Made by a program: the position numbers and the translations under genes. The notes under the pieces were generated by a model, which was given only the letters and a program-made list of their open reading frames with translations, did no database searches and was not told where the DNA came from. A DNA stretch of 63,737 nucleotides, counting the filler, from Reticulomyxa filosa (taxonomy: Eukaryota > Protista > Foraminifera), in the NCBI GenBank assembly GCA_000512085.1. It is 16 parts of 16 records of this genome, joined end to end, with 100 filler letters (N's around TTAATTAATTAA, not from the genome) between each part and the next. Parts side by side here need not be neighbours in the genome. Positions count along the whole stretch, not along the records: positions 1 to 8,744 come from ASPP01009090.1; 15 more parts are not named here. One strand, written 5' to 3'. This document shows, piece by piece, positions 1-63,737 of this stretch. The stretch's first letter is position 1. Each line of letters starts with the position of its first letter.

Positions 1-1
1 T

Positions 2-3000
2 TTTAATCAAGTGTTTGACATTGGAAGATTCACCATTTTGTGTGAAAACTCCACCAAATTGCAAACAGCAGTGGCAGTGATGAAGAAAGCGGAAGAATTT
101 AATTTGGTTGTTTCCGAAGATAAAGACTTCTTTGTCAAACAATCGAAAACACATCATCGCTTTCATAACATCAAACTGTACGTTCCAAAACACGATGTGT
201 ATGTGGAGATGCAGGCCACGCTAAAGAATTTCACGACATTGGAGGGATACACTGTCATTGAAAATCCAAAATTGAGTCATTTATTTTATGAATTGATCCG
301 AGCATGGAAACCGAGTGACTCCAAGGAAGAGGAGTTGAAGCAGTCCAGTGACGACACCTTGGCCAAGATCAATGATATCATTTGTGAATGGATCAATGAA
401 AAGGAGATTAAAAAGATTGCCAGTCGTTACAAAGCTCATTCAGAGATTGGCATTTTGAAGCCTCCGCAATTGAATCATCATCATCATCACATCATCATCA
501 TCATTCAAATGAAGTGGAAACCACTTGGAATGCATTTGTTAAATTGGCCACATTTGTGTATAAACATCTATGCACATTCACTCCCGAGAAAATGAAAGGC
601 AAAGCTATCTATGTAATCTTGTTCGAGTATTACAAAAAATGGATCATTGGAGACAAACATCCGGCAACTCGCGCAGATGTCGCGCTAATGCTGCAAGAGG
701 CGAGAAGAAGGGAAATTCGAGAAGATGCGACAGTGTCACAGGCAATTAGCACATACATTCCATTGCAAGCAAATAATTATCCTCATATTGATGGCACTAG
801 CAATGATGCATACGACTGCCATCAACATGTGATGGAGTTTTTGAAAAAAGATAGCCAACATCGAGAAGTAATGGTGTTGCAGGGGAAATCTGGCTCGGGC
901 AAAAGCTTGTTTTGTCGTTTCTTGGAAAAGACATTGTGGGAAGATTATTCCAATGGATTAACCAAAATCATGCCCATTTTCATATCTTTGCCGAAATATT
1001 ACAATGCGCAAAATGAAAGGAAATTAATATCTCAAGCATTGCAATCGAAACAGATCGGTGATGATGATATGATTGACATCATTCGTGAAAGCATCTCATT
1101 TGTGTTTATCTTTGATTGCTTTGATGAAATATTTGATACATATAATAAGCATTCGCACGATGACAATGAGCGATATTTTTTTGAGCGCTTTGATCTTGGC
1201 CAATGGAATGCCAAAGTCATTGTTACGTGTCGAAGCAATGCATTGAATGAAGAAGATAGCAAAGCCACTTTGATTCGCTCCACTCCAATGTACAGTACGT
1301 CAGTGGTTTATTTGTGGCCTTTTTCTACGCGTCAAATGCATCTCTTTGTGGAAAAGTTTGTAAAGTTGACAAAAAAGAATAAAAGTAATGCAAACTGGAC
1401 ACCACAGCAATATATCAAAACATTGGAGAAATATCCGAGTTTGCACAAAATGGTGGAAGAGCCCTTTTTCCTTTGGATCATTCTTAGTGTTTTGCCGTCT
1501 TTGATTGAGCGACATAGTATTGGAACTGTTATTTCGAAAGCGCAAGTGTATGAAGCATTCAATGAACAATGGATTGACATTCATGTCCAAAATATCTGTA
1601 CAAAATTGGCCGAGCTGCGTGTGCAGACCAATCCCAAAAAAATGAAATTGTCATTACAAAAATATTGTGAAGACTTGGCATTTGAAATGTTTTTGCAAGG
1701 CCATCAAGTTGCAATTGAGAGTAGTTTGGAATTCGAAATGGATAGCACAGAAGATTCAAAGGAGAGCCAACAGGATATATTGGAAATCACTGACTCCAAA
1801 TCTGAAACCCTCCCAAAAATGCACGAGCATTGGCAGCAGTATTTCAAAGGAGACAGTATCGCCAAATGTGTATTGAGGAGGATTGGTGACAATCAATATA
1901 CATTCCTGCACAAATCGTGTCAGGAATATTTCGCGGCACATAAGATAATTAAGAATATTATCGAATGGAAGCCTATTATGTCGAGTATCGGCAATGAAGA
2001 GTATCAGAGACAATTCGGGACTTGTGTGCAAATGTCTTATCTAAATCAAAAGCTGCTCAATGACGAAATTGCTATTATTCAATTCATTGCCGAAAGAGTT
2101 CATGAAAAGCAATCAAGTTTTTCCCATTTGCAGTCCCGCTTGTTTCGTATTATCGAATCTTCAAAAGCCAATGACCATGTTTGCATTGCAGCAGCAAATG
2201 CCGCCACTATTCTTAATTCCGCCAGGGCTAATATTCATCATCAAACTTGGGACAATATAAAGATCCCGCATGCAATCCTTGACCATGCCTTCCTCGAAGG
2301 AACAGATTTCACAAATGCAAACTTAGAGCATGTCAGTTTTGTGCAAGCACTTTTGAAAAAAGCCAATTTCCAGAATGCATCAATGAATCAGGCCTTCTTT
2401 GGCGAGTATGCCAATATTGGAGGCCATAAAAATGTGGTGACAGCAGCCGAATTTTCTCCCGACGGCAAAACTATAGTGTCATCTTCATGGGATCGCAACA
2501 TCCGATTATGGGATGCAATGTCTGGACAAGAGATCAGAGCCATATCCGGACATGAGCATTTCGTAACGCGAACGCATTTTTCACCAAATGGTCGCACAAT
2601 TATATCGTGCTCCGAAGATCAGACCATTCGAATATGGGAAGTTGCATCGGGACAAGAGATAAGGAAATTCGTCGGACATGACGGTCCGGTGACGGAAGCC
2701 AAATTCTCATCGGATAGCAGCAAGATTGTGTCGTGTGCTTTTGATCAAACAATTCGATTGTGGGATGTGCAATCAGGAAGAGAGCTGAAAAAATTGGAAG
2801 GACACTCCAGCTTTGTGGCAGGAGTGCAATTTTCTCCAGATGGTCGTACGATTGTGTCGTGCTCGGATGATCAAACGATTCGAATATGGGATGCCACAAC
2901 AGGAGTAGAGCTGAGAAGATTAGAGGGACATACGACCTCAGTCACGGCCGTGCAATTGTCATCTGATGGACAGGTCATCATTTCATGCTCTTTTGATCAA

Positions 3001-4401
3001 ACAATTCGATTATGGGATGCATTCACAGGAAAAGAAATACAACGATTTGAAGGACATACGGGCCCTGTGACAGATGCGCAAATGTCACCGGATAATCAAA
3101 TGGTCGTGTCAGGATCGTGGGATCGAAGCATTCGAGTATGGCACATTGCATCAGGACGGGAGGTGCAAAGATTGGAGGGACATGTTGGCGGTATAAGGAC
3201 AGTCCAATTTTCCTTGGATAGTCGCACCATTTTGTCTTGCTCCGACGATGCCACCATTCGCAGATGGGATGTGATATCCAGGAGAGATATTCAAAAGATG
3301 GAGGGACATTCAAACGTTATCACAAATGCACAATTTTCATCAAATGGAGCCACTATTGTGACATGCTCATTCGATCAGACTATTCGTCTGTGGGATGTGG
3401 CATCCGGACGAGAAATACAAAAATGCGAAGGACATTCACATTATATTACGGCAATACACTTTTCACCCGATGCAAGTATGCTTGTATCATGCTCTGCGGA
3501 CAAAACAATTCGACTTTGGGATATTCAATCTGGATCGGAATGCAAACGCTTTGAGGGACATAATGGAATTGTCACAGCAGCACAGTTTACACCAGATGGT
3601 CAAACGATTGTATCGAGCTCTTGGGATCGAACAATTAAAATTTGGGATGTTGCATCAGGTCAAACATTGAAAACAATAGAGGGACATTCCGATGGTGTTA
3701 GAGGTGTTCAAGTCTCATCTGATGGTCGTACTGTCGTGTCTTGCTCCGATGACAAAACAATTCGGATATGGGACCTTGCATCTGGATTAGAGATAAAGAG
3801 GTTTGAAGGACATGCAAACATTGTCACAAAAGCACAATTTTCTCCAGATGGTCGCTCCATTATTTCATGCTCTTTTGATCAAACAATCATCTTATGGGAT
3901 GTAAATACTGGAAAGGAGTTGAAGAAATTCGAAGGACATTCAAATGTTGTGAGGAGTGTGCAATATTCTCCACACAGCTCTATTATTGTATCTTGTTCGG
4001 ATGATAGGACAATTCGCTTATGGGACATAGCTTCCGGATTAGAAATATACCAGTTTGAAAAGTTCACAGATTACTTGACAACTGCTCAATTTTCTCCTGA
4101 TGGTCGTAACATTGTCTCATGCTCATGGGATCAGACAATTCGCTTATGGGATATTGCCTTTGGTGTTGAATCAAATCATGTGGAGACTGCCACATCTCAG
4201 AATTTACTGGATGGTCGTGACTTGTTGTCTTCTTCTGCAAGTACTTCCACTCAATCATTAAAAGTCCTATCGGTAAAATTGAAATGGCAAGGTGGAATGC
4301 AAAACTGTGGATTGTCAATGATTGACAGTTTTTGGAAAGATGTGCGTGGATTGGACCAGCAACAAGAGTTAGTTGTCAAGCAACGAGGTGGGATATTATG
4401 A
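2..4401 (+). CDS. NLR/STAND-like protein: N-terminal RelA/SpoT-like nucleotidyltransferase + NACHT + pentapeptide repeats + 14 WD40 repeats (5'-partial; 1-nt frameshift near 489)
   Basis: Frame 2 is open from the window start and carries DIGRFTI, KDFF, VEMQAT and SHLFYELIR motifs. It joins frame 1 inside (CAT)4-CA-(CAT)5 at 476-504. NACHT motifs: Walker A GKSGSGKS, Walker B FVFIFDCFDE, sensor IVTCRS, WHD FLHKSCQEYFAA. Pentapeptide-like segment LDHAFLEGTDFTNANLEHVSF. Fourteen 42-aa GH...WD repeats. Confidence 0.88.
2422..4152 (+). repeat. Tandem array of 14 WD40-coding units of about 126 nt
   Basis: Repeated GH-x-x-x-V-x-x-x-x-FSPDG-x-x-IVSCS-x-D-x-TIRLWD pattern with 42-aa periodicity. Confidence 0.9.
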
Positions 4402-4790
4402 TTATCTTTTTTTTTTTCTCTTATATTTTATTCCAAATGATTTTGTGATAATTTTTTCATTCTCGCAGAACTCTAATATTATCGGTCAATTTTTTCCTCC
4501 CAAAAAAAACTTTGGTGCTTGAAATTTAATACAGTAAGGCTGCTTTCAAGTAAAAGTTTTCATTTACTAGTCTTAAGTAATAAAAAAGCAACAACTTGCC
4601 TATTTTACATTGTCTCTATGTGAAGACAAATAAATAAAAGATATACGCGTACATATCTTGCAATCTCGAAAGAAAAGCCCAAGACCGATTGGTTTCTGTT
4701 TGAACCACAAAGAGCCAAAGCACAGCGTCTTGGGCCAGGATTCCAACAAAGAGATTGTTCAAAAAAAACCAAGCACGGCAATATTCAGCC

Positions 4791-6019
4791 ATGAAATCAG
4801 AAATATGTTCAAATGATGTCTCACAAAGTCATGCCTTTACCAAATATTTGGGCACTTTATTGAGTGTAAACGTTTTTTTGTTTCCGTTTCAAACCTTGTT
4901 GTGTGTGTACTCGTTGTATCACTTGATTCGATTGCAAAAGCAAGCCAGCAAGTTGCTTGTGTATTCTGCTATACTTTATCACGTATTTGCGTGGATATAT
5001 AACGCGCAAACAGCGATATCGTATTCCGTCGGATTAAAGTACATGTGGACTTTGCACTGGTCCGGTTTTTGTGTCTTGACAAAGTTGAATGACTTTCTGT
5101 CCCCTGTTCTTTTCTACGCAATGGGGATCGTATTTTGGTTTCAACGCTTAGGTGTTTATATATATTTTTTTGCTTATGTACGTATACAAGGACCATAACA
5201 AAACTATGTTGCCAACATGCAAGGAAGAAAAAAAAAAAAGCGTACTTTTTTGCCCCCTTTCAATATTCTTTTTTTTTTATAAAAAAAAAAAAAAAAAAAA
5301 CGTATACACAAAAAATAGTGGCAGTATTCGAACCCTCAACATTACGGATAAGTAAACTGAAAATTGTGATATTTTATGTGCTGCTGGCATTGCTCATCAC
5401 ATTCACGGTATGTTGTGCCGTTTTAATAAGTGTTGGACACTCGTGCGTGTTTGAAGTGCAATCAGGGGATTTTGATCCGTACGGCGAAAAGGTATATTAC
5501 GGATGTTCAAGAAATGGATTTTTGACGATGCTGTTGACCTTCAGCGGAGCTGTGCTCATCTTTGTTTTCAATACAGTCATTGCGTGGATGTACCTGAGTC
5601 GGCTCGTGGGGATCTCACGTGCACTGGATCCATTCAACAGTGTATCACAAACGATATCGACAGACAAAAAAGGTCAAACATCGGACATTACAAGCAAGGT
5701 CGAAGCCAATGAATATGCTCCTTCTTCGTACACTTCACGTTTTGAAATCGAACAGATTCGGAAATCCAGTCTTATCGCGGTGACTAGTATCCTCGGCTCC
5801 TTTGTTATGCTTGTCATTATTGCCATTTGGAGTAATCTTGGATTCCTCATGCTCTTCGATGGGTTCGCAAATGGGGTATTTATCTCGTGTTCTTTTGCCT
5901 TTGGAAACAGCATCTATTCGGTTGTGTTTGGTTGCTGTGATCGCGTCTTTCGGCCCTCTGATCGTAGATCTACCGTGGAACTCTTTCACAGAGCCGCTTC
6001 GGCAACCTCAAGTGCTTAA
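4791..6019 (+). CDS. Multi-pass (about 7TM, GPCR-like) membrane protein, 2 exons
   Basis: ORFs 4755..5198 and 5135..6019 join in frame through a GT-AG intron at 5152-5318 (WFQRL|VAVFEP). About 7 hydrophobic segments, with a Cys pair after the last helix. Confidence 0.7.
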
Positions 6020-6368
6020 TTCTTTGAGCGAATCTTGTTTTTTTTTTTTGTTTTCGTTTGTTATCATCAAGCAAGTGTTTTTTGCTATGTTAACTTGCAT
6101 GCATGATCTTTTGAAGGAAACGTGTAATGTACATATTTGACTGGCCAAGCTTGTTTATCGTGGACATTTTTTTTTTTGGTCAAATGATCGTGTTGTACTG
6201 ATTAACATCTCATTTTAAATGCAAAAAAGAAGAGTCAATTGAATATTGTTCTTTTTTTTTTCTTTTGTGCTGTACCCCTTTTAGTATAAAACGTTTAATT
6301 AAAAGTTCCCATAAATTTCTTGAAAAAACTTCACACGCGAACACTACCTCACCCAACAACAAAAAAAA

Positions 6369-6789
6369 TCACAATTTTAGCGTAAACACTGTGGCAACAG
6401 CTTGAACTGTTTCATTATTCCATACAACACTGCAACAACGATCAGTTTTTGCATCCCAATAACAACTCACGCTGCTATGGAAGCCTGCACCAACTCGTTG
6501 ATTAATAGCAATGGACACAATATATCTTTTTTTTTCCCCAGGACAAACAAAATGTTAGAGCAATTCATTTCCAAAAAAAAGCAACACAACTGCACAACTT
6601 GAATGGTTTGTTCAAGGCGGTTAGATTCTGGAGTGTAAACTCTGCCACTTTGTTTATCCATTGAGCGACTAGTTTGTGGTTGTAAAACTCCTTGCCTACA
6701 ACGTTTTCGAAGCTGTCGTTGAGAATCTTTTCAACTGCAGATGGATCTATCATCAATTCTTCATCTTCTGGCAATAATTCCTCAGCCAT
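6369..6789 (-). CDS. DYNLT1: Dynein light chain, Tctex-1 type, 2 exons
   Basis: Removing intron 6526-6598 gives LNKPFKYIVSIAINQRVGAGFHSSVSCYWDAKTDRCCSVVWNNETVQAVATVFTLKL*, the Tctex-1 signature (KPFKYIV, GAG.H, CYWD..TD). Confidence 0.92.
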
Positions 6790-7156
6790 TTTGGAGAGTA
6801 TGCAGTATTTGAAATTTGCTTTTTTTTATTTTATTTTATTTTGTAAGTAGAATTCGCGTTTGAGTTTGAGTTGACGCAGCTACAACAACGTAAGTTGCTA
6901 TTCAACAAGTGTTGAGAGAAAAAAAAAAAAAAAAGGAAAAGCAAAATACAATATATTTCGGATGGTTTAAGATTAGACCCAACCCTATTAAATTTTTTTT
7001 TTTGTTCGTGCAGCTGACAAGTTTACAAAAATACGATTAGTTCCCCAGAAAAGGCATTTGGGAGACATTTGCAAGAAACAAAGTGACAAAGATGACAGAA
7101 CATGAATATTGTTAACATGATACAAATAAGAAGTAAAACAATGAAATGAAAAAAAT

Positions 7157-7990
7157 TTAAATCATTTTTTTATGTTGTCCAATTCTTTGCATTTCAAGTT
7201 CTTTGAGTCTCATGGCCTCCGGATCGTCAAATTTCTCAGAGCTCCTCATGTACTTGATTTCTTCCAAAAGTCTTCCTGGAACATTCCAACGGTTTAACTC
7301 TTCGATGTCCAGATGAGTGGATCGATAAGTGCCAATGGCAGCGCCTAAAGCACCGGTGCTGCAAAGCCAAATGCCCTTGGCCCACCAAACAATGCTTAGT
7401 TTTCCCATTGCAAGCAACGCCAACACACCAGAACCAATTCCAATACCTGCGCCAATGTATCCATATCGACGCTTCCGTTTATCCATTCGTCGAATAAACA
7501 TTGTTTCCATTTCCGAGTAAGGTTCTTTCAAGTCATAACTTTTCTGGATGCTCAATGGTTTGTTTGTTATAAAATCGGCCTCTGCCATTCGATCATCTTT
7601 CGTACCGACTGCCTTTTTTTTTTTTTTCGTGTGTGTCTCGATAGTGTACTTTCATTTGTTTTGTGTTTTGCACTAAACTTGCGCTTGCTCATAAAATCGA
7701 TGATGGTCTTTTAACATTAGAAAGTGAAACTTTATTGGAAATATTACACAAAATCCAACAATTCCATGGGCCAATGAGCGGATGGCTTGTCCTCCTGTGT
7801 GATAAAACGCCAGAAATGACACTAAACTTGCGCTCACAAAACTCCAACGAAATGAGTTCAAAATTGGCTTTTGATGCAACGTCTTTTTCATTAGTCCCCA
7901 TTGGCTCACATTCTGCTTTCTATGTTGTTGTATATCGTACGCTGATGGTGATAATGGCACTTCTGTCAAACTTTTTGTTGCAGATGCCAT
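7157..7990 (-). CDS. Hypothetical membrane protein of about 255 aa with 4 TM segments, 2 exons
   Basis: ORFs 7673..7990 and 7157..7588 join in frame through a GT-AG intron at 7613-7678 (EQAQ|AVGTKDDRMAE). Two pairs of hydrophobic helices. Confidence 0.65.
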
Positions 7991-8291
7991 TTGCTTTTGT
8001 TGATAATAATTATTTTTTACTTTCTACGTTAAAAAAAAAAAAACCACCGAACTTATTTTATATTGAATTATTTTGAGATAATTTAAGTGGAGAAACAGTT
8101 AAAAGAACAGTACTTGTTAATAAAGAAAGGGAAGACTCTTTAATTGGCACAAGCAAAAGAATAGCACCCAAAGGATAAGGGAGTTGCAAGTTTTGTAACT
8201 CGCATGTTGGCTTGCATCTTGAATTGATAATAGGACAAAAGAAAAAAAAAAGACAAACCTGTGCCAATTAAAGAAATATAGAAAAAAAGAC

Positions 8292-8615
8292 ATGTCATCA
8301 GACCGACCTCCTTCTCCTAGCTATAGCTCAAGCATGAGCTATGGCGGGTACGGTGGACGAACGCGCTCAGGCGGACGTTCGATGATGAAACAGCAAAAGA
8401 AGACACTGAGTGAGCAGTTGAAAGACTTTATATCATTGCCAGCGAACCGGTTTTGTGCCGACTGTTTCGCAGCAAACCCGCAGTGGTGCGCACTGACGCA
8501 TGGAGTGTGTATATGTGAGAACTGTGCGGGTGTACATCGAAACTTGGGCACACATATATCGATTGTCAAGTCATTGGTGTACGACAATTGGACTGAGGAA
8601 ATGTTTGAAAAACTA
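8292..8615 (+). CDS. ArfGAP-domain protein (first exon; 3'-truncated by contig end)
   Basis: NRFCADC-x16-CENCAGVHRNLGTHISIVKS is the C4 zinc finger plus arginine finger of ArfGAPs. Confidence 0.92.
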
Positions 8616-8708
8616 GTTTTGTTGAAAAAAAAATTTTTTTTTGAAGAAGAGGGGGGGGGAGGGGGAGGGGGAAAGGGAGAGAATAAAAACTTTTTATATT
8701 TTCAAAAC

Positions 8709-8744
<36 letters not shown>

Positions 8745-8844
8745 NNNNNNNNNNNNNNNNNNNNNNNNNNNNNNNNNNNNNNNNNNNNTTAATTAATTAA
8801 NNNNNNNNNNNNNNNNNNNNNNNNNNNNNNNNNNNNNNNNNNNN
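8745..8844. other. Artificial contig linker (first of 15; others start at 15350, 17697, 20544, 27555, 31371, 36486, 41952, 45773, 49774, 55187, 56416, 58396, 60626, 62246)
   Basis: Identical 44N-TTAATTAATTAA-44N blocks with stops in all six frames. Genes are cut at these points. Confidence 0.97.
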
Positions 8845-10179
8845 TAGCGCCAACTATTGCACCAACCCTAAAATCAATTACTATAATACAAATCGTAATC
8901 ATAAATATGGACAGTCAAATTTGTGGATACTTAACAGGATTTGCAAAAATAATGAATTTGGAGCATTGGATATTCGTGGTCACCTTTCAGTTAATTTGTG
9001 TATCTTTTTTTCAATTCAAAAAATAAATAACCAAGAAAAAAATTGATAGAAGTATGAAATTTTTTAAAAATTTGTATGACGTATACAAATATAAAATATA
9101 AATAGATATGGACATGGCATGTGCACAACGTTGTGCTTGAACACTTGGAAAGTCCAAAACAGTGACACAACAGCCAAGACAATGCGCGCACTAATATTGT
9201 GAGTTATGGCTTGGACTTTTCAATAGTCCTGGCAGCATGTTGGCTTATGACGAGCCAGGTGTGAATGAGATATTATATATCCATGCACACTAATGCACCA
9301 GGTAATTGTTCGTCCAAGTGGAAGAACTCGCAGTAAGTGTTGAAAGGGAGTAATTGGCTGGTTTATGCTCCACTTGGCCATAATTTATTCGGAGGGGAAA
9401 TCAATGTGTTGAGCACATCTCCACCAACAACGGCCCGCAAATTGAGGCGATAAATTGCCTATACACAACGACGTCCGCGCCCGCAGCAACAAGCAACAGG
9501 TAAGCACACTAAACTACGACACGACCAATTTGTATATGCCAACAATTTACATAACATAAGTATATATTTGGACACTTTTTTTTATATGCAGAATTATCCA
9601 CAAAAACAACGTATAACTTGATGATGTATATGCTATACACATTATTGAAAAATATATATAGACAAAGCGCTCCAACGATGATCCAGTTGCAACAAGAAGA
9701 AAGAGGGGTAGAAGCCAACCCCGTCTCCGAAAGTAGTTTCAAATGTTTGTTCTATCTTTATATATATATATATATATATATATGTCAATGTGTTGTGTGT
9801 TTGTGCACAGGAGTCCCCCGCCAGAAACAGTTACATATCCAATCCACACAAAACAAAACATTAGGGTCGAAGGCCGTCCGGTGTGCAAAATAAGGAATAA
9901 TGGTTTGTTATATTCTATATATGTTTATCTTTCTTTTGTTAAAATAATGTGATTGTGTGTATATCATAAATAGGAATTCCCCTTCACAAAGAAAAAAATA
10001 TGTTTGTATTCTTTCGTCCCCCCCCTACTCCATACACAGAACAAAAATATGTTGAGTGTTTGCACAGTGAAAAAAATCGAGATGAAGTTGGAATTCTATT
10101 TTTGCAGGTAAATATATTTTCTTGTGTTCTATAAAAACATAAAAAATAATTTGTTGTTTGTGTAATAGGTGACCAGGAT

Positions 10180-10440
10180 CAAAAAGAAAAAAAGAACTTT
10201 TAGAAAAGTGGTGATGGGAAAAAATAGAGAAATAAAAAAGGGAGAAAAAGATAATAGAAAAAAGGGGAAAATTGAAAATTGGAAAAGGGGGAAAAAAGAT
10301 ATAATTGGAAAAAAGGAGGGGAAAATAGAAAAAAAAGATGATTGAAAAAAATGGAAAAAAAAAATAAGAAAAAGAAAAAAATAGAGAAAAAAATATGATA
10401 AAAAGAAGAAGAAAAAAAAATAAGGAAAATATAATTGGAG
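10180..10440. repeat. Low-complexity A/G-rich tract
   Basis: Runs such as ggaaaaaaatagagaaataaaaaagggagaaaaag. The overlapping Phe-rich ORFs are spurious. Confidence 0.7.
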
Positions 10441-10699
10441 TATTGACTCCAAAAATCGTTTCTATCCTAGAGGATAGCACAACAATTAGTTAAGTAATAA
10501 AAATATTTTTTTTATATGTTTAACTTGTTTCAACAAAAAAAAAATAGATTGAAATCGTGGCAGCGAACAAGTTCCGATATTTAAAAATAATTACAAATCA
10601 CACTTTCTTATCACTTTGCATCTGACTTTGCGCTTATTCATTTTTTTTGCAACACTAAAATACGTATTGCTTTTTTGAATATAGGCGGCAAGGAAAAAC

Positions 10700-13400
10700 A
10701 AGAGTATCGTGTTATGTGTTGTTTGGTGGCAAAATGAAGAGCACCAAAATGGAAATCTCAATTGCATACGCCATCAAATGACGACTTTATTCTAAATCGC
10801 AACTAGCTAGTGTTATCTGTCGTGCTCGAGCTGATCTGTCTACTCGAATACTGATTTTGATGAATGCATTTGCAATGGTCACTCGTCTGCGTTATACATG
10901 CTAAAATGTTTGCAAAATAATGTAGTGAGATATGTATGATATGCTATGATCTCAAATCTCTTCGCACTTCATCGTATTGTCATATCAGACAATATCAAGA
11001 CATGCACGTGCATGCCATTGAGTGGCAGCAAAGATGTTTGGATTCATCAATTATTATTTCTCTTGTACCATTGCAGCTCGACTTGCGAGCTTTATCACAA
11101 CTTGGAATATCCTGGATATAGTCGAGACAATCTCTCCAGTACAAATTGATGCAAACCATCCACAACAAGCCTATCAATCGTATTTTCCAACAAGAGTTCA
11201 ACTTTGATTCAAGCACGATACTACTATCTATATATTCCCAACAAGGCAGCTTACAATTTCTCCACACATTTACACTACAGTTGTGAGCAATTATAGTTTG
11301 TTACAAAGCCATCTTAAAGTGTTCTGTTTTTTTGGATTGTATAGATTGGATTAATTGCATCGATAATGAAAAGCAAGGACTTGCCTGCATTACAAGTGGC
11401 AAAAGTCTCTGGTTACAAGATAGACGGCTTGAACAGTAACAAGATGAAAGCATTGCGAATTGAATTTGGATAGTCAATTGACAATTACCGATGTTGTGGT
11501 GTATGGTACGTGATATCAATTGTAGCAGCCTTGAACGTGTGTTATTCGTCGTGGAAATTTGGTAAGTGTATCCCTCGGATAGAGGATCAATCATTTTATT
11601 GCGGACATGTAGTGAAGCCAAACAGCCAAGCAAATTTACGTGCGGTGGGTGGACAAAGTTTTGGATTTGCTGTAGTTCTTTCGCGTAGCTGAATCACGTA
11701 TTGCTGAAGAAATTGATTAAAATAATTTTATCTTTAAATTCGGATCACGATATGATTTACCTTCTTGTGGAATGTGAATAGCAGATGCGGTTCGGGATAC
11801 TGAAGATATTCCAAATGGATTGTTGGAAAGAAATGCGCAATGCACGATCATATTCAATCGACAATGGCCCCATTTTCACTCAGTCACTGAATTCAACAGC
11901 TGCTTCATTCCACCACACTTTTTTGCCGACACCAACGATTGTGTAAATTGCAGTTTTATTGCGCACAAGTATGTTGAAAGTGTATGAACACTAGCTGATC
12001 ATACTTCTGGAGTCATCTTCAATTTGACGGCCAACTTGTGCAAATGAATTGGTTTTATCTATTCTTGAACGTTCGTGATACGTTCTCGAGCCGCTGGTAA
12101 ATTTGACATTGCCTGCTTGATTGCACGAGCCAGACAGACGTTATATCCAATCAGGCGGATACACTCTCGATAATTGAACGTTGTCTCCAAAGCGTCATAT
12201 TTGAGAAGCAAAAGATATTACTTCAAACAAGCAATCCTCCAATAAATGACGCAAGTCACTCCACATATTTAATATTGCCATTGAAAGAAGATGTTATCTT
12301 TACGGTGTATTGCAAATATGTCCGGAACAGCGGCAGTGGTAGTTAATTTTTCCCTTCTTTATTTAATCCACAATCAATCATTTGAATCAATGGCAGACTG
12401 TGTACTATAATAATACAACTTACAAATCATATATAGGCCAGTTCGTCTATTGACACAATGGAGGTGATCGTGGCTATCATTGACATGTACAGAAAAGCAA
12501 ATGATGAGTCATTGTTTGACTATTCTGTCTTACTGTTCGAATATACAGCCACAGGAGAAGACAACAATTCAAAATATCTTTTCCAAATGGAAAGTTGATT
12601 GAATTGAAAAATGTAGATATTAAAAACAATTCTTCGGAAGCATTGTCGACATATAACACGTATAACTGTAGTATCATCATCGAATTCACAAGTGGAATAT
12701 CTTTGGTGGCCGAATTTTCACATTCCATTGCATATTGTATCTTGGCTGTTATCCAAGCATTGAACTACGCAAGATTTGAATGGAGGTAATGGGAGCATTG
12801 AGCGTTTTGTCTTCGATGACAAGTGGTATAAGTGCTGTTCGCAAATACTTGGGTATATTGCTACTCAAATTACTTGCTCGCCAAATTTCGCCACCAGCAA
12901 GCAAATACCGAACGTGATCAATCAACTTATTGTAATAAGGCTTCCAATTTATCAACGTCATCATCGTCGGATAAGCGTATTATTGGATAAAGGTACTGCT
13001 GGAATACTATTTGGATGCAATTGCATGCAGCAACGTCCCGAACAGAGGGATTGGAATCAGGCCCAGCATTTCTGAAGCCTCTCAACAAATTGGTAAATTG
13101 GTATCTCGTGAGCAATTAACAATTACATCGCCGTCATATCAAGGATGGAGGAGATAACGTGAATCCATATCTGTCGACAGAGCGTGTCGTTATCCAACTC
13201 AGTCTTCTCTTGATGCTTATCACAATTACATATCAAAAGTGTATTTTGTGATAAGATTACACAATCAAAGAAATGAAAGAAATAACAGTTGTACCAGGGT
13301 TGACATAGTGGATACACCTTTAGACAATGATGGAGATATTCAGTGAATGCATATTTCAAGGTTGAAACTTTCATTGGACATACAATCCATTATTCAAATT
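10700..13400 (+). pseudogene. Probable decayed coding sequence of a large unidentified protein
   Basis: About 2.7 kb with coding-like composition and few homopolymers, but only short interrupted ORFs (e.g. 12595..12789 continuing into 12776..13075). No family recognised. Confidence 0.3.
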
Positions 13401-15449
13401 CAAACATAGAATGGATATACGTTATCCAGAACAATTGAGGGGGGGGGATGGAGAGAGGAAAAGCATAGAAAATAGAAAGAAAAGAACAAAAAGTGAACAA
13501 AAGTGAAGAACATGCGCTCTTTTTGAAGGTTGGTGCTGATGTATGCTGTTTGTATCATATTTGTAGTGGTTGTAATATATCTCCATCAAAACAAGCCCTT
13601 TCATTGTGAAATGATTTACATTAGGTTTGGAGATTAAGAATGGAAGGATAAAAGAAAATAAAAGAAGAATGAAAGAGTTATTTAGAGCATATGGACTATT
13701 ACAAGCAATATAGCAAGTGATAACGGATCGTATAAAAAGGAATGGCAATGAGAAAGTCTCGGTACAAAGAAGTGTGGGTCTATTGTAAGAAGCAAGGCAT
13801 GTGTTCACATCCACGCAGAAACAATCTGGATGAAAGGACCGACACAATAAATCTTGAAGATGTCAATATGCGTTATGAATGGTATGTATGAAATGATATC
13901 AATATTTTCATCACTCTTGGTGTGTGATATCAAAAGTGCATACTACATAATTGCAGTACGTGTGGATGTATATAACATCAATATTCAATCAACAGGACAT
14001 TTTCACATAATTAATTTTGGGATTGAAAGTAGTGTTCATTGTCATCTGCGATCGTTTTTCGGATACAATAAACCGGTTATCGTCGTTGAGCAATGTTAGA
14101 AAGGAGATGGTTGGATTGTTTATTATTTGCTTTATTGATAATCGCATTTGAAAGAAGATATTAAAGTACAATTGCAAAACAACTGTTTTGTTTTCTTTTC
14201 TAATTTATCCGAATACTTTTTAAAAAATATTTGTTCTATCAAATTTGATTAGCAGCAAAACTTACTCAAAGCATTGTTGTCTTTTTTTTTTTGTAAACAA
14301 ATTCAAATTATTTGTGTTTGTTATTGTTTTTTCTCTAAAACAAGGAATAGAACGCAAACATTGGAGCCACAATGAAGAAACAAATGCATTCAGCTGTCGC
14401 ATTGCCTAGTGGACAAGCCAACTCAAATAAATCCTGTTTAAATGGAAAAGAACTAATATTTATGGAAAGAAATGTCTCTAAACAAATAGTTCCATCCAAT
14501 AAAGTGAATTCAATCATTTAATAGCTCGATAGCAAAAAAAAAGAAACAAACACGAACGTAAAGATATTGGCTCAAATATTCAAAGTTTCTACAGATATTA
14601 ACACAGAAACTAAGCCTACAATTAAAAGTGAAATGCGATTCTGCAAGCAAGTACAAATGTAGTCATAGATAGAGAAGCAGAGTTTCGTGTCGAGTTATTA
14701 CGATGAAAGAGTCCTGATTGTTTAGAGCGCCATTGACATGTACATTGATTGATTGCTTGCAAAAAGTAAGAGCTTACGTACCAGTGGAGACACGGCCAGC
14801 AAGTATTAAAAAAAATGAAGATATTGTTCAAGAGTGAAAAGAGCATTGACATTCACAAAAAGAACTCAAGGAAAGGTTATGCAATTTGCGTGAAAATATC
14901 ACTCTGGCTATGTGTTGCTCGACGTAAAATGGACTGTCAGTGCATTAAACCGTTCGTTTGAGTATCTCAAATTGGTTGCCTTCGCAGTCACAAACTGTAA
15001 GTTGGAGAATAAAGATACTTGTTTGAATCAACAAGGCATTTTTATTTACTGAACTTTTGTAAAAAAAAACTGGTTTGGAGTTGCAATAACTCTCATTTTG
15101 TGATATTTTCAAAATTCTTTCATTTCAATACTTTTCAAATTTTCAAACATTAAAATGAAAAACTTGTTGTCAAATATTGTATCTCTAAGAAAAAAATTTT
15201 TCGAACATTTTTTATGAATTCGGTCATCGTTATGCAAGGCTACTTGAAATATTGAGACTGGATGATCAATTGGCAAGGATTGGGATGATTTGTTGTTTGG
15301 TACCATAATCAAGAGTAAAATTGCATCGAGCATTGTCAAGTTGCAAGATNNNNNNNNNNNNNNNNNNNNNNNNNNNNNNNNNNNNNNNNNNNNTTAATTA
15401 ATTAANNNNNNNNNNNNNNNNNNNNNNNNNNNNNNNNNNNNNNNNNNNN

Positions 15450-17284
15450 ATTAGAATTAGAATTAGAATTAGGATTGGTTTGTGACAGATGCGACACGTT
15501 TGAAAGATGCAAACAAAATGCGCTGCAATACGGATTGATATGTGTATTTCTACCATCGATCATTGCATTGTCGAATTCAATTTCCTTATCAATCCACATG
15601 TCTTCAATGTGCTCCTCGTGGTTTTCGACGTCGCTGAAGCTGACGACTGATCCCTCGGCGTCCTCCACAATGTTCATAATGTGGGCGGCATCCAGTCCGT
15701 GCAGCGACTCGCGCAGTGAGTGTCCCAACGATGGCTCACGCTCGTGTTTGTCGGGATATATCAGGCGGCCGTTGGACGCCTCCTTTAGCAAATGAAACGC
15801 TACGCGACGCATGTGTCGTTGGTTCTCTTTCGATGCCTCGTTGCCCTCCAATTCGTCTGGGTCATTCTTCTTCGACGTTGTGGGGGTCGTCCAGGGGTCG
15901 TGTGAAAATGTGTAGTTCATGTGTGAGTTACCACCCTTTTTTTTTTTTCCCACCCCATTATCAGAAGGGTAATATATCATTAAACACATTAAAATCAATT
16001 GAGGCAACAAAATGCAATACATTATATATACATATAATGTATATATAATGTATTGCATTTTGTTGGTTTTTTTTTTTAAAAAAAAAAACAAAACTGCAGA
16101 TTGATTAGCAACGTTGACATTTAATTGTATCGACGCGACATCGATAATATTGGTTTTGGCGTCGTTGTCGAAGGCGACATGACGAGAACTGGACTTGTGG
16201 ACGTTGGGATTGGCAGAGCCAATGTCAACGACAGCAACATCGACAGCGGCGGCAATATGTCTGTCGTGAGACGGCGACGAGGGACGATCGAACGTGTGCT
16301 TGTCGAACATGGGCGAGACGACAGGAGATAAAGACGACGTTTGAGCGAGCGGCACGTCGTTGGACGAAAAGTGGTCGACATGCTCGTCATCAGCAGAAGG
16401 TTCTTTGATATCGGAATTGGCAAGCGTTTGCAGCATGGTTTTTTTCTTTAGCAATTCCAAGCGCATTTGCGGAGACAAGGGTGAGTTGGGATTGGTCAGA
16501 TCTGTCATGGACAATGTGGTCAAATCAGTGGACGCAGGTATTGTGTTATTGTCTTTGGTCATGCCCGAATTGAAATTGAAATTGGGATTAGGATTAATAT
16601 TAGACTTGGTCAGGCCGGTGTTCATTGCCATGGTCATGGTCATAGCCATAGCCACACTGTCGACACTATCACTACGCGTAAGAGCGCGATTGCGATGATA
16701 CAAGAAGGAAGATCTCGCGCTGGCATAACGTAGCAGTCGAAGAGGTCCTTCGGTGCTCATTTGGCGACTAAAGTTGGGCAATGCATTCAACTTGCTGCTG
16801 TTTTCACTGGACGCCTTTTCCAAGCTCGACACCATATGTGGATTGACAAACCAGCTGCCATCCATTGTGGAGGACAGGATCAATGGCACGTCGCCAATGG
16901 TCGTGGACGCTTGAACTGATATCATATCATCATCTTCACCTTGTTGTTGTTGTTGTTGTTGTTGCTGTTGCTGTTGCTGTTGTCTTTGAATATAGTCGTG
17001 CACATCATCGTACAAACGAGTCCATATGGGGTCGTGAAACATTGTCACCAAGTACGGACGACTCGCTTGCTTGATCAGTAACTTCATCACCTCTCGACAC
17101 ATAAAAGTTACATGCACGGCCATCACATGACGCTGCATGCACGTCAGTATACTCTGATGGAGATTTTCCTTTGTGAAAGCGTCGCCGTACTTTTTGCCCG
17201 TGGCTTTCAACATCACGGTGATGAACATGAGTGTCTCTTCAATATGATGTGTAACGAACTGAGACGGTACAATTGCATGCTTAC

Positions 17285-17321
<37 letters not shown>

Positions 17322-17696
17322 GTCATCACGTATGCCGTCAAACACATTGGTGTTACTATTCATCGCCGACAAAGTGATCCAATCATTAGCGGCACTCATA
17401 TGAGCCCCGTTGCTGAGCGCTGCAAATGACACCATATTCTGCGCGCGGATTGGCGCCAACTCTAATGTGCACTTGATCAGATGCAATGCTTGCGTCTTGC
17501 TTTCAATCACCGCCTTCTCAAACTCGCGCTGGTCCACCATTGTCAACAGCAGACCTATCAACGCGCTCATCAGACGAATGGCAGGCTCCAACGAAGAGCA
17601 CCTCCTCTTCTTCGACACATTCCTTTCATCTCTGTCTTTGTTCCCTCTGTGTTTATCGTCACTATTCTCTTCTTCTTCTTCTTCTTCTTCTTCTTC
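15450..17696 (-). CDS. Hypothetical protein fragment: helical N-terminal part, poly-N/poly-Q and Ser-rich disordered region (partial at both ends)
   Basis: Frame is open across the contig. It contains a likely 159-nt stop-free GT-AG intron at 15936-16094. Confidence 0.6.
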
Positions 17697-17892
17697 NNNN
17701 NNNNNNNNNNNNNNNNNNNNNNNNNNNNNNNNNNNNNNNNTTAATTAATTAANNNNNNNNNNNNNNNNNNNNNNNNNNNNNNNNNNNNNNNNNNNNAAAA
17801 AAAAAATAAAAAATAATACACACGCAGATACGCATACATATTGTAAGAACACACATTCGAAATGCAAATAGAAAGAATGGCTTGACAGAACT

Positions 17893-20543
17893 ATGGAGGG
17901 ATTGAGTCAAACGCCATTGAAGCCTCCACCGATTAGTGTGACAAGTGAATATAGCAATGTCCCAGTGATCAACTTATCTCACCCTTCGTTGGTCGAAAGC
18001 AATCCAAGTAGCGCAATGGCCAGTACAGCCAATAATAATAACAATAACAATAACAATAACAATAACAATAATAATAATGCGAACAATAACAACAACGCAA
18101 CACTTATAAAAGAAAGTTGGTATCGAAAGTTTAATGGGGCAGGAAGAGCATTAGATTTGAGTTTAGAAAACAAGCTAACGCCGGACTTGAAGCAAAGTCT
18201 TGATAGTGAGGTATGATATAATATACATATATGTATATATTTATGCATATATAATGTATGATGTATATATGTCCTTGCGTTTTTTTTTGAAATGAAAGAT
18301 GATTTAAAAATAGGGATGCCTAGTGTGCTTCAAACCAGGAAATGTTCAACGACGTGAACCGTTTATTCGAGTGCGATGTATGTTCTATCAATGCATACAC
18401 GCGGTGCATTTGTCTTGTATCGAGAAATTGCAAGATCCTCTTCAAATAAATAAATCACATGCGCCTTCGCAATTTTATCGCAATGTAGCAATGGCCACCT
18501 CTTCGTTGACCAATATGACGCCAAGCCACGGGGACAAACCCCATCGCACGTTTCGAATAAAAATGAGAGTGTGCCAAATATTGAATGACGTCGCGTCCAT
18601 CCACATTTCGACGCCACACACGATTACCTCGTATATGGATCGCAATGGCAAGGAATACGTCATCCACAATTTTGAGCGTGTTGCGGGCAAAGAGGAGCAT
18701 TCTGCGGATCATTTTTATCAGTTCATTCCGACAACAAAGGGAAGATTTTATGTGACATTCATCGACAACAAAAGCAGCAAGCAATACACCCATCAATCCC
18801 TGTTTGATGTGTCGAATGTGAATTGGAATCACAATTGCCACGGCTACACAGTGACATGGCCGGACGGAAACGGAAGCAATTCGCTGGCGACAATTGGATT
18901 CAAACCCGATATCCAAAACTCGGGTATCGTCAATGGACGTACCAAATTGAAGCTCATTTTTATGAAATTCGATTTTCCTGTCGCCTTGGCATCATCGCCC
19001 ATGCTGTCTTCCAATGTCATTACCCCCAATCACCACAATATGCTGTTGCCTACCATTACACACTCCACTGCCTCCAATGTGTCAACAACCCCGTTGCCCA
19101 TCGCCACTCCATCCATGTCAACCAACGTCCCCTTTTTAGCCACGTCGACCATTGCAAACAATATGAATATGAACATGAATATCAATAATATCAATAATAT
19201 GAATAATATGAATAATATGAATATGAATATGAATATAAACATGGGAATGGGTGTGGGCGTCCCCATGTATGGATTAACAGTTCAGACACCTTCACAAGTA
19301 TGGACTGCAAATGTCGAAGGCGAAACTGCTCCTAACACGTATGCTTCCGGCGTCAATTTCCAAATGCCCAATTTGGCCGTTCCCAAACATAGCATTAATC
19401 CACTGTCCCCGTTGTCTGTTGGCGTCTCGGGTGACTTGCAATCTCCCGGCGGATTGGTATCTCCTGGAGGCCTGCTGGGCGTGGCATCGCCGATGGACCC
19501 ACATTTGGGAGGCCCGATTATACAGCCGACGGCTTTGAACGCCGCTATCAATGCAGCGTTAGGATCTCCAAATGGCTGGACGTGCGACTTGCAATCGCCT
19601 TTGTCTGGCGTGGGTTCCCCTTGGAGTTTTACAGGACTGCCCATGTCTCCAACCACTCAAACCATTGCTCATCAATTTAGCAATCTTCAAGTCACTTCGC
19701 CAATGACACAAATGCAAGCGAATGTTGCTCCTATTGCAAATGCAACAACAACAACAACTACTACTGCTGCTACAAGTACGACAGGACCCTATTCATTGTC
19801 AACAAAACAAATCAATACTTTGGAACAGGCAAACACGACCGCAAAACCGGCTTTGGCAGTAACTTCAGGGGACAACCCCAAATCAAATGCGTCACAAACA
19901 ATGCCAATATCCAATGCTTCTTTCATTGGGAAAGAACAAAATGTATTGTCTTTTTTGTACATTGTAAGATTCATTTCATTTTGTCTTTTTTTTTTTTAAA
20001 AAAAAAAACAAAAAAAATAAACACATAGAATGAAATAACGAATGCAAACGTAACTGATATTCCCAAAAAACCTCCTTTGCCACTGGGTTTAGAGAAAGCA
20101 TCAGAAACGAAAAAAGAACCACAAAAATCCGAATTGCCACAACCAGTTTTGTTTGCATTCGTGCACGTATACATATATTTAAATGTATACATGTATGTGT
20201 ATGATTTTTTTTTTATTGTTGTGAAAATGCTGTAGAGCTCTGGTGGTGGCCAAAGTGGAAATCAAGCAAAAACGTTGGAACCACCAACTCACCCGGCTCC
20301 ACCACCGCCCAATCGAAGTGCACTTACAACTGTGGGTGAACGTGGAAGCCACAATCCAATCAAGACAGACAACAACAATAATAATAATAGTAATAATAAT
20401 AGTAATAATAATAATAATGGCAATAATCGAAAAGACAACAAAAGTAGCAACAAATTGGAACGACTTTTTCGTTTTGTTGAACGCGAAACCCAGCCAAGTC
20501 ATAACAACACTGGTAACAATAATAATAATAATAATAATAATAA
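17893..20543 (+). CDS. Hypothetical multi-exon protein with one folded domain followed by Asn/Met- and Ser-Pro-rich low-complexity regions (partial)
   Basis: ORFs 17893..18216, 18323..19999 and 20275.. are separated by AT-rich GT-AG-type introns. No family recognised. Confidence 0.55.
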
Positions 20544-20687
20544 NNNNNNNNNNNNNNNNNNNNNNNNNNNNNNNNNNNNNNNNNNNNTTAATTAATTAAN
20601 NNNNNNNNNNNNNNNNNNNNNNNNNNNNNNNNNNNNNNNNNNNTTTTTGAAAAGGAAAAACAAATAAATAAATAATATCGACAATAA

Positions 20688-22623
20688 CCTAGTCTTCCTT
20701 GGAAGCGATAGGAAACCTTTGATCACCGAACAAAAAGATAACACAAACAAAAGATGAGGAAAATTAGCTTATTCAAACGAAACAAGCAAAAAAAAAAAAA
20801 AAAGAGAAAAATAGTCACACGTACTGGCTGATACATGAAATACCACGGATTCAAAATATTTTCGTACGGTTGGTAAGACATCACTTGTTCTTGAGATGGA
20901 AACAATTTTACACCTTTTTCAATGTTTTGGAATTCAATACACACATATATGTATATATTGGATTGACATTGTTTTTTTTTTTTTTTGCCCTTCCCTCCTC
21001 TTGTCACCACGTATACGTTTTAAGAAGTAATATAAGCACATTGTGAATAATAAAAAAAAAAAATAAGCATACCCAGATAACCATATTCGGCGACGGCACT
21101 ACACTCAAGTTCAATGTCTTTTTTGTTTCAAAATAAAATAAAAAAAAAACAAGCGAATAGCGGATTTTTTTAAAAAAAAAGGAAGGAATGGTGAGAAAAG
21201 TAAAAGAGCAAAGAAAGATAGGGGGGGGGTACCTTCATGTGGCCATCCAAACAGCTCGATGATAGAACCTTTTTGCCCGTCGCGATAATCTCCAATTCTC
21301 GGCGTGATGGGCGCAGCATTCCAAACAAAGTCGATGGGGTCAATTTCGATTCTACTGCCGTCATCTCCTGTCACTGCGATACTGACAGGACCTGTCGTGT
21401 CGGCTATCGAAAAGTATTTCTGCGGATTACTTTGGGCTACCCCGTCAAAATAATACGTCAATGTGGCATCTAACACCAATTTCAAAAGACAAAAATTTGT
21501 TCGTTTCAATACTTTGGTAAGTCTTGCACATTTCAATCATTTTTTTTTTTTTTTTAATAAATAAAAAAAAAAAAAATTGATAAAACTGTTCTTGTGAGTT
21601 GCGCGTATCTCCGCAGTAGCATTTGTGCGATTCGTGTTGACATAGATGACACTCACATAAGCCACCAATACAGCATAGTCTTGGTAGCTCGGTTGCCAGC
21701 CTTCGGTCCCACGTGGAGGTGTAAACCTTTGCAAACAAGAATATGCATATAGCAATAATGTGACAACAACGAAGGGATTCAAGGAGGTGTTTGCAATTCA
21801 TATCAATATATACATATATTTATATTTATCTATTGAATGTGTGCATTCTGTTTTCTGTTAGTGATTAACCATCTCCATGACTCAAAGTAGTCACTCGTAT
21901 TGATCTGCGAACCGCTACATTGATTGTAGTCAAAGATGTTGCAACCTGACAAATTACAGTCAAATTTGGTCGGAGAATTGGTTGGTGCAATTACTGGCTT
22001 TGGTGTAGGGTGCCATGTCGTCGGAGGAACTGGAGCCAATGTGGTCACGGAAAAAAAACACCTTGAGGGAGTGGAGGGGGGGAAGGGAGAAGGTTGGTAC
22101 GTATTATTAAATTTTTCACACATAATGTACTCATCTTTTTTTTTTATGTTTCTTGCTATTCTGTTTGCTAGTGAGAGTTGCACAATGCATACCATGGGTA
22201 ATTGCTTGGGTTGGGGTTAATTGGCTATTGCGGTTTATTTGTATTTGTGTTTTTATTTATATTTGCTGACATCCCCTTATTGTTGTTTGTTACACTTTTT
22301 CAATTTGATTCACATAAGCCTCTCCATAACTTGCCAACAGCATCCCTGAACACAATCACAATACACAAAACTTTGCTATTTAATCTTTTTCAACAAATCA
22401 CGAGGAATAAACATATACATATACTCACCTTGTCCTCGCACTCCTCTTCGGTTATTCCAGAATAGCCGCAGTCTTTTTTGTTGCTGTTCGTCACATTACA
22501 ACCTGAGTCTCGGAGTCTTCCTGGCCTCTTGGGTTGAATGATACGCCCATCGAGGTCAAGGCCAACTGTATGGGTGATGTAAACATTTAAAAGCGCAAGA
22601 AGGCTGAGCCAAAAACTTTTCAT
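20688..22623 (-). CDS. Secreted GH13 alpha-amylase with N-terminal trefoil (P-type) domain, multi-exon, 3'-truncated
   Basis: Signal peptide MKSFWLSLLALL. Trefoil C..NKKDCGYSGITEEECEDKGCCW...PWCFF. GH13 N-terminal motifs GQKGSIIELFGWP, GYLG, VKLFP, NPWYFMYQPVSY. Confidence 0.82.
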
Positions 22624-22869
22624 TTCTCAACGTGCTTTGTTTCCAAAAATTTTCAAGAACAGGTACGCTACCTGTGGGTTGGAAAATGTTGATATATTAT
22701 TTGGAACGAAACATTTTACTCTTTAAAGATCGTCACTCCTGTATTCTTAAAAGATATTACATATTTACTGGCCAAAGTTTGCAGACGAAAAAATTTCTTT
22801 TTTTCTGCGTTTCCTTCTTTTAAAAAAAAAACACGTTCATCTCCTGAAAAATGTTAGATTTTTATTTGT

Positions 22870-24616
22870 TCAATCAGTTGTTTTGTCTTTGGACTTCAAA
22901 GATTCCAGCCATTGTGGTAGTGGTTGAACCAAAGCTGAGCCATCAGCAATGAATTTTGTAACGTCTTTGACAGGAACACCTTGACAATTGATAACCTCTT
23001 TTTTGTCGTTAGTATGATGGGACAAGCTATGTTTAAGAACATCCCAGAACTCACCTTGACTCAATTCTTTCCCATTGTATTTGGCGTTTTCATACTCTGC
23101 AGCCATATAATCTAGTTTGAATCCCCAATACCACAAGTCATACCCACATTCTTGCAATAAATGTCCTATCGTCTTGGTCAGTAAATTTCCGGCACTTCGT
23201 TTGTCTATAAAGTGTCAAAAATGAAAAGTATTAAAGACAGAACAAAAGGAAATTGCATGCATGTATAAAAATGCTGAAGGGGGGCAAGAAAATGAAAAAA
23301 AAAAGGGGGGGAGGTAGTTTAAAAGAAAATACCGAACCTTTTTTATTGGTAATGAATGTGTAATCATGCAAAATGCTACCAACCAAATAGCCGAAACTGG
23401 CAGCAGCCAATTCAGAAGGATTGGATTTTTCCCACAATTCAAATACCACCAACTGGAGTGTTTCACCTTGACGACATGGATAATGTTCGGTCATGTCGGC
23501 AAGGATATCGATCATGGGCTGATTGATCCAGGTGTAAGGTGAGCGCTGATCTGGTTGTTTGGACTCTTCATCTTGTGAAGTCTCGTTGTCACCATTGTCA
23601 CGAAGTTGGCCGAGTTTGATGTGATATTGTTGACATTGTTTCAAATTGTCTTTGAATTTAAAATTTATTGAAAGATAAAAGTCTTTACAAAATTTTTTCA
23701 TTTTTTGTTTTTTTGCCATTGATTTGCATTCGATTTTTGTTTTGTTGCGGAGGCTTGTTCTTTGGACTCGGATTCCTTTTGTGTGTCGCTCATCACTTCA
23801 GATTGTTGTGGCGCACTAGCTGTTGTTGAGGTCGAGGTTGCTCTCAAATCAAGGCAAAATCTTTTGGTTGGGTTTGGACATGTCAGTATTTCCATTTGTG
23901 GGTGCACTTGACTCAACACATTTGAAGATATACGGGCACCTTTTTGGCTCAAATCTTTCAGTCTCCAATGCAAATTGTCGAACGGCAGCACAAACATACC
24001 ATTTATAAAAATCTGAGCCCACATTTTTTCATCATACACTATCGTCCACATCCAATCACTACCGGACCCATTCACCCATTCCAATGCAAATTTCTCTTCT
24101 GGGTTTCCCAAATGACTTGGGCTTAGATAATAACGGCCATCTTTATTATATATTTTTTCTACTAGATCTAGCACCAATGCGGATAATGCTGGATTTGAAC
24201 TGTCATCTTTTCCTTTTTTTTTTTTGTTTCTTCCATTTTTTTACTTATTACTTTCTCATTAACAATTTATGCTTACCTTTTGTTTGCACAACAATTGGTT
24301 CAATTACTTTGGATGAGCTTTTTGTTTTATCTTTTTCATTGTCCTTAAGACTGGCAGATTGCTCAAATTGAAGACGATATGACATGTTCGGCTTGAGAAA
24401 GTGAAACGATATCTTCACATTCAGGCCATTAGATGTGGGTGGCAATTCACTGACTGATATACTTTTCACAAGCTTTGAGCTCCAACGATTCGCGTTCTCC
24501 TCACATAATACCTGGCTCACATTCAAAGAGAGTGGTAACTCAAAGGAAATTGAATTTATGGTTATCTTGCAATTTTTGCAATACTTGTCTAAATTACTAT
24601 TTTCTTCGCTTGTCAT
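22870..24616 (-). CDS. FN3-like + Leu/Phe-tRNA-protein transferase-like (ATEL1-like, GNAT fold) protein, 3 exons, homopolymer frameshift near 23701-23715
   Basis: Exons 24277-24616, 23338-24206 and 22870-23204 join by in-phase GT-AG. C-terminal motifs VFELWE..LAAASFGYLVGSI..SAGNLL..HLLQECGYDLWYWG..YM..GKELSQGEFW. N-terminal LKPNMSYRLQF is FN3-like. Confidence 0.65.
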
Positions 24617-25173
24617 TTTGGAGTTTTTTTACTCTCCCTTTCAACAAAACATTTACTGCTCTTTCTTCATAAAAGTCGTGTTCAATTAAAACATTTGAGT
24701 GGCATTCTTTCAAATTACTTTTTTGTTTCTCTTCAAGGAAATATCATGTACCTCTATCAAGAGTAAATCTTTCATTAATATTCGCTTATTGTTGTGCTTT
24801 CTGTATTATGTATTGAATTACTTTGAGATAAGCACATGCTACTTGATGATTTACACTCTTCTACATCAAATTACCTTTTTATGTTTGACAGTATTACTTC
24901 TATTTTCAATAGTTCGACACAGTGACACAATATATTGCCAACTTATATTTTTTAGCAGCACTATAAAAAATTAATCCTCGAAATTTTAAATTTATTTCAA
25001 TCTTAAAATGAAGTAAATCTACTTTAAAACATTTTGAATTTAATTAAACAATTGGTATTACTTTTTTCAAGCCAAACACATATTTCTTTAACAACACACC
25101 CACTTAGCAGATTGTTTTTAAAGAGACCGAGGACAACACAAAAGTTTTTAAAACACCCCTTTTTTCCCTATGA

Positions 25174-25794
25174 CTATATCCTTTTTGTTGGTTGTTGTGG
25201 AAGAATGCTGCCTTCATTTGTTTCGAAAGGGCAATCAGAAATACAACTCTTTATTTTTATCAATTCTTTTGGTGAAGATGACTTGTGTGTTGGTTCAGCT
25301 TGAGCAGTTTTTTCTGGTATTTGGACGCTATCCTTTAACTCTTTGTTGCTTTGACAACCTTCTTGGATTTTTATGTTTTCTTTAAATTGTTCTATCTCTT
25401 TTACTGATAGGTTTGAGTTTATAAGTTCACCCACTTTCGTACATTTGTTCGTTGTGTCAGCTCCGTTATTGACAACGTAAATGTTTTCTCTTGGAACATA
25501 AAAATGATCGCTTTCTAAATAAGAACGTTGCAATCGTGCAAACTCTTCATCAGGCATAATTTCGTCCTCACTTTCCGAGTGACTTTCGGCGATAATATTT
25601 AAACTCGATATCGAGGAAGGTTCGAAAGCGTTGTTCATTTGTTGGGCTGTGTTTAGTTCCATATTCTTTACTTGTTTAGTTTTAGCTAAAAAAGTGTTTT
25701 GAGGACTAACTGAAGGTTTTGAAAATGAGTGTTGAGCAAGTTGAATTTCATAATTTGCGTTATACTTGTAGAAATTTTGAAAATATTTCATCAA
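25174..25794 (-). CDS. Hypothetical low-complexity protein
   Basis: 206-aa ORF rich in Glu/Ser/Asn within AT-rich DNA. No motif recognised. Confidence 0.35.
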   Translation of the reverse strand: MMKYFQNFYKYNANYEIQLAQHSFSKPSVSPQNTFLAKTKQVKNMELNTAQQMNNAFEPSSISSLNIIAESHSESEDEIMPDEEFARLQRSYLESDHFYVPRENIYVVNNGADTTNKCTKVGELINSNLSVKEIEQFKENIKIQEGCQSNKELKDSVQIPEKTAQAEPTHKSSSPKELIKIKSCISDCPFETNEGSILPQQPTKRI

Positions 25795-26192
25795 ATATTA
25801 CTAATTTCTGATTTTTAAACTGCTTTTAATCAGTAATTTCTTGAACAGATTTAAACAATAAGAAATTACATTTTGTACTTCAAAAATAGTTTCGCAAAAT
25901 TTTCTGTGTATTTTAAAAATGATCAAATTCTTTACATTTAATCTTAAAATGCAAGTACGTATTTGTATTTTCGTTTCTCGTAAACTAATTGAAAGATTAA
26001 TAAATTTGCAAGATATAGGATAAATACGCTTTAAATTTTTATGCATCACAGTGTATAAATAATTTATTGATTTTAATAAGATACAAGCGAAAACTTAGAA
26101 TCTGTGTTTTGTTAAACACAAATTTTTAAGTTCTAGGTGTAGAAACGTTCAAGGTGTTTTTTTGGAGATTGACGTGTTCCTTGATATACTGA

Positions 26193-27381
<1,189 letters not shown>

Positions 27382-27688
27382 AAGTGTTAGAAGTTTCGGG
27401 GCTGTGACGTGATTTATATTGTTTTTATTTTTTTTTATTTTTTACAGCTTTTTTTTTAAAAACACTCAATTCTAAACATAAATCTTTCTTATTCTGTATC
27501 TACTCTTGTCAAATCTTGAAACAAATACCAATAAAAAACTTGTTTGTTTTTAAANNNNNNNNNNNNNNNNNNNNNNNNNNNNNNNNNNNNNNNNNNNNTT
27601 AATTAATTAANNNNNNNNNNNNNNNNNNNNNNNNNNNNNNNNNNNNNNNNNNNNGTTAGTATTTTAAAAAAAGAAAGAACAAATGAAC

Positions 27689-27800
27689 TAACATAATTAA
27701 AAACAAATTTGTCAAAATCTTTGACCCATCCTAATTGAATGTTGAATGTTCGAATCCAATGATGAATAATGATTTGGATCTCTTCTTCTTTTGACTGTTT
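27689..27800 (-). CDS. Exon of a second, tandem paralog of the WD40 family gene (rest lost at contig edge)
   Basis: Encodes KEEEIQIIIHHWIRTFNIQLGWVKDFDKFVFNY, followed by the same intron start (gttagttcatttgttctttc) as the exon at about 31298-31370. Confidence 0.7.
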
Positions 27801-28355
27801 CAGTCATAAAGCAAAATGATAAAAAAATGATAATAAAGCCTAAAAAAATAACTTAGACGAAACTTTCATTACTAAGCTAAAGTGTATTCTTTTTTTTCGT
27901 TGAGATAAACTTTGATGATGCAAAGATGATAAAAAGACTCTTTTAAACTTTTTTAAGATCACTAAGGGTCAACAAAAAATTGAAAAGTTAATTTTTTGCA
28001 GATATGCAGTTAGTCCATAAATACGTTTAAGAAAAAGGTGGTAATGATTTTGTCGTAATTTGGTGAACAATAAAAGAAAATAAAATGAATAATTTTCCAT
28101 TGTTTATGCAATCTCTCAAAAGTATGAAATGTTCACTTCAATGCAATTTCTTCTTCCATAATTTCCAAAATACAAAAGGTGGAACAAAAAATCAGTAAAG
28201 AAAATATTCTGCTGTGTTTCTTACTTTTCTTTGTCAAGTCAACGTGCTAAAAAAACCTTTTTGATTTGTATTGACAACAAGCATTCAAGTTATAGTGTAC
28301 ATTTGATATTTCAAAAGATACACCAAAAACATTCTTTTGTAGAACTCGGAAAGCT

Positions 28356-28470
28356 AAAAAAAGAAAAGGAAGACAAAAGCAAAAAGAAAGAGTTAATTCG
28401 GGCGGCGCCTGAAGGCGCCGCCTGATCTAACTTTTTCTTTTTCGCTTTTTCTTTCCTTTTCTTTTTTTTT
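28356..28470. repeat. About 115-bp imperfect palindrome with a perfect GC-only hairpin core
   Basis: Core GGCGGCGCC-TGAA-GGCGCCGCC at 28401-28422. The A/G-rich left arm is near reverse-complementary to the T/C-rich right arm. Confidence 0.8.
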
Positions 28471-30164
28471 AAATTTGGAGGCACAATTCTATTGCAACAC
28501 TGTCACAATCAGATGTTTAGTGAAATTGAAAGGAATTATTTAAGTAGTGTGATTATATGTGAAAGGATTTTGTAATGTAATTGGTTTTTTTATTCATTTT
28601 GTTGTGGTAATGTATTTTATCGTAATGTTTAGCATATCTGTCAAAAGATAAAAAATGTGTTTATTGTTGCTTTTTATTAAATTTGAATGGGAATCAAAGT
28701 GATAATATGTCGGCTTTGTTTAATTTGTCTTTTACGAGATTTTTGTGTTGTATTTGGTTATCCATGCTGTTAGTGTTTAGTAGTTTTATCTTTCCTTTGC
28801 AAAAAAAAAGGTGTGTGAATAGCCTTTTGAAAAACGAAAAACGAATTTAAACGTTGGATTAATGTCATTTTTTGTTTTTGTGGAAAGATAAAAATGAAGA
28901 TATATTTATTATTCATGGTTCAAATAAAATATAACCTACTTCTTTTCCAAAAACTAGTCAATAAACTTGATACAGAATTAATGTACTTTTTTTTCTCTAT
29001 GACATTCTTTTATTGGTTAATGAAAAATATTTACATACTTGAATGAAAAAACTAGTCAGTTACATTGTAATCTCTTTTTTATTACTAACAAAAAATTAAT
29101 AAAAATTCTTTGTCATGTAGGTGACATTAACCATAGTTTTTAAATATGAAATTTTGTTTTTGATCGCCTAGAAAAAGTTAATATAAAACCAATTTTTTCA
29201 AAATTTTACAGTAATCATATAAATCAAACTTGTGTTGCTAAGAAAAATTTTTTAAATCTTTTTGAACTTTTTCAAAATTTAGTTTCTACAATTTTTTTAA
29301 TTTTCATTTTGCTTAGATTTTATCATTTTTTAAACTAATTTATTAATTTTTTAGCTTTGTGGCATGTTGCATTGTTTTGTTGGAACCAGTCATATTCATC
29401 ATCTACATAATAATTAACACTGTTTAACATGCTATCTCTTTATAAATTCCTAATTTATTCCATTATCTATCTTGTATGCGTTCAAACGCCTTTTGCACTA
29501 AAACAACTCAAATCATGATACTACCTCCACCAGCCTTGATCTTTTGATTATACCTTTATCTATTAAGTATAGTTTGGCTTTTTTAAACATATTTGATGCT
29601 ATCACTTCAGCACAAATTAATCTTTATTTCATCTAAAAAGATAATTTTATTCAAATTATCTACAGTTTAATGTTTATAACAATTTGCAAAAATCTTGAAT
29701 CGATATTGATATCTTCTAATATGTCTTTTCTTCTTAGTTAATGCAAAATAACATTAAAAATGCCAACGATAAAAAAAAAGAAAATAAAAAAAGGAAAACA
29801 AAAATTTATATTTAAAAACTACAAGATTTGTATGTTTAAATGTTTATTTTCATGAAGAAAATTGATTTTCTTCATATATGTGTCATTTAGATATGAAAGT
29901 TTTGTGCACCTACTAAGTATTAAAAACATTCTACGCTTTTCAAAATAGTCTTAATCATGCAATCGTATATACAATTTTTATTACTTTTGAATTCTTTAAA
30001 AAACATTTATCGCATTTTCAATTTTTTTAAACAACAAAGTAATATAACAAATCTTTCAAGCTTGCATTCAATCAAATCAAATAAGTTTAATATCACATCA
30101 CTTTTCTTTTAGTCAAACTTTTCAAATAAAAACACTTTCATTTCCTATTCGACAAAAAATTAAA

Positions 30165-31370
30165 TTATCCCCAAATACGAATGGGACCATTATTTGAACC
30201 ATAACACAAATTCAAATCATATTTACCATTCTTTGTCTTCTCTTTCTTTTTCAATACAATAAATTTAAGACAAAATATTCCATTATCTTCTTTATTGTCT
30301 CCTTTTATCATATATAATTCATTTTTATTTGATCGAATATCCCAAAATCGAATTGTATTATCACCTGATCCAGAACATATCACATTCGAATTACCATTAC
30401 CATTCTTTATTACAAATGGTGAATATTCAACAGACCATACTCCTTTCGTATGTCCATTGAACATTTGAACTTGTTGACCAGATCGAATATCCCGCAAACG
30501 AACACTTCTATCGTCTGATCCAGATAATATTGTATTTAATAATTCATTTGATCCATATTTTACACTCGTAATCCAATTCTTATGTCCTTTGAATACGTTC
30601 AATTGTTTGTCTGTTTCAATATCCCATATTCGAATGGTTTTATCATATGATCCAGAACAAATTGTATATCCATTTCCACCAACCACACCAATATTATTAT
30701 TATCATTATTATTATTGCTTTGCAATGGTGAAATATCAACGCACCAAATACCTTCTGTATGTCCATTGAAAACATGTAATGATTTTGATGTTTCAACATC
30801 CCATAAACGAATTGTTTTGTCACCAGACCCAGAGCACAAATATCTACCACCATTAAATGGTGAAAATGTAATTCCACCAACCCACGAATTGTGTCTATTT
30901 AATATTTGTAATTGTTGATTATGTTTGAAATCCCAAAAACGAATGGTTTTGTCATATGATGAAGAACAAATGACATTTTGACGATTGTTATGATAATGAT
31001 ATGATGAAAATTTCGCACAATACACATTATCTGAATGCCCATTGAATGATTGAATTTGTTTGTTGTTATCAACGTCCCATACACGAACTGTTTTATCACC
31101 TGATCCAGAACAAATGAATTGACAATCATCAATTGTTGAATAATCAATGCTCCACACAGTCGTTGTATGTCCAGTGAATGTATTGATTAATTTGGATGAT
31201 GAACGAAATGTATCAAACATGAAGATAGTAGACACCTGTGTTAAATAATATTGTAATATTTAATTGTCATTTGAAAAAAGAAAGAACAAATGAACTAACA
31301 TAATTGACAACGAGTTTGTCAAAATATTTGATCCATCCTAATTTAATGTTTAATGTCCGAATCCAATGAT
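30165..31370 (-). CDS. WD40-repeat protein of a lineage-expanded family (5'-partial)
   Basis: About 7 WD repeats (GH...ICSGSxDKTIRxWD). The upstream exon HWIRTLNIKLGWIKYFDKLVVNY is spliced through an intron at about 31236-31297. Confidence 0.9.
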
Positions 31371-33466
31371 NNNNNNNNNNNNNNNNNNNNNNNNNNNNNN
31401 NNNNNNNNNNNNNNTTAATTAATTAANNNNNNNNNNNNNNNNNNNNNNNNNNNNNNNNNNNNNNNNNNNNAGAAAGAAGAAGAAGAAGAAGAAGAAGAAG
31501 AAAAAAAAAAAGAAAAGAGTGATGACAAGACGATGATGACAACGGAATTGGAATCGACGAAACTAAAAAGTATTAATGCGATGACAAGAAACGAAGACGT
31601 ATACGTATCCTTGATTTGGTTCGTGTTAATGTCCTGTCTGGCATTTTGTTGGTTGTCAGTGTTCCATGGGTGGTCTCCACTTGGAGGCATGCTCTTGCAT
31701 GCGCGTTATGGTCGCTCTTGCGATCTTCTTTTTCTTTCTCCTTCTTCTTCTCCGCTTCCTTCTCTTCATCCCTTGTTGCTGCCCATCCCGTCCTCGTCCT
31801 TGCCCTTGTCCTTGTCCTTGTCCCCATATTTGTGCTCGTGTCCTGGTTCGAGTAACAACTGTGCTCCGCTGTTGGTTGCACGTGTGGACTACCACTCTCC
31901 TCATTGTGACTCCGGCAAAGAACAGGGGGATGCAGACTGGGCTCGACCGATGGGACACTCGGGCTATTGCTGTAATGACTGCTCTGCTGAAGTCTTGTGG
32001 TGTGAAAATGTTAACCCGTTTCACTCAAAAACAACACTGGTTTGTCGCGATCGCGACTTGGTTGTTCAAACGCCCGCCTTACTCGCCCCTCTGCAAATGT
32101 ACGCACATGGTGGAATGTTCGAACATAATTATCACTATCACATTTCTCATCCCATTCCATTTGAAATCATTTTGAATCCTATGTTCTTGTTGTATGTTAT
32201 GCATTTTTAATTACATTTTGCCTATTTTCTATTTTCTATTTTCTTATTGCTCTTGTTGTGTTGTGATGTTGTTTTTTTTTCTTTTTTTTTTTTTTGAGGA
32301 AGGGGGATTTCTAAGAGTTGTATTGTTTCCAGCTTGGTGAGGGGGAGGGGAGGGACAGAGGTAAAAGGGTAATGTATGATTTTGCAAAAACTTGTTTGTG
32401 TTGTGTGGACGATCTATCCTTTTAAGGAGTTTCATTATATAAAAAGAAAGTAATGTTTTTCGGTGTACTTTTGTGTTTTATTGTTTTTTTTTAAATTTTC
32501 TTCAAATACATGTTTCTCTTTCGTTTGTGTTTGCTTTTTTTTTAATTATCATCGTTTTTTGGTAGAGCCAATTTGACACACAGGAATAAAATATTTTTCA
32601 AAACAACAATCTGAAGTTCGTTTTGGAGGAGTGATCGGTCTCTCATCTTATGTTCTGTTTGCAAAATTAGAGGAAACAATCAATGTTGATTGCGTAACTA
32701 ATCCCTTTTTCTTTCGAAGAGAATAAATCGTGCTTGCTCGATTCCATGAAAGGTATTTAATTATAAAATAAAGAAATTTCTTAACTTTTTCATGGAAATT
32801 TCAAATACACAGAATTTTCTTTATTTGTTGCAAGCCTCCACTGTTTTTTTGATATATCCTAAAAAGATTTTTGCTAATCAAAATATTTTTAAAAATATCA
32901 AACACGATATACGTTAAATTAGCCTGTTTAAAATTTTGAGCTAGTGATGTTATCATTCAAATTTTTTATTAAAGACTGACAAAGTAACTTTAAATGAAAG
33001 CCATTTGGTCGATTTGAAGAAAATGTAAACATTATGAGAAAAACATTTTTGCTGTGTTGACGCAGAAACAATTTGGGTTTGAAAAAAAAAATTTACAAAT
33101 GAAATTGTAACTGTTTTTCTCCAATGGGAGGGAATGAATTTTGCCAACATTTTTGCATGTCTTACATTCAATCCTCCAAGAAAAAGAAACAAAAGAGAAG
33201 TTGAACAAAATTCACAACATTTCACATCCAAAAACACAAACATAAACATAATCAAAAGAAATCAACAAACAAAGAAAATAAGACAGAACAAAACAAAAAA
33301 GCTCCTTCGAGCAGACAAGACAAATGCCCCGCATTTCATTTCAAATTTTTTATCAATACAACGAGAAAAAAGGCGAGAATCAACACGACGCATAGCAAAG
33401 GATGACAACAAACAGCCTCAATTTGTTTCGGTTGTATTATGGGAGCACAACGACGTAACGGTGGTT

Positions 33467-34701
33467 TTAACAAGCACAAGAGTTTGAAGTTGGTGGAGTT
33501 TTTGTTTCTTGTGTTTCCAAGTCCAGTTTCAAGGCTTTATTGGCAATATTTGCTTGAATTGATCTTTTTTTTTTTTTTGAGAAAAAAAAAGGGGTAGGAC
33601 AGATTTGACATTACAACATAATGCTATTGAGAAAAAAAAAAGTGGACTTAACGGTACAGTTTCCGAATCGCCACCAATAGTAGCAATTTTTTGAATAACC
33701 TCATTGATATTTTTGCCGCTCAAAGCGCTTGTTTCGTAAAACAGCATCTTGTGTTGATTGGCCAAGCGCTCGCCATCTTGTGTGGATACAGCGCGACTTT
33801 GTTCCAAATCAGACTTATTACCACACAACACAAATGGGAATTTTTCAGTGTCCTCAATATAGGCTTGCTCCAAAAAGTTTTTCTTCCACGTTTCAATTTG
33901 CTTGAATGATTGCGCATTTGTTATGTCATACACCAATAAGCATGCGTCTTTTGTTTATACAACAACAAGCAAACTTTTTCTGTGTTTCCTTTTTGTTTGT
34001 TGTCCAGCTTCATTTCGTTTTTTTTAAATAAAAAAAAAGGGGTCCTTACTAAAAAAATTAGCGTCGGGAAAAAAAAAAATTAGATTGTGTGGGGTGTTAT
34101 AAAAAACCTGTTCCTCTGTAAAATGCCGGGCCCAAGCTTAGATATCGTTCTTGTCCTGCGGTGTCCCATACCTAAAAAGTGATTGTTTTTTAAACAAGCT
34201 TATAACTTTTGGAAATAAAGTGTACGTCAAAAAAAACAACGATTTTTTAAAAAAATTTATTTGTTGTCTTTTAATAAGAGGAGGAAACAACTATGCGGTA
34301 CGTACACACAAGTCATATAGTTTTTTTTTTTAAGTTGGTGTTGTTTTGATTACCTGCAAAGTGACCACTTTGTCATCAAATTCAACATCTTTCGAAATGA
34401 AGTCTGCTCCGATTGTTGCTTTGTGTTCTTGAATGAATGCACCAGTTACATATTTTTGCAATAATGCAGTTTTACCAACACTATTAACGTTGAAACATAG
34501 TTTTTTTTAAGTACAGTTTAAAAAAAGGATGGGGTGATGAACCAAAAAAATTCTTTTTTATTTGGCGCAAAATTGTAGGCACGGGATATTCTTTGTTACA
34601 TAAAAAAAAGATAAAAAACAGGACAGAAAGGAAAAAACACCTTACCCAGAATCACCCAAAACGAGGAGTTTCAATAATACTTTCTTCTTTTGATCACTCA
34701 T
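33467..34701 (-). CDS. RAB7: Rab7-like small GTPase, 5 exons
   Basis: Exons encode LLKLLVLGDSG|VGKT, HKATIGADFISK, WDTAGQERY, FPFVLCGNKSD, ETSAL and a C-terminal CAC* prenylation motif. Confidence 0.9.
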
Positions 34702-36889
34702 GTCCTGCTTTCTTTTTACTGACAGTCGAAACAAGCAAATTAGTTTGCAAAACAATTATGAGAGAAAGCCTTTTTTCTTGGCTCTGCAAAGGGGAAACAA
34801 CACACGTTTAAGTTCTGATATTGTTTGCAACGTTTCAAGTGTTTTCTAAACCTTTTTTCCGTTTGACGCGTCTGCGAGTAAACACACGTCCAGTTGAAGT
34901 ATATAGTATCAGTAATTAAAAAAAACATATAACTGTTTTCTTTTAACTTAAAGTTCTTAAGAGAATATTTTTATTTATACTTCTTTGAAAAAAATTGTCA
35001 ACAAGTTAATAAATGTACGCATGATGCTCGCAATATTATATAAGTTCTATTTAAAACGTAAAAAATGTTCTTTTTAGGAAGAACTTTTCGAAACTGTCAA
35101 AAAGTTATGAATAGTTTTTTTGAACAGATTGTTTTCATTCACTATAACTGATATTGTATGCAGGACATTTTTGTTAATAATTTTTTTTTAACTACTTAGC
35201 CATTTTACAGAAATTATTCATGTAGTTAAACACTTTTTTATATTAAAATAATTAATTTTAAAATTGAAATTTCAATTTAATTCGAATATAAACACAAATT
35301 TATTATTACAATAATTATAAACAAAAATTTTTTTTAAAGAACGCGTTTGAATACAATATGCAATATAATGTTTAGAAATATGTAGTAAATTTAATTAGAT
35401 GTGTAATACAACAATTAAAAAAACTTGGAAAATTAACAATTCACATATCAGAGTCTTCAACAAAATACTTGTACATGATCGTTTTATATGAAATTCTTTT
35501 TTCTTTGGAATCAACAATTTCACAATACTTTTATCGAGCCTGTACTTGTTGCCATCGTTCATATCAACGGCTTATATCCGGACTAAACAAAACAAACAAC
35601 AAACAATATCAAATGGAGTGATTTTCGTTTTCAATTGAACAAATAAATTATTTGTTTGTTTAGTTTGAACGATTTCAATTTCACTTAACTGTCTTTTTTT
35701 CAACAAGCGTCTCTTGCCAGATTTAATCAGAGATATATCCTTTCAGTAACGAGTGGTATTTGGTTTTCCATGTTGAAACACAAGATGGAGTAAAGTTTTT
35801 TCTGTCTGGAGCCAGAGTGCATGCACACATACAATGAATCAAATGTACCATTTTGCAAGAGAAAGGAAAAAAATTGAAACGATAAGTTAAATTATTCATT
35901 CAAATTGAAATGCTCAATATATACTTTTTCTCATAATATACTGTTTACTTTGGCCCACATTTTTTGCAAATAATAAAAAGCGTTTTTTTTTGTAAAAAAT
36001 ATATTTTGGATTGACAAATATAAAAGCAAAAGTTAATTAATCGACAACGTTTTTGTTTTTTTCAAGTGCATTATTTCAACGTATTTGTGAATGTATTTGT
36101 AACACTTCGGTGAACTTTTAAAAAAAGAATTTTAGATCATCGATGCATAAAATGTTATGCAAACAAAAAACAGAAAAAATGCAAACAAGTAATTTTTACT
36201 GTATGTCAAAGTTGTTGAGAAAATGGTAAGGGATTGTGGTTGAGCATCTCAACAAATTGAGTGATTTTCTGCTTTGATTATTTGATTGGATATTGGACGT
36301 TTGATTATTTGATATAGTGATTTTCATAGATCTATGTCATGTGTGAGCGGCTTCAATTCCAAATCGGTTTTTCCTTTGTAAGCTGTTCATTATCAAAATT
36401 AAGCAAACAAGTTGAGTTAGGTAAAGTATAGAGAAACTCTATCTTTTTTTTTTTTTCAAAAAAAAAAAAAAAAAAAAAAAAAAAANNNNNNNNNNNNNNN
36501 NNNNNNNNNNNNNNNNNNNNNNNNNNNNNTTAATTAATTAANNNNNNNNNNNNNNNNNNNNNNNNNNNNNNNNNNNNNNNNNNNNTTCTCGCAGAATTTT
36601 CAAAAATCATTTGAAAGAATGTTGATTTCGTCCAACAAAAAAAAAGTTATTAAAAAACCAATATCATATTTAAAAACTACAAGATTTGTAGATATTTTTT
36701 TTAAAAAATTAGATCTAAATGTTGATTTTTCATTGAGAAAATCAATTATCATTATAAGATATCGTTTTATGCGTTCAGTTTTCTTTGCAACTTACTGTAG
36801 TTTCGTTTTTTGAAAGATTGCTTAAGAGCACTATTCGTATTACATTTGATATTCCAGTCGAGATCAGCTACTAACTTCCTACAAAACAA

Positions 36890-37480
36890 ACAATTAAATA
36901 TATTAAATAACTTGAAATCCAAATTGTACGTGCAAAAGACATTTTTCATCTTGGGGGATGTTCATAATAGAATGATGTAGCTAACAATCATTAGAAGCAT
37001 ATCTATTTACAAATAAAAAAAATATTTATGTTTATGATAAACACATTTTTTATATTTATATTTATATTTAACTTAATAGGTGGATTTGTAAAAATTTGAT
37101 TTGTTGATATATTAATTAAATCTTCAAAAAGGTTGTAAGCAATGTCCTTTTTTGATAGATAATTTTTCTTGATTCAATTTAACATCTCCAGATTTGGGCA
37201 ATTGTAAACCATTATTAAAAATACTATGAACTCTATCAGCACCTGTTCCATGAAATGCAATATGCCATTTTTTAAATACTTCATTGATTAACATTTTTTC
37301 TTTTGGAGTGATAAATTTCATTGGTGGTTCGCCTTGAAAATAATATTCTTTGTCATATCACAATAGCATAAATCTTGTTCTCATATTTCACACACATGCC
37401 ATTCCAATTGTTTTAACATGATATTGCTTGTAGATTTGATCCAAAATTTTCAAACGGTACAAAATTGGAGACAACGAAAC
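36890..37480 (-). pseudogene. Disrupted NEURL4-type ADP-ribosyltransferase-like domain
   Basis: Ordered fragments LCYCD..QGEPPMKF, WHIAFHGT..SIFNNGL, NQIFTNPPIK and VQFGFQV are separated by stops and frameshifts. Confidence 0.6.
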
Positions 37481-38060
37481 TATAATTTTATCATTTCGAA
37501 TCAAATTGAGTATATTACATTGCATTTATGTGCAAAATGACTCGGATCCCACTCGTATTTCCTCTTTATTTTCGATTTGAACAAAGTTAATATTAATGAT
37601 TCCTTTATTTCTCAGTCCATACGAGTGTTTGTTATCTTGTTTGTTCTCTTTCTTTCTTGAAAAAAAAAAAGGTTTTAAAAGCAAAAAACATTATTTACTC
37701 AAAAAAACTACGCTTTCTGTTTTCTTTCTTCCAATTTCGGCATTTGTGAATTTTGAAGTCAAATTATTCAATGGGATATTTTGGATTATTTTTATGAAAT
37801 ATCTGTTCGTTTCAATAAAAAGATATTGGCATAAATTTATATAATATGATTGTAATAATAAAATGAAAACAATCTTTTTTTGAAGTAAAATCAAATATAT
37901 AAAACAAAATAATAAAGAAACAAACATTATTGATATGCATTTGAAAATGTTTTAAAAATTGAATATCGAACGAAACTCATAAGACAATGTATATAAACAA
38001 AAAATTTAATTAACTATATTAATAAAATTTGATAATAATAAATTATCATTCCCAAAGTTA

Positions 38061-40281
38061 TTACATTAATTGTCTTGATTCAAAAATAAAATCATGATGA
38101 ATACCTTGAATTTCAATATTACGTTTTAATTTATAATTATCTTGTTGAATTTGTTGAATAATTTGATAAAATGAATAATGATGATTATATATATTTTTAA
38201 TAGATTGACTAAATAATGAAAAATCATTTAATTGATTTTTTTTAATATTGACCATACAATAACAAAATCATTATTTAGTTGTTGTTGTTGTTTTTTTATT
38301 CGTATATTATTTGGAATATTAATAACATAATTATCAATATAACAACAATCAATAATATATAATTTAGGAAAATATTGAAAAGATTGAAATAAAGAAAAAA
38401 TATGATCATAAATAGAAATAAAATTTCCATTACTTGTAATTAAAATATTTTTTTGATAATTAATATAACCAGAAATAATTATAATTAAACAATCATATTT
38501 ATAAATATTTTTACGAAGTTTTTTATTTATAATTATTTCTATTAAATATTCTTTAATATCTTCTTTATTCATTTTTAATTTTTCATTATAAATCAATGTA
38601 TAATTTAATTTTTTTTCAAATAATATTCTATAATTATTAATATAATCATTACTAATATTATTATTATCATCATCATATTCATTTATATTTATCATTATTA
38701 CTAAACCATTTTTAATTATTTTTTTATTTAATTCTGATTCTATTTTAAATGATATCCAATTTATTTTAAATAATGGTTCATTATCTTTCAATATTTTTAT
38801 TATATCTTCATTTGATTCTATTATTTTTCCATTCTTTATATCTATTATTTCCATTTTTAATTTTTCTTTTGTCATTTTTTCAAAATCTTCTTCTTCTAAA
38901 TTATTATAACATTGTATCATTAATTCTTTAAATGTTAATTCTTTCATTTTTATCGTTTTCTTTTTTTCATTTATTATTACATATGCTATTATCTATTTAT
39001 ATAAATGTATATTTTTTATCTTTAATAATCATCATCAATTAGATATTTAACTTCTTTCTCTTTTTCTTCTTCCTTACTTTCTTCATTGTCCTATTTTCAA
39101 TTTATTTGTTCATTTACTCCTTTTGTTTTATTTTTAAAATTATATATATATATATATATCAAAACATTTCCAACATTCATATTCTTATCATTTGATTCTA
39201 ATGATTTTATTCCAATTCCATCATCTTCCTTTCTTTCCTTTCTTATCACTTCCACTATTTCTTTTTCATCCATCCATCCAATCACATTTGTTTTCATGTG
39301 AGTTGATACAATATCTTTGTCACTACTTCCTCCAATGATATGTATATAAGTGTTATCTTCATTCAATATCCCAAAACAATCTTTCAATGAAATAGGCAAA
39401 GTATGTTCAAATGTAATCCATGTTTTTTCTTTTATTGAATACTTGTGCACTGATTTTGAAATAATTTTATTTGATAACAAGTTACCATTCCATCCACCAA
39501 AAAACAAGATAAAGTCATTGATGTACACGTATGCATAACAGTAGAATAGCGCAATAGCATTACAAACAGGTAATCTATGAAATTGAAATGTGTTGTTGTC
39601 TTCATCATATTCAATTGACAATCCTGTCTTTTTACAAAATAACAATATTTCATTCTTTTTTATATTTGTTTTCACACGTTCTAATCCATTCATCGTTTTT
39701 AGCACAAAACAATGAAGAAATATAAAATCACTAGTCGGTAGGGTGTCATGTTTGATATATTGAAATGTATTCAAATTAAATACATCAATATTTTTTGGAG
39801 AATAAGTAATGAACAACAAATGATTGTTGCTTCCACCAATCACTGCACGCACTCCTCTATGATAATCTTTATCTCTACCAATCAAAATGGGTTGATTGTC
39901 GTTATTCGTGAAAGGATTCCATTGATTTGCCTGTTTTATTTTTTCGATATTATTTGGATCTTCTTCCCAAACACTCACATATTTCATCACCAATGTATGC
40001 TTTTTTTTATTTTCTGATCCACCAAAAGACAATAAAGTGATTTCATTTGGATTATTCTCATCTACACGCTTCACCACACAATGTCCTTGTAATTTAACAT
40101 CATTTGGATAAGAACATATCTCTTTATACTGATTTTTGATTGTATGATAGGAATAACATTTTTTCTTGTCATGACCACCACAAACGAGGATTTCGCGTTT
40201 ATAGGCCACACATTGCGTGTTATGAAGCGACATAGGCAAAGAAGGCAAAGTTTGAAAAGAAGTCATACTCGCTATGCTCAA
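38061..40281 (-). CDS. Kelch-like beta-propeller fused to a caspase-like (peptidase C14 fold) domain lacking the catalytic His; frameshift near 38240
   Basis: Kelch GG motifs (ILVCGG, LLSFGG, AVIGG, LFFGGW, IHIIGG). Phase-0 joins link the exon ending about 39166, a 39-nt mini-exon 39052-39090 and the exon starting 38992. Caspase-like motifs NGLVIMININEY, YDCLIIIISGY, PKLYIIDCC. Confidence 0.72.
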
Positions 40282-42051
40282 GATTTCTTGTGCTTTGATG
40301 TTGATTGACTGCGTTTGAAGTAAACCTAAGAGTAACTACCGTAGTTTGAGGTTTGAGGACGCCCTTTTACTCCAATACAACTAATTTACTTAATTAATTG
40401 AAAAAATTATGGTAATTGGTGCTATACTAACGCTGTATTATCACTTTCATTATCAGATCAAAATTGACAATTATTTTTTTTATTAAAAGAATCGAAAGAC
40501 TTTAAGTATGACTTCCGACAATCGATCATATTTGCTCATTCATCCGAAACAACTCCGTTAAAAATAAGTTTTCAGAGTTACTCCAATATTTTTCAACAAA
40601 AAAGAAGAGGAACACAATAATCTTTGAGCTTTCACAAAGCAACAATCATGTATCAACTGATTTTAAAATTTCAATGTAAACATAAGCATGCAACTCCAGT
40701 TCATCATGTTGTTCCAGTGGAACAAGTTCAGAGAACGCAAGAAAAAAATCAAACACGCAATATGAAGAATAACAAAGAGAATTTGAAAAAAGAAAATCAG
40801 AGCGTGCAATAGAAACAGATTGATCAGCTCAGTTGTCTTCAAATCAATTGGATGCAATCGAATTCCAGAATCAAACAAATTTGGATAAGGCGTTACGAAT
40901 AGAAAAAGAAACGATCCTGCAAGAACTAAAAGAAATGCAAAAATTTCAAGCTACATAAATATTGTGAAATGGATATTGAATTATTTTTGAGAAACCAAAG
41001 ATAAATGCAAAAAAGCAGCGATAATTTGTTGCTAAAATATGTCAGATTTTGAAATGGACTAATGATATTACTCTTCCTATTCTTTGTGTTTGTAGTTTTG
41101 ATTAAAAAAATTTGGATGACTCGAAACTTTAATCAATGGCTTGTGTCTCATTTGAGAAAATTTTTCTATGATAATCTGCATTCACCTTTGGAAGAATTGC
41201 AAGTCAATTGTCATTCCATTTTTTTCCTCGAAACAACTTAATCACTCAACAAATTTGAATAACATATGTATGTATATGCCTGTGTGTGTGATATAATAAT
41301 ACAGCAATTTATTCGTTCATTCGTTTATGCAACTATAATTTTGTCACTGGAAAAAATATTTTTTTTATTCTTTAAAACGTATTCATATCTGATTAATATC
41401 AATTCTTTGTTTTAAGAAGCACATATACAAAATTTCTCCAATCATTGAAAGGAGTATTTGTAGATATCTCATAGGTAAATAAACACATTAGTGTCAAAAT
41501 AAAATCCATTTCTTAACAATCTCTTTAAAGTTTTGAATAAACACGTTCTGTTGAAGAAAGATTTATTTGGAAATAAGTATAATTAATAGGATTGTGATGT
41601 TTGCTTTTGTAGCAAGAGCTTGTTATTTTTAAATTGAAAATAATCTGAGAATGTTGCAATGATGGCCACGCATTTTTTTCTTCACATCATTTGCATGCTT
41701 TCAATTATCACAAAAAACTTTTGCATTCTTAATTACGAACATCTTACAAAATAGTGGCCAACTCTTTTTTTAAATTCATTTTTAACACTTTATTTTATCA
41801 ATAACAAAAAAAGAGATTGGAATTTTAAAAACTTTTTTAATCGTCAAACTTTTCATCACTAATCAAAATAATATTCATTTTTGAAATTATGTTTTAATAA
41901 CACTATGACAATTCAAAGAATGGATTGTTTAAGTGGTCATGTAAATCTTTTNNNNNNNNNNNNNNNNNNNNNNNNNNNNNNNNNNNNNNNNNNNNTTAAT
42001 TAATTAANNNNNNNNNNNNNNNNNNNNNNNNNNNNNNNNNNNNNNNNNNNN

Positions 42052-43136
42052 GGATGCTGTTGCCGAAATGAAGCGAGGAACCGCAATGGTATGTATTGTA
42101 TGATGAACAAAAAAAAAAAAAAAACGTGGGACATTTGAATGTTTTTTTTTTTGTAAGTTCAAAAAAAAAAAAAAAAAAGTACTCTGTTGGACTGAACATA
42201 TAGCTAAAATATGGACGACGGGGACTACCGCATTTCAGAAGATTCCAATTGTCAGATGATATGACTCGGTTGATTTGGTATTCGCGCAAAAAAAATGTGG
42301 AGGAGACCAGCGTTGCGATTGCAGAGATAAAAGAGGTGTTGGAAGGACAGCAGACAGAGGTGTTCAAACAATGTACTCAAACCTCACTGGAAAAAGCCTC
42401 GTTTTCGATCGTCTACGGAAATAAGATGAAGACCTTGGATTTGGTCGCCAAGTCGTATGAAGAAGCGAAACTTTGGACTAAGGGCTTACGAGGATTGATA
42501 AAAGCTCATCAGTTTGTTTGTTTTGCTTCTCGCTATTCTATTTCTATAATTATCTCTTTTTTTTTTTTTTTTTAGGCAAGGCAAATTACACAAGGTTGCA
42601 CAAATTTTGGTAAACGTGGATTATACTGACATTACGAAACCAAATTATCGTGGTGATAAGTTAACCAGTTTTTTTTCCTTTTCCTTTTAAAGTGCATCCT
42701 AGCATATTTGCAACAACTTTTATGGTGTAAATGTGCCAATAGCAAGCAAACTCCTGCAGTGGGCTATGACAATGTTGAATTACTTCGCGCAGTTGAGACG
42801 GCGTTGGATCAAAGCAAAAAAACATTCAAAGCCATTCAAGACTTGATGCACAGCCCAGAAATTCAGAAAAGCCCAGAATATGAAGCCATTAGAGGATTAA
42901 TAAGCGAATTGGAGCAACGATTTGATGACCTTAATTATGCTCTCACACATAAAACACTGGCTCTGCAGAGTATCAAAAGAGATGTTTCGTAATCTTTTTC
43001 CTTTTTTTTTATCTTTCCTTGTTTTACTGTTTTAAATTGTGATTGGTGCCGATAGGTATGGGTCTTGAAGGTGGATGTCACTGTATTACATGAAAAGTTG
43101 CAAGTAATAGGAAAAGCCAAGTTTCACTTATTTTGA
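42052..43136 (+). CDS. PH-domain (PLC/PRAF-type) + coiled-coil protein, multi-exon, 5'-partial
   Basis: MKRGTAM|LKYGRRGLPHFRRFQLSDD...GQQTEVF...SFSIVY...TLDLVAKSYEEAKLWTKGL. Confidence 0.8.
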
Positions 43137-44725
43137 AGGCGGTTCGATCATTGAGGAGCTTTGTAAATACTTTGGTCAAACAGGAAATGGGTTCTATTTG
43201 AATTTTTTTCTTTGGTCATTTTGGGTGCGAACATGCCAAACAAATACCTTTTTTTTTTCTTGAAATCAATTCGACAAATGTGTGATTTTGTCTGCTGAGA
43301 TTTGTTACAAGGGGCAAAGGAAATTTGTCTTGAAGATATGGAAAATGTTAACCCATTCAAAAGGGTTTCTTCAGGAAAAGAACATATGTAAGTTGATGGC
43401 ACACGCCAATATATCATCATGCCTCCCACTTTTTCAAACAGTAATATTCTCCATTGATTTGCTATTTAAAATTCTTTAAATAACACTTTTTTAAGAGTGG
43501 CAAAGTGCTAACAAAAAAAAGTGACTTATGAATGCGGGTTTGCGGGATATTCGAAAGGAACACAACTCATTTTATACAGTGCTTGGAATTAAAAAAGTTG
43601 TATTTTGATAGTTGTTGTGTCAAAAATTAATCAGTCCTAAAAAGTTAAAGTTCCCACAACTTAACAAACAGCCAGGTAGGGAAAAATAAGATGTCACAAC
43701 AAGTCAATTAATCCAGTTGGCTCTTATAAAATGGATAGAACCTCTGCGTTGTATTAACGTCTAATTTTTCTTTTTCCAACGATGTCTTCTTTCGTCATCT
43801 CTGTTTTTTGTTAAAAAAAGTCATATACCAATTTCTTTTTTAAAATACGCGATTTCGCGGAACAGTTTTTTTGTATTTGTTTGCTTCGTCTTAACTGTTA
43901 GAAAAAGATTTTGCAATTTTTTCAGCTCTCTTAGGGTTGGATACTTTCAATGTGTACAAATAGTTTGCAGTTCGCAATTTAAATTTCGTGATCTTGGATT
44001 TCTTTGATTTGTACACAATCACTTTTTTTTTTGCTTTCTCATTTTGTTCATATCTTTTCAATAAATTCATAAATTCACGTTGTCCACGAACTTGTTTTGG
44101 CTATTAGTCCCATAAAACAGTTGCGGCTTAAGCTTGGGTTTTCTTCTACAAAAACAAAAAAAGAAGGGAAAATGCACCATTTTTAAGATCTATCGAAGGA
44201 ATGAATCTAGTGTCTGATCAAAACACTTTAATTGCAGTGTCGAACAGAAGCAATACCAATGATCGCAAACAAAAGGAAAGGGGGTCCAACAACGAACTAT
44301 ACGTTCAAGCTGAGCAGAAACGACAGTTGTAAGTTGAAGTATGTCCTTTGCCTTGAAAATGTCTTCTACTTGCAACGATAGAACCAGAAAATTAGTATCG
44401 TGTCTGACTGCGTGACCTACTTTTTTAAACATAATCTTGTGAAATTATAAACATGTTAGCGTTTTCTTTTGTGTCCATTGAAAAAATTTTTTTCTCTCAT
44501 TTCCTGTGGTTAGCTTTTTGTTTTATCGTTTCTTAAGCGTATTTTTTCAGTAAATAAAAAATGAGACAATCTATTTAAACTTAAGTCAATGGGATGCAAG
44601 AAAACAAACAGCCGACAGCAGAACAGTAAAAATCAAGAAATTAACGTTTCAAACTTTTTGTAGGCACATAGCACCCTTTGCTTTGTCCTGTTTTTGTCTC
44701 AAAGTTGTGCAAAAAAAAAGTGAAA

Positions 44726-45772
44726 ATGCTGTATACTTTGTTTTCTTTGTCGGTTTTACTGTTGACAAGTGAGGCCGTATTACGAGTTCCCTTGCACCGC
44801 ACCACTAAACATGAACTGGTCCAAGAAGTACCCAGGTAAGTACGAAAGGGAGCGAAGGGAACAAAAGCAAATAAAAAAGAACAAAACAACCACAAAAAAA
44901 AAAAAAAAGTCGATGGAGGAAAGCAACAAAAGCGGAAATTCCTTTGGGTGATTATTATAATGTGCAATGTTAGTGTTATCAATTTCTGTTTAAATTTTTT
45001 TTTTGGGATAATGAAGAAAAAGCACAAAATGTACAGATCAGGGACCAATTTCGTTGGGGACCCCAGCACAAGATTTTACAATATTGTTTGACACCGGAAG
45101 TTCAGATTTGTGGGTATTGAACAAGGGTTCCAAATGCTACGTTTGTGACCATACGTATACCTATCATAAATACGATCATTCTGCGTCAACCACATACACG
45201 CCCAACGGCACTGCTTTTGTGGACCAATATGGCCTCGGTACGTATTTTTTTTTTTTTTTGATCCATCACATTGAAAGTGGTTGTTTTTTTTTGTTTGTTT
45301 TTTTTAATTAGGTAACGCAACAGGCTATCTTTCCTCGGATATTTTGACAGTGGATACCTTACAAATACGTGTGACATTTGGAGAAGTTTAAAAAGCAAAT
45401 CTTTTGTTTGTGTTGTTGTATGGTATCATTTCAAGTTTGCTTTTTTTTTTTTTTTTTTTAATGACCTAATCTACAATAAAGGCTACCAGCGCATCAAATG
45501 TCGGTGTTTCTGACGGAATATTCGGGTTGGCATTTCGATCATTGAGTGCTGATAAAATTTTGCCGCCATTCTTTGTGTTATGGCAACAAGGATTGCTCGA
45601 AGAAAATCTGTTTTCTATGTATTTGCAAAGCACGCATAATACCACCGATGGTGAGTTATTGCTTGGAGGAGTTGATAACTCATACTACACAGGTCAAATT
45701 TATTACGCACCTATTGTCGATGAGCGTTGGTACGTAATTAATACAGTTGGTGCCAAGTTATGTTGTTCCCCC
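44726..45772 (+). CDS. Secreted A1 (pepsin/cathepsin D-like) aspartic protease, multi-exon, 3'-truncated
   Basis: Signal peptide plus LRVPLHR propeptide, GTPAQDFTILFDTGSSDLWV, flap QYGLG, DGIFGLAF, GELLLGG. Confidence 0.92.
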
Positions 45773-45896
45773 NNNNNNNNNNNNNNNNNNNNNNNNNNNN
45801 NNNNNNNNNNNNNNNNTTAATTAATTAANNNNNNNNNNNNNNNNNNNNNNNNNNNNNNNNNNNNNNNNNNNNAAAAAAAAAAAAAAAAAAACTAAC

Positions 45897-46674
45897 ATGT
45901 GCGCAGGTTCACAATACATGGACTGCGCGATAGCGATATTTGAAAGCTCGGCGGTGAATCAGCTGACGGTGAGTTGTGATAACACGGAGAGTTGCTATGG
46001 TACGATCTTTGACAATCACGAAAGCACCAAGTTTTATTTGCTTTGTCTTGAGTCCACTTCGTGCTTCTTGAACAAGATCCTGTACGACGCCAATGACCAG
46101 TACAATAGCTCGTGTGAGATCACCTGCAATTTGGACCCACTGCACCTCGGAACCCCAAGCTGTGAAAATGTTACCGTCACTGTGCAAAACAGTCAGATTG
46201 GCTATGATGATATCGTCTTGTCCTGTGTTGATTTTCAAGACTATCAATCTTGTGAAAATGTCGTCATTCAGTGTGGTGATGATGCTAAAATGTGCTCCTG
46301 TCCAGTTTCTTATGATCCAAATTCTGGTATTTTTTTTTTTTTAATTTTTAATTTTTATGTATACGTACCATATGTTTTATTTTATTTTTTGTGGAACTTT
46401 TAAAGCCGAATGGAACTGCGAAGGACAGTGCGGCACAACCTATTGCAAAGACGATGACTCAAGTAACTCCCCCTCTACTGCATTTGTTGTAGAAATTGTG
46501 CTATCCTTATTTGTGATGATTGTAATGATGATCTGCGTTGCATATCAATTGTACAAAAGAAAGTGGAAAAAAAACACACTCTTGCCTTCTTCCACGTCTT
46601 CTACATCTTCCACGAAAAAGATCACTCCTTCGAAGGAAATTCATTATGCTGATGCGACATACCAAAATTTGTGA
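45897..46674 (+). CDS. Cys-rich type I membrane protein (5'-partial)
   Basis: Repeated C-x4-8-SC motifs, one C-terminal TM segment followed by KRKWKK, and a Tyr-containing tail (YADATYQNL). Intron at about 46328-46405. Confidence 0.65.
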
Positions 46675-46905
46675 ACAAAAATGTAATGTAATTTTAGTTC
46701 ATAAAAAGTTTTAATTAATTTGTTCGGGTTGTGTTTCATTAACCGAAAATTTTAATTTTTCGTTTTCAAATTTTTTTTAAAGCCAAGTTATTTGTTTTAA
46801 GTAAGCCCAGTGTAGTGAAGTCTTGCGAAGCTGTGTCAAAAAGAAGGTAAGCAGTCGCAAAAAAAAAAAAAAAAACGGGCTCCTCGCATTTGGAGATTTG
46901 AAGAC

Positions 46906-49773
46906 ATGTCTGCCATAGAAGAGCTTTGTAGTTTGGGCTTTGAAAGATTTTGGGTTCAGCAGGCATTAGAGCTTACTGGAGGAAACAAAGATTTTGCAAT
47001 TGAATGGTTCGACCAAACTTTTTTTTGAAACTGGTTCTTTTTTTAATAAACAAAACAAATCAAAAAAAAAAAAAAGGCTAATTTCAGACGAATTCAAAAG
47101 AGCAAAGCAAGAATACGAGCAAATGAAAAAGCAAGAGGCATTGAAATCTGCACGATCAACTCAAACAATATCACAAGGAGTACTGCAACAAGCAAAAGAA
47201 AAAGAAGACGACAAACCAGATAATAGCAACAAAAAAAACGACAAAGAAATAGACAAATCGAAACCCGAAGAAAAAGAAGACAACGAAGGTGTGTTTGCAT
47301 CCACATATACATACTGGACACACTAAAAAAAAAAAAAAAAAATTGCTCAAAAGAGATGAAAGGAGAAAGGATAGAATAGGGCAAGAAGGGGACATTATGA
47401 TAAATACGTAAAAAAAAAAAAAAAAAAAAAGATGACATCGAGGCCCGCATATTTGCTGCAATGGCTCGCGAAGAGAGGACAATGAGTTTACAAAGTGAAA
47501 AGGCCCAGTCAGCAGTTGCGCCGGAGCAGCAGGACGACGCAGTGTCGGCGGAACACGCTTATTCTGTGACGGTGCAGTTCAATGGCGGGGTTAACGCGGA
47601 TAGCGCTGCAAATAATAATGGCCAACCCGAGTCATCACAAAAACAGCCACAAGATAAAGACAAAGACAAAGACGAGGAAGATGACGAAGAGCTGCAAGAG
47701 GACGAACACAGTGCAAATAGTGAAGATCGCAAGTTTCAACAACTTCTTGAAAAACAACAAGTTTCACTTATCTTTTTTTTTTTGTTTAAAAAAAGAAAAA
47801 AATGTGGTGTCGACGAGGGAGAGAAAGACATATACATATATACATATATACATATGTATATATGTATATATGTATATATGTATATAAAAGAACCACATTT
47901 AAAAAAACACTTTGCTTTTATAACTTATAATGGGGTTGTTTGTAGAATGTGGACGGTTGGGAGTGCAACGCTTGTGGCACGATAAATGACAGCAATACGG
48001 AAGCTTGCAAGCGCTGTCAAGTGTGGAAGCCCTCCGATAAGGATTGGTTTTGTGCCACCTGCACATTTGTTAATGACGAAAGCGACGAGCTGTGCCAAAT
48101 GTGTTTATCCCATCGGCCTAAAGGAGGGGTTTCCATTCAAATTAAAACTCTGGAGGTTTATATACGTATATGTATATTTTTGTAATGTGTTCAAAAAAAA
48201 AAAAAAATATATATATATATGTATATATACATTTTTATATGTATATATACGTATAAAAATGTATGTATATGTGTATATGTTGAAATTGAAAATAGAACCA
48301 ACAACAATTGCAAGTGAAGGAAGAACAAACATGGTCTTGTCCTTCTTGTTCATATTTGAACACATCGAATACGAATGCATGCATTTTGTGTGGCTACGAA
48401 CGCGGCAAAACGTTGACAGCGGGCGAGTCGCCGTATCAATCAGGTATTTCCGAACAAGCTGTCTCTGCACACGCACCAATGACAAGTGTCTCACTGATCG
48501 AAGCCATCGATGAACATCCATCACAATCTCAACCTCAACCTCAACCTCAACCTCAACCTCAATCTCAATGGCGCAAGTGAAGTCGCAAAGTCCTAAAAAA
48601 CAAGAAGCACAACTATCCCCAAAACAAAAAGGAAAGGACAATGATGTGTTCGATTTGGACGAGTTGCTGTCGGCCCAGAATCAGTCTTCTTTGAAAAAGC
48701 CCGAGTCTGTTGCGAGTGACCCAAACAACAATGTACCTCTGGACTCGCAAGACGAGTCAGAACAGAACGCAAATGATAAGGCCGACGAAGAGGAAGAGTC
48801 GGATGAAGAGATTGAACCCACTATTGCTCAAAGACCTTCGCAATTGCATGCGCATCGGCAGAGTAAATCTATTCTCGGAGGAATCGCTGATGCATCTACT
48901 GATGAAAAAGAACATAAAGCCGATGCATTGCCATATCAAGTTATATATACATATATACATATATATATATATTAGTGTATGCTTTTAATATTTCTTTAAA
49001 AAAAACAACTCTCCCTGGCCTCCCCTCCCCTCCCCCCCTCTCCACTCCTTGAAAAGATGTAGAGTTTTGGTTGTGTGACTTTAGGACCCCAAATGGCTTG
49101 AGAAAATGGCACAAAAAGACTCGCAAATACGAGAGAGCATGAAAGGACCCAAGTTGGTGTTGTCCCCGCTTTCGTCGCAGCATGCCGAGAAGAACAAAGA
49201 CCGCGAGAACGCAAAAGAGCCGATAGCAGGAACTACAGCAACAAACGCAGATGCAGATGCAGATGCAGATGCAGATGCAGATATAGACATGGATGTGGAT
49301 ATTGACATTGACGCAATGGAAATCCCGGAAATGGATGTAAACGAGTTGAAACGAACGACGGGCATGTTGGATAAGGCATATCCGGAAGTTTTCAGCAAGC
49401 CAGTGCAAACGCAAAAAGTCCAACCTGACAATCACGCTACCCGGTTCAAACCGAGCAACAGACCAGCGACACAAAACACATCTCTTCCTTCCAGCTCGTC
49501 TGTCGAAGTCCAATTGCAACGAAAACAATCGCAACCACAATCACAATCACAATCACAATCACAATCGCAATCACAATCACAATCACAGCCACAACCTTTA
49601 GTCAAACAGACGTCCAAGCCCTCAGTAGCTTCTCCTCGACGACAACCCAATGCGCAAATATCATACCCCAAAGAATCAGAAGAACAACAAGAAAAGCTCG
49701 CTCCGAAACAGGACGCACTTTCTAAACCTGAAACTAAAAAAATCAAAGTTCTTTTTTTTTTTTTTTTTTTTTT
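46906..49773 (+). CDS. UBA + three RanBP2/NZF zinc-finger protein, multi-exon, 3'-truncated
   Basis: Exon 1 MSAIEELCSLGFERFWVQQALELTGGNKDFAIEW is UBA-like. Three W-x-C-x2-C-x3-N-x6-C-x2-C fingers, the second with CTFVN. Long acidic/Gln-rich linkers. Confidence 0.82.
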
Positions 49774-49972
49774 NNNNNNNNNNNNNNNNNNNNNNNNNNN
49801 NNNNNNNNNNNNNNNNNTTAATTAATTAANNNNNNNNNNNNNNNNNNNNNNNNNNNNNNNNNNNNNNNNNNNNTGTATATTTGTATATTTGTATATTTGT
49901 ATTTTTTTTTTTTTTTTTTTTTACAAACTAAACCATCAAATTATTGTTTGCATTTTTTTTTTTTTTGGTTAG

Positions 49973-51984
49973 AGTGCAAGAGATGAAACAATTGTTGGTT
50001 AAAACGATCCTTGCAAACGGTGGCGATTTGGACGGCAAAACCGACTCTTTTGGGAAACGTACATACTCGTTTTGTGTTCGTTCACGCTCGTCGATCGGCG
50101 TTAAACGTACCACTTCCAGCACCATGACGAGTATGTTGACAAACACCGACAATGCACGTACATCGGACCCTTCCACCACTCACAACGACAATGGCAATGA
50201 ACATGAGCATGAAGAAGAGAAACACGAAGATGACCATAATCATAACCATGAACATGAACACGAACACGAACACGAACATCAACATGAACATCAACATGAA
50301 CATCAACATGAACATCAACATGAACATCAACATGAACATCAACATGAACATCAACATGAACCTGATAGTGAATACGTGTTGAGCGAAGAAGAAGATTCGA
50401 GTGATCGGGGAGATCTGATCGCTTTGCACAACAAAGCACACATGTCAAAAATGTGGAGTCTCTCCCTAGTCTTACTCCAATGATGTACAACTTGCTTGGA
50501 TTTTGTGCCGAATACGAGGATAATCTCAACGAGGCCATTGGCTACTATCAAATTGCTCTGCATTTCTTGCACAATGTGCAGAAGAATCCAAACTCTGCTG
50601 TGGATTATGTCTACAAGTTTTTTTTTTTCTTTTGTGTGCATTTTTTTTTTTTTTTTTTTAACAAATAAACAAATAAATAAAAGTGTGGAGGATGAAGTGT
50701 CCACTCACAATCATTTGGCAGATGCCTTGAGAAGAATGCAAAGATATGACGAAGCGAGATATCATTACGAAGTTAAACGGAAGTTTAGCAGCGATGGAAA
50801 CGATGAATTCCAGTATGCTTTTTTTTTGTATTGGATAAATGAGTACGACAAAAGCATAGAGATTTGCAAACATTTGATTGAAAAAGGTACAATACAAATA
50901 CAAATTCAAATACAAATAAATAAATAAATAAATATATATATATATGTATATATATACATATACATATATGTATTTATGCTTGTATTTATATTTATATTTA
51001 TATGTGTAATAAATACATTTTTAAAACAATTAGCGGAATGAAATGAAATGACTTTGATATGATTGACATTTTGCATGTTTTGCAACTGTGTATGTGTTGG
51101 ATACAACCAAAATGAAAAACTCGATTTGATTGGGGAAAAACGATAGGAACAACAAATTTAGCATTTGGTTTGTATGGCGACCTGTTGAGTGACACAGGCG
51201 ACCTTGCACTTGCACTGGACGTGACCCAAATGGGCTTTGAAATGGATCACGCAGGAAAAATGGGAGCAACGCATTTGATCGACTTGTCTCTGGTGGAGAC
51301 TTGGTAATGAAATATACATTGTGTGGAAAATATGAGGATGGGTTCCAACTCTATCAGCAGTTGTGGGAAAAGCATTTGAGTCAAATGAAACTGGACGATA
51401 TCGTGGAAAATTTTAGTGATGTCAGCTTTGTGCAAACATTATTGATTGCTTCGTTGGTTTTTATTTACATTGGTCATAATCATTTCTTTATTGAAAATGA
51501 AAATGAAAATGAAAATGAAATTGAAAAGATCATTGCAAAACCGCTTCTTGCGATAGACTATTTGAAACGCATCAAGGAATGGTATAACTCTTGTCACATT
51601 GCCCAAGAATGGAGTACAAACGACATCAATGTTGCCATGACTGATACTCGATTTATTCAGGAAATCGAGTACATGTATTGCTATTGGAATGACAAACACC
51701 AAAGTATGAAAACCAGTGTTGACTGTCCTTATTCAACCGCATTCTTTTATGGGCATTTTTTATTGCATTTGAAACAAGATTTCCAGGCTGCTTTGGCTGC
51801 CTTCAAACAACAATTGAGTCGTAGACCTCTGTGTGCATTAACACATGCATGGATGGCGCAATGTTATATGCAATTGGAACAACACCAACTTGCCAAAGAC
51901 TTTTTGCACAAGGCTCTTTCATTGAACCCAAAAGTCAAACCGGTGCAAACTTTTGCATTTAAATATACAAAATTGTTGCAATAG
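49973..51984 (+). CDS. TPR-repeat protein with HE/HQ repeat region, multi-exon, 5'-partial
   Basis: TPR-like helices YNLLGFC..AIGYYQIAL, HNHLADALRRMQRYDEARYHYE and AWMAQCYMQLEQHQLAKDFLHKALSLNP. Confidence 0.75.
50248..50360 (+). repeat. Coding minisatellite (GAACATCAACAT)n encoding (EHQH)n
   Basis: Visible 12-bp tandem unit, about 7 copies, preceded by GAACAC/GAACAT units. Confidence 0.85.
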
Positions 51985-52445
51985 TTAGACTATTTCCTTT
52001 TTTTGTTTTGTTTTGGTTTTTTTTCTTATTTTCTCCCCTTCCCTGGTGCAACTATCTTTTCATTGATTTAGGAAACTCGTTTGATAGCTGTGTGTGTGTT
52101 TTTTGACAAACTTGCTTCCTTTCAAATTTGTTTGTCACAAATATGATTTCTTTTGTTGCAATATCTTTATTAAAAAAAAAAAGAACAATAAACTATTAAA
52201 AATTGTGAGTTTTAAACAATAATATTAAAAAAAAAAGTCCCAACCAATACAGGGACACACTAAAAAAACCAATTCACAAGGAAAAAAAACGATAACAGAT
52301 TTTCATCCAAACAAAAAAGTTCATACACAAAACAATGAAATAATAAGATAGAATAAAATTAAAAAAAAATAATAGTTAAACAATAACAATTTTTAAAAAA
52401 AAAAAAAACGTTGGGGAGGTAGTTTCATTTTTTATTTAATACCAG

Positions 52446-63737: not shown

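What the first reader, a model, noticed from the sequence alone, without database searches (positions are those of the whole stretch)
2..4401. NLR-like receptor with an alarmone-synthetase-like (RelA/SpoT) N-terminal effector
Seen: the unannotated first 100 or so residues carry, in order, D-x-x-R (DIGRFTI), KDF, HHRFHNI, E-x-Q (VEMQAT) and H-x-x-Y-x3-R (SHLFYELIR). They lie upstream of a complete NACHT, pentapeptide repeats and a 14-blade WD40 sensor. Known: this order matches the RelA/SpoT synthetase fold (D..R, GY, EIQ, H), and RelA_SpoT domains occur as N-terminal effectors in some fungal NLRs. Inference: a protist immune receptor in which WD40 sensing and NACHT oligomerisation switch on a nucleotide-signal or toxin enzyme, e.g. 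(p)ppNpp synthesis or tRNA pyrophosphorylation as in toxSAS. The catalytic D and E-x-Q are retained, but the usual GY motif reads HH, which suggests changed substrate specificity.
Basis: partly seen in the sequence, partly recalled or inferred. Interest (0 to 1): 0.85.

Follow-up and report, generated by a model that had tools for sequence, protein, structure and literature searches.

The report
Protist receptor with alarmone-toxin enzyme domain
Dozens of immune-receptor-like genes of the protist Reticulomyxa carry a front-end domain related to the bacterial toxin Tas1, which likely makes an ATP-draining nucleotide when the receptor is triggered; this particular copy is cut off by the contig end and has a frameshift.

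Summary
The synthetase motifs (frame 2, nt 2-475) and the NACHT-pentapeptide-14xWD40 part (frame 1, nt 511-4401) are separated by a one-base slip in a CAT repeat. The gene also runs off the contig's 5' end, so Syn1 is missing here. The contig is Reticulomyxa filosa. 104 of 106 homologues are R. filosa paralogs, and 38 other gene models carry synthetase, Walker A and WD40 in one protein. A paralog model (pLDDT 83) folds as a RelA/SpoT synthetase. By sequence its closest solved relative is the (p)ppApp toxin Tas1/Apk1, not RelA: it has the Apk-type R-F-T and Asn signatures and H-x-x-Y-E-x-x-R. GY reads HH, or HY in some paralogs. The enzyme half is the best-conserved part of the receptor (median 88% identity, against 56% for NACHT and 46% for WD40), and 68 of 76 rows keep all 13 key residues. 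Best reading: a sensor-gated ATP 3'-pyrophosphokinase, likely making (p)ppApp. Activity, substrate and expression are untested. RelA_SpoT-NACHT-WD40 receptors are known in fungi. The Tas1-type domain, its expansion and a transmembrane-receptor form were not found described.

The parts
2..304 (+). C-terminal two-thirds of a Tas1/Apk-like RelA/SpoT synthetase domain (Syn2 DIGRFT, Syn3 HHRFHN, Syn4 EMQ, Syn5 HLFYELIR); open at the contig's 5' end, Syn1 and the upstream Cys domain missing
   Evidence: median 88% identity to 38 full paralogs
305..475 (+). helical region after the synthetase core, frame 2, ending KPPQLN
476..504 (+). (CAT)n microsatellite with a one-base deficit: frameshift from frame 2 to frame 1; assembly error or recent inactivation, unresolved
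   Evidence: no poly-His in the other 105 proteins; reads do not cover it
505..860 (+). helical linker between effector and NACHT, frame 1, homologous to paralogs from nt 511
861..2250 (+). NACHT NTPase (Walker A GKSGSGKS nt 883-906; Walker B FDCFDE nt 1111-1128) with following helical/winged-helix region (boundaries approximate)
2224..2400 (+). pentapeptide repeats
   Evidence: PF00805 E 1.4e-10; PF13599 residues 578-636 of 493-2400
2401..4164 (+). 14 WD40 repeats of 42 aa, likely two 7-blade propellers; repeat positions 11, 12, 14, 15 and 30 hypervariable across the family
4165..4401 (+). C-terminal tail ending ...KQRGGIL and stop; a similar tail ends paralog P0110

Best explanation
This is one member of an expanded Reticulomyxa filosa family of NACHT-WD40 receptors whose N-terminal effector is a Tas1/Apk-type RelA/SpoT synthetase domain, likely an active enzyme that would transfer pyrophosphate from ATP to an adenosine nucleotide, making (p)ppApp and draining ATP when the receptor is triggered. 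Shown: architecture, paralog family, conservation of catalytic residues, sequence affinity to Tas1. Predicted: the synthetase fold (AlphaFold model of a paralog). Inferred from other STAND receptors: the variable WD40 face binds a non-self ligand, the NACHT exchanges nucleotide and oligomerises, and this frees or clusters the enzyme. Inferred from Apk1/Apk2: the product is (p)ppApp and the outcome is local energy collapse or cell death, a defence response. This copy itself is frameshifted in the assembly and may be dead.
For: Fold: the ten best Foldseek PDB hits are all RelA/SpoT synthetases, Tas1 first (E 1.9e-6). VIA-align: the top 24 entries are all RSH enzymes; RelP Z 11.3 (rmsd 3.5, 156 aligned), RelQ 11.1 (3.9, 158) and Tas1 10.9 (3.7, 167) are tied, Tas1 having the highest identity, 19%. 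Sequence: Tas1 was the only PDB hit in 4 of 4 searches with family profiles or a full relative (E 0.076, 0.0034, 0.016, 0.0075). A published Tas1 jackhmmer list (PMC10083569 Dataset S1, stored part) has 118 R. filosa entries; the best 19 score 67.7-108.6 bits, above the best 'bifunctional' RSH (55.7) and 'GTP diphosphokinase' (53.4) entries. Apk signatures named in PMC12226406 (syn2 RYT vs RSH AVR; syn3 GxN vs SxH): here R-F-T (R 91/93, F 90/93, T 91/93) and Asn (93/97). Apk1 ATP-binding residues R330, N370 and E382 (PMC12691689) align with R189, N236 and E249 of P0005. Constraint: 68 of 76 rows spanning the core (of 113 domain rows) keep all 13 key residues; synthetase median identity 88% vs NACHT 56% and WD40 46%. 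Fusion: 62 of 106 proteins have the synthetase motif before a Walker A, 39 of them also WD40, one being this gene's own model. Sensor: five repeat positions have 3.2-4.0 bits entropy over 335 repeats while framework positions are under 1 bit.
Against: The acceptor-stacking Tyr of the G-loop is His in 83 of 96 rows and the preceding Gly is His in 96 of 96; no characterised synthetase with this was found. The Apk 'G' of GxN is Phe here, and syn4 reads AT, neither Apk2's YH nor RSH's IR. Clade does not fix the product: VpEAS and AaEAS, Apk1 homologues, make (p)ppGpp and SaEAS makes both (PMC12691689), and swapping syn motifs did not switch specificity. Structural Z-scores do not separate Tas1 from RelP/RelQ. 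High identity of the domain among paralogs could partly reflect recent domain shuffling or gene conversion rather than selection; no paralog DNA was available for dN/dS. The fusions are gene models, not transcripts. This copy is frameshifted and 5'-truncated.
Confidence: 0.45

Rival explanations
1. The domain is an active synthetase but makes (p)ppGpp, mixed alarmones or another pyrophosphorylated nucleotide as a second messenger for downstream targets or to manipulate bacteria, rather than draining ATP.
For: Tas1-clade enzymes VpEAS/AaEAS make (p)ppGpp and SaEAS both. The same Cys domain + synthetase sits behind a signal-like N-terminus, a long repeat ectodomain and one hydrophobic segment (residues 427-445) in P0083, a receptor-enzyme layout typical of signalling. 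Dyrka et al. proposed bacterial manipulation for fungal RelA_SpoT NLRs (PMC4986451).
Against: None of the RSH (p)ppGpp signatures (AVR, SxH, IR) is present; two Apk-type ones are. No receptor for such a messenger is known in this organism (own knowledge), and the genome could not be searched.
Confidence: 0.25
2. The domain pyrophosphorylates the 3' adenosine of an RNA (tRNA CCA end, or viral/mRNA ends), shutting down translation as CapRel and FaRel2 do; the HH change would reflect the new acceptor.
For: Adenine-accepting signature fits a CCA end; CapRel aligns over the longest stretch in VIA-align (Z 9.9, rmsd 4.4, 193 aligned). tRNA-targeting toxSAS are sensor-gated immune effectors (PMC11782079).
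Against: CapRel identity is 9% against 19% for Tas1, and it ranks 40th in Foldseek. No sequence search returned a tRNA-targeting toxSAS. The tRNA-binding basic residues and acceptor-site charge were not examined.
Confidence: 0.15
3. The domain is a pseudo-enzyme or has other chemistry: it binds ATP or an alarmone (as a sensor or decoy for bacterial alarmone toxins) or acts as an adaptor, without pyrophosphokinase activity.
For: GY is replaced by HH, with a third invariant His (H235, 95/96) nearby; a His cluster could bind metal.
Against: All donor-site and catalytic residues (K, R, EK, D, R, N, E, Q, H) are kept at 95-99%, and HH or HY persists in distant metagenomic relatives.
Confidence: 0.12
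4. On a separate axis: this particular locus is a recently inactivated copy (true frameshift in the microsatellite), while the family is functional.
For: One-base deficit with no intron possible at the junction; the poly-His tract is unique among 106 proteins; Walker B has Cys where 38 of 38 other full paralogs have Gly; the family contains many degraded models.
Against: 1,329 codons downstream and 158 upstream are open, and all catalytic residues present in the window are intact. The slip lies in a simple repeat where assemblies often err (own knowledge).
Confidence: 0.45

Closest known systems
Tas1/Apk1 (P. aeruginosa T6SS (p)ppApp synthetase, PDB 6OX6) and MuF-fused Apk2
   Same: Synthetase fold; K..R..EK..DY.GD...D..R.T; Asn at syn3; E-x-Q; H-x-x-Y-E-x-x-R; the Q..k.leDL helix before the core.
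   Different: No PAAR or MuF delivery domain and no known immunity gene; fused in cis to NACHT-WD40 in a eukaryote; GY replaced by HH/HY; preceded by a four-Cys beta domain; activity untested.
Fungal NLRs with RelA_SpoT (PF04607) effector, including RelA_SpoT-NACHT-WD40 of Gaeumannomyces (PMC4986451; PMC12258605)
   Same: Same three-part architecture and same Pfam family at the N-terminus.
   Different: Rare in fungi (under 1% of annotations in PMC4986451; 17 in Sordariales by PMC12258605's 14 = 82%), against dozens of fused models in one protist. No fungal protein appeared or the 120 listed rows, and no Fusarium or Aspergillus rows in the stored part of the Tas1 list, so probably an independent recruitment (weak evidence).
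Bacterial NACHT antiphage proteins with alarmone-synthetase effectors (Kibby et al., bioRxiv 10.1101/2022.07.19.500537)
   Same: Alarmone synthetases are listed among NACHT effector domains.
   Different: Listed without detail in the passage seen; Reticulomyxa, rhizaria and foraminifera do not occur in the main text.
Podospora HET-E/HNWD receptors
   Same: NACHT plus up to 14 WD40 repeats with a few hypervariable positions per repeat.
   Different: Effector is a synthetase, not HET; repeats within this gene are only 60% identical in DNA on average, at most 69%, so no sign of the very high internal repeat identity of HNWD genes.
Portal-linked phage synthetase of Bordetella phage PHB04 (P0146) and relatives
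   Same: Best phage match of a metagenomic family member (E 4e-5); GYRDL at syn3; lies before a 69-aa gene and an HD hydrolase, an Apk2-like layout.
   Different: Keeps GY; no NACHT; uncharacterised.

Membership tests
RelA/SpoT synthetase (SYNTH) superfamily | SYNTH fold | tested here: met
   AlphaFold model of paralog P0005, pLDDT 83; Foldseek and VIA-align top hits all RSH
RelA/SpoT synthetase (SYNTH) superfamily | Syn1 basic motif (K..R..EK) | tested here: met
   met in paralogs; off the contig for this copy
RelA/SpoT synthetase (SYNTH) superfamily | Catalytic Asp and Arg (Syn2), E-x-Q (Syn4), His (Syn5) | tested here: met
   D 91/93, R 91/93, E 90/91, Q 93/94, H 93/95; present in the window
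RelA/SpoT synthetase (SYNTH) superfamily | G-loop Gly-Tyr (Syn3) | tested here: not met
   His-His in 83, His-Tyr in 12 of 96 rows; register
RelA/SpoT synthetase (SYNTH) superfamily | Pyrophosphate transfer from ATP to a 3'-OH | not testable with these tools
   needs biochemistry
Canonical (p)ppGpp synthetases (RelA/Rel/RelP/RelQ) | syn2 AVR, syn3 SxH, syn4 IR signatures (PMC12226406) | tested here: not met
   R-F-T, F-H-N, A-T
Apk1/Apk2 (p)ppApp synthetases | syn2 R-Y-T type and syn3 Asn | tested here: met
   R-F-T and N236 93/97; N aligns with Apk1 N370
Apk1/Apk2 (p)ppApp synthetases | syn3 Gly (GxN) and syn4 YH | tested here: not met
   Phe and A-T; Tas1 itself has V-N at syn4
Apk1/Apk2 (p)ppApp synthetases | N-terminal PAAR (Apk1) or MuF (Apk2) delivery domain | tested here: not met
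   paralogs have a four-Cys beta domain upstream and NACHT downstream
Apk1/Apk2 (p)ppApp synthetases | Cognate immunity protein or Aph hydrolase | not testable with these tools
   no genome held; 5' neighbourhood off the contig
Apk1/Apk2 (p)ppApp synthetases | (p)ppApp synthesis | not testable with these tools
   needs biochemistry
NACHT-WD40 STAND receptors (NWD/NLR-like) | NACHT with Walker A and B, C-terminal WD40 repeats, N-terminal effector | tested here: met
   38 other full models
NACHT-WD40 STAND receptors (NWD/NLR-like) | Single intact reading frame in this copy | tested here: inconclusive
   frameshift in the assembly; reads do not cover it
NACHT-WD40 STAND receptors (NWD/NLR-like) | Ligand-triggered oligomerisation and role in non-self response | not testable with these tools
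   inferred from the family; hypervariable repeat positions are suggestive
Fungal RelA_SpoT NLRs | Common origin of the effector domain | tested here: inconclusive
   no fungal hits; no tree built
tRNA-pyrophosphorylating toxSAS (CapRel, FaRel2) | N-terminal tRNA-binding basic residues and small acceptor-site patch (PMC11782079) | not tested

The most novel reading that the evidence does not exclude
A free-living protist has turned a bacterial interbacterial toxin domain of the Tas1 type into the standard output of about a hundred sensors, both cytosolic NACHT-WD40 receptors and at least one transmembrane receptor, giving a eukaryotic immune pathway that signals or kills through (p)ppApp or a new pyrophosphorylated product set by the His-His G-loop. 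Related Tas1-type domains fused to ankyrin or WD40 repeats in other protists would make it widespread.
Probability: 0.4. Interest if true: 0.85.

Novelty: new variant of a known kind. Interest (0 to 1): 0.65.

Why it matters
No cytosolic alarmone synthetase has been shown to work as a eukaryotic immune effector in the papers read here; for fungal RelA_SpoT NLRs the role is only a proposal (PMC4986451). This family offers dozens of natural variants with intact catalytic residues, a soluble domain of about 190 aa that can be assayed at once in E. coli, and a naturally altered acceptor site (GY to HH, with HY variants as internal controls) that bears on the open question of what sets adenosine versus guanosine specificity (PMC12226406). 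It adds (p)ppNpp to the list of nucleotide chemistries that may be shared between bacterial conflict systems and eukaryotic immunity.

Tried and rejected
Sequencing runs: 2 DNA runs with a 0.06 share, no RNA holder listed; laid contigs do not cover nt 321-720, so the frameshift is unresolved. An intron at the junction was rejected: no GT between the end of frame-2 homology and the start of frame-1 homology. The public model of this gene (P0041) starts after the D-x-x-R motif and bridges the slip with non-homologous residues, so it was treated as a prediction artefact. The window fragment alone had no meaningful PDB hit. NCBIfam, PHROGs and PADLOC gave nothing consistent for 17 family members. 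Locus scans: 0 of 17 candidate stretches confirmed; L001 lies antisense to a bacterial cell-wall gene cluster and was rejected; L002 and L004 gave the same short match and were dropped without being read. No plasmid match. The last homologue search was crowded by phage proteins and showed no NACHT fusion outside Reticulomyxa in 120 listed of 157 (weak). The ESM Atlas gave only unnamed bacterial clusters near 0.90 and one RelA_SpoT 34% cluster at 0.88 for the synthetase. The four-Cys domain folded well (pLDDT 94.5) but had no solved match above Z 6.2. The second synthetase-like gene in the window does not align significantly with this family's profile (E 0.18). Earlier scan findings: none returned. 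No complex prediction and no tree were run.
Full report
What is in the sequence. The window is a chain of small contigs joined by N spacers; the first is nt 1-8744. The NACHT (Pfam 33.1 bits, cut-off 26.7), pentapeptide repeats and 14 WD40 repeats of 42 aa lie in frame 1 (ORF 412..4401). Six paralogs laid on the contig match frame 2 up to nt 472-475 and frame 1 from nt 511-538. Between them is a (CAT)n tract that is one base short, with no splice donor. So the gene is frameshifted in this assembly and lacks its 5' end. The only runs found do not cover the junction.

The family. The 158-aa N-terminal piece finds 106 longer proteins among 338 candidates; 104 are named R. filosa and 2 are unnamed metagenomic proteins. 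By motif, 62 of the 106 carry the synthetase motif before a Walker A, and 39 of those also three or more WD motifs; one of the 39 is this gene's own model. These are gene models, but the linker that is broken here reads through as conserved sequence in most of the 71 linker matches printed. Complete paralogs add, upstream of the window's first residue, a four-Cys beta domain and the first third of the synthetase with K..R..EK..DY.GD. The exhaustive HMMER search gave 44 proteins. Of 20 proteins looked up, 7 came from metagenome collections without a name or with an uninformative one, 1 from another read-derived set and 12 were R. filosa. The metagenomic relatives are fragments, 44-71% identical, and those that span the G-loop keep HH or HY; none was shown fused to NACHT.

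What the domain is. Pfam RelA_SpoT is weak on the fragment (E 0.016) and borderline on full relatives (E 6e-6 to 6e-3). An AlphaFold model of paralog P0005 on 39 sequences has mean pLDDT 83. Foldseek's ten best PDB hits are all RelA/SpoT synthetases, with Tas1 first (E 1.9e-6). VIA-align ties RelP (Z 11.3, rmsd 3.5, 156 aligned), RelQ (11.1, 3.9, 158) and Tas1 (10.9, 3.7, 167, identity 19%); its first 24 entries are RSH enzymes. By sequence, Tas1 is the only PDB hit of three family profiles and of one full relative, while the window fragment alone finds nothing meaningful. Independent support comes from Dataset S1 of PMC10083569, a jackhmmer search with the Tas1 domain. Its stored part (the file is cut) holds 118 R. 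filosa entries, and 24 occurrences of 'NACHT', the 19 shown all in R. filosa rows. The best 19 R. filosa entries score 67.7-108.6 bits, against 55.7 for the best 'bifunctional' RSH entry, but well below Vibrio and Shewanella entries labelled GTP pyrophosphokinase (over 150 bits). The paper's main text does not mention Reticulomyxa, NACHT or protists. Its alignment sets the profile's gYrdinl against HYRFHNT of a paralog, fixing the register: GY became HH (83 of 96 rows) or HY (12 of 96) and the syn3 Asn is kept (93 of 97).

Is it an enzyme? Against 38 full paralogs, the window's synthetase part has median identity 88%, the NACHT 56%, the region behind it 52% and the WD40 46%. Of 113 domain rows, 76 span all 13 key positions and 68 keep all of them; mean conservation is 0.98 at the key positions and 0.86 across the core. 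Apk1's ATP-binding R330, N370 and E382 (PMC12691689, passage) have counterparts here. This is what an active enzyme under purifying selection would look like, though recent shuffling or conversion could also raise identity and was not excluded.

Which product? PMC12226406 (passages) names signatures: Apk RYT, GxN, YH against RSH AVR, SxH, IR. This family has R-F-T, F-H-N and A-T: two Apk-like features, no RSH-like one, and departures from both. Against over-reading: the same paper could not switch specificity by exchanging motifs, and Apk1 homologues VpEAS and AaEAS make (p)ppGpp while SaEAS makes both (PMC12691689, passages and section 9). I put (p)ppApp with ATP drain at 0.45, another nucleotide signal at 0.25, RNA-end modification at 0.15 and no such activity at 0.12.

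How it would work. Over 335 WD40 repeats of the family, positions 11, 12, 14, 15 and 30 have 3.2-4.0 bits of entropy while G8, H9, S27, D31, W37 and D38 are under 1 bit. This resembles the four diversifying positions of Podospora NWD repeats (PMC4986451, passage); selection itself was not computed. By analogy with other STAND proteins (established knowledge, not tested here), ligand binding to the two propellers would release the NACHT to oligomerise and switch on the enzyme. In a large multinucleate foraminiferan (recalled), local ATP collapse could wall off an infected or invaded part of the cell; that is inference. One R. filosa protein (P0083) puts the same Cys domain and synthetase behind a hydrophobic N-terminus, a long ectodomain and a single hydrophobic segment, so the module is coupled to at least two sensor types. 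P0001 has two tandem copies. The Cys domain has no solved match above Z 6.2, but resembles domains of giant-virus ubiquitin-fusion proteins (E 2e-4) and unnamed rotifer clusters (score 0.95); its role is unknown.

Comparison with what is known. [quoted passage not shown] Scattered eukaryotic small synthetases were noted in PMC3153485 (passages); PMC8118318 (passages) says no cognate synthetase is known for the ppGpp seen in eukaryotic cell lines. So the architecture is a known kind. What I did not find described is a Tas1-type domain in this role, its expansion, the HH G-loop or the transmembrane form. Searches: Reticulomyxa + NACHT gave 0 papers; Reticulomyxa filosa + WD40 + genome + expansion gave 3 with unrelated titles; searches showed no such paper in their listings; the six supplements of PMC12691689 hold no Reticulomyxa. 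The library lacks most subscription papers, the R. filosa genome paper (recalled) was not seen, the SI PDF of PMC10083569 could not be read and bioRxiv supplements are closed, so a mention in domain-architecture tables is possible.

Verdict. Real feature; a Tas1/Apk-like synthetase effector on an expanded protist NACHT-WD40 family; new variant of a known kind; function inferred and directly testable; this copy possibly broken. Interest 0.65.

Noticed in passing
window 52446-53717, - strand (another contig, nt 49874-55186): A second, spliced synthetase-like gene of the Tas1 type with intact GY (DYAR, GGYKDILIN, ELQLH, GHDNY..R). Best of 830 window ORFs with a phage-only profile (E 1.4e-8), no Pfam RelA_SpoT hit, not significantly similar to the NACHT-fused family. 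A weak WD40 exon lies upstream (53834-55069, E 0.0056) and may belong to the same gene.
   Followed up: partly
protein P0083 (R. filosa, 1017 aa): Same Cys domain + synthetase behind a signal-like N-terminus, repeat ectodomain and one transmembrane-like segment: a receptor-enzyme form.
   Followed up: partly
proteins P0005 16-119 and paralogs (not in the window): Uncharacterised four-Cys beta domain, pLDDT 94.5; similar to giant-virus ubiquitin-fusion proteins and rotifer clusters; no clear solved match.
   Followed up: partly
PMC10083569 Dataset S1: Tas1-type domains also hit Symbiodinium ankyrin proteins, Chrysochromulina WD40 proteins and a Hemiselmis protein, suggesting wider use in protists.
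   Followed up: no
L003:1341-5351 (Bordetella phage PHB04) and L005-L009: Large phage family with portal, synthetase, ~70-aa gene and (in L003 and L007) an HD hydrolase: an Apk2-like toxin-immunity layout with no MuF Pfam hit.
   Followed up: partly
window 30165-31259 (-) and 39097-40335 (-): Stand-alone WD40 and Kelch repeat genes on other contigs.
   Followed up: no
window 26602-27381 (+), 56464-58117 (-), 8223-8744 (+): By motifs only (recalled, no family scan): a protein arginine methyltransferase, an NDR-type kinase in pieces and an ArfGAP zinc finger.
   Followed up: no
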